A stretch of DNA of 60,255 nt, counting the filler. It is 4 parts of 4 records of this genome, joined end to end, with 100 filler letters (N's around TTAATTAATTAA, not from the genome) between each part and the next. Parts side by side here need not be neighbours in the genome. Positions count along the whole stretch, not along the records: positions 35,739 to 53,067 come from SRR31156797_10919; 3 more parts are not named here. The stretch is one strand, 5' to 3'. A program made the translations under genes and the position numbers. A model generated the notes under the pieces. That model was not told the origin of the DNA, searched no databases, and saw only the letters and a list, made by a program, of their open reading frames with translations. Every line of letters begins with the position of its first letter. Positions within the stretch are counted from its first letter, which is position 1. Positions 1 to 60,255 of the stretch are shown in pieces.

Positions 1-1653
1 CAAATGAAGACCATTCAGGATGAGTTAGGTGGAGACCCTTCAGCACAAGAAGCTGAAGAATTAAAACAAAGAAGTAAAAAGAAAAAGTGGTCCAAAGAGA
101 TACAGGAAGCATTTAAAAAGGAACTGAAAAAACTACGCAGAATAAACCCTGCTACTCCGGAATATTCAGTTCAATTAAATTACCTCAATGTAATGCTCGA
201 CTTACCATGGGAAGAGGTTAGTAAAGACAACTTTGATCTGAAACGCGCCCAGGATATACTTGATAATGACCATTATGGTTTGGAAAAAGTAAAAGAGCGT
301 ATTATTGAGCACCTTGCCGTTTTAAAATTAAAAGGCGATCTCAAATCTCCAATTCTATGCCTATACGGCCCCCCCGGAGTTGGTAAAACATCTCTTGGAA
401 AATCTGTTGCCGAAGCATTAAACAGACAATATGTGCGCATGTCATTGGGTGGATTACACGACGAATCAGAGATACGTGGACACCGTAAAACTTATATTGG
501 TGCAATGCCAGGACGTATACTTCAAAATATGCGTAAAGCAAAAGCAGCAAACCCTGTTTTCATTTTAGACGAAATTGACAAAATTGGACGTGACGTGCAT
601 GGCGACCCCGAATCAGCCCTCCTAGAAGTGCTTGATCCAGAGCAAAATAGCACATTTCATGACAACTTCCTTGAACTGGACTATGATTTATCAAAAGTAC
701 TTTTTATAGCCACGGCCAATACCATTGGAAATATTCATCCAGCATTGCGTGATCGCATGGAAATGATCGAGGTTAGCGGTTATTTATTAGAAGAAAAAGT
801 TGAGATTGCAAAGCGTCACTTAATACCACAGCAACTTGAAAACCACGGCTTGAAAAAAAGCCAACTTAAATTCCCAGACGAAGTAATTGCTCATATCATT
901 GAGAATTACACACGCGAATCAGGTGTGCGAACCTTAAATAAAAAAATTGCGCAAGTTATGCGTCGTGTGGCTCGTAAAATAGCAACCGATGATAAATACA
1001 ACATAAGCATTCAACTAACAGATATCAGAGAGTACCTTGGAGTGCAGGACTATTTCAAGACACTATATCAGGGAAATGAACATGCCGGAGTTGTGACCGG
1101 ATTAGCCTGGACAGCTGCAGGAGGAGAAATACTTTTCATAGAATCCAGTCTGAGCAAAGGAAAAGGTAACTTTACCATTACCGGTAACCTTGGTGATGTG
1201 ATGAAAGAATCTGCTAAAATAGCTGTGGAATATTTACGTGCAAATTCTGGTATGTTTGATTTAGAATCAGATATTTTTGATAAATGGAATATTCACATTC
1301 ACATTCCTGAAGGGGCAATTCCAAAAGATGGTCCATCTGCGGGTATTACAATGGTTGTTTCTTTGGCCTCTGCATTTACACAAAGAAAAGTAAAAAAAGG
1401 TCTGGCTATGACCGGTGAAATAACTTTAAGAGGGAAAGTACTTCCGGTAGGTGGAATCAAAGAAAAAATATTAGCAGCAAAGCGGGCAGGATTAAAAGAA
1501 ATTATCCTATCAGAAATGAATAAAAAAGATCTTGAGGAGATCAAACCAATATATTTGAAAGGACTTAAATTTCATTTTGTTGATACTATTTCAGATGTGT
1601 TGAATATAGCATTAACAAAACAAAAAGTGGCAAATCCGTTAAAATTGAACTAA
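1..1653 (+). CDS. lon: ATP-dependent Lon protease, 5'-truncated by the window edge
   Basis: Walker [22 protein letters not shown], Walker B ILDEIDK, catalytic PKDGPSAG Ser motif and downstream Lys. Confidence 0.97.
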
Positions 1654-1666
1654 TTTTAAAAGAAAA

Positions 1667-2188
1667 ATGTCGTTTACACTTTTCTTATCTTTATTCTTTA
1701 TAGGTGCAGGTCTGGGTCTCGTTTTAAAAGCTGCCTTCAAACTTGAATTACCTATGCCCCGGTATCTTTTAGGCGTTTTTGTTTTGCTAATTGGTATTCA
1801 TTTCATGATTGTTCAGCTCAACAAATCTACCGATACAGATACCTTCACTGTTTTTATGAATAATAGAAGTTTCAATCATAACATTAGTAACTCCAATGAG
1901 TATGTTGTCATTTTTGGGAATTCCTCAATTAACCTTGAGAATATTGACCCTGATAATAGTCAAATGGACATAACCATCTCAGTTGTTTTTGGCAATGCAG
2001 ATGTTTATTTACCGGATAGCATCCCATATATTATTGAGAGTAATATTGCGTTTGGTGGTACAGATGGAAACGGCCCTAATAATGGTGGCATTGGTGATTT
2101 CACATCCTATTCAAGTGATTTCACAGCTGACACAACTTATCTTACCATAAGAGCTAATGTCTCTTTTGGTTCTATTACCTGGAGGTAG
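1667..2188 (+). CDS. Membrane protein with LiaF/DUF2154-like C-terminal beta domain
   Basis: Two N-terminal TM helices; repeated VIFG/VVFG/IAFG/VSFG motifs. Confidence 0.6.
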   Translation: MSFTLFLSLFFIGAGLGLVLKAAFKLELPMPRYLLGVFVLLIGIHFMIVQLNKSTDTDTFTVFMNNRSFNHNISNSNEYVVIFGNSSINLENIDPDNSQMDITISVVFGNADVYLPDSIPYIIESNIAFGGTDGNGPNNGGIGDFTSYSSDFTADTTYLTIRANVSFGSITWR

Positions 2189-2266
2189 TTTTAATTTAAG
2201 GGTTTCTGGACAATATCAATTGGAAACAAAAGCTTAATAAACTTACCGAACTAAATATCAACATAC

Positions 2267-2294
2267 AAAAAAAGGGCTGCTTAAAAGCAACCCT
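2267..2294 (-). terminator. Intrinsic terminator after C1 peptidase
   Basis: AGGGCTGC/GCAACCCT stem with a 5' A-tract on + (U-tract on -). Confidence 0.6.
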
Positions 2295-2316
2295 GGTTCT
2301 TTATAAAACAGATTAG

Positions 2317-3453
2317 TTATTTCAATCCAATCTTTTTCTTAATATGCTTTGGTACAGCATCTTTATGTACCATGTATGCAATGGTTTTAGCTTTTACGTA
2401 AGGTAAAGACATGTGTAACTTTCCACCAAAATCATTTGAGCTTTCGTCCCAGGAATTTTTAATAATGTAATATTTATTTCCATCGGCATCTTTAGAGGTT
2501 CCAATTAAATGCATCAAATGATCATCAGTTGACTTATGCGAGAAAAACATATTTTCGCGTGTTTCTGAAGTGACTTCCTTCTCAGGCATTATCTGAAATT
2601 TAAACAATTCATCTTTTAAACCTTCCTTAGTTGGCAAAACAGCAATTTCATTTCTATGATCAAAGCCGGTTTCACTCACATCTCCATCCCAGCACACAGT
2701 ATGGCCATTCTCGATAGCAAAATCAATTATTTCAATAAATTCATCAAGCTTCACATTGTAATAGTGATCGTAAGACCAATTGTCAGGAATATCAAGATTT
2801 ACTTTTTGATAATATGGATATTGATTAAATGATGTAAATTCCACATAATCATCAGGATTTATAGCCATTTCATTTTGAAACTCTTTTGGCGTCATTTGTT
2901 TTCCGTTCCACTCAAAACTTTCAGGTGTTTCTCCCAAATAAATATCAAGCACACTTTGCAATGCTTGTGGCCACAATTCCATTTTTGTATCCAATTTAGA
3001 AAGCTTTTTAAGCATTCCGCTCATTAGCGCTACCATCTCAGAATGATTTTGGTATTCTCCTTTGTATTGCTTTCCGGCATATGCAGTTTCAGGCATTAAG
3101 CCAATATCTCGAATAATATTTGTAACATCGTGGGCTTGTCCTCCCTGCGAAAAATTTGCTAACCCATGACGCATAATATACCTTCTTGCTTTATCAATAT
3201 ATGCATGGTAAACATAAAACATCTCACTTAAGTCAACGGTATCATTTTTTAAACGAATAATCTCAGACTCAAGATAAGATATAGTCGCATAGCTCCAACA
3301 AGTACCGGAAATTCCTTGATTTTTCACGGGCGAATGTGGAAGCTCATTTACAATCTCAAAACCATATCCTTTTTCTTCGATTTCTTCCTGAGCAATGACA
3401 AAAAAGGGTATAAGAATTAACGTTAAAACAAAATATAAATATCTCATAATCAT
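2317..3453 (-). CDS. C1-family cysteine aminopeptidase (PepC/bleomycin hydrolase-like), secreted
   Basis: QGISGTCWSY catalytic Cys, DHLMH His, KNSW Asn motif, signal peptide. Confidence 0.92.
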   Translation of the reverse strand: MIMRYLYFVLTLILIPFFVIAQEEIEEKGYGFEIVNELPHSPVKNQGISGTCWSYATISYLESEIIRLKNDTVDLSEMFYVYHAYIDKARRYIMRHGLANFSQGGQAHDVTNIIRDIGLMPETAYAGKQYKGEYQNHSEMVALMSGMLKKLSKLDTKMELWPQALQSVLDIYLGETPESFEWNGKQMTPKEFQNEMAINPDDYVEFTSFNQYPYYQKVNLDIPDNWSYDHYYNVKLDEFIEIIDFAIENGHTVCWDGDVSETGFDHRNEIAVLPTKEGLKDELFKFQIMPEKEVTSETRENMFFSHKSTDDHLMHLIGTSKDADGNKYYIIKNSWDESSNDFGGKLHMSLPYVKAKTIAYMVHKDAVPKHIKKKIGLK

Positions 3454-3508
3454 ATACTTGAAATTATTTGCTTTTGTGGAATAAGAAAATTAATAATACT
3501 ATTATCAT

Positions 3509-3886
3509 CTATTTCAAAAACCGATCAATAGTAGCGTATAGCTTATTAATATTGATAGGTTTTACTATGTATTCATCGCAACCGGACTCAATTCCTTTTT
3601 CACGTCCGCCTTCAATAGAATGAGCAGTTTGGGCAATAATTGGAAGATTAACCCTGATTTTTTTAATAGCAGTTGAAGCTTCATATCCATCCATTCCAGG
3701 CATTTGTATGTCCATAAGCACAAGATCGACATCATCATTCTCACGACAATAATCAACAGCTTCCTGTCCATTAAGCACACGCTTTATACTTGCACCTGTA
3801 TCCTGTAGTATTTTTTCTAAAAATCGGTAATTTACATCAATATCTTCTGCTATGAGAATGTTCTTGTCTGACCAATTGTAATCCAT
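3509..3886 (-). CDS. Single-domain response regulator receiver
   Basis: ILIAED, LVLMDIQMPGMDG, IIAQTA, KP; start placed at MDYNW (ORF track starts at 3907). Confidence 0.92.
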   Translation of the reverse strand: MDYNWSDKNILIAEDIDVNYRFLEKILQDTGASIKRVLNGQEAVDYCRENDDVDLVLMDIQMPGMDGYEASTAIKKIRVNLPIIAQTAHSIEGGREKGIESGCDEYIVKPININKLYATIDRFLK

Positions 3887-3956
3887 TACACCCGTTTTAT
3901 TATGCAATTAACTATATTTTTTTGACATATTCCAGTTTTTTTTAACTCCCTGGCTA

Positions 3957-5057
3957 TTATGATTGATCAGCTTCCTTCTCTAAATCAGAAATATCAGCAT
4001 CCTGGCCTGTTTCAAATTTTTGTTTTGTTAGGGGATTCGCTGATGCTTCTTCATAAGCTCTTCGTTTACGAGAAATATCTGAAGCTAAATAAATCGCATT
4101 TCGCATCGAAGCTGGATTACCAAGGTCTTTACCCACAATATCAAAGGCCGTTCCGTGTCCTGGCGAAGTTCTTACAACTGGCAATCCTGCTGAATAATTT
4201 ACTCCTTCACCTTGAGAAAGCACTTTGAAAGGAATCAATCCCTGATCATGATACATAGCTAAAACAGCATCATACTGAGTATAGGCACCTGACCCAAAAA
4301 ATCCATCAGCAGGAAATGGGCCCACAGCCATAATACCTTCATCACGGGCTTTATCAATGGCTGGTGTAATAATATCGCGGTCTTCTGTTCCGATAATGCC
4401 ATTGTCACCTGCATGTGGATTTAATCCAAGCACGGCAATTTTTCCTTTCGACAATCCAAAATCACGCAACAAGCTATCTCCCAACACTTTTAGTTTATTA
4501 TAAACAATCTCTTTTGTCAATACTCCCGACACATCTTTTAAGGGAATATGTGCTGTCACAACTCCAATTCTCAAATCATTATAAACCATCAACATCAACA
4601 CATCTTCGCTATTAAATTGTTTCTGGAAATACTCTGTATGCCCGGGAAAGCTAAATCCGGCTTCCTGAATATTTTCTTTACAAATTGGAGCGGTCACCAT
4701 GGCATCGATAGCTCCGGCTGTCATATCAGCAACCATTTTATCCAAAGCCACCAGAGAACATTCTCCAGCCATCTTAGTGCTTTTACCTAGTTCAACCCGA
4801 ACATTATCGTCAAGCACATTTATAAGATTTGCTCGTTTAGGATTAGCCTCATCAGCTATTCTAATGGCATTGAAACTAAAGTTTTCAATATCTAATGCTT
4901 TACGATGATATGCGGCAACTTTCGGCGAACCATATAAAACAGGCGTACACATATCGTTCATTCGTGGATCGTTCAGTGCTTTTATGATAACTTCATAACT
5001 AATCCCATTAATATCTCCCTGTGATATACCAACTTTTATTTTTGAATCTTTCTTCAT
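3957..5057 (-). CDS. pdxA: 4-hydroxythreonine-4-phosphate dehydrogenase
   Basis: GDINGIS, FPGHTEY, GLNPHAG, AMYHDQGL, RTSPGHGTAFDI. Confidence 0.95.
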   Translation of the reverse strand: MKKDSKIKVGISQGDINGISYEVIIKALNDPRMNDMCTPVLYGSPKVAAYHRKALDIENFSFNAIRIADEANPKRANLINVLDDNVRVELGKSTKMAGECSLVALDKMVADMTAGAIDAMVTAPICKENIQEAGFSFPGHTEYFQKQFNSEDVLMLMVYNDLRIGVVTAHIPLKDVSGVLTKEIVYNKLKVLGDSLLRDFGLSKGKIAVLGLNPHAGDNGIIGTEDRDIITPAIDKARDEGIMAVGPFPADGFFGSGAYTQYDAVLAMYHDQGLIPFKVLSQGEGVNYSAGLPVVRTSPGHGTAFDIVGKDLGNPASMRNAIYLASDISRKRRAYEEASANPLTKQKFETGQDADISDLEKEADQS

Positions 5058-5090
5058 CTTTAATTTCTTTTGATCTTACAAATAAACATA

Positions 5091-6530
5091 TTATTTCGTG
5101 AGCGACTTCACAAAGTCATATAATAATCTCACTCCCACACCTGTTGCACCAAATTTATGATAAAATCTGGGTTGATGTGTGAAAGCAACACCTGCGATAT
5201 CCAAATGTATAAATGGATGGTTTGTGAACTTTTCCAGGAATTTTCCTGCAGTTATTGCTCCAGCGGAAGGACCTCCCAGATTTTTCATGTCTGCAATATC
5301 GGATTTCAGCATTGTAGCATAATCATCCCAAAAAGGAAACCTCACAACTCGTTCGTAAGTATTGAATCCTGACATATCCAATTTCATAAAATATTCGTCT
5401 TTGGCATTACCCATGACAGCAATTCCGTGAGGCCCAATAGCTCTTGCTGCTGCTCCGGTTAAAGTAGCAATTGAAAGTATAAACTCAGGCTCATACTTAT
5501 CAGCATAGCTTAGCGCATCTGCCAAAATTAGTCTACCCTCAGCATCAGTATTCATTACCTCAACTGTTTTGCCATTATACATGGTAATTATATCACCGGG
5601 CGAATAGGAAGTAGCATCCACACGGTTATCGGTTGCCGGAATTAAAGCAATTGCATGCACCGGCATTTTATTTCGGGCTATACTATACATTAAACCAGCT
5701 ACCGCAGCACCACCTGCCATATCAGACTTCATGTAATCCATACTTTTTTCAGTGGGCTTAATACTCAAACCACCACTATCATACATAACCCCTTTACCCA
5801 CAAAAATAAATGGTTTCTTATTCTTAGCTTTTGGATGTTTCCATTCAAGTTTCACGAGCACAGGTGGCTCTTTACTTCCCTGATTAACAGCAAGAATACC
5901 TCCCATATTCATCTTTTGAAGATCTTCTTTGCGATAAAGCTCAACATTTAACCCGGAATTGTGAGCTTGTTGCGTGACAATATCAGCGAAACGGGTAGCA
6001 TTTAGTGTTGAAGCGGGTTCATTTACCAGATCTCGGGTAAAAGCAACTGCCTGAATCATCACTTCAAGTTCTTCAATATCCTGATCTTTAAATTTTACAT
6101 TGAAAATATTGAGTCTCTTTAATGACTTTTTCGGCTCCTTTTGGTTTTTATATTTATCAAAGCGATAGAGTGACAATAATAGTCCCTCAGTCAATGCTTT
6201 TGTGGGTTCAATTGCACCTGTATTATCGATAATTGTTAAAAAATCCAGTTCATTTTTATTGACAAAATCAGCTAACTCCACACCAGTGCGTCTTAGCGAT
6301 TCTGCTTCATCTTTGCAATCATTCTTGCAGCCTGTAACCACAATAAAATTCCAATGGTAAAAATAGTTTAGTGGAATGAGCTTAACGTCTTGAGCAATCT
6401 GATGTTGAATAAAATCCTTTTCACGATCAGAGAATAGATTTTTATCTAGTTTGTCAAAGCTATTTACTACAAAAACAGCATTCACCAACTGAGGCTTTTC
6501 TTTAACCAAATTAAATATTAAATCGTCCAT
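5091..6530 (-). CDS. pepA: M17 leucyl aminopeptidase
   Basis: VGKGVMYDSGG, KSDMAG, NTDAEGRL. Confidence 0.93.
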   Translation of the reverse strand: MDDLIFNLVKEKPQLVNAVFVVNSFDKLDKNLFSDREKDFIQHQIAQDVKLIPLNYFYHWNFIVVTGCKNDCKDEAESLRRTGVELADFVNKNELDFLTIIDNTGAIEPTKALTEGLLLSLYRFDKYKNQKEPKKSLKRLNIFNVKFKDQDIEELEVMIQAVAFTRDLVNEPASTLNATRFADIVTQQAHNSGLNVELYRKEDLQKMNMGGILAVNQGSKEPPVLVKLEWKHPKAKNKKPFIFVGKGVMYDSGGLSIKPTEKSMDYMKSDMAGGAAVAGLMYSIARNKMPVHAIALIPATDNRVDATSYSPGDIITMYNGKTVEVMNTDAEGRLILADALSYADKYEPEFILSIATLTGAAARAIGPHGIAVMGNAKDEYFMKLDMSGFNTYERVVRFPFWDDYATMLKSDIADMKNLGGPSAGAITAGKFLEKFTNHPFIHLDIAGVAFTHQPRFYHKFGATGVGVRLLYDFVKSLTK

Positions 6531-6630
6531 TTTAGGTCAAATTTGATTCATCGTAAAGGTACAAATTTCAATGAAAATTCGTCAAATATGCAGGGATAAC
6601 TATTTTTGTAGAATATTTAAACATATTTCG

Positions 6631-7722
6631 ATGCAAATACCATCCGACATAAAAAACAAAATACGCGAAAGCATTTCTATTTCTAAAAAAGAAGCTCTTG
6701 ATTTGTTCTATACTGGACCACTGACAGAATTAATGGAATTGGCTCATGAACAAAGAATGCAAAAAAACGACCCAAAATATGTGGGGTGGATTATTGATCG
6801 TAATGTAAATATCACCAACGGTTGTTTCAGTCAATGCACCTTTTGTAATTTTTGTGTAAAACCTGGCAGTGAAAATGAATACATCACTAATATTGATCAA
6901 TATCGTGAAAAAATTGATACTTTATTTAAACTGGGAGGAGACCAACTATTACTGCAAGGCGGCATGCATCCGAAACTTGGATTAAGTTTCTACACCAAAC
7001 TTTTTAGTGACCTCAAAACAATATATCCAAAATTAAAATTGCATGCATTGGGACCTGCAGAAGTGCACTTTTTAGCCAAGAAGGCAAAACTAACAGTTTC
7101 AGCCACATTAAAAGAGCTCACTTCTGCCGGGATGGATAGTCTGCCGGGAGCAGGTGCAGAAATATTGGTAGATAGAGTTCGTGATATTATTTCACCAGCA
7201 AAATGCACAGCCGATGAATGGCTCAATGTGATGCGCGAAGCTCATCAATTGGGAATGGTTACCTCGGCTACCATGATGTTTGGACACATTGAAACTATTG
7301 AAGAGCGCATTGAGCATTTAATTCGCTTGCGAGAAGTTCAAACAGAAAAACCAGAAGGGGCTCCCGGATTTGTAACTTTTATTCCATGGCCATTTATGTC
7401 AGAAGGAACCAAATTACTTGAAAAGTTCCCAAACATTGAACCTGTGTTTTCAGAAGAGTATTTGCGCATGATAGCGATTAGCCGATTAGTGTTAGATAAT
7501 ATTCCAAACCTGCAAGCATCATTGCTAACAGTAGGTGAAGAAATTGCCAAATTATGTCTTTTTGCCGGAGCCAACGACCTTGGTTCTATCATGATTGAGG
7601 AAAATGTAGTTTCCAGCGCCGGGGTTCAGCGAACCATTGAAAAAAATACGATAACAGACGCCATTCGCGCAGCTGGATTCACTCCAAGGTTGAGAAATCA
7701 AGCGTATGAGTTTGTGGAGTAG
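6631..7722 (+). CDS. mqnC: CofH/MqnC-family radical SAM enzyme, probably dehypoxanthine futalosine cyclase
   Basis: DRNVNITN, CxxxCxxC (CFSQCTFC), LLQGGMHP, PGAGAEIL, GANDLGS-MIEENV; TAnnTTTG promoter at 6601-6608. Confidence 0.8.
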   Translation: MQIPSDIKNKIRESISISKKEALDLFYTGPLTELMELAHEQRMQKNDPKYVGWIIDRNVNITNGCFSQCTFCNFCVKPGSENEYITNIDQYREKIDTLFKLGGDQLLLQGGMHPKLGLSFYTKLFSDLKTIYPKLKLHALGPAEVHFLAKKAKLTVSATLKELTSAGMDSLPGAGAEILVDRVRDIISPAKCTADEWLNVMREAHQLGMVTSATMMFGHIETIEERIEHLIRLREVQTEKPEGAPGFVTFIPWPFMSEGTKLLEKFPNIEPVFSEEYLRMIAISRLVLDNIPNLQASLLTVGEEIAKLCLFAGANDLGSIMIEENVVSSAGVQRTIEKNTITDAIRAAGFTPRLRNQAYEFVE

Positions 7723-7738
7723 ATAAAAGGCGCTAATT

Positions 7739-7823
7739 AGTCGGGGTCCGACTCTGGTATATAAACTAACGGTTAAGTTTGAAATTGTAAAACTTCAATA
7801 AACTAAAGTCGGGCCCCGACTTT
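7739..7823. repeat. 85-bp REP-doublet/MITE-like element, copy 1
   Basis: Two palindromes, AGTCGG-GGT-CCGACT and AAAGTCGGG-C-CCCGACTTT, inverted relative to each other; 49-bp spacer. Confidence 0.7.
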
Positions 7824-7828
7824 TAAAC

Positions 7829-9142
7829 CTATTCCGCTAAGATGACCCTTCGGGAATCTTTTTGTTTCCCATCTGTACAAACTACAAAATAAATCCCCGG
7901 ATTTAATTTCTCACCGGATTCTGAAGTACCATTCCATTGATAAGAATAATTACCATCATTTATTGAATTAGGAAGTAGCGTTTTTACTTTTTGCGATTTC
8001 AGATTATATATACTCACATCGGGTACTTTATCCCATTTTAAGCTACTAACCTGAATATTGAGATTTTCTTTAAACGGATTTGGATAACCCGTTAATTGAA
8101 TTCCATCTTCTGGATCAGGATCAATGGCACCAATATCATCGTGTTTTGCATCACGTTTATAATAAATCTCATAGATGGTATCTTTGTCTTCCATCCAAAG
8201 ATAATCGATATAATCTTCACTAAATTTCAGATAGGCTATAGAAGGATGCAGTGGATTTCCCGGTACAGTATCTCTTATCTCCAAGTTAAATTCATTATAA
8301 AAAGCATGGAAAAGGGTATCTCTTCTTTTAAAAAGGAAACTAAATCCAATTGGTGGAATTACATCATCTACACACAAATAATCTACTGGATAATCATTAG
8401 AGAAAACTTCACCACCATGAATAACAATTTGTTTATTTTGATTCAAATTAAGAAAAAAATCGTAATACTGATTAAAATTAACTCCGGGGAAAGTACCTTG
8501 CGCACGGTATAAATTACTGTAAAGCGCGCTAAAACCATAAATCGAATCGTTATCAAACTGAATTGAAATTGCGGGATCAAATTCATAATATCCAGACAAA
8601 TCTTCTGCACAAGCATAATCAATTATTGTATCTCTGGTGAAAAAAACTTCACGGCTAAGATTCTTATTAGCATAATCTGATTGTATTAGTGATTCAGTAC
8701 CATCATTATTTTCTTGAATGTAATAAAGTAAATAATAGCTGCCAATTTGAGGATCTCTGGAATTTAAAGTAGTATCGGAAACACAAATTGGTTCACTCCA
8801 GACAAAATCGTTTGATGCTGTTGTTAAATATATTTCTTGTACAGAATCTATTCTTTCAAAAACCATTGAATAATCGCCATTATGATATGCTATACTAGGG
8901 TTTTTCCCTTCAGTTATTACAAAAGGTTCTCCCCAACCTTCTTCATATTTAACACCCTTAATAACAAGTCCATTCTCAGAACTGTCTGTAAAAACAGCAT
9001 ATTTATCTGTTCCCTCGCCCCTTACAATTTTTCGTTGATTGTGGTTTGCAATGGCATTGGGATCTTTTGTAGTAGCAATTAATGTTTGTGCATTTACTGA
9101 ATAGCTAAATGACAATAGTAGCAGTAATAAATTGATTTTCAT
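7829..9142 (-). CDS. Secreted protein with type IX secretion C-terminal sorting domain
   Basis: Signal peptide; C-terminal YPNPF...IYNLKSQKV...WNG...GIYFV. Confidence 0.85.
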   Translation of the reverse strand: MKINLLLLLLSFSYSVNAQTLIATTKDPNAIANHNQRKIVRGEGTDKYAVFTDSSENGLVIKGVKYEEGWGEPFVITEGKNPSIAYHNGDYSMVFERIDSVQEIYLTTASNDFVWSEPICVSDTTLNSRDPQIGSYYLLYYIQENNDGTESLIQSDYANKNLSREVFFTRDTIIDYACAEDLSGYYEFDPAISIQFDNDSIYGFSALYSNLYRAQGTFPGVNFNQYYDFFLNLNQNKQIVIHGGEVFSNDYPVDYLCVDDVIPPIGFSFLFKRRDTLFHAFYNEFNLEIRDTVPGNPLHPSIAYLKFSEDYIDYLWMEDKDTIYEIYYKRDAKHDDIGAIDPDPEDGIQLTGYPNPFKENLNIQVSSLKWDKVPDVSIYNLKSQKVKTLLPNSINDGNYSYQWNGTSESGEKLNPGIYFVVCTDGKQKDSRRVILAE

Positions 9143-9222
9143 AGCTGTATATTTAAGTTAGATAAAACAAATTTAATAAAAAACAACTTGAAAGATGCTG
9201 TACTTTAAAAAATATTTTTGAA

Positions 9223-9307
9223 AGTTAGAGTCCGACTCTTATCAATGAAGTAAGATAAACTTTTCAATTTGTCAAAATTCTATTAGCTAAAGTCGGGCTC
9301 TGACTCT
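9223..9307. repeat. 85-bp REP-doublet/MITE-like element, copy 2 (degenerate)
   Basis: Aligns without gaps to 7739-7823; ends AGTTAGAGTCCGACTCT and AAAGTCGGGCTCTGACTCT. Confidence 0.65.
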
Positions 9308-9323
9308 CTCAGAATTAAGTATC

Positions 9324-9938
9324 TTAAAACAACCCGTGTAACGAAGCATTCACTTGATCTACAATATGTGATAAATCTTCAGGTCTGTTTGCAAAATCCC
9401 TGTCATCCACATCTACAACTAAAAGTTTGCCATCAGTATATCCGCTTATCCATGCTTCATAGCGCTCATTCAGGCGCTTTAAATAATCGATGCGAATGGT
9501 CTTTTCATAATCACGACCCCGTTTTTCTATTTGATTTACAAGTGTACCAACCGATGAACGCAAATAAATTAAAAGATCAGGCGGTGAAATCAATGAACTC
9601 ATTAAACTAAACAGACGAAAATAATTATCAAAATCACGTTTTGACATCAAGCCCATATCGTGCAAGTTAGGTGCAAAGATATAGGCATCTTCATATATCG
9701 TACGATCCTGAATTACGGTTAATCCAGATTTTTGGATATCCAATATTTGACTAAACCGACTATTTAAAAAATAGATTTGTAAGTTAAATGACCACCGTTG
9801 CATATCATTATAAAAATCATTCAAATATGGATTGTCGTCTACATCTTCGTAGTGGGTCTCCCAACCAAATTGCTTTGCTAATTTTCCAGTAAGCGTTGTT
9901 TTTCCAGATCCAATATTTCCTGCTATGGCCAAATGCAT
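9324..9938 (-). CDS. Deoxynucleoside kinase
   Basis: AGNIGSGKTT P-loop, QDRTIYED, PDLLIYL, RGRDYE. Confidence 0.92.
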   Translation of the reverse strand: MHLAIAGNIGSGKTTLTGKLAKQFGWETHYEDVDDNPYLNDFYNDMQRWSFNLQIYFLNSRFSQILDIQKSGLTVIQDRTIYEDAYIFAPNLHDMGLMSKRDFDNYFRLFSLMSSLISPPDLLIYLRSSVGTLVNQIEKRGRDYEKTIRIDYLKRLNERYEAWISGYTDGKLLVVDVDDRDFANRPEDLSHIVDQVNASLHGLF

Positions 9939-9941
9939 ATG

Positions 9942-10712
9942 CTATTTTTTTAGTTTAGTAATTCGATTTCCTTCTAACAAATATAGTTGATTTTTACTTT
10001 CAATAATGCCGATAACCTGATCATTTATTGACGAAATTGTATCAAAGGAATTAAACTTATAAGAAAATCTTAATGCCTGATTACCAGACGAGTAAAACAA
10101 TCTTTCGTTTCCTATCCAGCTAAAATCCAATGAGTTAAACGAATGCTTACTTACAAATGATCCAAAATGGTCAAACACTAGTAATTCATGGTCAGAAGTG
10201 ACCATTAATAACATATTTCCGCGCTTGGCAAAATGTACAATATTTTCTGCTGAAGTATATTGACGATAAACAACTCCGGCTTGCAATACATTTAAAGATC
10301 GGTCAATAAGTTTAAGCTGTCCCGTTTGCTCGTCAGCAATCCACAATTGATCATCAGTTCCAAGGCATGCTGCAGCAACATCAAAAAAACCACCATCACT
10401 CAGCTCAATAGAATGTCCTAGTGGCGCCATTTGATGATTAAGCATCAATACACTATTGGTATTTTTGTAAAAGACTAAAATCTTAAGGCCTTTATAACAA
10501 TCAATTTGATAAATATCTCCCAACAATTGATCCTGATGCTCAGCCAGAACCTTCCCATTTGTATTTACTTTCTTCAATACAGTGCCATCACTCAGATAAA
10601 TATGACCCAATATATCTGCATCAAATATTTTCCAATCACCTTCAGGTAACTTTTGACTGATTCCAGCAAAAGCTGTAAGAAAAAAAACAAGGGTAATTAG
10701 AAAATTTTTCAT
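9942..10712 (-). CDS. Hypothetical secreted, probably beta-propeller protein
   Basis: 256-aa ORF with signal peptide, tightly packed in the operon. Confidence 0.7.
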   Translation of the reverse strand: MKNFLITLVFFLTAFAGISQKLPEGDWKIFDADILGHIYLSDGTVLKKVNTNGKVLAEHQDQLLGDIYQIDCYKGLKILVFYKNTNSVLMLNHQMAPLGHSIELSDGGFFDVAAACLGTDDQLWIADEQTGQLKLIDRSLNVLQAGVVYRQYTSAENIVHFAKRGNMLLMVTSDHELLVFDHFGSFVSKHSFNSLDFSWIGNERLFYSSGNQALRFSYKFNSFDTISSINDQVIGIIESKNQLYLLEGNRITKLKK

Positions 10713-10717
10713 TCATT

Positions 10718-12229
10718 TTATTTTGAAAGCATTTGTAATAAATCGTCAAGGTATTTTCGTTCATTTGCCAACTGAGGAACCTTGTTTTGTCCACCAAGTT
10801 TGCCACGTTGTTTCATCCATTCGAAAAACATATTCTGCGGAGCTTTATGCACAACCGGCAAAGATAAGACACTATCTTTATAACGTTTAGCTTCATAATC
10901 ACTATTTACTGTTTGTAAAGCATTGTCTAATGAAACTGTAAAATGCTCCATACTATCTGGCTCCTGATCAAACTCAATAATCCATTCATGTCCACCTGAT
11001 TCTTTCCCTTTCATATATATTGGCCCTGCAGTAAAGTGTGCAATTTTCGCATTGCAATTTTTACATGCCACATCAAGAGCCTTAATGGCATTATCTACAA
11101 TCAACTCTTCACCAAATGCATTGATAAAGTGCTTGGTGCGACCTGAGATTTTTATTTTGTGCGGAAAAATGGACGTAAAAACCACCGTATCACCTATCAT
11201 GTAACGCCATAAACCGCCATTTGTACTAATAACCATAGCATAGTTTTTACCTTTTTCAACTTCAGCTATTGTTAAAGTTTTAGGATTTTCCTGACCTAAT
11301 TGATCCATTGGAATAAATTCATAGAATATTCCAAGATCCAACATAAGCAACATATCAGTATGATTAGGATCATCCTGCACCGCAAAGAATCCTTCAGAGG
11401 CATTATATGTTTCCATATATTTCATTTGGTCACTAGGAATCATTTCTTTATAAATTTCACGGTATGGATTAAAACTTACACCACCATGCACAAACAATTC
11501 CAGGTTTGGCCATACTTCGAGTATATTGGATTTTCCGGTTTTGTCAAGTACTGCCTTTAATAAAACCATAATCCAGGATGGCACACCTGCCATACTTGTT
11601 ACATTCTCTTTTACAGTAGTTTTAACCATTCGTTCGATTTTTTCTTCGAACTCATCGATTAATATGGTTTCTCTATCAGGAGTACGTATAAAGTTTGTCC
11701 AAAATGGCATATTTTGAATCAAAATAGCTGATAAATCACCATAATATGACTCCTTATTTTCATTAATTTGATGGCTTCCCCCAAGGGTCAAGGTTTTACC
11801 TGATAAATAACTATTATCCGGATAATTGTTATTAAAAATAGCCATGACATCTTTTCCACCTCTAAAATGGTTTTCTTCCAGAGACTCTTCTGTAACAGGA
11901 ATAAATTTACTTTTATCAGAAGTGGTTCCGGATGACTTTGCAAACCACTTTATTTCACCAGGCCATAAAAGTTCTGTTTCCCCTTTTCTCATTCTATCAA
12001 CCCATGGTTTAATATCCTCATAAGTTTGAATAGGAACTCGTTCTTTATAGGTATCGTAGTTTCTAATTTCCCTGTATTTATATTTCTTCCCCCATTCTGT
12101 AGGGGCTGCCTGGTCAATTAATCGTAAAAAAGTTTCAAGTTGTACATCAGCAGGATATTTTCGCATTAAGTCAATTTGTGACATCCTTTTGATATTTAAC
12201 CAGGTAACTATTGAGTTAAGAATTGGCAT
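10718..12229 (-). CDS. GH3 (auxin-responsive promoter) family acyl-adenylate/amide synthetase
   Basis: KSSGTTSDKSKFIP, YNASEGFF, GLWRYMIGD, GGQNKVP. Confidence 0.9.
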   Translation of the reverse strand: MPILNSIVTWLNIKRMSQIDLMRKYPADVQLETFLRLIDQAAPTEWGKKYKYREIRNYDTYKERVPIQTYEDIKPWVDRMRKGETELLWPGEIKWFAKSSGTTSDKSKFIPVTEESLEENHFRGGKDVMAIFNNNYPDNSYLSGKTLTLGGSHQINENKESYYGDLSAILIQNMPFWTNFIRTPDRETILIDEFEEKIERMVKTTVKENVTSMAGVPSWIMVLLKAVLDKTGKSNILEVWPNLELFVHGGVSFNPYREIYKEMIPSDQMKYMETYNASEGFFAVQDDPNHTDMLLMLDLGIFYEFIPMDQLGQENPKTLTIAEVEKGKNYAMVISTNGGLWRYMIGDTVVFTSIFPHKIKISGRTKHFINAFGEELIVDNAIKALDVACKNCNAKIAHFTAGPIYMKGKESGGHEWIIEFDQEPDSMEHFTVSLDNALQTVNSDYEAKRYKDSVLSLPVVHKAPQNMFFEWMKQRGKLGGQNKVPQLANERKYLDDLLQMLSK

Positions 12230-12366
12230 AATAATGTATCATTTTGTAAGCAAACGTAAAAATAACAGTATTCTGATTGGTTTAAAAGATTTTTTTGAAA
12301 TACAGTTAAAAACGTATAATTATAAAGAAATAACGATTACTTTTATATAACAGTTTAAAATAGATT

Positions 12367-12909
12367 ATGAATATTTTCGATTTAGCTATTGCCATTCCGC
12401 TTGTTTGGGGTTTATATAAAGGATTTACAAAAGGTTTTATACAAGCATTAGCCACATTAGTTGCCCTAGTTTTAGGCGTAATTGGTGCCATAAAGTTCAG
12501 TGATATTACCAGTACTTTTTTAGCCAGCAATCTTAATATTGAACCAACCTACTTACCACTTATATCATTTGCTATCACTTTTATCGGAATTATAGTCGGA
12601 GTACATTTTCTGGCCCGATTAATGGATAAATTGTTAAAGGCGGTAGCTTTAGGCCTGGTAAATAAAGTTGCCGGAGCTGTATTTGGTGTAGCTAAATATG
12701 CTTTTATAGTAAGTGTAATTTTAATCGCTTTAAATTACATCAATGCTCAAACGAATTTTATTCCCGAAGAAAAAATTGAATCTTCCTTATTATATGAACC
12801 CGTTTCAAAGTTTGCTCCTACCGTTATTCCCTATGTAAATCTGGATACCTTGAGAAAAACTGTTGATGAAAAAGTGAATTTACCGGAAGGATTAAAAGAT
12901 AGTTTATAA
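12367..12909 (+). CDS. cvpA: CvpA (colicin V production) family membrane protein
   Basis: N-terminal D..GLYKGFTKGF, four TM segments, NKVAGAVFG, ESSLLY. Confidence 0.85.
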   Translation: MNIFDLAIAIPLVWGLYKGFTKGFIQALATLVALVLGVIGAIKFSDITSTFLASNLNIEPTYLPLISFAITFIGIIVGVHFLARLMDKLLKAVALGLVNKVAGAVFGVAKYAFIVSVILIALNYINAQTNFIPEEKIESSLLYEPVSKFAPTVIPYVNLDTLRKTVDEKVNLPEGLKDSL

Positions 12910-13030
12910 AAAAATAAAGGCTGACGCCTTTTTGAGTTTCGGTGCCAGCCTTAAGGGTTACCAACCTGTTTTCTAAAATTTCTTTCCTGACCTATTCTTA
13001 GGGTTGTAACTCACATGACTATTTGTTTTC
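12910..13030 (-). ncRNA. Candidate small RNA
   Basis: Minus-strand TATATTTG (-7 box) at 13035-13042; ~120 nt without ORF; terminator stem 12917-12952 followed by U-tract. Confidence 0.45.
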
Positions 13031-13337
13031 GATTCAAATATATGACATCTTTTTGGAGGTTTTTACCCAGTCAAATTAGGTATAAATACGTAATACAAAA
13101 GCACTACATCAATATAACCACCTCATTATTAACATTAAAGACTGGGTTATTTAAAACTATTTTAAATTGTACCTTTTACAATAATTCAACGCACTACATC
13201 TATTATGTATCATACGATACCTTCATTTTCACACAAAGTGAATTTTTTTTATAAAATTGAAAAAAAATCATCTTTCATTAATTCCTCAAGAATAATTACT
13301 TTTGGGCTTGATTTTGTAAACTCATAACCACACAAAT

Positions 13338-14630
13338 ATGAACTTTGTAGAAGAATTGAAATGGCGAGGTATGATCCATGATATCATGCCGGGTACAGAG
13401 GAACAGCTTAAAAAAGAAATGACATCAGCATATGTGGGAATTGATCCTACTGCAGATTCACTTCATATTGGTCACCTGGTAGGTGTAATGATGCTTAAGC
13501 ACTTTCAAAACGCCGGACATAAACCAATTGCATTGGTAGGTGGAGCAACAGGAATGATTGGCGATCCATCCGGAAAATCTAAAGAGCGCAACTTATTAGA
13601 TGAAAAAACCTTACGCCATAACGAAGAGGCTTTAAAAGCACAATTGGCCCGATTCCTTGATTTTGAAACAGACGCTCCAAATAAAGCAGAGTTGGTCAAC
13701 AATTACGATTGGATGAAAGATTTCACATTTCTAGATTTCATTCGCGATATTGGAAAACACCTTACGGTAAATTACATGATGAGTAAAGATTCTGTTAAAA
13801 AGCGCCTTGGAGCCGAAGCTGCAGAAGGTATGTCATTTACAGAATTTACTTACCAACTGGTTCAGGGTTATGATTTTATGTGGTTGTATGAGCATAAAAA
13901 CTGTAAACTACAGATGGGTGGATCAGACCAATGGGGAAATATTACAACTGGTACTGAATTGATTCGTCGTAAACTTTCTGGTGAAGCATTTGCCATGACT
14001 TGCCCACTAATTACAAAAGCTGACGGTGGCAAGTTTGGAAAAACTGAAAAAGGAAACATTTGGTTAGATGAAAACCGCACATCTCCTTATGAATTTTACC
14101 AATTCTGGTTAAATGTATCAGACGATGATGCAGCCAAATACATTAAAATCTTCACCATGATTGGTAAAGAAGAAATTGAAACGCTCATTGCTGAGCATTC
14201 TGAAGCACCTCATCAAAGAAATCTTCAAAAAAGGCTGGCAGATGAAATGACCATTTTAGTTCATGGTGAAAAAGCACTTGAGATGGCCAAAGCTGCTTCG
14301 CAAATATTATTTGGAAAGTCTACAAAAGACGATCTAACATCTATTGATGAGCGTACTTTTTTAGCAGTTTTTGATGGCGTACCTACTTTTGACATTGAGC
14401 GAAAATGGTTGAATGAAAACATTAATGTGGTTGATCTGTTAGCTGAAAAATCAAATGTATTTGAATCTAAAGGAGAACTTCGCCGATTGATTAAAGGTGG
14501 AGGCGTAAGCATCAATAAAGAAAAAATACAGGATGCCGAAATGACAATTGATGCATCATTTTTGTTGAATGAAAAATATATCTTGATTCAAAAAGGAAAG
14601 CGAAATTACTTTGTTTTAAAATGTCAATAA
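13338..14630 (+). CDS. tyrS: Tyrosine--tRNA ligase
   Basis: [28 protein letters not shown]-terminal S4 domain. Confidence 0.98.
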
Positions 14631-15244
14631 GCACTGAAAATATTGTAAAAGAACTCAGAAGTAAACTTAAAAACGAATTACCCGGCTCTACGGCACATAA
14701 AATTATGAAGCCCGGAGGCCGGGTTTTGCGTCCTGAGAATGGCGAGGACCCTCGTCAAAGTGCTGTTATGATATTAATTTACGAAAAGGAAGACGAACCA
14801 CAAATCATCATGATTAAAAGAGCAGAATATGATGGTGTACACAGCGGTCAGATTGCTTTCCCAGGCGGGAAAAAAGAAAAAAATGATACAGAATTAATTG
14901 AAACAGCCTTTAGAGAAACCTTTGAAGAAGTTGGATTACGTAGAGAAAACATCGATATTATTGGGAAACTGAGTCCTTTATGGATTCCGGTAAGTAACAT
15001 GTGTGTGCATCCTTTTGTAGGCTATTATAGCATGAAGCCCATATTTGTCATCCAGGAAAAAGAGGTCCAACAAGTTTTATCGTTCCCTTTGAGTGAACTG
15101 CTAAAAGAAGAAACCATTACACAGTCTATTTTTAGCGGAAGAAAATATTCCATTGAAGCCCCTTGCTATAAGGTAAATAACGAAAAAATTTGGGGAGCTT
15201 CAGCAATGATTTTAAGTGAACTGCTCACACTTCTAAAAAATTAG
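14621..15244 (+). CDS. Nudix CoA pyrophosphatase
   Basis: [10 protein letters not shown], Nudix box [17 protein letters not shown]. Confidence 0.9.
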
Positions 15245-15308
15245 TATAAAAAAACAAAGCATTTTTTTTGGACTTCTAAAAAAAGATTATCTTTGCAGTC
15301 CAATTCAT

Positions 15309-15345
15309 GGTGATAGTAGCTCAGTTGGTTAGAGCACTGGATTGT
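15309..15345 (+). tRNA. tRNA 5' half, most likely tRNA-His(GTG), cut by the contig end
   Basis: G-1 plus GTGATAG, D-arm GCTC-AGTTGGTTA-GAGC, anticodon stem CTGGA, loop TT-GT(n); upstream TATCTTTG promoter. Confidence 0.8.
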
Positions 15346-15445
15346 NNNNNNNNNNNNNNNNNNNNNNNNNNNNNNNNNNNNNNNNNNNNTTAATTAATTA
15401 ANNNNNNNNNNNNNNNNNNNNNNNNNNNNNNNNNNNNNNNNNNNN
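15346..15445. other. Artificial contig linker
   Basis: N44-TTAATTAATTAA-N44 (stops in all frames). Confidence 0.99.
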
Positions 15446-18400
15446 ATAATAATCACCGCTAACAATATCTCTTGGTTTAAAAAGAATAAAATAACTATTC
15501 AATACCGTTTTAGCAAATTCATTACTTGGCAGCAATGCCGACTGAATACGACTGGCATAATGTATACTATCTGTAATATCTTTCTTTTGTTCAGCAATTT
15601 CGTCTCTTTGTTTACGAATCTCAATCGTACGTTCTTTTACTTTTTCTTCAAGCACTCTTTTCTCTTCTTTCAATTTTCGCTCCCTGTAACGAATAAAAAG
15701 CACAATAGCTAAAATTATAAATACTACATAACTAATATAAGCAGTTATGGTCTGGTACCACGGAGGATGAATAATTAAAGTTAAACGTAAAGGATCACTC
15801 CAAACACCATCGTTATTAGTTCCCTGGGCCACAAACACATAATCACCCGGAGGCATACCGGTATAAGGTGCTTTGCGGTTATTGGCATCAGCATAAACCC
15901 ATTGCTCATTGAAGTTCTCCATCTTATATCTAAAAATGTTTTTAGATGGCTCAGTATAATCCAATGATGAAAGCTCAAAAGTCAAAAAGTTTTGATTATA
16001 GGGAAGTTCAATATGCTTCTTCTCATGAGCCAAACTATCAAATTCAGCTTCTTTTCCAAATAACAAAATTCGACTTAATACAATACGAGGTTTAAATGGG
16101 TTTAGAGAATCAGGTATAAACTTCATATAACCAGAAGTCGTAGGCAAAATTAATTGCTCATCAAAATCAGGATGTCTATAATGTTCTTTAAGAAAATTCA
16201 AAGAAACATAATCGTTACTTCTAAAGAATGTTTCGGTTTTTTCATCTTTTACCGTCATTTTAGTTAAACCCTTCAGGCTAGTTAACCAAATATTTCCATG
16301 TTTATCCGGATACAATCCATTGATATTATTATCAGCAAGGCCATCACTGGATGTATATCTTATAAAATCATTGGTTTGAGGATTAAATCTAATAAGTCCG
16401 GTATTGGTTGCTACCCATACAATACTATCAGTTTTATACGTATAGCAATCACCCAGGTCAACATTTAATTCAATACTAAAAGTGTCAATCTCATTTGATG
16501 CTATCTTGTATTGATAAATATCAGGAATTACCGAATACCACAATGAATTATCGGATGTATCAAGAAAGCAATCACCATTTGCCAATGAGGTTCCCTGTAT
16601 AAATTCTGAAAAATCTAAAACTTTTTCAATTTGCTCAGATTCAGGATCAAACTTCCATATATTCCTGGCTGTTCGAATAAAGTATAAATTTTTCCATTTT
16701 TCAATATCTTTCACATATCGGCTATCCACATCAAAAACAGAACTATAGGTATCGCCAAATGATAAGAAATTCTCTCTTTTATTTAAGCCATAATCATATT
16801 TATGAAGTCCGTCTACAGCAGCTATCCATAACCCATCTTTCAAAGTCAAAATATAAAGCGCATGATTGTCAATTTCCTGATCTCTTATTTGTAAATCGCT
16901 TAATTCAACATACTTTTCATTTTCAATATTGGGAAAATTAAACATTGCTAACCTGTTAGAGTAAGCCATGTATAATTTATTTCTATTGGTGGTAATATCA
17001 TTAATATCATAGGTGCTTTCTCCGGTAAAGTCATCTTTCGGAAAGATTTTATCTTCTAATAAGAATGCATGTTTCTTTTTTGTAGTTAGGTTAATGTGAT
17101 AAATCTTGTTGGTTTTACCTGTCGTAATAAAGCTATCATCACTTATTTGTTTGATTGGAAATGGTGCGAAATTTTCCATACCCAAATTTTCATAAAAAAA
17201 TCTAGGCGGTCTGAGCCTATTTAATCCACCCCGTGTAGCAATCCATTTATTTCTGGATCTATCTTCAAAAATATCCCACACTTCATTACTATATAACCTG
17301 TTTTCTGTGCTCTGCTCTATATGCTGTAAACTACCGGTAATCTTGTCAAAAACAAAGATTCCGCTAGTTGAAGTCAACCAAAGCTTATTCTCCAGATCGT
17401 CTTTTAACTTTATGATTTGTTTAGGACTATCAAATAAGACATAATTATTAATTGTATTTTGATTTATCTGAAGTAATCCCTTTTTATAGGCTAGCCAATA
17501 ATCTCCATTTTGAGCCTGTGTAAATGTAACATAATATGTATTACTCTTTACATTTGAACCTATATAATACTCAAAATCAATGGGTATACTATGCCAGCTA
17601 TCACTTTTCCGGATATGAATGCCGTTTTCAGTTAAAATGGTAAAGAATCCTTCATTGTTTATTATCATATCCTTAATGTGACGTGCATGTATTGCATTTT
17701 CAGGATAGTAATCAACATTTACCAATTGACCTATTTCACTTTCTTGATTCACCTTAAAAAGACCAATTCCATAACCGCTCATTGGATTTTCTTCGTCTTT
17801 AAATGAATTTGAATCGTCCATTGTAAATCTCAATTCATACTTACCAGGCGCGAGTTCTATTGTGGTTGAAGCCAAATGAAAAAGTGAATTTTTATCAACA
17901 GGAACAAAATAATCATTGGCATCGAATATGAGTTGACTTCCTTTGTACAATTGACCATAATCGTAATAGTTTCCTGAAGAGCCCTCTCCTCCTGATACAA
18001 CTATAAAAGAGGTTGGTTTTGATATTTTAAATGATAAAATACTATCCGTAAAGTAATCAGGTTTGTTGCGAGAAAGCCATTTTTGAACCGCAGGATGAGC
18101 AATTTTTTGAGCCATTGTAAAAGTATCAACTTTAGTATGATCTTCATTTAATCTAATTAGATAATCTTTTACAGGGCCAATCCAATAGTTCAAAAATCTA
18201 TCTTGTAATATTTTTGAGTTTATATCAAATACTCTTTCATTAACATATTCAAAATCACTCACCAATTTATGATTCTTAAAGGCAAATAGTTTATTATAAT
18301 GCCTCATCCATAAGTTTTGATTCCAATCTAAATACAAATAAGTAATATCATTATGAGGTATAGATGTTGAATCTCTTCTATCATGTTTAAACAACTTATA

Positions 18401-18592
18401 AGAGTATCCATCATATCGATATAATCCACCTCGTGTAGACAACCAAATAAACCCGGTAGAATCTTGAACCATCCCAGATACAAATCCTAGTGACCGACCA
18501 CTCTCATTTGTAATTTGTTCAAAACGATAATCTTCCTGGCTGAAAGCCCAGCCGGAAAGCAATATGAAAAATATAACAACAATTCGATTCAT
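15446..18592 (-). CDS. Beta-propeller/Y_Y_Y sensor with TM helix and start of a SpoIIE/PP2C phosphatase domain, 3'-truncated
   Basis: Reg_prop repeats (QDSTGFIWLST, DKHGNIWLT), YTGMPPGDY...PPWY, TM helix, DSIHYASRIQSALLP, PRDIVSGDY. Confidence 0.88.
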
Positions 18593-18706
18593 GGCAATTT
18601 AGAATAGGAAAAATACAATTACTCTTACAATAAAACAACTTTTTATCTTAAGAAAGTTACAATTAAATTTAACTTAAAAAACTACTGGCTATCAATAAAT
18701 TACAGA

Positions 18707-20074
18707 TTAACTAACAACTACCGTTTTAATATTCATAAACTCTCTTATGCCATATACAGATAATTCCCGTCCGTAACCACTCTCTTTAATACCACCAAAT
18801 GGCAAACGAGGGTCACTTTTCACAAAATCATTTACAAACACAGCTCCTGCTCGCAAAGCATCACCAGCTATTCGTTCACCACGCTTTAAGTCATTCGTAA
18901 AAACAGCAGCACCCAATCCAAAAACAGTGTCGTTGGCCACCTCAATGGCTTCCTCTTCATTAGCCACCTTAATTACAGATGCTACCGGTCCAAACAATTC
19001 TTCATCATAAGCAGGCATTCCCTTTTTAACATCAGCTAAAACAGTAGCAGGATAAAATGCACCTTTACCTTCAGGAATAAAACCTCCTGTTAAGAGCCTT
19101 GCTCCTTTCTCTACACTTTTTTCAACCTGATAATGTAATTCCTCTCTAAAGCTTTTTGTTGCAAGGGGCGCCATGCTGGTATCTTCATTCATTGGATCTC
19201 CCATTTTCGTGGACTCCATTTTCTTTACAAATTGCTTGAGAAACTCTTCATAAACTAACTCAGAAACAATGAATCTTTTAGCACCAATACAGCTTTGTCC
19301 TGCATTCAATAACCGACCTGCAACACATTTCTCAACCGCCAACTCAATATCAGCATCTTCCAAAATCAGATAAGGATCACTTCCACCTAATTCTAATACC
19401 GTTTTCTTTAAACTACGGCCTGCTACTTCAGCCACAGCTTTACCGGCTGCAGTACTACCAGTTATTGTAACACCTGCAATTCTATTATCTTCTATTACTT
19501 TAGCTGTTTCAGATCCCTTGAGTAGTAAACTTAAGAATGTTCCTTCAGGATAGCCGGCATCTTTAAAAAGCTCCTCTATAGCCAAACTACATCCGGAAAC
19601 ATTGCTGGCATGCTTTAATATTGCCACATTACCAGCCATAAGAGTAGGTGCAGCAAATCTAAAAACTTGCCAAAAAGGAAAATTCCATGGCATAATAGCC
19701 AAAATAGGTCCTAGCGGCTGATATTGTATTTGGGCTTTTGTATACTCAGTAAAAACTTCTTCAGGAATTAAAAAACGCTCAGCATTTTCAGCATAATATT
19801 CACAAACCCATGCACACTTCTCAACCTCTGCCCTCGACTCTCCAATTAGCTTTCCCATTTCCCGGGTAATAAGTGTAGCTAACTGGTCCTTTCGCTCTCT
19901 AAGTAAAACTGCTACCTGTTGTAGCAAGCTCTTCTTTTTGGCAAATGGTATTGCTCTCCATTCATTCCATTGTTTGTGTGATAACTCTATTAATTGCTCT
20001 AATTTTTCGCTACTTACCTGGTCGTAATTTGCAACTAAACTTCCATTATAAGGATTTATACTTTTTATTGACAT
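18707..20074 (-). CDS. NAD(P)-dependent succinate-semialdehyde dehydrogenase (Sad/GabD1-like)
   Basis: IMPWNFPFWQ, LELGGSDP, NAGQSC, EELFGP, PFGGIKESGYGRE. Confidence 0.9.
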   Translation of the reverse strand: MSIKSINPYNGSLVANYDQVSSEKLEQLIELSHKQWNEWRAIPFAKKKSLLQQVAVLLRERKDQLATLITREMGKLIGESRAEVEKCAWVCEYYAENAERFLIPEEVFTEYTKAQIQYQPLGPILAIMPWNFPFWQVFRFAAPTLMAGNVAILKHASNVSGCSLAIEELFKDAGYPEGTFLSLLLKGSETAKVIEDNRIAGVTITGSTAAGKAVAEVAGRSLKKTVLELGGSDPYLILEDADIELAVEKCVAGRLLNAGQSCIGAKRFIVSELVYEEFLKQFVKKMESTKMGDPMNEDTSMAPLATKSFREELHYQVEKSVEKGARLLTGGFIPEGKGAFYPATVLADVKKGMPAYDEELFGPVASVIKVANEEEAIEVANDTVFGLGAAVFTNDLKRGERIAGDALRAGAVFVNDFVKSDPRLPFGGIKESGYGRELSVYGIREFMNIKTVVVS

Positions 20075-20116
20075 AAATAAATGATTTTCAACATGTAAAA
20101 ATTCAATGTACAAAAT

Positions 20117-20146
20117 AAAAGCGGGGAATCAAAGTTCCCCGCTTAT
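20117..20146 (-). terminator. Intrinsic terminator
   Basis: AAGCGGGGAA/TTCCCCGCTT stem with A/T flanks. Confidence 0.7.
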
Positions 20147-20356
20147 TTAATCATCTTCTTCATCATCAAAAAAATCTTCAAGGGATTCCTGCCTTCGCAT
20201 TTTGGCAAGTTCTTCTTCATATTCATCCCATTCTTCGTCTTCTGAATAACCTTTTCGATTCTGCTTTTTTCCTGTTTTTTTGGGATTTTTAATCCTTAAT
20301 TCTTCATCTTGAGCCGACATAGTTTTCTTCTTGCGGCTTGTGTCTTGTTTTTTCAT
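20147..20356 (-). CDS. Small hypothetical protein, basic N-terminus and acidic C-terminus
   Basis: 69-aa ORF ending directly at a terminator. Confidence 0.65.
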   Translation of the reverse strand: MKKQDTSRKKKTMSAQDEELRIKNPKKTGKKQNRKGYSEDEEWDEYEEELAKMRRQESLEDFFDDEEDD

Positions 20357-20458
20357 TTCAATAAAAACTGAATATTGAACGTCAATTTAAATTCTGATTG
20401 TAAAGATAAATTTATTTTAAAATTGTATGCAAGTCAAGAAAAAAAAAGATTACTGATT

Positions 20459-20989
20459 CTAAAACAAATAGCTTGCACCAATTTTCAATCCCATTACGTT
20501 ACCAATTCCAATCTCAACATTTGCAGCCCAATTATTTGTAAAATAGTAATTTCCTCCGGTTTGAATACCGAAAAATAAACCGGATGCTCTTCCTCCATCA
20601 TAAGCTAAACCTCCTACTGTATTTGTCGAAACTAAAATATAGCCAAGTGATGCACCTGCATAAAATAAAAATGGAGCCTTAAGGTTTAAAAGATTATTAA
20701 AATGATAATTACCTCTTGCGGCAATAGTTGTAGCTCTATGCGTATATTTTAAGCCTGCATAAGTTTCTGATTGTCCTCTATATGATATCTCCCCACCAAT
20801 GGATACCTCATCGTGTAACATGTACTCAAAACTCCCATAAATAGGAACCCCCCATGAAGAAACACCAAATCCAAAATTGGTAAACATATCTTGATTTCTA
20901 GGAATTTTTGATCCTTGTGGTAAAGTAGATTGACTGAATGAAATTTGAGAGATCATTAAAACAGCAATAAGAATAATAATTTTCTTCAT
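20459..20989 (-). CDS. Small outer-membrane beta-barrel protein
   Basis: Signal peptide, amphipathic strands, RGNYHFN, C-terminal YLF. Confidence 0.75.
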
Positions 20990-21059
20990 GTTATATTTTT
21001 TTTATGACAAAGATAAATTAATTAGCATTTTTGTATTACAAACAAAATCAATATTTGTT

Positions 21060-21248
21060 ATGGAATGTAAAAAATCTCAAAATATGGAAAATTGCAATTG
21101 CTCATACCCTTGCAATAAGAAAGGTATATGCTGTGATTGCGTTGCATATCATAGAAAAAGAGGTGAACTTCCTGCTTGTTACTTTTCAAATGAGGCAGAA
21201 AGAACCTATGATAGATCTGTAGAAAACTACTTACGAACAAGAAGTTAA
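21060..21248 (+). CDS. Small Cys-rich protein (DUF6485-like)
   Basis: [20 protein letters not shown]...LPACYF...ERTYDRS. Confidence 0.75.
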
Positions 21249-21249
21249 G

Positions 21250-23250
21250 ATGGGGATAAACAATAAGAGAACCCCCGAACTATTGCTACCGGCTGGCAAT
21301 ATGGATAACTTTCAGGCAGCTGTTCAAGGTGGCGCTGACGCTGTATATCTTGGTGTTAAAAGTTTTAATGCTCGAGGAAGAGCAAAGAATTTTACATATC
21401 AACAACTATACGAAGTATTAAATATTGCCAAAAGATATGAGGTAAGTATTTATGTTACCTTAAATACTGTAATCAAAAACTCCGAGATTAATGAATTAAT
21501 TGACACTTTATATATCCTTGAGCAAATAAAACCTAACGCTATAATTATTCAGGATTTTGGTGTTTACCAAATAGCAAAAAATTATTTCCCTTCATTACCT
21601 TTACATGCAAGTACACAAATGGCATTTCATAATAGTCTTGGAGTCAACTTTGCAGGTAAAATTGGTTATGAGAGAGTTATTTTGGCAAGAGAACTAACAA
21701 TGCCCGAATTAAAAACTATATCTGCTAAATCGAAAATTGAAATCGAATTATTTATCCATGGCGCACTCTGCTATTCATTCTCAGGACTTTGTTTATATAG
21801 CAGTTATATGGGAGGACAAGGAGCTAATAGAGGCCTATGTAAACAACCATGCCGTAGAATATTTCATCAATCAAAACAAGATAATTTTCCATTTAATCTA
21901 AAAGACCTTCAATCGTTAGAGCAAATACCTCAATTAAAGGAACTTAACATTCATTCTTTGAAGGTAGAAGGTAGATTAAAATCTGCGAACTATACATATA
22001 GTGTTGCAAAAGCATATAAATTAGCTTTAGAGCAACCCGAAAAGATTAATGAAGCTCGCCAAATACTGGATATGGATATGGGAAGAGAAAAAACATCTTA
22101 TTTTTTAGGTGGAAAAGTTTCCGATTCCATTAGCACACGAACTGCCACAGGAAAAGAAATTGGGGAAATAATTGATGTTAGAAATAATCAATTAATAATT
22201 TCATCAGGTATTGAGCTCAAAAAAGGAGATAGACTACGATTTGTGCATAGAAATGGAACTCAAACTGCAATTAAAATTCATGAATTCTCAGTTAATGAAA
22301 ATGAAGTAACTATTGAACTATCTGAAAAAGGGCATTTTCAAAAAAATGATAAAATCTACCTTGCTTCAAGGAAAGATCCAAAATTGAAAATTGAAGTTGA
22401 TCAAACTCAAAAGCTAAAAATCAATAACACACCTGGCGAGCTTAAATCAAGGATTAATAATAGTTTCAGAATACAACCAAACAAGAAACAAGAGAAATTT
22501 ACTGATATTTATGTCAGGATTAATGACATTAATTGGATTAAAAAAATACAATTCAATGACATCTATGGATTATTCATACAACTTCCGTTAAATCAGCACC
22601 ACCTGCTTAAAACTGATGTACCTTTCATTCAAAAGAATCTAAAAAAGATATACTTTGAATTGCCCGGATTTATCCCGGAAGGCTCAATAAATGAGTGGCA
22701 GAATTCAATAAAGAAACTCAAACAAAAAGGCATTAAACAATTTGTTGTGAGTCACTTATCTCAGGTGGATTTTTTCAACCCAAAGGATCGGATTATTAGT
22801 AATGAAAATGTATACGTGTTTAATGATGCGGCTATAAAAGCTATTCATTCATTAGGCATATTTAAGTACACTTATCCGTTGGAAAATGATTTAGATAATA
22901 TTAAAAGTTATAAAAATACAGACGGTATTCAACCCGTATATTTTAAGCCCCGACTATTCTTTTCAAGAATGCCGGTTAAGATAGATACAAACAATATATT
23001 TAAAGATGATTATAATACAGAATTGCATTATGCAAAAAGAGACAATCTAAATCACATTTATCCCGAAATACCTGTTTCATTCTCACATCATATCCAAAAC
23101 TTCAAACAAATAGGAATTTCAAGCTTTCTAATAGATTTTAGTTTTGAAAAACCATCACAAAACAGATGGAAAACTGTCATTAGAAAAGTAAAAAATTCAG
23201 AGCAAATACAACCTGCCACTAGTTTTAATATTAAACAAGGATTAACATAA
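21250..23250 (+). CDS. U32-family protein (RlhA/TrhP-like RNA hydroxylation factor)
   Basis: PELLLPAG, GADAVY, HASTQM, ARE, HGALCYSFSGLC, NRGLCKQPCR, LKVEGR. Confidence 0.9.
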   Translation: MGINNKRTPELLLPAGNMDNFQAAVQGGADAVYLGVKSFNARGRAKNFTYQQLYEVLNIAKRYEVSIYVTLNTVIKNSEINELIDTLYILEQIKPNAIIIQDFGVYQIAKNYFPSLPLHASTQMAFHNSLGVNFAGKIGYERVILARELTMPELKTISAKSKIEIELFIHGALCYSFSGLCLYSSYMGGQGANRGLCKQPCRRIFHQSKQDNFPFNLKDLQSLEQIPQLKELNIHSLKVEGRLKSANYTYSVAKAYKLALEQPEKINEARQILDMDMGREKTSYFLGGKVSDSISTRTATGKEIGEIIDVRNNQLIISSGIELKKGDRLRFVHRNGTQTAIKIHEFSVNENEVTIELSEKGHFQKNDKIYLASRKDPKLKIEVDQTQKLKINNTPGELKSRINNSFRIQPNKKQEKFTDIYVRINDINWIKKIQFNDIYGLFIQLPLNQHHLLKTDVPFIQKNLKKIYFELPGFIPEGSINEWQNSIKKLKQKGIKQFVVSHLSQVDFFNPKDRIISNENVYVFNDAAIKAIHSLGIFKYTYPLENDLDNIKSYKNTDGIQPVYFKPRLFFSRMPVKIDTNNIFKDDYNTELHYAKRDNLNHIYPEIPVSFSHHIQNFKQIGISSFLIDFSFEKPSQNRWKTVIRKVKNSEQIQPATSFNIKQGLT

Positions 23251-23323
23251 TAGTAAGAATGATATTTGTCTGCGGAAAAGAAATATCGTAATTTTAACTC
23301 AAATAATCACAAAATTTACTGTA

Positions 23324-24910
23324 ATGAAAATGAAAAGATTTTTAACCCTATTTGTTGTAGCCAGCATAATACTGTTGGTACAATCATGTTCAAAGCCTGA
23401 TCAGCACCTGAATACTATTCCTTCAGATGCTGCAATTGTTGGATCTGCTGATTTATTTAGTATGGCTAAAAAAGCTGAATTATACGATATGGATCAGTAT
23501 GCCATGTATAAAAAAATGATGGATCAATTAAAAGAAGAAAATGCAGAAATGTATGAATTCGTTAAAAGTTTAATTGATAACCCATTAAAAACAGGTTTGA
23601 AATACCGTGAAGATGTTTACTTCTTCATGAAAGGACTTGACAGAGGCCCAACAATTGGAGTTACGATGAGCTTGAGAAATGCAGGCGATTTCAAAGAATT
23701 TGTAAATGAAATGCTAGCCAAAACTAAAGCTCCTGTAAAAATAGAAGAGTTTGAAGGTATGAGTTACATTGCCCAAGGTGAGGCAGTATTGATATTTGAT
23801 GATGCTAAAATGCTTTTCCTTGTAAAAGAAGATGGAAATGCTGAAGATGCACTGAATAAAGCAAAAGAATTGATGGCACAAACTGAAGAAAAATCAATTA
23901 AGTCTTTACCAGCATTTACCACATTTAAAAGCGATGGTCAGGATATGAATTTATTCATTGCAACCGGTAATTTCCCCAAAACACCTCAAACAGCAATGAT
24001 TTTCAGTCAACTACCTTTTAGCCTTGATAATAACTTCACAATGATGCATTTTAGTTTTGAGGATGATGGTATATATGGAACAACTAAAACCATGCATAAC
24101 GACGAAATTAAGAAAATGTTGGAAGATTATCAATTCATGAAAGATGAATTTGATGGTAAATTGCTTACATACTTACCAAAAGAAAACTACATTACATTTG
24201 GTATGGCTCTAAATCCTGCTGAGGTTTATAAATTCATATATGATATTCCAAGTTATAAACCAATGCTTGATCAAGCTAATCAAAGTTCTCCATTGAGCAT
24301 TGAGAAGTTTGTTAATAGTCTTGGTGGCGATATCATCTTTGCAATGCACGGATTCAATATGCCAAAACAAGATGAAACAGAGCAGTATGGTGGAGGAAAT
24401 AGTATGATGCCTTATGCAACTGCTATTTTATCAATGAAAGATAAAGCGATTTATGATCAAATTACTACAACTTTGATTCCTCCAGGACTATTTACCGAAA
24501 GTGAAGGAGTATACTCTGGTGATTTCAATGGCATTAACGTTCATTTCGGATATTTTGATGATAACCTAATTGTTTCAAATGATAAGTCCGTAATTGATGC
24601 GGCTAAAAATGGTGGTATGGAAGAAAATGTTGGAGACACTGAATTATCGCAACTCTTCAGCTACACATCATTCTTCTTTATGAATCTTGATTGGGAAAAA
24701 TACCCTGAAGCAATGAAAACGATGCTTTCAAAAACAATGGGTAATAAAGAACTAGAAATGTTCCAATCAGTAACAAACGTTATGAAGGAAGCTAAGGCTT
24801 ACAATAAATCAATTGATGAAGGTAAATTTGAATTGGTAATGAAAAATACTGATGGTAATTCACTTCATACAATCATGCAGCTTGTAGATGAGTTTAGCAG
24901 TAAAAACTAG
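23324..24910 (+). CDS. Lipoprotein (DUF4836-like)
   Basis: Lipobox LVQSC; IPSDA motif typical of the family. Confidence 0.6.
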   Translation: MKMKRFLTLFVVASIILLVQSCSKPDQHLNTIPSDAAIVGSADLFSMAKKAELYDMDQYAMYKKMMDQLKEENAEMYEFVKSLIDNPLKTGLKYREDVYFFMKGLDRGPTIGVTMSLRNAGDFKEFVNEMLAKTKAPVKIEEFEGMSYIAQGEAVLIFDDAKMLFLVKEDGNAEDALNKAKELMAQTEEKSIKSLPAFTTFKSDGQDMNLFIATGNFPKTPQTAMIFSQLPFSLDNNFTMMHFSFEDDGIYGTTKTMHNDEIKKMLEDYQFMKDEFDGKLLTYLPKENYITFGMALNPAEVYKFIYDIPSYKPMLDQANQSSPLSIEKFVNSLGGDIIFAMHGFNMPKQDETEQYGGGNSMMPYATAILSMKDKAIYDQITTTLIPPGLFTESEGVYSGDFNGINVHFGYFDDNLIVSNDKSVIDAAKNGGMEENVGDTELSQLFSYTSFFFMNLDWEKYPEAMKTMLSKTMGNKELEMFQSVTNVMKEAKAYNKSIDEGKFELVMKNTDGNSLHTIMQLVDEFSSKN

Positions 24911-24991
24911 GTAATTTAACAATGTTAAATTTATTAACATTATTTAGTTAATAAATTTCAAGCTATAGATATTTAAATTTATAGATAAATC

Positions 24992-25027
24992 AAAAATAGC
25001 GGTATTAGCTAAATACCGCTATTTTTT
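24992..25027. terminator. Bidirectional intrinsic terminator
   Basis: AAAAATAGCGGTATT/AATACCGCTATTTTT. Confidence 0.8.
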
Positions 25028-25116
25028 ATGTGCTAAAATTACCAGGTAAATACACCTGAAATTAAAAATTCCTTAGATAATTGTTAAAAATGGTTAAATT
25101 ATTGTATATTTGTATT

Positions 25117-25202
25117 GGGTTTTTAATCGACAGTTTAACTGTCGTCATGGTTTTAAGGGTTAATAACGGTGCGAGAGGAATTATTTCCTCTCGTTCTTTT
25201 TT
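25117..25202 (+). ncRNA. Candidate ~85-nt small RNA
   Basis: TATATTTG -7 box at 25105-25112, hairpin CGACAGT/ACTGTCG, terminator GCGAGAGGAA/TTCCTCTCGT plus U-tract. Confidence 0.6.
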
Positions 25203-25264
25203 AGGCCACTTTCATAAAAAAAGCCGATTTCAAAGAAACCGGCTCCTTATAAGATTTTTAAGTA

Positions 25265-26905
25265 TTAATTCTGACTTACAGTATACAAATACCTTTTAAT
25301 ACTCTTCTTAGGTGTTTTCTCAAACTCTTTATCGTAAAGAATTATTTTAGAAATAGACATATAACCTGGAAGTTGATGATTTAAATGCTTTTGATTATTC
25401 TGCATTTCATCTTCCAATTTTTCGCGCGATAAGTTTTCAGCTTCAATCAATTCTTGATCAGGTACAATTAATGCATGCAATTTACCCTTATCTTCAACAA
25501 CAATAGATTCTTGAACATAAGGCATATTGTTTAATTTAGCTTCAATCTCTTCAGGATATATATTCTGCCCAGAAGCTCCAAGAATCATGTTTTTACTTCG
25601 TCCTTTTATGTAAATGTAGTTATCCTTATCCATTACCCCTAAGTCACCAGTATGCAACCATCCTTCTCTATCAATTGCACTCTCTGTGGCTTCTTGATTC
25701 TTATAGTAGCCAGTCATCACATTTGTACCTCTAACAAGAATCTCTCCTGGCGTTTTTCTGGGGTTGGGTGAATCGATTCGAACTTCCATATATGGAATAG
25801 GTTTGCCACAAGACAATAAGCGTATATCATCCCATGCAGCATAACTAATCAAAGGGCCGCATTCGGTCATACCATATCCAACTGTATATTTAAACTTCGC
25901 TTTACAAAGGAATCTCTCCACATCACTATTAAATGCGGCTCCTCCAATAATAACCTCTTTAAAATTACCACCAAAAGCACCACTAATCTGCTTATTAACT
26001 TTATTATATACAATTCTATTAAGAAATGGTATATGTAAAATTACTTTTACCAGTGGTTTGCTTATCGCTGGTTTAATTTTTTTCTTGTAAATTTTCTCGA
26101 TTATTAATGGAACGGCAAAGATCAAATTTGGTCTCACATCAGCAAATGCCTGTAAAATAATCTGAGGTGATGGAACCTTTCCAAGGAAATTAATATGACA
26201 CCCCATCGCAAATGGTGCCAGAAATTCAAAAGCACAGCCATAAGCATGCGCTAATGGCAAGAATGAAACAATCTTCATTCCCGGTTGCAGTTGTATATAT
26301 TTCACTCCAAATTCAACATTTGCGGCCAAACTTTGATGTGGTAACATAACGCCTTTTGAAAAACCGGATGTTCCGGAAGTGTATAGTATTCCGAGAAGTT
26401 CCTCATGCTTTACCTCAGGCAGCTTAAAATTCTCAGCTTTAACCTCAGCACCTAACGTTAACTGTTCATAATCAGGGGCGTTCTCAACAGATGCATATAA
26501 AAGCTTCATAGTATCAAGACTATAAACAGCTTTGAGATGTTTAATTTGGTCAACATCTAGTTTTTCGTAAATGCTATCTGAAATAAAGAGCATTGTTGAA
26601 TCAGAATGATTCACAATGTGTATAATATCATTTGTGTGAAAATCTTGTAATAACGGCACTATAACAGCTCCATAAGAAGTAGATGCTAAATATGTAATGG
26701 CCCAATTAATGTTATTTTTTCCTATTACAGAAATCTTTTCACCCCGCTGTACTTCTAATTTTTGAAAAAGTTTATGAAATTTTAGGATTTCCTCGCCTGT
26801 TTTACCAAAAGTATAGGTCTCCTCCTTGTAGTTACTCAATGCTTCAAGCTCCCAATTGTCCCGGATACTTTTAGCAATCATTTCAACAAAATTCGCTACC
26901 TGCAT
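25265..26905 (-). CDS. Long-chain fatty acid--CoA ligase
   Basis: YTSGTSGFSKG, GYGMTE, WLHTGDLG, GQNIYPEEIE. Confidence 0.9.
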   Translation of the reverse strand: MQVANFVEMIAKSIRDNWELEALSNYKEETYTFGKTGEEILKFHKLFQKLEVQRGEKISVIGKNNINWAITYLASTSYGAVIVPLLQDFHTNDIIHIVNHSDSTMLFISDSIYEKLDVDQIKHLKAVYSLDTMKLLYASVENAPDYEQLTLGAEVKAENFKLPEVKHEELLGILYTSGTSGFSKGVMLPHQSLAANVEFGVKYIQLQPGMKIVSFLPLAHAYGCAFEFLAPFAMGCHINFLGKVPSPQIILQAFADVRPNLIFAVPLIIEKIYKKKIKPAISKPLVKVILHIPFLNRIVYNKVNKQISGAFGGNFKEVIIGGAAFNSDVERFLCKAKFKYTVGYGMTECGPLISYAAWDDIRLLSCGKPIPYMEVRIDSPNPRKTPGEILVRGTNVMTGYYKNQEATESAIDREGWLHTGDLGVMDKDNYIYIKGRSKNMILGASGQNIYPEEIEAKLNNMPYVQESIVVEDKGKLHALIVPDQELIEAENLSREKLEDEMQNNQKHLNHQLPGYMSISKIILYDKEFEKTPKKSIKRYLYTVSQN

Positions 26906-27048
26906 TATTTATTGTTTTGTCTGCCGTAGTAACAGCAAAAATTATTTCAAAGCTACAAATATAATAAATTATCCTTGTTAGATATTTTCAATAAACACCT
27001 GATGAATATACAAATAAAATTTCATAATGTTGAAAACATCATTTTTTT

Positions 27049-29358
27049 TTAATCCAACCCTCTTTCATTCAATATTAAAAAACCAAACCCAAAATGCACA
27101 AACCAGGGATTATTCTCTCTATCTAAATAACTAAATGATAAATATATAGGACCCATGAATGTTTGATAAACTAATGAACTATTTGCTAAATAGTATCTGT
27201 TGATAAATTTTTTATCAAATATTGGATTATATATGTCTGCCACAACACTACGATATGGTTGATATACATGTGCTTCAAGCCTTAGCGTAAGATTATCTAA
27301 AATATTAACAACAGGGATTACTCCGAGGGAAGCATAGGTATAGCTTCTAAAATTCGGCAAATAAAACAGCATAGTATGTGGAAATGGCTCAAACTCATCA
27401 CTTGCTAATTGAGTACTAATAAAATTAGAGAAAAAACCTTTCTCAGTATACATCATCTGTGCGCGTGCGCCAATGTAAAAACTTTTCGTAATCCGATGGT
27501 AATTTTGCACTAGCACCTCTACTTCATTATATCTATGATTGACTTTTTCTTCTATTAAACCTGTATTCTCAGCAGTTGTACCCGGGAAGTATTGCTCCTT
27601 GCCAGCCACATTTCGATATAAAACTTTATAAAATGATCCACGTGATGCAAATTGTTTAGCATTCAAGGTTCCATACTCAAATTTTATATGCGGGCTCAAA
27701 TAATCAAAACGAGTAAGATCAGGTTCATCATCACGAGATATTAAGTTAGTTTGATAATAATTATCTGCAGAAGCTCCGGCAGTTCCTCCTAAAGATATGT
27801 ACCCATTTATTGAAATTGGTAATCCAATATTGTATTGGAAAAAAGTTTCCCGTCTAGTAATATATGATGGCGTAGCATCTTCAAAAAACCATTCCTTTGT
27901 AGAATTGAAATAATCACGTCTTGAATAAGTAACATTTCCTTCCATAAAAAATGGGAAAAGCCTCCTTCCGCTAAAACTTCTTAAATAAGGAAAATCTATA
28001 ACTCCTTTTATTTTTAATGAACTATACATTTTACCATAATACAATGAACCCAATAAATCATAGCCCCGTTTACCAAATCTCTTATATCGGGTACCAATAA
28101 AAGCGAAATTCTTACTTGTGGTATTAATTTGACCACCAAGCATAACCTCTAAATTATATTCAGCTTTAATATTTAAATACAAATCGAAATAACCCGTTTC
28201 TTTATTAAATATAGCTCTCGGATATATTTCCCTAATTTTATTATCGCTCAATAGCTTAAAATACTCTTTGATGAATTCATCATAGGTAAAAGTTTCCTGA
28301 TTCGCCCTAATGTTCTTTTTTATATAAAGTTCTTGCCTTTTTTTAATCCCTGAAATAAAAATATCTTTAAAAACTAGTTCAGGCATTTTCTTTTTATACG
28401 ATTGTCTAAGCTTTAAAACTTGCTCCTTTTTTCTTTGTAATTTGACTTTAGACTTAATATTATCAATACTTTGCAAGGCAGCTTTATATCCCAGAGCAAT
28501 TAAGGTATCTACTTCATCAAAATCAGAAGCATCATAATTCCTGACATTAGGTTGAATTAATAATGTTGAATCTGGTAAATCAAAACTTGTATAATCTGTA
28601 AAAATATTTTCAATTTGCGATAAAATATCGTCAGGGTCAGGCATCTCAGAATTAAAGGCTACTTTAGATCCGATTATGATATCAGGATTAAACTCATCGA
28701 TCATTACATCTACAGGAAAATTGTTTTTCATACCTCCATCCATGTATAAAACACCATCAATTGTAATGGGCTTATATACAAGAGGAAACGTAATTGATGC
28801 CCTAATAGCTGATGCTAAATCAACATTGTTGAGCACAGCTGCTTCGGATTTATATACATCAGTGGCTACGCACCTAAATGGAATCATTAAACTATCGAAA
28901 TTATTTCCGGCAACTGCAGAACTTTGAGCTAAAAGCTCCATCAGCCTGAGATTCATTTGGTGATTTTCAACAATGCTAGAAGGAAAAATTGTTTTAAGAG
29001 GATCAAAATCTTTGTCTAATCTGAAACGAAACCAGGATGGATTAGGGTCTCCTTTTTTATAGTAGAATTTATCTGTTTCGTTTACTATTCCATATGCCCA
29101 TGTAAGAAACTCCTCAGATTTGAGCTTTTCTTCCATTTCTTCGGGAGTATAACCAGAAGCATACATAGCTCCCACTATGGCTCCAAAAGATGTTCCAGTA
29201 ATATAATCAATGGGGATATCATTTTGCTCAAGAGCTTTAAGAACACCTACATGAGCTGCCCCTTTTGCTCCTCCTCCACTGAGCACAAGACCAACTTTTT
29301 GCGCATAACTTCCCATTACTAATACACTAAACAATAGCAGCAATGGGAAGTAACGCAT
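27049..29358 (-). CDS. Patatin-like phospholipase fused to POTRA/Omp85-like barrel (PlpD/type Vd-like)
   Basis: LSGGGAKG, GTSFG, DGG; C-terminal beta-strand region ending GPIYLS...FGFGF. Confidence 0.85.
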   Translation of the reverse strand: MRYFPLLLLFSVLVMGSYAQKVGLVLSGGGAKGAAHVGVLKALEQNDIPIDYITGTSFGAIVGAMYASGYTPEEMEEKLKSEEFLTWAYGIVNETDKFYYKKGDPNPSWFRFRLDKDFDPLKTIFPSSIVENHQMNLRLMELLAQSSAVAGNNFDSLMIPFRCVATDVYKSEAAVLNNVDLASAIRASITFPLVYKPITIDGVLYMDGGMKNNFPVDVMIDEFNPDIIIGSKVAFNSEMPDPDDILSQIENIFTDYTSFDLPDSTLLIQPNVRNYDASDFDEVDTLIALGYKAALQSIDNIKSKVKLQRKKEQVLKLRQSYKKKMPELVFKDIFISGIKKRQELYIKKNIRANQETFTYDEFIKEYFKLLSDNKIREIYPRAIFNKETGYFDLYLNIKAEYNLEVMLGGQINTTSKNFAFIGTRYKRFGKRGYDLLGSLYYGKMYSSLKIKGVIDFPYLRSFSGRRLFPFFMEGNVTYSRRDYFNSTKEWFFEDATPSYITRRETFFQYNIGLPISINGYISLGGTAGASADNYYQTNLISRDDEPDLTRFDYLSPHIKFEYGTLNAKQFASRGSFYKVLYRNVAGKEQYFPGTTAENTGLIEEKVNHRYNEVEVLVQNYHRITKSFYIGARAQMMYTEKGFFSNFISTQLASDEFEPFPHTMLFYLPNFRSYTYASLGVIPVVNILDNLTLRLEAHVYQPYRSVVADIYNPIFDKKFINRYYLANSSLVYQTFMGPIYLSFSYLDRENNPWFVHFGFGFLILNERGLD

Positions 29359-29362
29359 AATA

Positions 29363-30463
29363 TTATCTTTCGTCTCCGAATGAAATTCCAATACCTCTGG
29401 CAGCTTTCATAAGGTGATTTTCTTCTTGAACTGTATTATAATCTTTGATGGCCTCTTTTAAAGGCACTGATATAATATTTGGATGACGGTATGATACCAT
29501 ACGTCCATATTCTTCATTTAAAACCATTTCAAAAGCTTTATTACCATATTGTGTAGCAAGCACACGATCATAAGCTACAGGAACTCCTCCACGCTGCAAG
29601 TGACCTAACACAGTTTCACGAATATCGTATCGAATACCGGCTTCTTTCAATTGATTTTTCAAAGCTGCAGCAACACCACCATAACGTTTATTTTCGTAAC
29701 CAACCTCATCATTCTTATTCTCAATAACATCCCCACCTTTAGGTTTAGCTCCTTCTGCAATAACGATAATCGCAAATCCACGATCTTTCACAAAACGTTC
29801 TTCTGCCTTTTCCTTCACAATCTCGATATCATAAGGTATCTCAGGCAACAAACAAATATCAGCACCACCAGCCACAGCAGCATGCAAAGCAATCCAACCT
29901 GCATCACGACCCATTACCTCTAAAATTAGCACTCGATTGTGACTTGCTGCAGTAGTTACTAATTTGTCCACAGCCTCTGTTGCAATCTGCACGGCTGTTT
30001 GAAAACCGAAGGTTGCATCTGTGGCTGATAAATCATTATCAATGGTTTTTGGTACACCAATCACATTCAATCCTTTTTCAAACAAAGCTTGAGATATTTG
30101 TTGTGAGCCATCTCCACCAATATTAATTACAGCTTCAATTCCTAAATAATTAATCTTGCGAATCATTTCATCAGAACGATCAACACTTCCCCAAGTACCA
30201 TCAGGATTTTTCACAGGCCATGCAAAGGGGCCTCCTTTATTAGTTGTTTCTAGAATAGTTCCTCCCCGGTAATGAATACCTGCAACCTTATCCTCATCTA
30301 GCACCTTTATTTCGGTTGGCTCCCATAGTATTCCATTAAAAGCTTGAATACTACCAACAACCTCCCAATCTTTTTCCTGAGAAGCTCTTTTCACAACTGC
30401 CCTGATTACAGCATTAAGCCCTGGGCAATCTCCTCCACCTGTGATAATTAAAACTCGCTTCAT
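29363..30463 (-). CDS. pfkA: 6-phosphofructokinase
   Basis: TGGGDCPGLN, GGDGS, PKTIDND, EVMGR, LGHLQRGG. Confidence 0.93.
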   Translation of the reverse strand: MKRVLIITGGGDCPGLNAVIRAVVKRASQEKDWEVVGSIQAFNGILWEPTEIKVLDEDKVAGIHYRGGTILETTNKGGPFAWPVKNPDGTWGSVDRSDEMIRKINYLGIEAVINIGGDGSQQISQALFEKGLNVIGVPKTIDNDLSATDATFGFQTAVQIATEAVDKLVTTAASHNRVLILEVMGRDAGWIALHAAVAGGADICLLPEIPYDIEIVKEKAEERFVKDRGFAIIVIAEGAKPKGGDVIENKNDEVGYENKRYGGVAAALKNQLKEAGIRYDIRETVLGHLQRGGVPVAYDRVLATQYGNKAFEMVLNEEYGRMVSYRHPNIISVPLKEAIKDYNTVQEENHLMKAARGIGISFGDER

Positions 30464-30675
30464 TTTTATAATTATTTATGTTTTAAACTCTTCAATTGAA
30501 CCAAAACGCAATATTGATTGCAAATTATTCTTCCATAAATTACTCTTAATCAATCAAAAAACACGTTTTCAAATCACGAATTTTGGCAGTGTAAAGGTAA
30601 TTAATTATAATCAAAATAGCACTTTTCAATCACTCAAAAAATTAAAAAACTACGCAAACGTTTGTGTTGATTTGC

Positions 30676-31413
30676 TTAGAGTTTAGCATCAATATTAGAT
30701 AAAACAATTGATGCTTTTTCTTTTAAATGAATATCTGTAATGTTATGTGTGAAAGCAGAGGATTCCGGATTAATTTCAATAATTGTAGCTCCATTGCGCT
30801 TAGCAAGCCATGGGACATTTGCCGCGGGAACAACTTCACCGGTTGACCCAATCACTATCATGACGTCTGTTTTAGAAGCATGAAATTCAGAATCACGAAA
30901 TGCGTCAATAGGAATTGGTTCTCCGAAAAAGATGAAAGAGGGTTTTGCAAGGCTTCCACATTGAGGACATTTGGGATAAGGAGCATTGAAATCAATTTTA
31001 CTAAGTTTACTTTTATGCGAAAGATTATCAGTGCAGATAAAATAGTTAGAGTTGCCATGAAATTCAATCACATTCTCACTTCCTGCAAGTTGATGAAGAT
31101 TATCGATATTCTGAGTAATAATAGCTTTAACCAAATTACGCTGCTCCCACTTAGCTATCACTTGATGGGTTTCATTAGGTTTTGCATTTGTAAAAAAATC
31201 AAAAAATAATTGTTTTATAACTGGCCAAACTTCCTCAGGATTATAAAGATATCTTTGTAAGTCTAAAATAGAAGGATCGTATTTATTCCAGATTCCGCTT
31301 TCACCCCTAAATGGTGGAATACCACTTTCAACAGAAATCCCAGCTCCAGTAAATACAGTTAAATGCCTCGCATTACGAATTAAATCAGCTGCTTTATCAA
31401 TTTCATTATTCAT
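30676..31413 (-). CDS. cobB: NAD-dependent protein deacylase (housekeeping sirtuin)
   Basis: TGAGISVESGIPPFR, ITQNIDNLH, HG, FFGE, IEINP. Confidence 0.9.
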   Translation of the reverse strand: MNNEIDKAADLIRNARHLTVFTGAGISVESGIPPFRGESGIWNKYDPSILDLQRYLYNPEEVWPVIKQLFFDFFTNAKPNETHQVIAKWEQRNLVKAIITQNIDNLHQLAGSENVIEFHGNSNYFICTDNLSHKSKLSKIDFNAPYPKCPQCGSLAKPSFIFFGEPIPIDAFRDSEFHASKTDVMIVIGSTGEVVPAANVPWLAKRNGATIIEINPESSAFTHNITDIHLKEKASIVLSNIDAKL

Positions 31414-31630
31414 GGCTTTCTAAATTTGCCAACTCCTGTTTGCTGAATAAAGTGGGGTAATCTTCATCGTAATGCTGTAATATACTTTTAAACAATGCAT
31501 CACGAATAATTTTGCTCTGATTTTTTACTTTATAACGCTTGCAATATTGCTCCAGCGCGTTAATCTCCCTATCATTCAAAAGCACTGATTTCTTATGACG
31601 TCTGCGATATATCGGCGTAGTACCCTTCAT
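31406..31630 (-). CDS. Small conserved-looking protein, possible ribbon-helix-helix
   Basis: 74-aa ORF overlapping the cobB start; ends DYPTLF. Confidence 0.6.
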   Translation of the reverse strand: MKGTTPIYRRRHKKSVLLNDREINALEQYCKRYKVKNQSKIIRDALFKSILQHYDEDYPTLFSKQELANLESHE

Positions 31631-31803
31631 AATTCTTGTAGATAAACTTAAAGTCAATATATAGATATATTGCAAATTTAAGTCATATTAAGATTATGAT
31701 ATAAACAGGATGTGCACATTTAATCAACAATTAGTGCACAAGTTATAAACAATCAAAATTCAGGGATAAAACCCATTTACCTAACACATTAATAATAGGT
31801 ATA

Positions 31804-32385
31804 TTAACCCCTATTTTCCCGAATAATTACTTCACTTAATGATCTTTTAGGAACATGATGTATTTCTTCATCATCACGCCAATATTTAAAGTCATCATTT
31901 TGGATCTCTTCAAGTGCTATTTTTTCAGCGGGTTTGCCAACGGTTAAAACGTTTAGGACTTCAAAAATATCCGGGATATTAAGTATATCCGTTAATTCCT
32001 TCTTCTTGAATGCCGCTATAATGCAACTCCCCAAACCTTTAGTTGTGGCACACAACATCATATTCTGCAAAGCAATACCTTCATCACAGAAATGATTTTC
32101 AGAAATTGTTTTATCATTCAAAACGATTATATATCCTGTTGGACGTTCACCTTGTACAGGTCCATCCCAGTCTTTCAAATAGCCAGCCCAACTCAATAAT
32201 GGAAAGATTTCTGCATTTAAATCCTGATTATTAACAATAATATATTTAAGGCTTTGTTGATTTCTACCGCTGGCCCCTATCCTGGCACATTCTACCAAAT
32301 CTTTTAGATCAGCTAATGAAACTAGGTGATTTTCATCATAGCGGCGATAGCTTCTTGTTTGCTTTATCAAATTTAAAATTTCCAT
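31804..32385 (-). CDS. Nitroreductase family protein
   Basis: TRSYRRY, SGRNQQ, GLGSC, VPKR. Confidence 0.88.
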   Translation of the reverse strand: MEILNLIKQTRSYRRYDENHLVSLADLKDLVECARIGASGRNQQSLKYIIVNNQDLNAEIFPLLSWAGYLKDWDGPVQGERPTGYIIVLNDKTISENHFCDEGIALQNMMLCATTKGLGSCIIAAFKKKELTDILNIPDIFEVLNVLTVGKPAEKIALEEIQNDDFKYWRDDEEIHHVPKRSLSEVIIRENRG

Positions 32386-32439
32386 ATATACAGGATTTAA
32401 TTTGTCCAAAGCTAACAAAAATGCAATAGCTCCAAAAAC

Positions 32440-32469
32440 AAAAATGCCCTTGCTTTTGCAAAGGCATTT
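32440..32469 (-). terminator. Intrinsic terminator
   Basis: AAATGCC-TTGC/GCAA-GGCATTT stem with a 5' A-tract. Confidence 0.6.
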
Positions 32470-32481
32470 ATTATAATCTGG

Positions 32482-33030
32482 TCAATCTAAGTCTAACTTT
32501 GATTCAAAGGTCTTAACATAGTCTTCATAATTTGTTCCATCTAGATATTTTTCATTTTCAATGAACGCAATCATTGGTTCAAATTTCTCTGGTGGCAAAT
32601 ATGATTGAACTACTGTAATAATTTGATGTTCTTCATTCATAAAAACATATGATGGATAGCCCATTTTACCGTTTAATAAAGCTATTGCTAAATCGTGAGG
32701 AGAGCGATTACCTCTATTTTGATTGGTAAATTCCTGTCCTTTAAAATTAACAGCTTCAGTACTTTCAGCATCAAACTTAACTGCATAATAATTATCATTA
32801 ATATATTTAGCAATTATTGGGTTTGCAAATGTATTGTTATCCATAACCTTACACCATTTACACCAATCGGTATAAATATCAATAATGATCTTTTTAGGAT
32901 TTGTTTGTGATTTCTCAATAGCTTCTTCAAATGATACCCAATTAATTTTTTGAGCTTTCAGATCAATACTAATTGAAAACAAAAATGCAATAATTACTGC
33001 TACTTGAATAAATTTGGTGAATAGTTTCAT
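32482..33030 (-). CDS. Thioredoxin-like protein (DUF255 type), exported
   Basis: YTDWCKWCKVMD, GYPS. Confidence 0.85.
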   Translation of the reverse strand: MKLFTKFIQVAVIIAFLFSISIDLKAQKINWVSFEEAIEKSQTNPKKIIIDIYTDWCKWCKVMDNNTFANPIIAKYINDNYYAVKFDAESTEAVNFKGQEFTNQNRGNRSPHDLAIALLNGKMGYPSYVFMNEEHQIITVVQSYLPPEKFEPMIAFIENEKYLDGTNYEDYVKTFESKLDLD

Positions 33031-33101
33031 AGTTAATATTCTGATTAAGTATTTACATATTTACATATTTCAAAAATACCTAAACAAATTTCATGCAAAA
33101 A

Positions 33102-33821
33102 TTAATTCAAACCACATATTTCAAGAAACCTATTTAACAATTTTGGCCCATTCCCATCTGGTTCTAATCGAGTTAAAAGGGCATATGGATCAAGTCCTTC
33201 GCTAGTTAAATGTAAAGCATTCAAATTTATGTATTCTTTTAAAATATCTTCTGTGAACTCAGGATGAAATTGACAAGACCACATATGGTCATTATATTTG
33301 ATCACCTGATAGAAATCTATATTGTTTGAGCCAAGCAGCTTAGAGCCATTAGGAAAACTCACCACAGACTGAGAGTGATACTGATAAACATGTGATTTAT
33401 CGTACATAAAATCAAAAAGTTTGTCTTCATTAGCTTCTGCTTCAAACTTAATTTTAACAAACCCAACTTCTGGCCCCCAATCTCTATAATCTACTTTACC
33501 TCCAAAGGCCTCCGCCATTGATTGGTGCCCAAAGCAAATTCCTAGAGTTGGCGTTCTTGAATCTGGTATTGTTAAAATCCATTCTTTCAAATCCTGCATC
33601 CAATCATCATTGAATGTCAACATGTCATGCGAACCTGTGATAATAATCCCTGAGTAGCTGTCTGGAGTTGGAAATGTAAGCGATTCATCTTTTGCATCAA
33701 ACACATCAACTGAACTTTGTTCTATCCCTGAAGCAGCTATTATCATATCCTCAAAGTCGCCAAATTTCTGCCGAACAGAGTCAAAAGTCGACCCTGTTTT
33801 AACAATAAGCAATTTTTTCAT
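33102..33821 (-). CDS. Class I glutamine amidotransferase
   Basis: ITGS, LGICFGHQ, QFHPE. Confidence 0.88.
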   Translation of the reverse strand: MKKLLIVKTGSTFDSVRQKFGDFEDMIIAASGIEQSSVDVFDAKDESLTFPTPDSYSGIIITGSHDMLTFNDDWMQDLKEWILTIPDSRTPTLGICFGHQSMAEAFGGKVDYRDWGPEVGFVKIKFEAEANEDKLFDFMYDKSHVYQYHSQSVVSFPNGSKLLGSNNIDFYQVIKYNDHMWSCQFHPEFTEDILKEYINLNALHLTSEGLDPYALLTRLEPDGNGPKLLNRFLEICGLN

Positions 33822-33923
33822 ACGTATAATACCTCTTTTGATCCCTATTCTATATCAGACAAATATAGAAATTTATCAAAGAATACCGCACAAAAATATC
33901 TTATTTAACTTTTAAAAAAATCT

Positions 33924-35096
33924 TTAAAAACTATACTTAAATCTCAGATAAGCAATTTGACCTATCTGACCATATTCTGAACCTTTCGATCCAGTAAAAA
34001 ATTGACCGAAGATTGAAAATGCAAAATTATCAGATAATGAAACACTCATTGAGGGGCTTATAAATGCAGACAAATCGTCAGGATTCATTATTGCGCTCAA
34101 ATTAGCAGTTATCAAAGGAGTTATATTAAATGATGTCTGCGCAAATAGGTTAACTTTACCCCGACTTAACATTTTTGGAGATAGATCTCTTTGCGATAAT
34201 AACTGAATTTGACCAGCTTTTCCTGACTTACCTTGAGAATTAAATAATAGTCCACCATGCAGATATAATGTATTTTCAAATGTATAATCACCAGATATTG
34301 ATGATACTAATATACCATCTTTATTTTCAGTATACTCAAAAACCTGACGAGGTTTAAAGTAAGTTAGCTCACCACGAAAAGCTGCACCTTTAATATTGCC
34401 TGTATATCCTGTTCCAACAACATAGTCTTCACCCATGAAACCTCCAAAAAACTGAAAATCATAATTCCATTTATTGAAGCGATACAACCCGGCAAATGCC
34501 ATTTCATCAATTTCTTCACCAGCTTTATACACTAATTCAGCACTTCCGGTAAGTGAGGTATAGTATTTTACTCGAATTGCATCAGTACCGGGTCGTTCTT
34601 CATACTCAAAATCGAAATATGAAAATGTATTGAATATATCATTTGGATTCCACACCAGATTCATTCCCCAATTGATACGCTGGCGACCAATGGTAACTTC
34701 CCAATCTCCTTTTGTAAACTGGGCATATAACCGATCTATTTCAGACAATCCCACAACTGATGAATCGTTTAACCACACATAATCTAGATCAGCGTAGTAA
34801 CCCTTAGATTGAGCATATTTTGCATAATCAGGGAAATACTTCACAAAATCACCATATATAAATCTATTTCTTGCCTGTATATCAAGAGTTAACCATTCAG
34901 TTGGATAATACCTTAATTTCAATCTATTATGTATAGCGTTGTCGCTAAACCAAAAATCATCTATTCCATATGGAACAAACACAGTTTGTACATCCTTCAC
35001 ATAACCTGAAAATTCCATTGGCGATAATTTGTAATCATCCTGAGCATGAGTACCTAAGCTTAATATTGTAAATATGATAAATATATATTTTTTCAT
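33924..35096 (-). CDS. Outer-membrane beta-barrel protein associated with an ABC transporter
   Basis: Signal peptide, IDRLY, IGRQRINWG...WNPND, C-terminal KYSF. Confidence 0.75.
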   Translation of the reverse strand: MKKYIFIIFTILSLGTHAQDDYKLSPMEFSGYVKDVQTVFVPYGIDDFWFSDNAIHNRLKLRYYPTEWLTLDIQARNRFIYGDFVKYFPDYAKYAQSKGYYADLDYVWLNDSSVVGLSEIDRLYAQFTKGDWEVTIGRQRINWGMNLVWNPNDIFNTFSYFDFEYEERPGTDAIRVKYYTSLTGSAELVYKAGEEIDEMAFAGLYRFNKWNYDFQFFGGFMGEDYVVGTGYTGNIKGAAFRGELTYFKPRQVFEYTENKDGILVSSISGDYTFENTLYLHGGLLFNSQGKSGKAGQIQLLSQRDLSPKMLSRGKVNLFAQTSFNITPLITANLSAIMNPDDLSAFISPSMSVSLSDNFAFSIFGQFFTGSKGSEYGQIGQIAYLRFKYSF

Positions 35097-35098
35097 GG

Positions 35099-35374
35099 CT
35101 AGCTATTTTTATGGGTTTTCAACTTTTCAATTTCTGAGTCCAGTGCAAAAAATGTTGGGTAAACCATTTTTTGCCAGAAATTTCTTACTACAATTACCTT
35201 AATACCAGACTCTTTGGGATGCCAAACTATATATTTTTGTTTAATAAATAACTGCTTAATTTCTGACAGCCAACCAACAATCAAACTCCGATTGCTGTAG
35301 ATGTAAAATTGCTTTTTATTTGGGTTTAAAGCGCACATGATTTTGGGTTTTAATTTTAATGGCCTGCATCGCAA
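35099..35374 (-). CDS. Possible small hypothetical protein
   Basis: ORF fills the gap between the ABC ATPase and the barrel gene; no recognisable motif. Confidence 0.3.
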   Translation of the reverse strand: MRCRPLKLKPKIMCALNPNKKQFYIYSNRSLIVGWLSEIKQLFIKQKYIVWHPKESGIKVIVVRNFWQKMVYPTFFALDSEIEKLKTHKNS

Positions 35375-35392
35375 AGGATGCAGACCTGGATT

Positions 35393-35638
35393 CTATTTTC
35401 GCTCGTCGCTTATAACTTTTCCATCCTCTACGGTTATTACGCGTCTTGCTTTTTTTACTACACGATTATCGTGAGTTGAAAAGATAAATGTAATATTCTC
35501 CTCTTTATTCAATCTTTCCATTATATCTAAAAGGTTTTCAGTAGACTTTGAATCTAAATTGGCTGTTGGTTCATCGGCCAATACAAACTTAGGCTTAGAT
35601 GCCAATGCTCTTGCAACAGCAACTCTTTGTTGCTGTCC
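35393..35638 (-). CDS. ABC transporter ATP-binding protein (LolD/MacB-like), 5'-truncated
   Basis: [28 protein letters not shown]. Confidence 0.9.
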
Positions 35639-35738
35639 NNNNNNNNNNNNNNNNNNNNNNNNNNNNNNNNNNNNNNNNNNNNTTAATTAATTAANNNNNN
35701 NNNNNNNNNNNNNNNNNNNNNNNNNNNNNNNNNNNNNN
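35639..35738. other. Artificial contig linker
   Basis: N44-TTAATTAATTAA-N44. Confidence 0.99.
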
Positions 35739-35762
35739 CTTTTTACAACTAAAAAGTATGAA

Positions 35763-35782
35763 AGCGGAGAGCTTCGCTCTAC
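35763..35782 (-). repeat. GTAG-type REP-like palindrome
   Basis: Minus strand reads GTAG-AGCGAAG-CT-CTCCGCT; single copy seen. Confidence 0.4.
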
Positions 35783-35793
35783 AAGAGAAATTC

Positions 35794-35872
35794 ATACAGT
35801 TAAAACCACTTATAAGTTAATAAATATTTTAATCTATACTACTTCATCAAGTCTTCTAACATATTGCAATAT
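35794..35872 (+). repeat. ~80-bp direct repeat, copy 1
   Basis: Aligns to 36457-36534 with about 9 mismatches and 1 gap. Confidence 0.85.
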
Positions 35873-35940
35873 GTAATAAAAAATAAATAAATCACACATT
35901 TAATATATAATTTAAAATCTTATTAAAAGTGGTGATATTT

Positions 35941-36336
35941 ATGAGTGAAGAGTTTGATAATTGGAATAAAATAAAAAAAGAAACACAAGAGACAAAAATA
36001 ACTTTTATATTTAAAGTTCGTGAGATATATTGGTTAAAAGTGGGACAAAATATTGGTTATGAAGTTTATGGTAAAGGTGAAGAGTTTTTAAGACCAGTTT
36101 TGATACTTAGAAAGTTTTCAAAAGATAGTTTTCTTGGTGTACCTCTTACAAGTTCAAAAAAAGATGATATGTTTCATTTTGAGTTTACACCAATTCATAA
36201 ACAAAAGATTAATTATGCAATGCTTTCTCAAATAAAACTTTTCTCAGCTAAAAGAATACATGATAAAATGGGTAAAATTTCAATTGAAGATTTTGAGCAA
36301 ATGAAAATAAAGTTGAAAGATTTAATTGGATTATAA
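35941..36336 (+). CDS. PemK/MazF-family endoribonuclease toxin, no adjacent protein antitoxin
   Basis: FDNWN, EIYW...GQNIGYE..GK, RPVLI, GVPLTS, LSQIK. Confidence 0.85.
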   Translation: MSEEFDNWNKIKKETQETKITFIFKVREIYWLKVGQNIGYEVYGKGEEFLRPVLILRKFSKDSFLGVPLTSSKKDDMFHFEFTPIHKQKINYAMLSQIKLFSAKRIHDKMGKISIEDFEQMKIKLKDLIGL

Positions 36337-36339
36337 TAT

Positions 36340-36385
36340 ACTCCCCTAAAAGATTAGGGGCTTCCTGCAAGCAGGTTAGTTTGTA
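36340..36385 (-). ncRNA. Candidate small RNA convergent on the PemK gene
   Basis: Hairpins CCTG-CTTG-CAGG and CCCCTAA-TCTT-TTAGGGG downstream of a near-consensus promoter. Confidence 0.55.
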
Positions 36386-36390
36386 TTCGA

Positions 36391-36419
36391 ATTATAGTAT
36401 AAAATAAAATCTTAGTCAA
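36391..36419 (-). promoter_or_regulatory. sigma70 promoter
   Basis: TTGACT-N17-TATAAT on the minus strand. Confidence 0.75.
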
Positions 36420-36456
36420 TATGTCTAAAGTTATTTGATATTTTCAATATAGATTA

Positions 36457-36534
36457 ATACAATTCAAACTACTTATAAGTAATAAATATTCTGATCTATA
36501 CTATTTCATCAAAACTTCTAAGATATTGCAATAT
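36457..36534 (+). repeat. ~80-bp direct repeat, copy 2
   Basis: Matches 35794-35872. Confidence 0.85.
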
Positions 36535-36584
36535 ACTATATATTTAAATAAATATATTTTTTAATATTATTATTTTTTAGGCAT

Positions 36585-36633
36585 AAAAAAAACCAAGCTT
36601 AAACTCAAAGGTTTAAGTCTTACTGGGCGTCAT
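36585..36633 (-). ncRNA. Candidate ~50-nt small RNA
   Basis: Promoter at 36640-36668, stem CTTAAAC/GTTTAAG extended by CCA/TGG, then a U8 tract. Confidence 0.5.
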
Positions 36634-36639
36634 GACAAA

Positions 36640-36668
36640 ATTATATAAAAATCATTGGAATAAGTCAA
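36640..36668 (-). promoter_or_regulatory. sigma70 promoter
   Basis: TTGACT-N17-TATAAT on the minus strand. Confidence 0.75.
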
Positions 36669-36682
36669 ATGAGGACTGTAAT

Positions 36683-37569
36683 ATGAATGAATTAGTAATT
36701 GACAAAGATATAAAAAATAAAATCTATACTATCAGAGATAAGCAAATCATGCTTGATAGAGACTTGTCGAAACTCTATGGTGTAGAAACAAAAGTGTTTA
36801 ATCAAGCAGTAAAAAGAAACATAGAAAGGTTTCCTGATAACTTTAGATTTCAACTTTCAAAAGATGAGTATGAAATCTTAAGGTCACAAATTGTGACCTT
36901 AAGATTAAATTCAGATGGAGAATGGGGCAAACATACAAAATATTTACCTTATGCATTCACTGAGCAAGGAGTATCAATGCTTAGTGCTATTTTAAAAAGT
37001 AAAATTGCGATTGAAGTTAGTATAAAAATCATAAATAGCTTTGTAAATATGAGAAAAGTTATCTTAAACAATAGTTTAATATCTCAAAAAATAGATAACT
37101 TAGAAAAAAACAAATTTTAAATGATGAAAAATTTGAAAAACTATTTAATGCCTTAGAAGATAAAACAATCAAACCAAAACAAGGGATATTTTATGACGGA
37201 CAGATATTCGATGCCTATACTTTTGTTTGTGATTTAATAAGAAGTGCAAAAAGTAATATAATACTTATAGATAACTATGTGGATGATAGTGTCTTAACTC
37301 TATTTTCTAAAAATCAAAATATAAAAGTAATCATTTACTCAAAAAACATCTCAAAACAACTAAATCTAGACCTAAAAAAATACAACTCTCAATATAAAAA
37401 AATAGATATAAAAAAGTTTGAAAACTCACACGATAGATTTTTGACAATTGATGATAAAGAACTTTATCATCTTGGAGCTAGTTTGAAAGACTTGGGTAAA
37501 AAATGGTTTGCCTTTTCAAAGATGGATATAAAAAGTTTTGATGTCTTAAAAAGATTAGAATCGATATAA
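36683..37569 (+). pseudogene. ORF6N (KilA-N-like) DNA-binding protein split by a frameshift
   Basis: IRDKQIMLDRDL..LYGVETK..NQAVKRNIERFP, AFTEQGVSML; C-terminal QGIFYDGQIFDAY...IDNYVD...HDRF continues in the -1 frame after A7 at 37104-37110. Confidence 0.8.
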
Positions 37570-37594
37570 TTCCCATTATATAAAAAGGAACTCA

Positions 37595-37876
37595 ATGGCA
37601 AAAGCTACAGCTAGACATATCTTAGTAAACAATGAAAAGTTAGCTAGAAAACTAAAAAAAGAGATTATCAAAAACGAAATCACTTTTGAAAAAGCTGCTA
37701 AAAAATTCTCAAAATGTCCTTCTAAAAAAAGTGGAGGAAATTTAGGTACTTTTTCAAAAGGTGAGATGGTAAAAGAGTTTGATAATATTGTGTTCAAAGA
37801 GGATTTACATAGAGTTCATGGACCGATTAGAACTGAGTTTGGTTTTCACCTGATTGAGATTTTAGCTAGATATTAA
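37595..37876 (+). CDS. ppiC: Parvulin-type peptidyl-prolyl isomerase
   Basis: ARHILV, SKCPS..GGNLG, MVKEF, TEFGFHLI. Confidence 0.92.
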   Translation: MAKATARHILVNNEKLARKLKKEIIKNEITFEKAAKKFSKCPSKKSGGNLGTFSKGEMVKEFDNIVFKEDLHRVHGPIRTEFGFHLIEILARY

Positions 37877-37929
37877 TCAAAAGACATAGTATATTTTAGA
37901 TAACATACAAAAAAATTTAGGAGCACTTT

Positions 37930-38229
37930 ATGGCAAAATTTATAAAACTAAAACTTGAAGAAACTTATCAAATCCCAGATGAGTGGGAACTTGTTACAAA
38001 TGAAGAAGGAATAACTAAAATAAAAGTATCAGAAAATGAATATTATGATTTTGGATCTATCCCTTACTGTTCACCTTCTTTATCATCTGATGAAGAGATG
38101 ATGTTATTACCAGAAGAATACCTTGAATTTCAAAGTAAAGGTTTAGATTTGATTATGGCGGATGGGAAAGTATCTGTTATAGAAGATGAGAATGAGATAA
38201 AAGAGATACTTGATTTTGATGAAGAATAG
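37930..38229 (+). CDS. Hypothetical acidic protein
   Basis: 99-aa ORF with AGGAG ribosome-binding site. Confidence 0.7.
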   Translation: MAKFIKLKLEETYQIPDEWELVTNEEGITKIKVSENEYYDFGSIPYCSPSLSSDEEMMLLPEEYLEFQSKGLDLIMADGKVSVIEDENEIKEILDFDEE

Positions 38230-38337
38230 ATTGAAAAAAGATTTATTAAATAGATAGAGAATAAAACATAAAATAGGAAAATTCTATTTTATGCCTATCG
38301 TACTTTTTTGTATTTATAATCCACTAGACTAATAACA

Positions 38338-39888
38338 TCATTTATGTATATTTTTGGGTGGATTAAACTTAAACAATAACTTCTTTGTAGTTATGATACA
38401 AGGAATAGCTAAAACTATCAAACATATAAGATATAAAAATGCATTGCTATAGGTTAAGACTGACACTTGTGCATTAATAGCCTTTGAAATAATAGTGAGA
38501 GTATTTACCTCAGAGATATTATCAATATTCATTTTATTAGCGTATGCATTTAACCAATTTGCTACATTTGTACTGTTTTGTGTTACATGACTTGAGATGA
38601 TATTTAGGTTTGTTGCTGTGTCATCTTTTATAAGAGTTGTCAAAACTGCAATACTTATATTACCTCCTAGTTGTCTTGTTGTACTAAATACTCCTATCCC
38701 ATAAGGTATAAGTTTTTTGGGTAGATTATTTATAGCTATTAAAGTCAAAGACAAAAATAAAAGCCCAACAGATAATCCTCTTAAAAGAACAGGAAAGAGA
38801 AGTTCATCTATTCCTGTATTTATATTTGATTTTGAGAAAAAATACATAGAAACACAAAATCCAAATAATCCAAAAGCAATAGTCTTAAAAGGTGGCACAC
38901 CTAAAACTTCAACTATAAATGCTGTAAAAAATACACTAAGAATAAACATAAACCCACTAAAAAAAAGTAGAGAACCATGCTCTTCAAGAGTTAAGCCTAA
39001 GACACTTACTCCAAAGTTGTTGATAACTGTTGTACTACCAAAAAGTGCCGCTCCTGCAGCTAGTGATACAACTATCCCAAAACTAAAGAAGTTGATTTTG
39101 AAGATATTTGTATTTATAATTGTGTTTGATTTTAAGATAGTTCTTAAAATAAAAATCACTAAAAACACAAGAGCAAATACAGTAAAAAAAGCTATATTAA
39201 AATCTTCAAACCAATTGTATCTATTTCCTCTGCTTAGAATAAAAACAAAAGGGAAAACAAAAAAAGCAAAAACAATTAATCCTACAAAATCTATCTTTCT
39301 TACTTCTGGAAGTTCAAAACTGTTTTCATCAATTATTGTAAGAATAATAAGAGAAATCAAACCTATAGGAACAGTAGTAAGAAATATAAATTCCCAAGAA
39401 TAGTTATCTAGCATATATCCGTTATATCCTATCAAAAATGTTGCAGGAGCAATAACAGCTCCAAGGGCAAAAAATGCTTGAATAAAAGGTTGATATTTTT
39501 TAGGAAAGTTTTGAAATAAAAAGCTTTGAGAACTAAGAAGTAAAATTCCACCACTATAACCTTGAATAATACTGTAAATATATTGGATATTTAGGTTTGT
39601 AGTATTTGCACTAAGATAACAACTACAAATAAGAATCAGTACAGAGGCTTTCAAAACTCTTAAGATATTGTATCTTTCAAGTATATATGCTCCACTCATA
39701 AATGCCATCAGTTTAAAACTAATATAAAATATTCCAATCCAAGCAAACTCATCATTTGAGGCATCTAAATTACCTTGCATATCAAAAGAACCAAAGCTTT
39801 GAATACTTGATAATAAAGAATCAACTAAACAAGCAAGGATTATTGCCACTATACTTACAGCAAAGCGTTTACTTTTTGTTAAATACAT
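38338..39888 (-). CDS. DHA2/EmrB-like MFS efflux transporter
   Basis: About 14 TM helices, SWEFIF, GNRYNWFED, RQLGG; paired with a HlyD gene. Confidence 0.85.
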   Translation of the reverse strand: MYLTKSKRFAVSIVAIILACLVDSLLSSIQSFGSFDMQGNLDASNDEFAWIGIFYISFKLMAFMSGAYILERYNILRVLKASVLILICSCYLSANTTNLNIQYIYSIIQGYSGGILLLSSQSFLFQNFPKKYQPFIQAFFALGAVIAPATFLIGYNGYMLDNYSWEFIFLTTVPIGLISLIILTIIDENSFELPEVRKIDFVGLIVFAFFVFPFVFILSRGNRYNWFEDFNIAFFTVFALVFLVIFILRTILKSNTIINTNIFKINFFSFGIVVSLAAGAALFGSTTVINNFGVSVLGLTLEEHGSLLFFSGFMFILSVFFTAFIVEVLGVPPFKTIAFGLFGFCVSMYFFSKSNINTGIDELLFPVLLRGLSVGLLFLSLTLIAINNLPKKLIPYGIGVFSTTRQLGGNISIAVLTTLIKDDTATNLNIISSHVTQNSTNVANWLNAYANKMNIDNISEVNTLTIISKAINAQVSVLTYSNAFLYLICLIVLAIPCIITTKKLLFKFNPPKNIHK

Positions 39889-39897
39889 ATAGAGTTC

Positions 39898-40911
39898 TTA
39901 TAAATGTTTATTTATAGTAACTTCTGCTGATAATCCAGGCATAAGTTTTTTATCATAAGTTTTTGAATCAAATACAATCTTTACTGGAACTCTTTGAACT
40001 ACTCTTACAAAATTTCCTGTTGCATTATCAGATGGAATCATACTAAAAGAAGCACCTGAACCAGGAGAAAAGCTCTCAACAGTTCCTAAAAGAGTTTTTT
40101 GTTTTAATCCATCAATTGAAACATCAACTTTATCACCAAGTTTTATTTCTGATATTTGAGTTTCTTTGAAGTTTGCAACTAACCAAATGTTTTTTATATC
40201 TACAAGGCTTAATAAGCTTGTACCTTTGTTTACATATTTACCAACTTGAACCTGTCTATTTGCTACAACTCCGTCAAATGCAGCTATAATTTTTGTATCA
40301 TTTAAATCAATTTTCGCAAGTTCTTTTTGTGCAATAGCTTGCTCAAGTTGAAACTCTACAGTCTCTTTATTTGTTAGGTATAGATTTAATCTTTTGTTTT
40401 CTATATCTAGTTTATTCTTTTTTGCCATCACATTAAAATCTGCTTGGTTTTTTTCATTTTGAATTACATCAAAGTCTTGTTTACTAATGGCATTTGATTT
40501 TTTTAATCTTTTTAGTCTTTGATAGTTTAGTTCAACTAATTTTTGTTCTGATATTGCTGAGTTATAGTTTGCTTGAGCTTCTGCTATAGTACTTTTTTGC
40601 ATATATATTTGTTCTTCTAGATTTTTTATATTTGATTTTATAGCTTTTACATTTGCTTTTTCTAGTTCTAATTTTAGTTTATAATCACTATTTTCTATTG
40701 TAAATAATACATCACCTTTTTTTACTTTTTGATTGTCTTTTATAAATACTTTATTTACATATCCTGAAACTTTAGGTGCGATTGAGACTATATCTGCTTT
40801 TGTATATGCATTGTCAGTTGTTACTATATTTGAGTATTTGTCATATATTGCAAAGCAAAATATAAACAAACAAGCCATTAAAATTGATACTATCAATTTC
40901 TTTTTATTCAT
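39898..40911 (-). CDS. EmrA/HlyD membrane fusion protein
   Basis: TTDNAY, PKVSGYV, ANFKETQ, NATGNFVRVVQRVPVKI. Confidence 0.92.
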   Translation of the reverse strand: MNKKKLIVSILMACLFIFCFAIYDKYSNIVTTDNAYTKADIVSIAPKVSGYVNKVFIKDNQKVKKGDVLFTIENSDYKLKLELEKANVKAIKSNIKNLEEQIYMQKSTIAEAQANYNSAISEQKLVELNYQRLKRLKKSNAISKQDFDVIQNEKNQADFNVMAKKNKLDIENKRLNLYLTNKETVEFQLEQAIAQKELAKIDLNDTKIIAAFDGVVANRQVQVGKYVNKGTSLLSLVDIKNIWLVANFKETQISEIKLGDKVDVSIDGLKQKTLLGTVESFSPGSGASFSMIPSDNATGNFVRVVQRVPVKIVFDSKTYDKKLMPGLSAEVTINKHL

Positions 40912-40924
40912 TAACTTTCCTTTT

Positions 40925-40942
40925 TGGTAATTAGTGTTACCA
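40925..40942. promoter_or_regulatory. Putative TetR operator
   Basis: Inverted repeat TGGTAA-N6-TTACCA between divergent emrA-like and tetR genes. Confidence 0.5.
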
Positions 40943-40999
40943 TAATTTTTGCTATAATAACTAAATTCAATAATTAAAGTCAAATCAATAGGAGAATCA

Positions 41000-41605
41000 A
41001 TGTCAAAAGATAAGCTAGAAAAAAGAAACTATATTATTAGTTCTGCTGCAAAGTTGTTTTTTGAAAAAGGTTTTTCTACTACAAGTATAAATGACATCAT
41101 AAAAGTTACCGGTGGTTCAAAAAGGGAAATTTACAGTGAATTTGGAAGTAAGTTAGGACTTTTTGAGGAGATTGTTACTATTTACACAAACAAAAACTTA
41201 GATAGATTAAATGTCTCGACTTTTGATAAAAATGATTTAGAAACATCACTTAAAGATTTTGGAGTTAAACTTGTACACTCTTTTTTTAATCCTGAAGTTT
41301 TCGGCTTGTATAGCTTGATGTTTAAAGAAGCAAAAGCTTTTCCTGAACTTGCTGCAAAATTTTATAACAGTGGTCCTCTTTTTGTTACTATGAAATTATC
41401 AGAACTTCTACAAAAATATGTAGATAAAGGGGAACTAAAAGATATCTCTACAAGTTATAATTTAGCATATATTTTTGTAAGTTTATTAAGGGATAAGATA
41501 CAAACAATAGTGATGCTTAACTCTTATGAAAACCTTGATTTATCTCAAATAGAAGCTGAAGTTGATTTAGCTATTGAAGTTTTTTTATACGGAGTTAAAA
41601 AATAG
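41000..41605 (+). CDS. TetR/AcrR-family regulator
   Basis: LFFEKGFSTTSINDI..TGGSKREIYSEFGSK HTH. Confidence 0.92.
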   Translation: MSKDKLEKRNYIISSAAKLFFEKGFSTTSINDIIKVTGGSKREIYSEFGSKLGLFEEIVTIYTNKNLDRLNVSTFDKNDLETSLKDFGVKLVHSFFNPEVFGLYSLMFKEAKAFPELAAKFYNSGPLFVTMKLSELLQKYVDKGELKDISTSYNLAYIFVSLLRDKIQTIVMLNSYENLDLSQIEAEVDLAIEVFLYGVKK

Positions 41606-41654
41606 TTATAAAGACTTAAAAACTTAACAGCAATTTTTTATTATACTTGCATTT

Positions 41655-42188
41655 ATGATTATATTAGATTTTGAAACAAACACAATGAATCCCCAAGATG
41701 TTATAGAAGCTGCTGCTGTAAAGTTAGAGTTTGTAGATGGGGATTATAAAGTTACTGATAAGTTCCATAGATATTATTTATCTAGATATCCTGTAAATCC
41801 TTACTCTTATGAAGTTCATAGACTAACTCCTGAAAAAATTATTGCTCACAGAGATGGTGCAAGTTATAGTTCGTACTTCAATGAAGATGAAGAGTTTATT
41901 GAGTTCTGTAGTGGTGCAAAAACTTTGATTGCCCACAATATAAACTTTGAGCTTAGACACTTGGATAAGCTTGTAAGGTTTGAGAAGCACTTTTGTACTA
42001 TGAAAGAGAACAAAAACATAGTAAAAGCTTTAAACAAAAATGGAAATATAAAAAACCCAAAACTAGATGAAACTTGTATCTTTTATGGGATAGATTTTGA
42101 CCCACTTTCTTATCATAGTGCCACTTATGATGTAAGTAAAACATACGAAATACTTAAATGTATGGATAAAAAAATACAAAAAATATAA
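41655..42188 (+). CDS. DEDDh 3'-5' exonuclease
   Basis: ILDFET, AHNINFE, HSATYD. Confidence 0.85.
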   Translation: MIILDFETNTMNPQDVIEAAAVKLEFVDGDYKVTDKFHRYYLSRYPVNPYSYEVHRLTPEKIIAHRDGASYSSYFNEDEEFIEFCSGAKTLIAHNINFELRHLDKLVRFEKHFCTMKENKNIVKALNKNGNIKNPKLDETCIFYGIDFDPLSYHSATYDVSKTYEILKCMDKKIQKI

Positions 42189-42269
42189 ATATTTTGTGAT
42201 TTTTTCAATAGATCAAATTGTCTTTTTTTTGTCTCATTTTATGGTTTCTTAGGTTCATTCGTAATATAA

Positions 42270-44555
42270 TTGACTAATGACTCAAGAAAGGTTACTTTGC
42301 AAAAAGATTACTTAATTAATAGATTATTTTTATTATCACTTTTTTTAATCTTAGAATTTATTCTTTTGTATACAGTTGAAAGATATTATGATAATGAACA
42401 AAAAAAAGTCTTAGAGCAAAATTTGATAGATACAAAAAATCAATTTGAAACTATAAATAAAACTCTTGATAATCTTGCCAATGCTTCATTTAAAGGATTT
42501 ATCGATAGAGAAGAAGTAAAAAAAGCTTTTGCCAATAGAGATAGAGATAAATTATTTGACTTATTAGAAATCAACTACACTTATCTAAAATCTTTTGGAT
42601 TTAAACAAGTACATTTCCATCTGCCAAATAGACACTCTTTTTTAAGAATGCATAAACCAGAAAAATCAGGTGATGATTTAACATCATTTAGATATAGCGT
42701 TGATTATACAAATGAATACCATAAATCAATAAAGGGTTTTGAAACAGGCAGGGTTCTTCCTGGGATAAGAAATGTTTATCCAATATTTTATAAAGATAAA
42801 TATATTGGAAGTGTTGAGATGTCTTTTAGTATAGAAAAATTTATAAAAGAAATAGAAAAAGTTTATAATGTTTATACTCATTTTTTAATAGAAAAAGATA
42901 TGTTTGATAAAACAGTGTTTGCAGAAGATAAAAAATTTTATAAACAAAGTATTGAAAATAAAAAATATATTGAATTAAAAAGGGAAGGTGTAAATAGTTT
43001 TTTTAAAGAGATAACTTTTGATAAAGAATTATTAGGATTTATAGATAAAGAGTTATCAATAAAAAAACAATTTAACTTTGATATTCAGATAAATAAAGAT
43101 TCTAAAATAGAAGATGAACATAAACATATCATAGTAACTTTTTTACCTGTTGTAAATATAAAAGGTGACAATGTAATGTTTTTTGTTTTTTACAAAGAAA
43201 GTAAAAACTTAAAAATTATAGAAAGCCATAGAGAAAGTAAAAAGATTATTTTTTCAATAATGCTTTTTGGTACATTTGTCCTTTTATATTTATTAATGAG
43301 AAACAATGAAATCACTTTAAAATCAAAAGAGTTTATAGAAAAAGAGAAAACAAAGTATAAAGATTTGATGAGTTTAGCCACAGATGGTATTCATATTTTG
43401 GATAAAAATGGGAATATATATGAAGTAAACACTACTTTTCAAGATATGCTAGGTTACACAACTGATGAGATAAAAACTTTAAATGTAAAGGATTTTGATG
43501 TTTATTTACCTCAAGATAGTTTAATTGATAAGATTGAAGAATTGATTAAATCAGCACAGGCTTTTAATACAAAGCATCAAAAAAAAGATGGAAGTATAAT
43601 AGAAGTTCAAATAAATGCAAAAGGTTTAGAAATCAACGGAGAAACTTATCTTTATGCATCATCAAGAGATATTACAGAAGAAAGAAATGCTTATAGAAAG
43701 TTACAAAAATTTATCGATTTACAAGATAATATTGTAGTTGTAACAGATTTAAATAAATTGTCATTTGCAAATAAAAGGTTTATTGAATTTACAGGTTTTA
43801 ATGATATTGAGCAATTTAATGATAGAGTTGAAAGTATTTGTGATCTTTTTGTTGAAAATGACAGATTTTTTCATCAAGGTAAACTTTTAGAAAAAGAAAA
43901 TTGGATTGATTATCTAGAGAGAATTCCACACTCAAAAAGAATAGTGGGAATGTTGAAATATGACTATAATCTTCATGCCTTTGCTGTTACTGTAAATAGA
44001 TTTGAAGATGACTATTTTATATTGACTTTTACGAATATCACACAAACAATGTTAAATCATATAAAATTAGAAGATAAAACTATACATGACAAAATGACAA
44101 ACGCCTTCAATAGAGAATATTTTGAACAAAATTCAAAAAGTATTTTAAAAGAGTTTACTAAAGATAATAGTTCTTTAGGTATAGCCTTTTTAGATATTGA
44201 CCATTTTAAATCAGTAAATGATACTTTTGGACATGATATTGGGGATGAAGTTTTGATTCACTTTGTTAAAACAATTCAAAAGTTTTCAAGAGAAAACGAT
44301 ATTTTAATTAGATGGGGAGGAGAAGAGTTTATCTTTTTACTTAAAATCAATTCAAATGAAAGTCTGACTAAAGCCTTAGAACATATAAGAAAAGTAATAG
44401 AGTTAGAAAATTTCAATATTGTAGGACATATTACTTGCTCTATTGGTGGATCTTTATATATTGAAGGGGAATCTCTTTCAACAACAATAAAAAGAGCAGA
44501 TGCAGCAGTTTATAAAGCAAAAAACAATGGTAGAAATAGGGTAGAGATAGATTAA
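42270..44555 (+). CDS. Membrane sensor diguanylate cyclase (Cache-like, PAS, GGDEF)
   Basis: Two TM helices, SFLRMHKP, PAS domain, DIDHFKSVNDTFGH, RWGGEEF. Confidence 0.9.
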   Translation: MTNDSRKVTLQKDYLINRLFLLSLFLILEFILLYTVERYYDNEQKKVLEQNLIDTKNQFETINKTLDNLANASFKGFIDREEVKKAFANRDRDKLFDLLEINYTYLKSFGFKQVHFHLPNRHSFLRMHKPEKSGDDLTSFRYSVDYTNEYHKSIKGFETGRVLPGIRNVYPIFYKDKYIGSVEMSFSIEKFIKEIEKVYNVYTHFLIEKDMFDKTVFAEDKKFYKQSIENKKYIELKREGVNSFFKEITFDKELLGFIDKELSIKKQFNFDIQINKDSKIEDEHKHIIVTFLPVVNIKGDNVMFFVFYKESKNLKIIESHRESKKIIFSIMLFGTFVLLYLLMRNNEITLKSKEFIEKEKTKYKDLMSLATDGIHILDKNGNIYEVNTTFQDMLGYTTDEIKTLNVKDFDVYLPQDSLIDKIEELIKSAQAFNTKHQKKDGSIIEVQINAKGLEINGETYLYASSRDITEERNAYRKLQKFIDLQDNIVVVTDLNKLSFANKRFIEFTGFNDIEQFNDRVESICDLFVENDRFFHQGKLLEKENWIDYLERIPHSKRIVGMLKYDYNLHAFAVTVNRFEDDYFILTFTNITQTMLNHIKLEDKTIHDKMTNAFNREYFEQNSKSILKEFTKDNSSLGIAFLDIDHFKSVNDTFGHDIGDEVLIHFVKTIQKFSRENDILIRWGGEEFIFLLKINSNESLTKALEHIRKVIELENFNIVGHITCSIGGSLYIEGESLSTTIKRADAAVYKAKNNGRNRVEID

Positions 44556-44556
44556 T

Positions 44557-44661
44557 CTATCCTTTCAACCCTTTTCTCATACTCTCCACAAGTTCATCGC
44601 TAGCTTTTGTACTTGTAAAATATTCGAATGCTAAAACACCTTGATAAAGAAGCATATCATC
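44557..44661 (-). pseudogene. aroE: Orphan 3' fragment resembling the shikimate dehydrogenase C-terminus; probable att junction
   Basis: DDMLLYQGVLAFEYF resembles the AroE (G)xxMLxxQxxxxF motif; upstream sequence is non-coding and leads into the integrase. Confidence 0.65.
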
Positions 44662-44785
44662 TATACTATTAAGTTTACATAAAAATACAAACAAATACAA
44701 AAGCCTATAAAATAGGGATTTATCTAAGCTTTTTTTAGTTATAATTTTACAAATAAATACATTTAAAAACATATTTCTACACTTT

Positions 44786-44828
44786 TAGGGTAGCTATAAG
44801 GTAGCTAAAATATCTTATTAGGGTAGCA
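44786..44828 (+). repeat. Putative integrase arm-type binding sites
   Basis: TAGGGTAGCT (44786), TAAGGTAGCT (44797), TAGGGTAGCA (44819) direct repeats. Confidence 0.6.
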
Positions 44829-44846
44829 TAAAAAGTAGGTAAAATT

Positions 44847-45959
44847 ATGGCACAAAGAATAAAATCTAAAAAGTACCCGGGTGTTTATTACAGAGAGCTA
44901 AGTAATGGTGATAAATCTTATGATATAACTTATAAAGTTGATAATAAAAAAGTTTGGCTAAAAATAGGCTTACATAGTGAGGGTATAAGAGAAGCATTCT
45001 GTCATCAAAAAAGAAATGAAATAGTGACTAAACAAAGATTGGGAGAAGAACTACCTCTTGTAGCATCTAAAAAGACTTCTAAGACACTATTAGAACTTGC
45101 AAAAGAGTTTTATGATTATAAAGAGCTTTATAATAAACAAAATAAAAAAACTAGATCAAGAGTAGAAAATAGATTAAATGATCACTTTATTGGTAATAAG
45201 GCTGTAAAAATAATAACTAAATCTGATATGGAAAATTTCCAAATAGAGATACAAAAAGATTTAATGCCTGCAACAGTTAATTTTATAATGCAACAAGTTG
45301 GTGGTATATTTATTTGGGCAATAGAAAATGAAGTACTTGATAAAAATCCTTGTAAAGGAATAAAAAAGCTAAAAGTAAATAACTCAAGACTTAGATATCT
45401 TGAAATAGATGAAATAAAAATGCTTACACGAACTCTTAAAAATGATAAGATAGCATACTACTTTGTGATGTTAAGTTTAGCAACGGGAGGAAGACTACAA
45501 ACGATATGTCATATAAAACCATCTGATATAAAAGAAAATGGAACAATAAAACTATATGACTTTAAAAATAGTAGTGAATACTATGGATTTATAAATGAAG
45601 AACTTAGAAATGAAGTAGAGCAGTTTATATCAGATCAAAGTATAAAAAAAGATGACTTTCTATTTAAAACTACAAAAAATCAAAATTATACAAATCAATA
45701 CTATTATAGAAAACTGCAACCTATATTTGATATTCTTTTCAATCCAGAAGGAATAGAATCACTAAACAAAGTAACTATACATACTTTAAGACATACATTT
45801 GCAAGTCAACTAGCTATAAATGAAACACCAATACTTACAATCAAAAAACTTATGAATCATAATGATATAAATGCAACTATGAGATATGCAAAATTGAGTA
45901 AGAGTAGTGGGGAAAAGCATGTAGATGCATTTATAAAATTTTTTTTAAATAGTAAATAA
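44847..45959 (+). CDS. Tyrosine recombinase/integrase
   Basis: TGGR (Arg), HTLRHTFAS (HxxR), LMNH, MRY (Tyr); N-terminal arm-binding-like YPGVYYR. Confidence 0.95.
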   Translation: MAQRIKSKKYPGVYYRELSNGDKSYDITYKVDNKKVWLKIGLHSEGIREAFCHQKRNEIVTKQRLGEELPLVASKKTSKTLLELAKEFYDYKELYNKQNKKTRSRVENRLNDHFIGNKAVKIITKSDMENFQIEIQKDLMPATVNFIMQQVGGIFIWAIENEVLDKNPCKGIKKLKVNNSRLRYLEIDEIKMLTRTLKNDKIAYYFVMLSLATGGRLQTICHIKPSDIKENGTIKLYDFKNSSEYYGFINEELRNEVEQFISDQSIKKDDFLFKTTKNQNYTNQYYYRKLQPIFDILFNPEGIESLNKVTIHTLRHTFASQLAINETPILTIKKLMNHNDINATMRYAKLSKSSGEKHVDAFIKFFLNSK

Positions 45960-46016
45960 TTTGCTAATAATTTATCTTTTTGTATAATATCTAATAATAT
46001 TATTAAAGGTTTTATA

Positions 46017-48851
46017 ATGAATTCTCATATTAATATATTGAAAAAATCAAATGATAAAAATAAATTAACAATTTTTGTTGGTTCTGGAATCTCTGCAAGT
46101 TCTGATTTACCACTTTGGAGTGATTTAATTAAAATGATTAAAAGTGAGTTAGGAATAAATGATAAAGAAAATGATTACTTAAAAATTGCGCAATTATATT
46201 ATTTGTCATGTGGAGAAACAGTTTATTATCAGAGAATTAGAGAGTTTTTCCCTGATAATATAGAACCAACAATAATTCAAAAATTAATTTTTGAATTAAA
46301 ACCTGCAAATATTATTACTACAAATTGGGACATTCTACTTGAAAAAACTGCTAGAGAGAATGGATATATATATGATGTAATATCAAAGGATGAACATTTA
46401 GTGCAATCTGAACTAGAAAATCATATTATTAAAATGCACGGAGATTTTAGAGATAATAATATTGTTTTTAAGGAAGATGACTATATTAATTATAAACATA
46501 ATTTTCCATTAATTGAGAATTTTATTAAAAGTCTTTTATCAACAAATACAATATTATTTTTAGGGTATTCTTATAGTGATATAAATTTAAAACAAATTTC
46601 GAAATGGATACAAAACAATTCTAAGTCCATGCCACCAATGTTTTTAGTTGTTTTTAAGGAAGATAAAAATCAAAGTAAGTATTTAGAAAATTTTGGAATA
46701 AAAACAATTATTATTGAAAAAGAAGATAAAAAATTTGGATTAGATACTTATTCTAATAAAATAGCTACATTTTTAACAGAACTTAATTTAGATATAGATT
46801 GTTTCAATAATACGGATAAAATGTCTGATTTGGAAGTTATAAATTTTATTTATAATAAATTAAAACCATTAAATGAATTAGAAGGGATTCTATTAAATCA
46901 ATTACAAAAGACATTAACAAATTGTGGTTTTAGTTTTATTCCTTTTAATTCTGGCAATTATGTATTTTTAGAGTTTTATGATGTGTTAGCAACATATGAT
47001 ATTGATCAAAATAATAGAAAAATATATAATAAATTTAGAGATATTTTAAATAATTTTAGTGATGAATATTCACAAGAAGTTAAAGAAAAGATCTTCTTTA
47101 TTATTTCAGTTTTTTACAAAACCAATATAAATGGGTATATTAAAGTGTCAGATAAAAACATTGTCAGAAGTGCAAGACAAAATGAAGAATTTGCATTTTT
47201 TAAAATACCAATAAAGACAGATCAATATAAAAAACATTTATTTAATTTTAACTTTAAGGATTTTGAAGTAAAAGAAGATGATATTAAAAGATTAAGAGAA
47301 AAAACTTTTTTTTATTATCAAAGGTATGAATATCATAAAGCTTTTAATTTGAATGAAAAGGTTATAAAGTTGTGTCTTAAACAACAAAATTATATACAAT
47401 TATTCTTAGCTATGTTTAATCATAATATTCTTTTAAATAAATTACAAGATCCTTGGTATTCAGAAGATACTAACGAAAAAGACAAGTATCAAATAGCTGA
47501 AGATAATATGCACTTAAAAGGTTATAATCTTGATGAAAAATTTTATGAGCTTCCTAAAACTATTCAGAAAGTTTTATCTGAAATAAAACCTTTCTTAAGT
47601 TACGACTATTTGTATAGATTCTCTTCTGAAGTTGATGATGAACTTGATAAAAAAAATAAACAAAAGAAAGCAATTGAAAATAATAGTGGCATGAGTTGGG
47701 AAACTAATGTAACAAGAAATTATTCTAAACATAAAAATCTAATTTGTTTTGTATTAAATAACTTAATGATGATAGAACGAATATATGAATTTAATAATGT
47801 TAATAAAAAATTAATTAGAATTAGTCTAATACGGCAAATGCAAAAAGAATACTTTACATTAGATAAATTAGAGCTTTTTGTAGTTATTAAATATATATCT
47901 TATAAAGATTTGTTTGAACTTATAAAAGACTTTAAAGATTTTAAATTAAAAATAGATATGAAAACTTTAAATTGGCTTACAATTAAAATTTTTTCTAATA
48001 TTGTTAAATTATATATTGAGAATAAAAGTTTATATTCGCATTTTAATGACGAAATAAAAAAAGTATTATATTTATCTAGTATGAATTCATTATCAAACAA
48101 ACAATTAGGCGTTATGTTAAAACAAATAAAAATATTAATTAATTGTAGAAAAATTGACTTAGATATTTATGAGTTTATCAATAGGCTTGTTGATAGTCAA
48201 AAGAATATTAAAAAAGAAGATTTGATAGAAATTATTGAAATGATGATAGATAAAATTATTTGTAATAAAGGTAATATATGGGACTATGAAGTAATAGAAA
48301 AAAATTATTTCTGGAGTCCATTTAAGCATTTAGGTAGTCAAGATATTTTATATGAAAATATAGATTTAATTAAAAAATTTTTACAAGAGTTGAATGGATT
48401 TAATAACAAACAAAAAATACAATTATCAAAAGGCTTTTTGTTTAACTTATATCTTATTTCAAATGAAGAGATTAAAGAACTTATTAAAGATTTTATACTG
48501 AGCATAAATCTAGATGATATATGTGAGCCAAATCTTAAAAATTTAGATATTAATAATACTCAAGATTTTGATTTTGATGGACTGATTAATTATGGACTAA
48601 AAATATCATTCAAACTTTTTTTAGCAATTCAGAAATTTATTGAAATTGATGATCAACTTATAAAAGAAATTAAAAAATATCCAGAAATGGATAAAGATAA
48701 TTTGTACTTTTTAGGAGAGGTTACTGGACAAATTAGATATTTAGTTGAGCAAATGGATATAGAAGAGTTAGAAGATCTATTAAAAGTGCTATTAAAAACT
48801 ATTGATGATGTTAATGCAAAACAAAAAGATATTAATAGAATGATAATTTAA
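46017..48851 (+). CDS. SIR2_2-domain large protein, DSR2-like putative anti-phage NADase
   Basis: FVGSGIS, ITTNWD, KMHG, EDDYINY..NFPLI, LFLGYSYSD; long helical C-terminus; upstream TTGCTA-N16-TATAAT. Confidence 0.82.
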   Translation: MNSHINILKKSNDKNKLTIFVGSGISASSDLPLWSDLIKMIKSELGINDKENDYLKIAQLYYLSCGETVYYQRIREFFPDNIEPTIIQKLIFELKPANIITTNWDILLEKTARENGYIYDVISKDEHLVQSELENHIIKMHGDFRDNNIVFKEDDYINYKHNFPLIENFIKSLLSTNTILFLGYSYSDINLKQISKWIQNNSKSMPPMFLVVFKEDKNQSKYLENFGIKTIIIEKEDKKFGLDTYSNKIATFLTELNLDIDCFNNTDKMSDLEVINFIYNKLKPLNELEGILLNQLQKTLTNCGFSFIPFNSGNYVFLEFYDVLATYDIDQNNRKIYNKFRDILNNFSDEYSQEVKEKIFFIISVFYKTNINGYIKVSDKNIVRSARQNEEFAFFKIPIKTDQYKKHLFNFNFKDFEVKEDDIKRLREKTFFYYQRYEYHKAFNLNEKVIKLCLKQQNYIQLFLAMFNHNILLNKLQDPWYSEDTNEKDKYQIAEDNMHLKGYNLDEKFYELPKTIQKVLSEIKPFLSYDYLYRFSSEVDDELDKKNKQKKAIENNSGMSWETNVTRNYSKHKNLICFVLNNLMMIERIYEFNNVNKKLIRISLIRQMQKEYFTLDKLELFVVIKYISYKDLFELIKDFKDFKLKIDMKTLNWLTIKIFSNIVKLYIENKSLYSHFNDEIKKVLYLSSMNSLSNKQLGVMLKQIKILINCRKIDLDIYEFINRLVDSQKNIKKEDLIEIIEMMIDKIICNKGNIWDYEVIEKNYFWSPFKHLGSQDILYENIDLIKKFLQELNGFNNKQKIQLSKGFLFNLYLISNEEIKELIKDFILSINLDDICEPNLKNLDINNTQDFDFDGLINYGLKISFKLFLAIQKFIEIDDQLIKEIKKYPEMDKDNLYFLGEVTGQIRYLVEQMDIEELEDLLKVLLKTIDDVNAKQKDINRMII

Positions 48852-48872
48852 AATATTCATAAAGGTTAAAAT

Positions 48873-50204
48873 ATGAAAGAATTTGAAGAGACTATTAAAC
48901 AATTATTTGAATATGTACATGAATATGCATTTAATAATCTTGAATTAACGTTAGAAAATCCACCTCAAAATTGGACAACTGAAGAAAGTGAAAAATTTAC
49001 TGAATACGTACATATTGGCTTCAAAAAGGGGCAAGAGTTAGTCTTAGCTAACATAATAAAATATGAAAGTGATTTATCTGAATTAAACAGTAATCTAAAA
49101 CTAAGCCGGAAAGAAAAAAATAAAAATTTAGAAAATACAACTCAAGAGACTATTAGTTTAATTAATTATAAAATTAGTATATTAAGAATATTTATGGATT
49201 TTATAGCTTGGCAATTTTTAGGACAACAATATTATAAAGTTAGAAGATTTTATGATATGAATAAGAAATATAATTCAAGACCAACCTTGTCAACATCAAA
49301 TATTGAATCTGTCAAAAGTGCTATTGATTATTATCATTCTCTTAGTCCTTTAAATTTTGCTTTAATTTCAGATTTGACATCCTTTATTGATATTGGAGAT
49401 ATTTTATTAATGGATAATTACCAAGTAGTACCAATAGAAATAAAAGAGGGACAAAAAAATAAAGAGATATTTGATTTTTTATTTAAGCAAAAAATACCTT
49501 CAAATCCTGAAGTAATAGATGATAAGTTTATAAAACAATCAAAAAGAGTTTTAAATCAAGTAAAAAGAGGTCAGTTATTATCCAATGTACTTAAAGATGA
49601 AAAAGGTGTAGATCCATTTACAGAGCTAAAAACTGAAGTTAATAGTGAAGCTTTTGAATTAGAAACTTATACTTCAGAATTTGAAAAAATGATTGATAAT
49701 TTAAAAGATAAAAATTATTCCTATAATATTATTGAAGATGTAATTTCTATTGGAATCTATCAAAAAGATTTTATAACAGCAGGTGAGACATTAATTCCAT
49801 ATTTAAATAAAGAAATGTTTGGTAAAGATTACCCAGTTTTTAATTTTAGAAGTAAAATAAATATACCAATATCTGAACCTATCTTTTATCTAGGGTTATC
49901 CAAAGAAACCATTTTTGATATTTTATTTGGAAGAATAAATATTATAATATCAATCAATATTGATAAGTTCATTGAACTATGTAAATTAAATGGTTTAGAT
50001 GCAGGTTATTTATCAAAAAAAGAAACAATGAATAGAAAGAAAAAAGGTGAACTTCCACTTTTTGAATTTGAAAAACAAAATATTCAAATAGATGGTGCTC
50101 TTATTCATGGATTAATTAATAGAATGATTTTTGACCTTGTAAAGCCATCATCAATTATAAAGTATTTAAAAATACAACTAAAAGAAAGTAATGAAAATAC
50201 TTAA
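48873..50204 (+). CDS. Hypothetical protein with PD-(D/E)xK-like nuclease motif
   Basis: SDLTSFIDIGDILL...PIEIKEG; starts 21 nt after the Sir2 gene with an AAGG RBS. Confidence 0.6.
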   Translation: MKEFEETIKQLFEYVHEYAFNNLELTLENPPQNWTTEESEKFTEYVHIGFKKGQELVLANIIKYESDLSELNSNLKLSRKEKNKNLENTTQETISLINYKISILRIFMDFIAWQFLGQQYYKVRRFYDMNKKYNSRPTLSTSNIESVKSAIDYYHSLSPLNFALISDLTSFIDIGDILLMDNYQVVPIEIKEGQKNKEIFDFLFKQKIPSNPEVIDDKFIKQSKRVLNQVKRGQLLSNVLKDEKGVDPFTELKTEVNSEAFELETYTSEFEKMIDNLKDKNYSYNIIEDVISIGIYQKDFITAGETLIPYLNKEMFGKDYPVFNFRSKINIPISEPIFYLGLSKETIFDILFGRINIIISINIDKFIELCKLNGLDAGYLSKKETMNRKKKGELPLFEFEKQNIQIDGALIHGLINRMIFDLVKPSSIIKYLKIQLKESNENT

Positions 50205-50228
50205 CTTATCCACCTTTTTTGTCTCAGT

Positions 50229-50800
50229 TATCTTCACTCTTTTTATTTAACTTCCTTTTGCCTTTAGATATGTCAAAATGATATGGTAGGGAATGGCTCT
50301 TGAGTGAAGATACCTTGCCCTTGTAACAATTTGAATTTAACAATTTGTTACAGGACAAGTTAAGTTTATTTTACAAATGACACGGCTTTTGCAGGACTTT
50401 CGTTTCGATTTAAGTAGATCATTGTTCAGCTCTTAATCTACAACATAATTACACTAGACGGCTCCCCTTATCTAATAACCTATATATTTAAAAAATCTAG
50501 TAAAAGTATTATTACTTCTTTAAAAACCTCTGTTTTATATATTAACTAGTAAACATATAGGAATGTTCTTGCTACTGCTTTCGCAGATGAGCGGGCATCT
50601 CCAAGGTGAATCGTACCACATACACTTCCTCACACCTTGCTGATTTGGTCTCTTGTTTGGCTATGATTATTTTCGGTAAGTTCATTCTCACCTTATGCAA
50701 GTTTTTATTTTTTATTGTAAGATTTCGCTTACTGTACAGTCCTTACATTCTACCGCTTATATAGTTTTTATGAACATTGCTTTATCCTCAACACTTAAGT
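50229..50800 (-). ncRNA. Candidate large structured RNA
   Basis: No ORF of 60 aa or more; many nested stems; GAAA tetraloop and G-U wobbles only on the minus strand. Confidence 0.5.
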
Positions 50801-50831
50801 TGATTTTTTTTAAGAAATCTGGATTAAAAGC

Positions 50832-50860
50832 TTGAAATTTATTTAGATATTTGTTAAGAT
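50832..50860 (+). promoter_or_regulatory. Putative counter-transcript promoter
   Basis: TTGAAA-N17-TAAGAT directly upstream of the 50873-50913 hairpin. Confidence 0.45.
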
Positions 50861-50934
50861 GTTATACTTTTTTAGCAATTCTTTAGTGGCCAAACTAACA
50901 AGAAGAATTGCTAGAACCTCCTTGTATTGAGATA

Positions 50935-51186
50935 TTAATAGTCCACTTTTATACATTGTTTACTTTTCTCAAGTTGATAATTAACTACATTTTGAACAGG
51001 AAACATAATCCCTTTTTTTGCTTCAATGAATTCTGGACAGTCAATTGCTGCTTTTCTTCTTTCATCAAGAGTTCTTGTACTTATTCCTAAAGCTTCAGCA
51101 CAATCTTTTGATCTAAGCATGACTCCATACTTGGAGATTAAAGCTTGTAGCATTGATGTAAAAATGATTTCATGTGAAATATTCAA
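50935..51186 (-). CDS. Excisionase/AlpA-like winged-helix protein
   Basis: LRSKDCAEALGISTRTLDERR...P HTH_17-like pattern; TTG start. Confidence 0.75.
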   Translation of the reverse strand: MNISHEIIFTSMLQALISKYGVMLRSKDCAEALGISTRTLDERRKAAIDCPEFIEAKKGIMFPVQNVVNYQLEKSKQCIKVDY

Positions 51187-51385
51187 AACATTACCTTATA
51201 CATAAAAATGAAATTAAGTTCTGAAATTGAAAGTAAGTCGGCAAACTCATAATTCAATTATAAATACTTAGAGCTCAACAATATCAGGCGATATTGTTAT
51301 CTGAGCCTTATTCGCTTGCCGAGCTCTAAATATTTATGGATTAGAGAAGTTTAATAAATTAGAAAAATTAAAAATAGGGGATTTT

Positions 51386-52126
51386 TTATAAATTTTTATC
51401 TAATTCAATTTGGGGCTTGTCTATAAGCTGTTTAAAAAAAGATTTTTTGTCTTTTTCTTGAAGAGTTCGTTTAATATCAGAGTTGTATTTATATACAGTA
51501 GATACAATATTCTTATTAATAGTTTTTGTGATTTGAGTGTTTGAATATTTTGCAATAAAGTGATAATAAGCTATATAAATATAATATTCTACTTTTTCAA
51601 TTAGTTCATCATAAGATTTAACTGTATTCAAAAGTTTTGGATAAAAAACTACTTCTTTTTGTATTTTCTCATCTATATTTTTACTGTTACCATTAATAAG
51701 TTGCGTACAAAAGAATTTAGTCATAAATGTAGGAATTATAGGGTACCGTTCTATTTCATTTTTTAATTCATCGTCAAAACCTTCTTTTCTTGTTGAAAGA
51801 AGCACTTCTTCTATATTTGTACCTGTTAAATTATTATCTAAAATTAGTTGTATAATAATTCTAAATTCTTCAAAGGTTAGTAAAATCTTTTTCAATTCAG
51901 AGTGCTTGATTGAGATAGGTTTATTAAAATATGAAATATAATCAGTATGATAATAAAAGTTAGATTTTAAAAGGTTTGTTAAAAAGTTAACTTTTTTCTG
52001 ATGTTCTAAGCTATCCCAATATAAATTAATAGCAAGTAGATTTTTTTCATTTTGAAATATTTCATGTTCATCTAATTCACATAATAAAAAATTTTGTAAA
52101 ATAGGCTCTATATCTTCAAACATCAA
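51386..52126 (-). CDS. Hypothetical protein of the element
   Basis: 246-aa ORF with GGAG RBS; no motif recognised. Confidence 0.7.
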   Translation of the reverse strand: MMFEDIEPILQNFLLCELDEHEIFQNEKNLLAINLYWDSLEHQKKVNFLTNLLKSNFYYHTDYISYFNKPISIKHSELKKILLTFEEFRIIIQLILDNNLTGTNIEEVLLSTRKEGFDDELKNEIERYPIIPTFMTKFFCTQLINGNSKNIDEKIQKEVVFYPKLLNTVKSYDELIEKVEYYIYIAYYHFIAKYSNTQITKTINKNIVSTVYKYNSDIKRTLQEKDKKSFFKQLIDKPQIELDKNL

Positions 52127-52273
52127 TATTCTCCAAAGTTTTGATAAAAATCATAACTTATAATGTTTTTTATTGCAATCGTCATATAGCGATATTTTGT
52201 TGCAATATGCAATAATTTAAAAATGATTTAAAAAAATAGTGTAAAATTGATTTATTAAATCAAAGGGGTCAAA

Positions 52274-52537
52274 ATGCAAGAAGAAGTATCAATAAAAGAA
52301 GCATCAAATTTTATCTCAAGTTGGGTTTCTGATTATAAAAAAGAACAAAAACAAGACAAATATCAATCTATGCTAGATAAATTTAGTAAAGAAGACTTAG
52401 TAAAAAACTATGAAGAGTTATTATATGAAAAATTTGCACTTGAAGATAAAATAAATTTTTTAAGAGATGAAAATAGAATTTTAAAAGTAGAGAATGAGCG
52501 ACTAAAAGTAAGTTTGTTAGTTTCAAATAAAGAATAA
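52274..52537 (+). CDS. Hypothetical coiled-coil protein
   Basis: 87-aa ORF, AAGGGG RBS, heptad pattern. Confidence 0.7.
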   Translation: MQEEVSIKEASNFISSWVSDYKKEQKQDKYQSMLDKFSKEDLVKNYEELLYEKFALEDKINFLRDENRILKVENERLKVSLLVSNKE

Positions 52538-52548
52538 AAGGATAAAAA

Positions 52549-52722
52549 ATGATTTTAAACATTGATATATTAAAAGAGATATCTTCTGATAAGATGAAAG
52601 ATATTGAAGAAGCAAATAGAATGATTATTGAAATTCAAAATGCTGATTTACCATCACAAGATAAAGAACTAAAAACTAAAGTTTTAAAAGACATTATTAG
52701 AAATATAAAAGAGATTTTTTAA
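52549..52722 (+). CDS. Small hypothetical protein (57 aa, below the ORF-track cutoff)
   Basis: AAGGA RBS; MILNIDILKEISSDK...RNIKEIF; followed by hairpin 52705-52734. Confidence 0.65.
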   Translation: MILNIDILKEISSDKMKDIEEANRMIIEIQNADLPSQDKELKTKVLKDIIRNIKEIF

Positions 52723-52950
52723 TATCTCTTTTATGTTAACCGAGATTGTTCAGAGTTTTGTATCAATAACTGATAGTTTTTAGAATTCTAAAATAGTTAA
52801 TCTTACTTAGTCAAGTTTGTTCCAAAAAGTACAGGTTATTGAACTAATCTTCAGATATAGAAACTTTATCATTTCTTTATCCTCTCAATTAGTTGTCTTA
52901 ATTTAGTGCACATATGCTATATTTATAAAATCTTATTTAAGGTTAAAATT

Positions 52951-53067
52951 ATGAATATTTCAAGATTAGACCATTTGGTTTTAACAGTTAAAGATATTGA
53001 TAAAACAGTAGAGTTTTATGAAAAATTAGGAATGAAGAAAGAGATTTTTAAAGAAACAAGAGTTGCT
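52951..53067 (+). CDS. VOC/glyoxalase-family protein, 3'-truncated
   Basis: RLDHLVLTVKDI..TVEFY..LGM. Confidence 0.85.
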
Positions 53068-53167
53068 NNNNNNNNNNNNNNNNNNNNNNNNNNNNNNNNN
53101 NNNNNNNNNNNTTAATTAATTAANNNNNNNNNNNNNNNNNNNNNNNNNNNNNNNNNNNNNNNNNNNN
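53068..53167. other. Artificial contig linker
   Basis: N44-TTAATTAATTAA-N44. Confidence 0.99.
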
Positions 53168-53169
53168 TT

Positions 53170-53493
53170 TATGGCCCGCTATTCTTCGGATCAACTACAC
53201 TTTTCCAGACCAAATTCGATGTACAAAGCGACCCGAACGAGGTAATTGTTGATTTTAAAGAATCCCGAATTATGGACCAGTCGGCTATTGAAGCAATTAA
53301 TAAACTTGCTGAGCGCTACCAAAAAGCAGGGAAAACCATTCACCTGCGCCACCTCAGTAAAGACTGTATTAAACTGGTGAAAAAGGCAGAAGCTATTTGT
53401 GATGTAAACGTTTTGGAAGATCCAAATTATTTTGTGGCCATAGACAATTACAACCGGATTATAAAAAAGTCGAAAACACCATTTGCCAGCTAA
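53170..53493 (+). CDS. SulP-family anion transporter, C-terminal STAS domain (5'-truncated)
   Basis: YGPLFFGS...VIVDFKESRIMDQSAIEAI...HLRHLS. Confidence 0.85.
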   Translation, partial: YGPLFFGSTTLFQTKFDVQSDPNEVIVDFKESRIMDQSAIEAINKLAERYQKAGKTIHLRHLSKDCIKLVKKAEAICDVNVLEDPNYFVAIDNYNRIIKKSKTPFAS

Positions 53494-53516
53494 GTAATTA
53501 TCAATTGATAAAACCA

Positions 53517-53565
53517 GGACCCGCGCTGTATTTGAACAAAGGATACAACGCGGGTCTTTTTTTTT
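53517..53565 (+). terminator. Intrinsic terminator
   Basis: GGACCCGCG...CGCGGGTCT plus U-tract. Confidence 0.8.
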
Positions 53566-53754
53566 GCAACTCTGCAAAAAGAATATTGTCATTTAAGTAG
53601 AAGCTTTTACGGATTAGCTTTCATTGTAGCCTGAAACGTGCTCAATGTTCAATTTTTGTTTCAGGCTGCTTTTTTGTATTTTTTTAATTTCAGTAATACT
53701 TTTTTGCAACCCCTTGTTTTTTGGATTGTCATTAAAGAAAATAACTCAACAAAA

Positions 53755-54954
53755 ATGAAACAGACACTTATACTTTTATTATCATTTTTTATATTGGATC
53801 AAAGTCTGGCCCAAAGTACTGGTACGCTAAAAACGGCTCCTGCCCAGATAACCCTAATCACTCCACTGGGAACAAACGGTAACAATTCGCTCAAAACCAT
53901 TAATTATTTTTCTTTAAATATAATTGGAGGTTACCATGCAGGATTAAACGGGGCCGAATTTGGTGGTTGTATAAACATGAACCGCGATTATATGGCCGGG
54001 TTTCAGTTTGCCGGTATTGCTAATTATACCGGAGCAGACGCGACTGGTGTTCAATTCTCGGGAATAATAAATTTGAACCTTGGTAAAGCGAGTATTTTCC
54101 AGTTTGCCGGTATCTTAAATGCCAATATAGGTTCAACACAGGGAGTTCAGGCTGCTGGTATTGCCAACTATACGATGGGCGACTCAAAAGTCATACAATT
54201 AGGAGGTATCGGTAATTATGCAGAAACAATATCAGGAGGTCAGATTGGTGGTATTACCAACTTTAATCTAAAAAAAATTAATGGAACTCAGCTGGCTGGT
54301 ATTGCCAACTTTTCTCAAAATATTGAAGGAGTACAAGTGGCAGGAATTTTAAATGTCACAGAATATTTAAAAGGAGTACAAGTAGCAGGAATTGTTAACA
54401 TGGCCAAAAATGTTGACGGGGTGCAGATTGGCGTTTTAAACATTGCCGACACGATAAAAAGCGGGACTCCCATTGGTATTGTTAGTTTTGTTCGCAACGG
54501 TTTTCGTGAGTTTGAAGTTGGTATTAGCGAGGGATTAAACACCTATGCTTCTTTTAAGATCGGGGTAGACAAATTCTACAATATCTTTAGTATCGGTACA
54601 CAATACCTCGGTGATTTTCGCTGGGGAGTGGGCTACGGTTTAGGAACACACTTGGTAAATGAAAACGACTTAAAAGTAAACCTGGAAGCTATGTCGTATC
54701 ACATTAACGAAGGGAGCGAATGGACCGATGCCTACAACGGACTGCAACAACTGAAATTAACTTTTGCCGGTGGTAAAAACGAAAAAATAAAGCTGTTTGC
54801 GGGTCCAAGTTTAAACCTGATGATTTCGAAATACAAGAAAAAAAATGGAAGTATAGGCTCTGATTTCCCTCCGTACCACTTTTACAGGGATAAAGGAAAC
54901 AAAACAGATCTAAAATTTTGGGCAGGATTTACTGCAGGTATAAAAATACAATAG
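53755..54954 (+). CDS. Exported Gly-rich repeat protein (GxQxAGxxN repeats, LA_2272-like) with C-terminal barrel-like region
   Basis: Signal peptide and many tandem G-x-Q-x-A/G-G-I-x-N units. Confidence 0.7.
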   Translation: MKQTLILLLSFFILDQSLAQSTGTLKTAPAQITLITPLGTNGNNSLKTINYFSLNIIGGYHAGLNGAEFGGCINMNRDYMAGFQFAGIANYTGADATGVQFSGIINLNLGKASIFQFAGILNANIGSTQGVQAAGIANYTMGDSKVIQLGGIGNYAETISGGQIGGITNFNLKKINGTQLAGIANFSQNIEGVQVAGILNVTEYLKGVQVAGIVNMAKNVDGVQIGVLNIADTIKSGTPIGIVSFVRNGFREFEVGISEGLNTYASFKIGVDKFYNIFSIGTQYLGDFRWGVGYGLGTHLVNENDLKVNLEAMSYHINEGSEWTDAYNGLQQLKLTFAGGKNEKIKLFAGPSLNLMISKYKKKNGSIGSDFPPYHFYRDKGNKTDLKFWAGFTAGIKIQ

Positions 54955-55011
54955 GGACGGAGAAATGTATTAGCAGCCTGTAACTGATATTCTTCCAGGG
55001 GATTCGGGCTG

Positions 55012-56061
55012 CTATTTCTTTTTCCGACTAAAAAAATGTTTTGAGTCTCCCCATTCTCCGTAACCTATTTCTGCGCCAGCCATATGAATACGAGCTTCAA
55101 GACAATTCCTGCACAATTCGGCATCTTCATCCAAACAGGGTTTATCTTCGTACAACTGATATTCTTCACGATAAGCTGTAGGAGTTAAATTCGGCATAAT
55201 AACATTGGCTCCAACCGACAGGGCCTTTTCCCGCCCAGCAGGATCGATCGCCTGGAGTGCTGTTGCAGCAGCAATATTAATATCGGGCATTAAAATGCGT
55301 AATACTGCAATCATATTTAACGCTAGATTGAAACGTTCCTGTTTTGTTTTTAACAGGTGCCTGTGTTCGTAAAGGGGTGTATCTTCATGTTCAATGTATG
55401 GCCCCATACCACACATATCAATATCAAGCTTTTTAAAAAACAATAAATCATCGGCTAAATGTTTATACGTTTGAAATGGCAAACCAATCATTACTCCGGT
55501 TCCAACCTGATATCCGGCTTCTTTTAGCGATTCCAGTGCTTTAATTCTATTTTCGAAAGAATGTTGATCATTCTTAGGATGAATCTTGTAATATAACTCC
55601 CTGTTTGATGACTCAATGCGTAGCAGGTAACGGTGTGCACCACTTTCTTTCCAGCGACGATAGGTTTCAGGCAATTGTTCCCCACAACTTAAGGTAATTC
55701 CCAGTTCACCCTTCGAAAGCTGCTTTATTTTTTTAAGTAAACTGTCTACTCTTTTCACAAAAGCCGGTGACGATAATTCTCCCGATTGAAGAACCACTGA
55801 TGCAAAGTTATTTTCCCATGCAAAACGACATGACTCCAGAATATCCTCATCGCTGACATCATAACGAAGCACTTTTTCGTTTCCTTTTCTAATGCCACAA
55901 TACAAACAGTCTTTAGCACAAATATTAGAGAATTCCACCAAACCACGGAAATAGACCTTTTTACCAACTTCTTTCTCTTTTACCTCTTTTGCCTCTTCTA
56001 AAAGATCGGTTCGTTCCTGCCCGTTGGTTTTTAGTAGCCTAATTATTTCTTGTTTATCCAA
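55012..56061 (-). CDS. hydE: [FeFe]-hydrogenase maturase HydE
   Basis: RGLVEFSNICAKDCLYC, YLLRIE, GANVIMPNLTP, YQLYEDK; next to hydG. Confidence 0.88.
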   Translation of the reverse strand: MDKQEIIRLLKTNGQERTDLLEEAKEVKEKEVGKKVYFRGLVEFSNICAKDCLYCGIRKGNEKVLRYDVSDEDILESCRFAWENNFASVVLQSGELSSPAFVKRVDSLLKKIKQLSKGELGITLSCGEQLPETYRRWKESGAHRYLLRIESSNRELYYKIHPKNDQHSFENRIKALESLKEAGYQVGTGVMIGLPFQTYKHLADDLLFFKKLDIDMCGMGPYIEHEDTPLYEHRHLLKTKQERFNLALNMIAVLRILMPDINIAAATALQAIDPAGREKALSVGANVIMPNLTPTAYREEYQLYEDKPCLDEDAELCRNCLEARIHMAGAEIGYGEWGDSKHFFSRKKK

Positions 56062-56221
56062 TGTCTTCTAATTTGTTGATGCAAAAATAAATGTTTTCTT
56101 TTCAAAATAGGGTAACAAAAACTTTTGCTCTTATGTTTTACAAGTACGCTGTATAACATAAGCCAACAAAACTTTTCTCATATCAACAAATGAATTTTAG
56201 TAGTACATTTGTCGCAATATC

Positions 56222-56367
56222 CTGCGGGAAGGTTACGGCTGACTTTAGGGAACAACCAAAATGATTACGGATTCATAGCATCGGATTAAAATGTTATCAA
56301 TTCGTATTCCTATAATTTCCGCAGCATATATTTACGAATCGGGTTTTAGTAGTTTTATTACTACTAA
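56222..56367 (+). promoter_or_regulatory. Structured 5' leader of the TM1266-hydG operon
   Basis: TACATTTG -7 box at 56204-56211, then four nested stems. Confidence 0.5.
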
Positions 56368-56386
56368 TCAAATACTTTGCAAATAA

Positions 56387-56632
56387 ATGAAACGATTAGG
56401 TTTTATCGGAATTATTATTGAAGATCGCCAAAAAACATCAACGCTGGTAAATAATATTTTAAGCGATTACTCAGAATTAATATTAGCGCGTACCGGATTA
56501 CCAAATGCCAAAGAAAACTATTCTGTAATCACCCTGGTAATAGATGCAACCACCGACGAACTCGGCATTTTAACAGGAAAACTGGGAAACATCAACGGTG
56601 TTTCTGTAAAATCAGGATTAGCAAAAAACTAA
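56387..56632 (+). CDS. TM1266-family putative iron-only hydrogenase system regulator
   Basis: RLGFIGIIIE, VNNILS, RTGLP, LTGKLG..GVSVKS. Confidence 0.88.
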   Translation: MKRLGFIGIIIEDRQKTSTLVNNILSDYSELILARTGLPNAKENYSVITLVIDATTDELGILTGKLGNINGVSVKSGLAKN

Positions 56633-56951
56633 ACCGCTGTGCTCTGACAGTATATCGGTACAGAATTGAATACCTGCCTGTCAGACAGGGAAATTAAAAG
56701 AACAATTAAGACACGAGATTTGAGAAAAAAACACACAGATCTCTGTACTTAAGAAATATCAGACGATTTAAAAAGATAATAGAAATTGAAGTAGCAGCAA
56801 TAAAACCTGACTGTCGTCCTTAAGGGAAGAGAACCATCGGGTAAGTTTGCAGAATTTCCTCCGATTTATCGGAGGTTTTAACCATAAACTAGATAATAGA
56901 AAAGGTTTGAAGAGCTTTACACTTTGAACCATAAACTTTAAACCACACCAT

Positions 56952-58343
56952 ATGTATAAAGTACCTGCCGATTTTATCAACGAAGCAAAAGTTTGGGAAG
57001 CACTGGAAACAAACCAAAACCCGGAACTTTCAAAAATTAGAGAAGTATTGGCAAAAGCAGCAGAAATGAAAGGCTTGAATGCCGATGATGTTGCCATATT
57101 AACGAGTATTAGCGATCCGGAAATGCTGGCTGAACTTTTTAACACCGCCAACAAAGTAAAAGACACAATATATGGAAAACGGCTGGTTTTGTTTGCACCG
57201 CTCTACATTTCAAACCTTTGCTCTAACGAATGTTTGTATTGTGCTTTCCGAGCCACCAATAAGGAAATAGATCGTCATGCACTTTCGCAGGAACATATCG
57301 CGCGTGAAGTAGAAGTTCTGATTAACCAGGGCCATAAAAGAGTATTGCTGGTGGCTGGTGAATCCTACCCAAAACAGGGTTTTCAGTATGTATTGGATTC
57401 AATACGCACAGTTTATGGGGTAAAAAACGAACATGGTGAAATCCGTCGGGTAAATATTAATGTTGCACCTTTATCCACTGATGAATTTAGATTATTGAAA
57501 GCCGAAAATATTGGAACATATCAAATCTTCCAGGAGACCTATCACCGCGAGACCTATAATAAGATGCACCTGGGAGGGAAAAAACGCGATTATAATTGGC
57601 GGGCCTGGGCATTACACCGGGCCATAGAAGCCGGAATCGATGATCTGGGCATAGGCGTTTTATTTGGCCTGTTCGATTATCGCTTTGAGATACTGGCCAT
57701 GATGCAACACATTAACGCCTTGGAAGAAAAATTCGGAGTAGGACCACATACAATAAGTGTCCCACGGTTAGAACCAGCCACCAACAGCGATATAGCATCT
57801 CACCCTCCTTTCCCGGTTTCAGATATTGATTTCAGAAAAATTGTTGCCATTCTTCGATTAGCTGTTCCCTATACCGGCATTATTATGTCGACACGAGAAA
57901 CAGCAAAAATGCGTCGCGAAACCTTTGCCTTGGGAGTTAGTCAAATCTCGGCCGGAAGTAAAACCAATCCCGGTGGCTACGAAGAAGAAGACCAGGTTTC
58001 AAGTCAGTTTAGTTTAGGCGATCACCGACCACTGGATGAAGTAATCCGCGATGTGGCTTCAATGGGATATATACCTTCGTTTTGTACCGCATGCTACCGC
58101 ATGGGACGCACCGGACAGGATTTTATGGATCTGGCAAAACCTGGCGACATTCGCCTGCATTGTGCACCAAACGGTTTAAGTTCGTTTAAAGAATACCTAA
58201 ACAATTATGCTTCGACTGAAACCCAGGAAGTTGGAAATAAGCTAATAAAGGAAACGATAGCAGAAATGAGCGGACTGGCTAAACAAAGAGCCGAAAAACT
58301 GGTAAAACGGGTAGAAGCTGGAAAAGATGATGTATATTGTTAA
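56952..58343 (+). CDS. hydG: [FeFe]-hydrogenase maturase HydG
   Basis: FAPLYISNLCSNECLYC, FQETYH, HTISVPR, C-terminal CxxCx22C (CTAC...HC). Confidence 0.93.
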   Translation: MYKVPADFINEAKVWEALETNQNPELSKIREVLAKAAEMKGLNADDVAILTSISDPEMLAELFNTANKVKDTIYGKRLVLFAPLYISNLCSNECLYCAFRATNKEIDRHALSQEHIAREVEVLINQGHKRVLLVAGESYPKQGFQYVLDSIRTVYGVKNEHGEIRRVNINVAPLSTDEFRLLKAENIGTYQIFQETYHRETYNKMHLGGKKRDYNWRAWALHRAIEAGIDDLGIGVLFGLFDYRFEILAMMQHINALEEKFGVGPHTISVPRLEPATNSDIASHPPFPVSDIDFRKIVAILRLAVPYTGIIMSTRETAKMRRETFALGVSQISAGSKTNPGGYEEEDQVSSQFSLGDHRPLDEVIRDVASMGYIPSFCTACYRMGRTGQDFMDLAKPGDIRLHCAPNGLSSFKEYLNNYASTETQEVGNKLIKETIAEMSGLAKQRAEKLVKRVEAGKDDVYC

Positions 58344-58385
58344 CTCAGAAAAGTAAGAAGCTCATACCAATCCAAAATCTCATCA

Positions 58386-59777
58386 ATGAAATATCGGAAA
58401 GAAGTTGATTTACTTGGCCAAAAGCAAATTCCGGCCAACGCGCTTTGGGGAATTCATACTGCACGTGCGGTTGAAAACTTCCCGGTTTCGCAACAATCCA
58501 TTCATCCGGAACTGATAAAAGCATATGGAGAGGTTAAACTTGCTTGTGCTCAGGTGAACAACTCTTTACATTTCTGGCCCGATAATCAAAAAGCGGATGC
58601 AATTGAAAAATCGTGTTTTGAAATGTGTCAGGGACTTTTGAGTGAGCACATTATTGTTGATGCACTTCAGGGAGGAGCCGGAACTTCAACAAACATGAAT
58701 GTAAATGAAGTTATTGCCAACAGAGCCCTACAAATTTTGGATGATAACACAGGTAACTACAAAAAGATTTCGCCACTTGATGACATCAACCTTCACCAAA
58801 GCACAAACGATACTTACCCCACCGCATTAAAAGTTGCTGCTATTCGGATTTTACGCAAACTGGAACAAAATGTATTGGACCTGCAAGAAGCCTTTCAACA
58901 AAAGGAAAAAGATTTTGCGCATGTTGTAAAGATTGGCCGCACCCAGCTGCAAGATGCTGTGCTTACAACTCTGGGGCGTGAAATGAGTGCCTTTGCCGAA
59001 GCATTTAATCGAGACCGGTGGAGAATTTACAAGTGCGAAGAACGTTTGCGGGTGGTAAATCTGGGTGGCACAGCAATAGGAACAGGATTAGGTGCTCCCA
59101 AACAATTTATATTTAGGGTGGTTGATAAACTACGCGAAAACACCAACATAGGATTGGCACGAAGCGAGAACCTGATCGACGCTACTCAAAATGTCGATGT
59201 ATTTGTTGAAGTATCAGGCATTTTAAAAGCCTGCGCCAGTAACCTCTTAAAAATAAGTAACGACATACGTTTACTGTCCAGTGGACCACATGCAGGAATA
59301 GGAGAAATTAACCTCCCCGAACTTCAGGCAGGCTCATCCATAATGCCTGGTAAAATAAATCCAGTAATTCCGGAAACAGTAGCACAGGCGGCAATTAAAG
59401 TTATGGGCAACGACCAAATTATTGCTCAAGCCTGCAGTTTGGGCAACCTGGAGCTTAACCAGTTTTTACCATTAATTGCTCAAACCTTGCTCGAATCATT
59501 TGACCTGCTTTCTGCTTCTTGTAAAATATTTCGGGAAAAATGCATTGCCGGAATTACAGTAAATGAAGAAGTATGTAATAGAAATGTTGAAAATTCGACC
59601 GCCACTATTACAGCACTTATTCCTCTGCTCGGCTACAAAAAAGCAGAAGAAGTAGGTAGTCTTGCGAAAGAAAAAGCAATAAGCATAAAAAAAGCGGTAA
59701 TAATGCTCGGATATTTATCAGCTGAAGCTTTTGAGGATTTGGTTTCTCCTGAGTCTGTGTGCCGGTTAGGAAATTAA
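58386..59777 (+). CDS. aspA: Aspartate ammonia-lyase
   Basis: QGGAGTSTNMNVNEVIAN, QSTNDTYPT, GSSIMPGKINP. Confidence 0.9.
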   Translation: MKYRKEVDLLGQKQIPANALWGIHTARAVENFPVSQQSIHPELIKAYGEVKLACAQVNNSLHFWPDNQKADAIEKSCFEMCQGLLSEHIIVDALQGGAGTSTNMNVNEVIANRALQILDDNTGNYKKISPLDDINLHQSTNDTYPTALKVAAIRILRKLEQNVLDLQEAFQQKEKDFAHVVKIGRTQLQDAVLTTLGREMSAFAEAFNRDRWRIYKCEERLRVVNLGGTAIGTGLGAPKQFIFRVVDKLRENTNIGLARSENLIDATQNVDVFVEVSGILKACASNLLKISNDIRLLSSGPHAGIGEINLPELQAGSSIMPGKINPVIPETVAQAAIKVMGNDQIIAQACSLGNLELNQFLPLIAQTLLESFDLLSASCKIFREKCIAGITVNEEVCNRNVENSTATITALIPLLGYKKAEEVGSLAKEKAISIKKAVIMLGYLSAEAFEDLVSPESVCRLGN

Positions 59778-59962
59778 CACCAATTCATTAACATCGCATT
59801 AACACCGCCATAACGCCCTCTACTACTGCATATTAGCACTCATCTAAAACATTAAGACCAAATTGTCTTTATTTTTACTTGGATTTGTTTTAAGTTGTTA
59901 TTAATATTGAGTCTAAATTAACACAAGGAGATTATTATTTTGAAACTTTAAAAATAAATGAC

Positions 59963-60255
59963 ATGAAAAAAGTATTATTTGTTTTAGCATTAGTGGCCGT
60001 TTATGGTGTATCACTTGCCATGACCCAAGCAACACTGAAATCGAATAACGAAACAGTAACAGTTGTTTCTGATTACGATGTTTCAGAGAAAGAAGAAGGC
60101 AAAAAAGCGAAAGGAGAAGCGAAAGGAGAAACGAAAGCAGAAGCCAGTGATAGCAAAGCAAAAGCTTGTTCTGGCGAAAAGGCTGCCAAAAGCGACTGTA
60201 GCAAAAGTTGCGATGGGAAAAAAACGGCTGAAGCAAAAAGTGATTGTAGCAAAAG
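59963..60255 (+). CDS. Exported Lys/Ala/Cys-rich low-complexity protein, runs off the window
   Basis: MKKVLFVLALVAVYGVSLA signal peptide; AKSDCSKS repeats; absent from the ORF track because it has no stop. Confidence 0.7.
   Translation, partial: MKKVLFVLALVAVYGVSLAMTQATLKSNNETVTVVSDYDVSEKEEGKKAKGEAKGETKAEASDSKAKACSGEKAAKSDCSKSCDGKKTAEAKSDCSK

Follow-up and report, generated by a model that had tools for sequence, protein, structure and literature searches.

A conserved, base-paired non-coding module on integrating elements of Arcobacteraceae, best read as a large structured RNA family

What, if anything, is specified by the stretch of some 0.73 kb that separates the cargo genes from a small AlpA/Xis-like gene in the integrative element considered here? 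The stretch lies in a window of 60,255 nucleotides (the whole length of DNA that was analysed, along which all positions below are counted), and an earlier note on this DNA had described positions 50205-50934 as free of ORFs and heavily base-paired, a candidate large structured RNA and perhaps a Rep-free replication or primer module. The best reading is that it belongs to a large structured RNA family that is listed in no RNA database and is carried on mobile elements of Arcobacteraceae: positions 50205-50933 on the minus strand are, on balance, probably a structured non-coding RNA gene of about 0.73 kb, a backbone module of these integrating elements that acts as RNA. The conserved family of which 50205-50933 (minus strand) is a member is called NC here.

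That NC does not code for protein can be seen from both the window and the alignment of relatives. In the interval 50205-50934 the longest open stretch is 57 codons, stop codons number 13-22 per frame in all six frames, and the GC content is 31.8% (31-36.5% in 200-nt windows), as against fractions of 0.16-0.27 in the genes on either side (some 22-24% for the flanks overall), so that the earlier description of the region as ORF-free and richer in GC than its flanks holds. In the NC alignment the variable columns show no codon periodicity (145/157/151 by codon position), and the length of 364 of the 401 gap runs is not divisible by three, which contradicts the possibility, raised in the earlier note, that a decayed protein gene might lie here. 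For the pair formed by the window and locus L005, nucleotide identity is 84% over NC and 78% over the integrase region, protein identity of the adjacent AlpA being 57%. The minus strand is predicted to fold at -153 kcal/mol (z = -3.7) and the plus strand at -152.8 kcal/mol (z = -2.3), z-scores that are weak taken alone because only 20 shuffles were used per strand.

The family is cleanly delimited. Of 184 Arcobacteraceae species genomes, 17 have a match to NC (at least 450 nt, 71-95% identity); Arcobacter cryaerophilus LMG 9065 is a cultured carrier, with a copy on contig 7 at about 9.4-10.2 kb. An invariant 26-mer of the NC central domain, used as a search pattern, led to 26 metagenome contigs, 11 of which hold full-length copies. 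The boundaries are sharp: 12 of the 18 aligned copies are homologous over the full length and all 18 share the 5' two-thirds, while similarity among all 18 ends right after ...AAAAAAG(U)GUGG, the sequences downstream of the 3' end being unrelated from locus to locus. When 401 Campylobacterales genomes were searched by blastn, only the known Arcobacteraceae carriers and three short AT-rich matches were returned, and covariance model R1, applied to a sample of 151 Campylobacterota genomes, found none besides the genome from which it derives; as both searches are samples, all that can be said of NC outside Arcobacteraceae is that it was not found in those searched. No DNA resembling NC was found by blastn in 72,556 plasmid records or in 50,697 phage records, and the 26-mer has 0 matches in IMG/VR. 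Among viral contigs, a 17-mer of the GC-rich core gave two chance matches (on contigs of 58-70% GC, with no further similarity), and the 246-aa and AlpA proteins of the element (see below) gave pattern matches only, with no relatives.

A comparison with Rfam had been proposed at the outset; run with cmscan against Rfam 15, it brings no family to its gathering threshold anywhere in the whole window. At E <= 10 the interval 49900-51500 yields mir-549, rseX, SAM-II, CopA and others, chance matches far below gathering scores, and eight homologous loci searched at E <= 1 yield a sole match, to an unrelated tRNA. The Rfam families that NC does not match include RNase P, tmRNA, OLE, GOLLD, ROOL, HEARO, ARRPOF and int-alpA, and ARAGORN found no tRNA or tmRNA. 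No description of an NC RNA was found in full texts of the literature, although one may be listed in supplementary files; the NAR 2024 '50 genomes' paper mentions neither Arcobacter nor alpA.

NC is well shown to be a conserved, base-paired structured element, chiefly through covariation. For the 18-copy alignment the RNAalifold prediction has 117 pairs, and compensatory changes are seen in 34 of these; in a version with 123 pairs in 21 helices, 97.5% of 2196 cells are paired, as against only 35-43% when the partners are slid by 1-3 columns. In this version 37 pairs change on both sides; sliding gives 6-10 such pairs and shuffling 17.9, with 0 of 500 shuffles reaching the observed value. Nine further metagenome copies stood outside the derivation of the structure, none of them as much as 97% identical to any other sequence; in these, 94-99% of the pairs are preserved. 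The multi-branched architecture that had been proposed from a single copy is thereby supported, and covariation among homologues, the absence of which had been named as telling against it, proves to be strong. The strand can be read from the same alignment, since pairing reaches 97.5% on the minus strand but 89.8% on the opposite strand, and G-U cells (188, reading the minus strand) far outnumber A-C cells (20), confirming the earlier assignment to the minus strand. Of 479 unpaired columns 158 are invariant, in runs that include AGCGGUAGA, GGUACGAUU, AGAGCUG and UUAAAU, and some copies carry lineage-specific extra hairpins; features of this kind are typical of RNAs with tertiary structure.

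Taken from 5' to 3' on the minus strand, the NC core (50205..50933, about 729 nt) would correspond to an RNA with its putative 5' end near 50933 and its putative 3' end near 50209. Near the former lies a Shine-Dalgarno-like AAGGAGG (50917..50923), present in nearly all alignment rows (L019 is without it) and followed by no conserved start codon; by analogy with the STAB-SD elements of Bacillus, and given RNase J in Campylobacterota, it may be a 5' stabiliser. There follows a 5' hairpin, H1 (50873..50913), with the conserved apical loop GUUAGUUUGGCSACUA, whose helices 1-2 are 91-96% paired with three both-side pairs. The motif GCCAAAY (50655..50661) is a candidate long-range or pseudoknot partner of the H1 loop at 50889-50895, predicted by RNAalifold and 96% paired, a contact that is unproven by covariation because it is nearly invariant. 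H6 (50748-42/50701-695; 98.4% paired, 3 of 7 pairs changing on both sides) and H7 (50692-87/50680-75; 100% paired, 4 of 6) together span 50675..50748. In the alignment the central domain, H8-H10 (50575..50652), is the most conserved, and contains GGUACGAUU, GGAGAUGCCCG and a CUGC-GAAA-GCAG hairpin; H9 and H10 are 100% paired, with compensatory changes from AAGG/CCUU to ACCG/CGGU and from GC to AU. The multi-branch domain H11-H18 (50414..50572) is 93-100% paired, and includes H12 (50567-63/50446-42), H13 (50561-50/50490-79, with H14-H16 as inner branches), H17 (50477-66/50461-52) and H18 (50441-34/50421-14), compensatory changes being present in H12, H13, H14, H16, H17 and H18. The 3' strand of H11 and the H19/H20 hairpin, with its invariant loop GUUAAAUYCA, occupy 50318..50359 (H20 is 99.4% paired, with 6 of 9 pairs changing on both sides), and this hairpin is kept in all three variants of the NC 3' domain. 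H21 (50230..50311; 93% paired, 2 of 5 pairs changing on both sides) closes the variable 3' domain, and the 3'-terminal motif ACUGAGAYAAAAAAGGUGG(A), at 50209..50228, is the last element in the alignments before similarity stops.

Most of the stems that had been found by eye in the window's copy can be recognised in this architecture when they are followed through the 18 homologues. Those at 50602-08/50633-39 (126/126 cells paired) and 50575-78/50583-86 (72/72) are complete and show compensatory changes, and 50414-19/50436-41 is likewise complete (108/108); 178 of 197 cells are paired in 50479-89/50551-61, and 166 of 196, over 11 pairs, in 50229-39/50302-12. The hairpin at 50314-59 (helices 19/20) is 99-100% paired, 6 of the 9 pairs of its main stem changing on both sides. 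The hairpin CTGC-GAAA-GCAG had been singled out for its GNRA loop: its stem stands, but the loop is GAAA in only 7 of 18 copies. The two long-range stems survive in part (101/126 cells paired for 50562-68/50772-78, 77/89 for 50568-72/50697-701); in each, one position pairs in only 5-7 of the 18 sequences, and the bases of both fit better in H12, H11 and H6, which are 98-99% paired with compensatory changes.

NC is linked to mobile elements, and the earlier placement of the region within an integrative element is supported by the presence of an integrase and an AlpA-like gene. The tyrosine integrase (44847..45959, plus strand; Pfam Phage_integrase 3.6e-22, PHROG 1 4.5e-56) is followed on the same strand by a 944-aa SIR2-domain cargo protein with a ThsA-like N-terminus (46017..48851; Pfam SIR2_2 8e-25, with PADLOC ThsA models matching at 1e-32 over residues 5-225 only) and by a 443-aa cargo gene (48873..50204), convergent with NC, whose stop codon abuts the NC 3' end; this last has no family match in Pfam, PHROGs, NCBIfam or PADLOC and is absent from homologous loci. 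NC is immediately preceded, on the minus strand, by the gene for the AlpA/Xis-like small DNA-binding protein (50935..51186), of 83 codons if counted from a TTG, a later ATG being possible; it has no Pfam match above threshold, and has 38 homologues, all the named ones from Arcobacteraceae, with RTLDERRK invariant in alignment A1. Upstream again, beyond a conserved leader called HP here, lies the gene for a 246-aa backbone protein (51386..52126, minus strand; cluster c5) that is common to four type-A loci and has no family match in the same four collections. In those collections no rep, primase or relaxase could be recognised in the window's element either, as had been noted before.

Other members of the family show how variable this setting is. 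NC is found both in small integrase/AlpA islands and in larger ICE-like elements with ParA-like, NikA-like and coupling-protein-like genes; of 18 NC loci, 10 have an AlpA-like gene and 8 the c1 integrase, and no conserved partner protein was found within about 9 kb of NC across loci. In 13 of the 18 loci NC has no preceding alpA, and most often follows HP and a linker of about 100 nt. One minimal island between host genes (L048) comprises an integrase, alpA (on the strand opposite to NC), HP-NC and one small ORF, and in a small island remnant (L044) no integrase was called in the roughly 9 kb that flank NC to the left and to the right. A close relative of the window's element (L004) has HP and alpA, with two small ORFs at the NC position; as it keeps the backbone, this backbone can do without NC. 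In 13-14 of 18 loci the first genes beyond the NC 3' end are directed back at NC, and the cargo consists mostly of defence genes (SIR2, type I and LlaJI-type restriction-modification, AbiE).

HP itself (51240..51342, minus strand) is a conserved folded leader of about 100 nt upstream of alpA. Among 48 sequences searched with nhmmer it is present in 32, namely 14 of 18 oriented NC loci, L004 (which carries HP without NC) and 17 of 26 metagenome loci; in Rfam its sole match, to a microRNA, is spurious and below threshold. Its inverted repeat, AAAUAUUUAGAGCU / AGCUCUAAGUAUUU, is invariant and crosses both a covarying helix and an inner hairpin, and that helix always holds a -35-like hexamer (TTGGCA, TTGACA, TTGGTA or TCGGCA). 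Upstream of HP in L041 there is a promoter-like TTTACA-17-TATACT (10/12 matches), of which the TATATACT part is kept in 18 of 20 non-type-A alignment rows and the TTTACA in 13 of 20; as a promoter scan found such sites no commoner than in shuffled sequence, conservation alone counts in its favour. No intrinsic terminator was found after NC. Contigs from four metatranscriptome runs, from four studies, hold relatives of 50203-50940 with almost no flank, two of them extending 61-245 nt beyond the NC 3' boundary; as these contigs are assembled from runs selected for holding NC sequence, with many strains summed and DNA carry-over possible, they are a weak sign of expression. Depth in run X16 is 12-91 over NC and 0-2.4 over the flanks, figures not usable as an expression level because the runs were selected for NC and strains were summed.

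Were NC to act as RNA, it would be transcribed together with, or just behind, the HP leader, with alpA sitting between HP and NC in the type of element represented by the window. The RNA would begin a few bases before AAGGAGG, which, with a strong hairpin, would protect the 5' end; it would fold into about 21 helices with multi-way junctions and many invariant unpaired bases, and would end in the invariant ACUGAGAYAAAAAAGGUGG, exactly at the start of the exchangeable cargo region. The product would then be a stable RNA in its own right, in an assembly with a protein partner or of RNA only, and might work for the element itself (in establishment, in control of excision or transfer, or in dealing with the host) and not for one cargo or another. 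More tentatively, NC and HP may constitute an undescribed class of 'ornate' RNA, the functional heart of minimal elements, that replaces a step otherwise run by protein; candidates for such a step are the priming or establishing of incoming or excised DNA, or formation of an RNA-only particle as in ROOL and GOLLD.

The main rival is that NC belongs to conjugation and works as folded single-stranded DNA, that is, as a single-strand origin, priming site or single-stranded-DNA promoter of the sso, ssi or Frpo kind during conjugative entry, with HP as an oriT or a Frpo-like hairpin promoter and the cargo as leading-region genes read from the transferred strand. A strand-specific fold, covariation and tolerance of G-T pairs are equally expected of single-stranded DNA; NC does occur in ICE-like elements with NikA-like, coupling-protein-like and ParA-like genes, as well as in small islands that those could mobilise; and the -35-like hexamer always falls within the covarying HP helix. 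If the NC-sense strand were the one transferred, it would be the strand from which the cargo of 13-14 loci out of 18 can be read, in agreement with the orientation rule reported for plasmid leading regions (PMC11541004); an sso is reported for ICEBs1 (PMC4595007). NC is, however, co-oriented with NikA-like (relaxase-position) or coupling-protein-like genes in all four loci that have them; were oriT in its usual place upstream of nikA, transfer would involve the strand complementary to NC-sense. Both sso and Frpo/ssi resemble NC as strand-specific folded non-coding modules on conjugative or mobilisable DNA whose adjoining genes are oriented to fit reading from one strand. The known elements are simple, single long hairpins of up to a few hundred nucleotides, whereas the multi-junction fold of NC spans 730 nt, with 158 of its unpaired columns invariant; the Frpo/ssi search itself was confined to regions of 50-350 bp (PMC11541004). 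The presence of NC relatives in RNA libraries, the conserved upstream site resembling a promoter in double-stranded DNA and a cargo made up mostly of defence genes rather than recognised anti-defence genes also speak against single-stranded DNA, and we regard this alternative as unlikely, though not so unlikely as those that follow.

The earlier suggestion, of a replication or primer module that dispenses with Rep in the manner of ColE1 RNA II or ARRPOF, would make NC an RNA-primed origin, with a pre-primer ending at the A-run and replicating an excised, Rep-less circle. Such a role would suit an element without recognisable rep, primase or relaxase, the minimal content of L048, and those NC elements that have a ParA-like gene without a recognised Rep. 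It would suit the invariant 3' end as well, a long folded RNA with an A-run near its 3' end being common to both systems, although no antisense-regulator arrangement of the ColE1 kind was seen; the A6 run and the G-rich bases after it may loosely resemble the RNase H site of ColE1. The suggestion nevertheless goes unsupported, in that there is neither a match to an Rfam replication RNA, even at E <= 10, nor similar DNA in the plasmid, phage and IMG/VR collections; the DNA past the 3' end, where synthesis would start, is unrelated between loci, L004 has the same backbone without NC, and NC occurs also in ICE-like elements and in L044, where no integrase was called nearby. We think it quite improbable, and would say the same of a cis-acting role in the alpA transcript, in which NC would be a long structured 3' UTR or insulator that stabilises the transcript of the backbone or blocks or opposes convergent transcription between backbone and cargo. 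In type-A loci NC does come straight after alpA in the same orientation, with no intervening terminator; 13-14 of 18 loci have convergent cargo, and the lack of a terminator after NC, together with the two RNA-library contigs that run beyond the 3' end, would be in keeping with it. Against this, 13 of 18 loci have no alpA ahead of NC, in L048 alpA is on the opposite strand, and some 700 nt with invariant loops and junctions go far beyond the needs of a terminator or stabiliser. As for a decayed protein gene, or a recombination-prone conserved spacer without function of its own, the position of NC is one where related islands often have a primase or replication gene (downstream of alpA in islands of the P4/PICMI type), and the large non-coding regions of PICMIs were described as holding small ORFs or pseudogenes and were taken no further (PMC10803314). 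The stop codons in every frame, the absence of codon periodicity, the mostly non-triplet indels, a conservation exceeding that of neighbouring genes and compensatory changes in 37 pairs leave that explanation with very little to recommend it.

Among known systems, GOLLD and ROOL offer an analogy to an RNA of this kind: they are large 'ornate' bacterial RNAs, often on prophages, for which RNA-only multimers have been reported by cryo-EM (10.1101/2024.12.08.627333). Like them, NC is several hundred nucleotides long with many covarying helices and conserved unpaired bases, and lies on mobile DNA rather than in the core genome, with no conserved adjacent protein gene; unlike them, it does not match the Rfam models, is found on integrase/AlpA islands and ICE-like elements and not in the phage collections searched, and is confined to one family in the genomes sampled. 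The int-alpA RNA motif is a small structured RNA in the interval between integrase and alpA of enterobacterial satellites. NC shares with it a structured, non-coding character, an integrase-alpA neighbourhood and a place beside an exchangeable cargo slot, but is several times larger, lies downstream of alpA and faces the cargo rather than leading it; across 49900-51500 no Rfam family was matched even at E <= 10, chance matches to unrelated families aside. PICMIs are found in Vibrionaceae as satellites of phages, and their definition calls for a primase and a fis-adjacent site, with co-located int, alpA and primase (DUF3987 / DUF5906) as criterion (PMC10803314). So described, they resemble the window's element as small islands with an integrase, an AlpA-like protein, few unknown genes and a large non-coding region, but the window's element, for all its integrase and AlpA-like gene, has no primase domain in any ORF and shows no sign of a helper phage, and some NC carriers are ICE-like.

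To our knowledge, few bacterial non-coding RNAs longer than about 500 nt have a rich conserved structure, and each of those that are understood (ribosomal RNAs, RNase P, self-splicing introns, guide-RNA scaffolds) performs sophisticated chemistry or scaffolding; OLE, GOLLD and ROOL are still open problems. NC adds a new and well-supported candidate large RNA with clear boundaries and dozens of compensatory changes, and these boundaries, the alignment and the cultured carriers make its function directly testable. It also marks the fixed edge of the slot in which mobile elements of Arcobacter swap defence systems, and so provides a handy landmark for finding defence cargo. More generally, the large non-coding regions of small integrase/AlpA islands are usually ignored, and the case of NC suggests that they deserve attention; if analogues exist in unrelated bacteria, big structured RNAs could be an overlooked component of small integrative elements.

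Some further possibilities were considered and rejected. A chromosomal RNA gene used for integration does not fit L039, where a split host gene bounds the island and NC lies some nine genes within it, and the 3'-terminal motif is not a duplicated att repeat, as no second copy was found nearby in 17 of 18 loci. The linker of about 100 nt between HP and NC was tried as a remnant of alpA, but in local alignment its score is equalled or exceeded by 83 of 500 shuffles. A group II intron or HYER-type ribozyme is not supported: neither Intron_gpII nor group-II-D1D4 is matched at E <= 10 in 49900-51500 or at E <= 1 in the eight homologues, and the boundary motifs of NC differ from the 5' GUGYG and 3' AY of such introns, its internal GUGUG falling within helix H9.

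The contig at 35739-53067 of the window has a GC content of about 25%, and within it the gap between the stop codons of a 443-codon plus-strand gene (50204) and an 83-codon minus-strand gene (50935) contains no open frame longer than 57 codons, there being 13-22 stops per frame in all six frames. The conserved module that occupies this gap (NC; 50205-50933, minus strand) has a GC content of 31-36.5%, as against a fraction of 0.16-0.27 in the adjoining genes. When folded as a single sequence it beats shuffles only modestly (z = -3.7 for the minus strand and -2.3 for the plus strand, 20 shuffles each), so that comparative data were needed to decide on its structure. The first loci for comparison were retrieved using an alignment of the small minus-strand protein encoded upstream of NC, an AlpA/Xis-like DNA-binding protein with 38 homologues, of which those that bear a name are all from Arcobacteraceae. 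Among three loci from metagenome-assembled genomes found in this way, one kept the non-coding stretch end to end, the second was conserved only down to 50413 and continued with a different 3' part, and the third did not have it.

Searching with blastn then gave NC matches of at least 450 nt, at 71-95% identity, in 17 of 184 Arcobacteraceae species genomes, and an invariant 26-mer from the core retrieved 26 metagenome contigs (11 with full-length copies) and matched no viral contig. Nothing resembling NC was found in phage and plasmid collections, nor, beyond the Arcobacteraceae, in 401 sampled Campylobacterales genomes (blastn) or 151 sampled Campylobacterota genomes (covariance model of a 246-nt core). 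In the 18-copy alignment the boundaries are sharp: its start lies a few bases ahead of a conserved AAGGAGG, and its last bases are, in 18/18 copies, ACUGAGAYAAAAAAGGUGG, beyond which the sequences are unrelated. It is better conserved than its protein-coding neighbours; for instance, one pair of elements shows 84% nucleotide identity in NC, 57% protein identity in AlpA and 78% nucleotide identity in the integrase region. The variable columns show no preference for a codon position (145/157/151), and the length of 364 of the 401 gap runs is not divisible by three, which for practical purposes rules out a protein gene, whether decayed or hidden.

RNAalifold predicted 117 pairs from the 18 copies, compensatory double changes occurring one or more times in 34 of these. 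Once a weak terminal helix had been swapped for an obvious 5' hairpin, and one long-range contact had been written as a pseudoknot, the model comprised 123 pairs in 21 helices (H1-H21). Counting each pair in each aligned sequence as one cell, 97.5% of 2196 cells are paired, a proportion that drops to 35-43% if the partners are displaced by 1-3 columns (slid controls). Changes on both sides are seen in 37 pairs, as against 6-10 with slid partners and 17.9 after column shuffling, and none of 500 shuffles reached 37. Nine further metagenome copies that were not used for the model, each less than 97% identical to every other sequence, keep 94-99% of the pairs. The 18 genome copies and nine distinct metagenome copies all come from one bacterial family, a relatedness that inflates some of these counts; the slid-partner control and the out-of-sample copies guard against this, the statistics themselves not being tree-aware. 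The large, multi-branched, structured non-coding region proposed in the earlier note from one sequence is thus confirmed by covariation among homologues, as is its assignment to the minus strand: G-U cells in the model number 188 and A-C cells only 20, and pairing accordingly fits the minus strand (97.5%) better than the plus strand (89.8%). Six of the eight stems picked out by eye in that note are retained; the other two, both long-range, reach no more than 80% and 87% paired cells, contain a clearly broken position each, and are better replaced by H12, H11 and H6. The GAAA loop noted at the same time occurs in only 7/18 copies.

Read 5' to 3' on the minus strand, NC begins with AAGGAGG (50923-50917), followed by a 5' hairpin whose loop is conserved, a more variable A/U-rich stretch containing a single small hairpin, H6 and H7, a most conserved central domain (H8-H10) containing the invariant GGUACGAUU and GGAGAUGCCCG, a multi-branched domain (H11-H18), a 3' domain that is closed by H21 and holds the strongly covarying hairpin H20 (invariant loop GUUAAAUYCA), and the terminal motif at the 3' end. 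At least three versions of the 3' domain exist (12, 3 and 2 copies) besides one singleton, all of them keeping H20, H21 and the terminal motif, and some lineages have extra hairpins inserted in NC. Of the unpaired columns, 158/479 are invariant; a predicted long-range contact that would pair the H1 loop with GCCAAAY involves bases that likewise do not vary, and has no covariation support. STAB-SD elements exist in Bacillus, and RNase J in Campylobacterota, and on these grounds an AAGGAGG with no start codon downstream, and with a strong hairpin next to it, would be consistent with protection of the 5' end from 5'-to-3' exonuclease.

Gene neighbourhoods were compared for 18 NC loci. Five are of the window type: a gene for a 246-aa protein, a second folded module (HP), alpA, NC, opposite-strand cargo, an integrase, and a displaced 3' fragment of a host gene, which in the window is a C-terminal piece of 71 codons adjoining the integrase (44560-44775, minus strand). 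At one homologous locus (L039) the island is bounded at its other end, about 17 kb off, by the intact host gene (267 codons), which places NC inside the island; together, fragment and intact gene indicate that the element probably inserts at the 3' end of a protein-coding gene, whose tail it replaces. Some ICE-like loci have an integrase, HP-NC, cargo and alpA, with ParA-like, NikA-like and large unknown genes after it, and in others NC adjoins an integrase of another kind and a coupling-protein-like gene; in all 4 ICE-like loci that have such transfer genes, NC shares their orientation. In three species NC is at the edge of an island adjoining carB, and in one locus with such an edge (L021, genome G010) a tRNA gene (2751-2823) lies on the same strand about 640 nt upstream of NC, so some NC-bearing islands may use a tRNA attachment site. 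The minimal case (L048; G174 contig 1, about 1.000-1.004 Mb) is an island of about 3 kb with an integrase, inverted alpA, HP-NC and an 84-codon ORF, flanked by a glutamate dehydrogenase gene and an AcrB/HlyD pump operon, and one remnant locus has NC with a GNAT gene and an AraC-type gene.

No protein family is common to all 18 neighbourhoods, AlpA-like genes being present in 10 and the main integrase cluster in 8. The genes past the NC 3' end differ at every locus and are mostly defence systems (among them type I restriction-modification and AbiE), the first of them facing NC in 13-14 of the 18. In the window this cargo is a SIR2-domain pair (46017-50204, plus strand): the first ~230 residues of its 944-aa protein match SIR2_2 and ThsA SIR2 models and the remaining ~700 match nothing, the 443-aa protein has no family match, and no PADLOC system model covers the two, which may form an unclassified SIR2-based defence system. 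A relative without NC (L004, backbone 93% identical) has two small ORFs in its place at 6264-7047, one of 106 and one of 75 codons and neither matching a family, with alpA on one side of them and a convergent LlaJI-type restriction-modification cargo on the other.

HP is ~100-130 nt long, lies ~100-350 nt upstream of NC, and was found by nhmmer in 32/48 sequences searched (14/18 NC loci, 17/26 metagenome loci, and L004, where NC itself is missing); in the window it occupies 51240-51342 (minus strand), between the 246-codon gene and alpA, and in L041, for example, 9388-9490. Its palindrome was the source of a spurious microRNA match in the Rfam scan. It contains an invariant 14-nt inverted repeat, the pairing of which has no covariation support since the bases do not vary, a helix that crosses this repeat and does covary (GGCAAG/CUUGCC, GACAAG/CUUGUC, GGUAGG/CCUACC), and a likewise covarying inner hairpin. 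From the combination of repeat and crossing helix, HP is predicted to adopt either a pseudoknot or, in the manner of attenuators, two alternative folds; its candidate roles are those of attenuator, operator, oriT and single-stranded DNA promoter. Where HP directly precedes NC there is a promoter-like site, TTTACA-17-TATACT, just upstream; in alignment rows other than those of the window type, in which alpA intervenes, TATATACT is kept in 18/20 and TTTACA in 13/20.

NC is, then, a conserved, sharply bounded, non-coding, base-paired and strand-specific module of integrating mobile elements. We infer that it works as RNA because its size, multi-junction fold, invariant loops and inserted hairpins resemble structured RNAs and are unlike known single-stranded DNA elements, because a promoter-like site is conserved upstream, because it is co-oriented with transfer genes, and because relatives occur in RNA libraries. 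As to the last point, four metatranscriptome runs, each from a different study (wastewater, activated sludge, plastic biofilm), contain contigs that span relatives of 50203-50940 and hardly any flanking sequence, two of these contigs running 61-245 nt past the 3' boundary; these runs were picked with the NC sequence itself, and the assembled contigs have neither strand nor defined ends and may include DNA carry-over, so that they are indirect evidence of transcription. That NC is an independent structured RNA of the element is a reading we hold with moderate confidence, and any specific activity with much less. Because NC is a backbone component, borders the cargo slot on its fixed side and accounts for most of the minimal island, its role would most naturally be one for the element itself, played either by a stable RNA together with a partner or by an assembly of RNA alone. 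The main rival, in which NC would be a folded single-stranded DNA element with a part in conjugation, could draw on the -35-like hexamer that always lies within the crossing HP helix, and on the cargo orientation, which fits a rule described for plasmid leading-region genes in PMC11541004; the size and architecture of NC, and its orientation relative to transfer genes, make it unlikely. The replication primer suggested in the earlier note has nothing positive to recommend it beyond the missing Rep gene and, given that no plasmid in the collection searched carries the module and that the DNA past its 3' end is unconserved, must be thought very improbable. Equally doubtful is a purely cis-acting 3' UTR or insulator, which would leave unexplained those loci where alpA is elsewhere or inverted.

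As for known RNAs of comparable kind, the Rfam scan proposed earlier matched no family in the window, the NC neighbourhood or eight homologues, a negative that spans group II intron domains, RNase P, tmRNA, OLE, GOLLD, ROOL, HEARO, ARRPOF and int-alpA, as far as these are in Rfam 15. GOLLD and ROOL are closest in kind to the structured RNA favoured here, being large ornate RNAs of mobile DNA whose partner is not known, but NC differs from them in sequence and modelled structure. The island around it is similar to PICMI-type minimal satellites but does not have the primase by which PMC10803314 defines them; large non-coding regions in such islands are mentioned in that paper and left unanalysed. 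Full-text searches and targeted look-ups, covering the main texts of articles, found no description of an NC RNA.

The window itself consists of at least four contigs, joined at 15346-15445, 35639-35738 and 53068-53167 by N runs around a six-frame stop linker (TTAATTAATTAA). The first two pieces have ~33-36% GC, the NC-bearing contig ~25% and the part after 53168 ~40%, and in view of these differences the pieces may not all stem from one organism. In the last of them an ORF (53638-54954) that weakly matches the VC2662 family contains, at 53998-54400, five copies of a 28-nt repeat (GGAGTTCAGGCTGCTGGTATTGCCAACT-like), spaced by multiples of three, which suggests a repeat protein.
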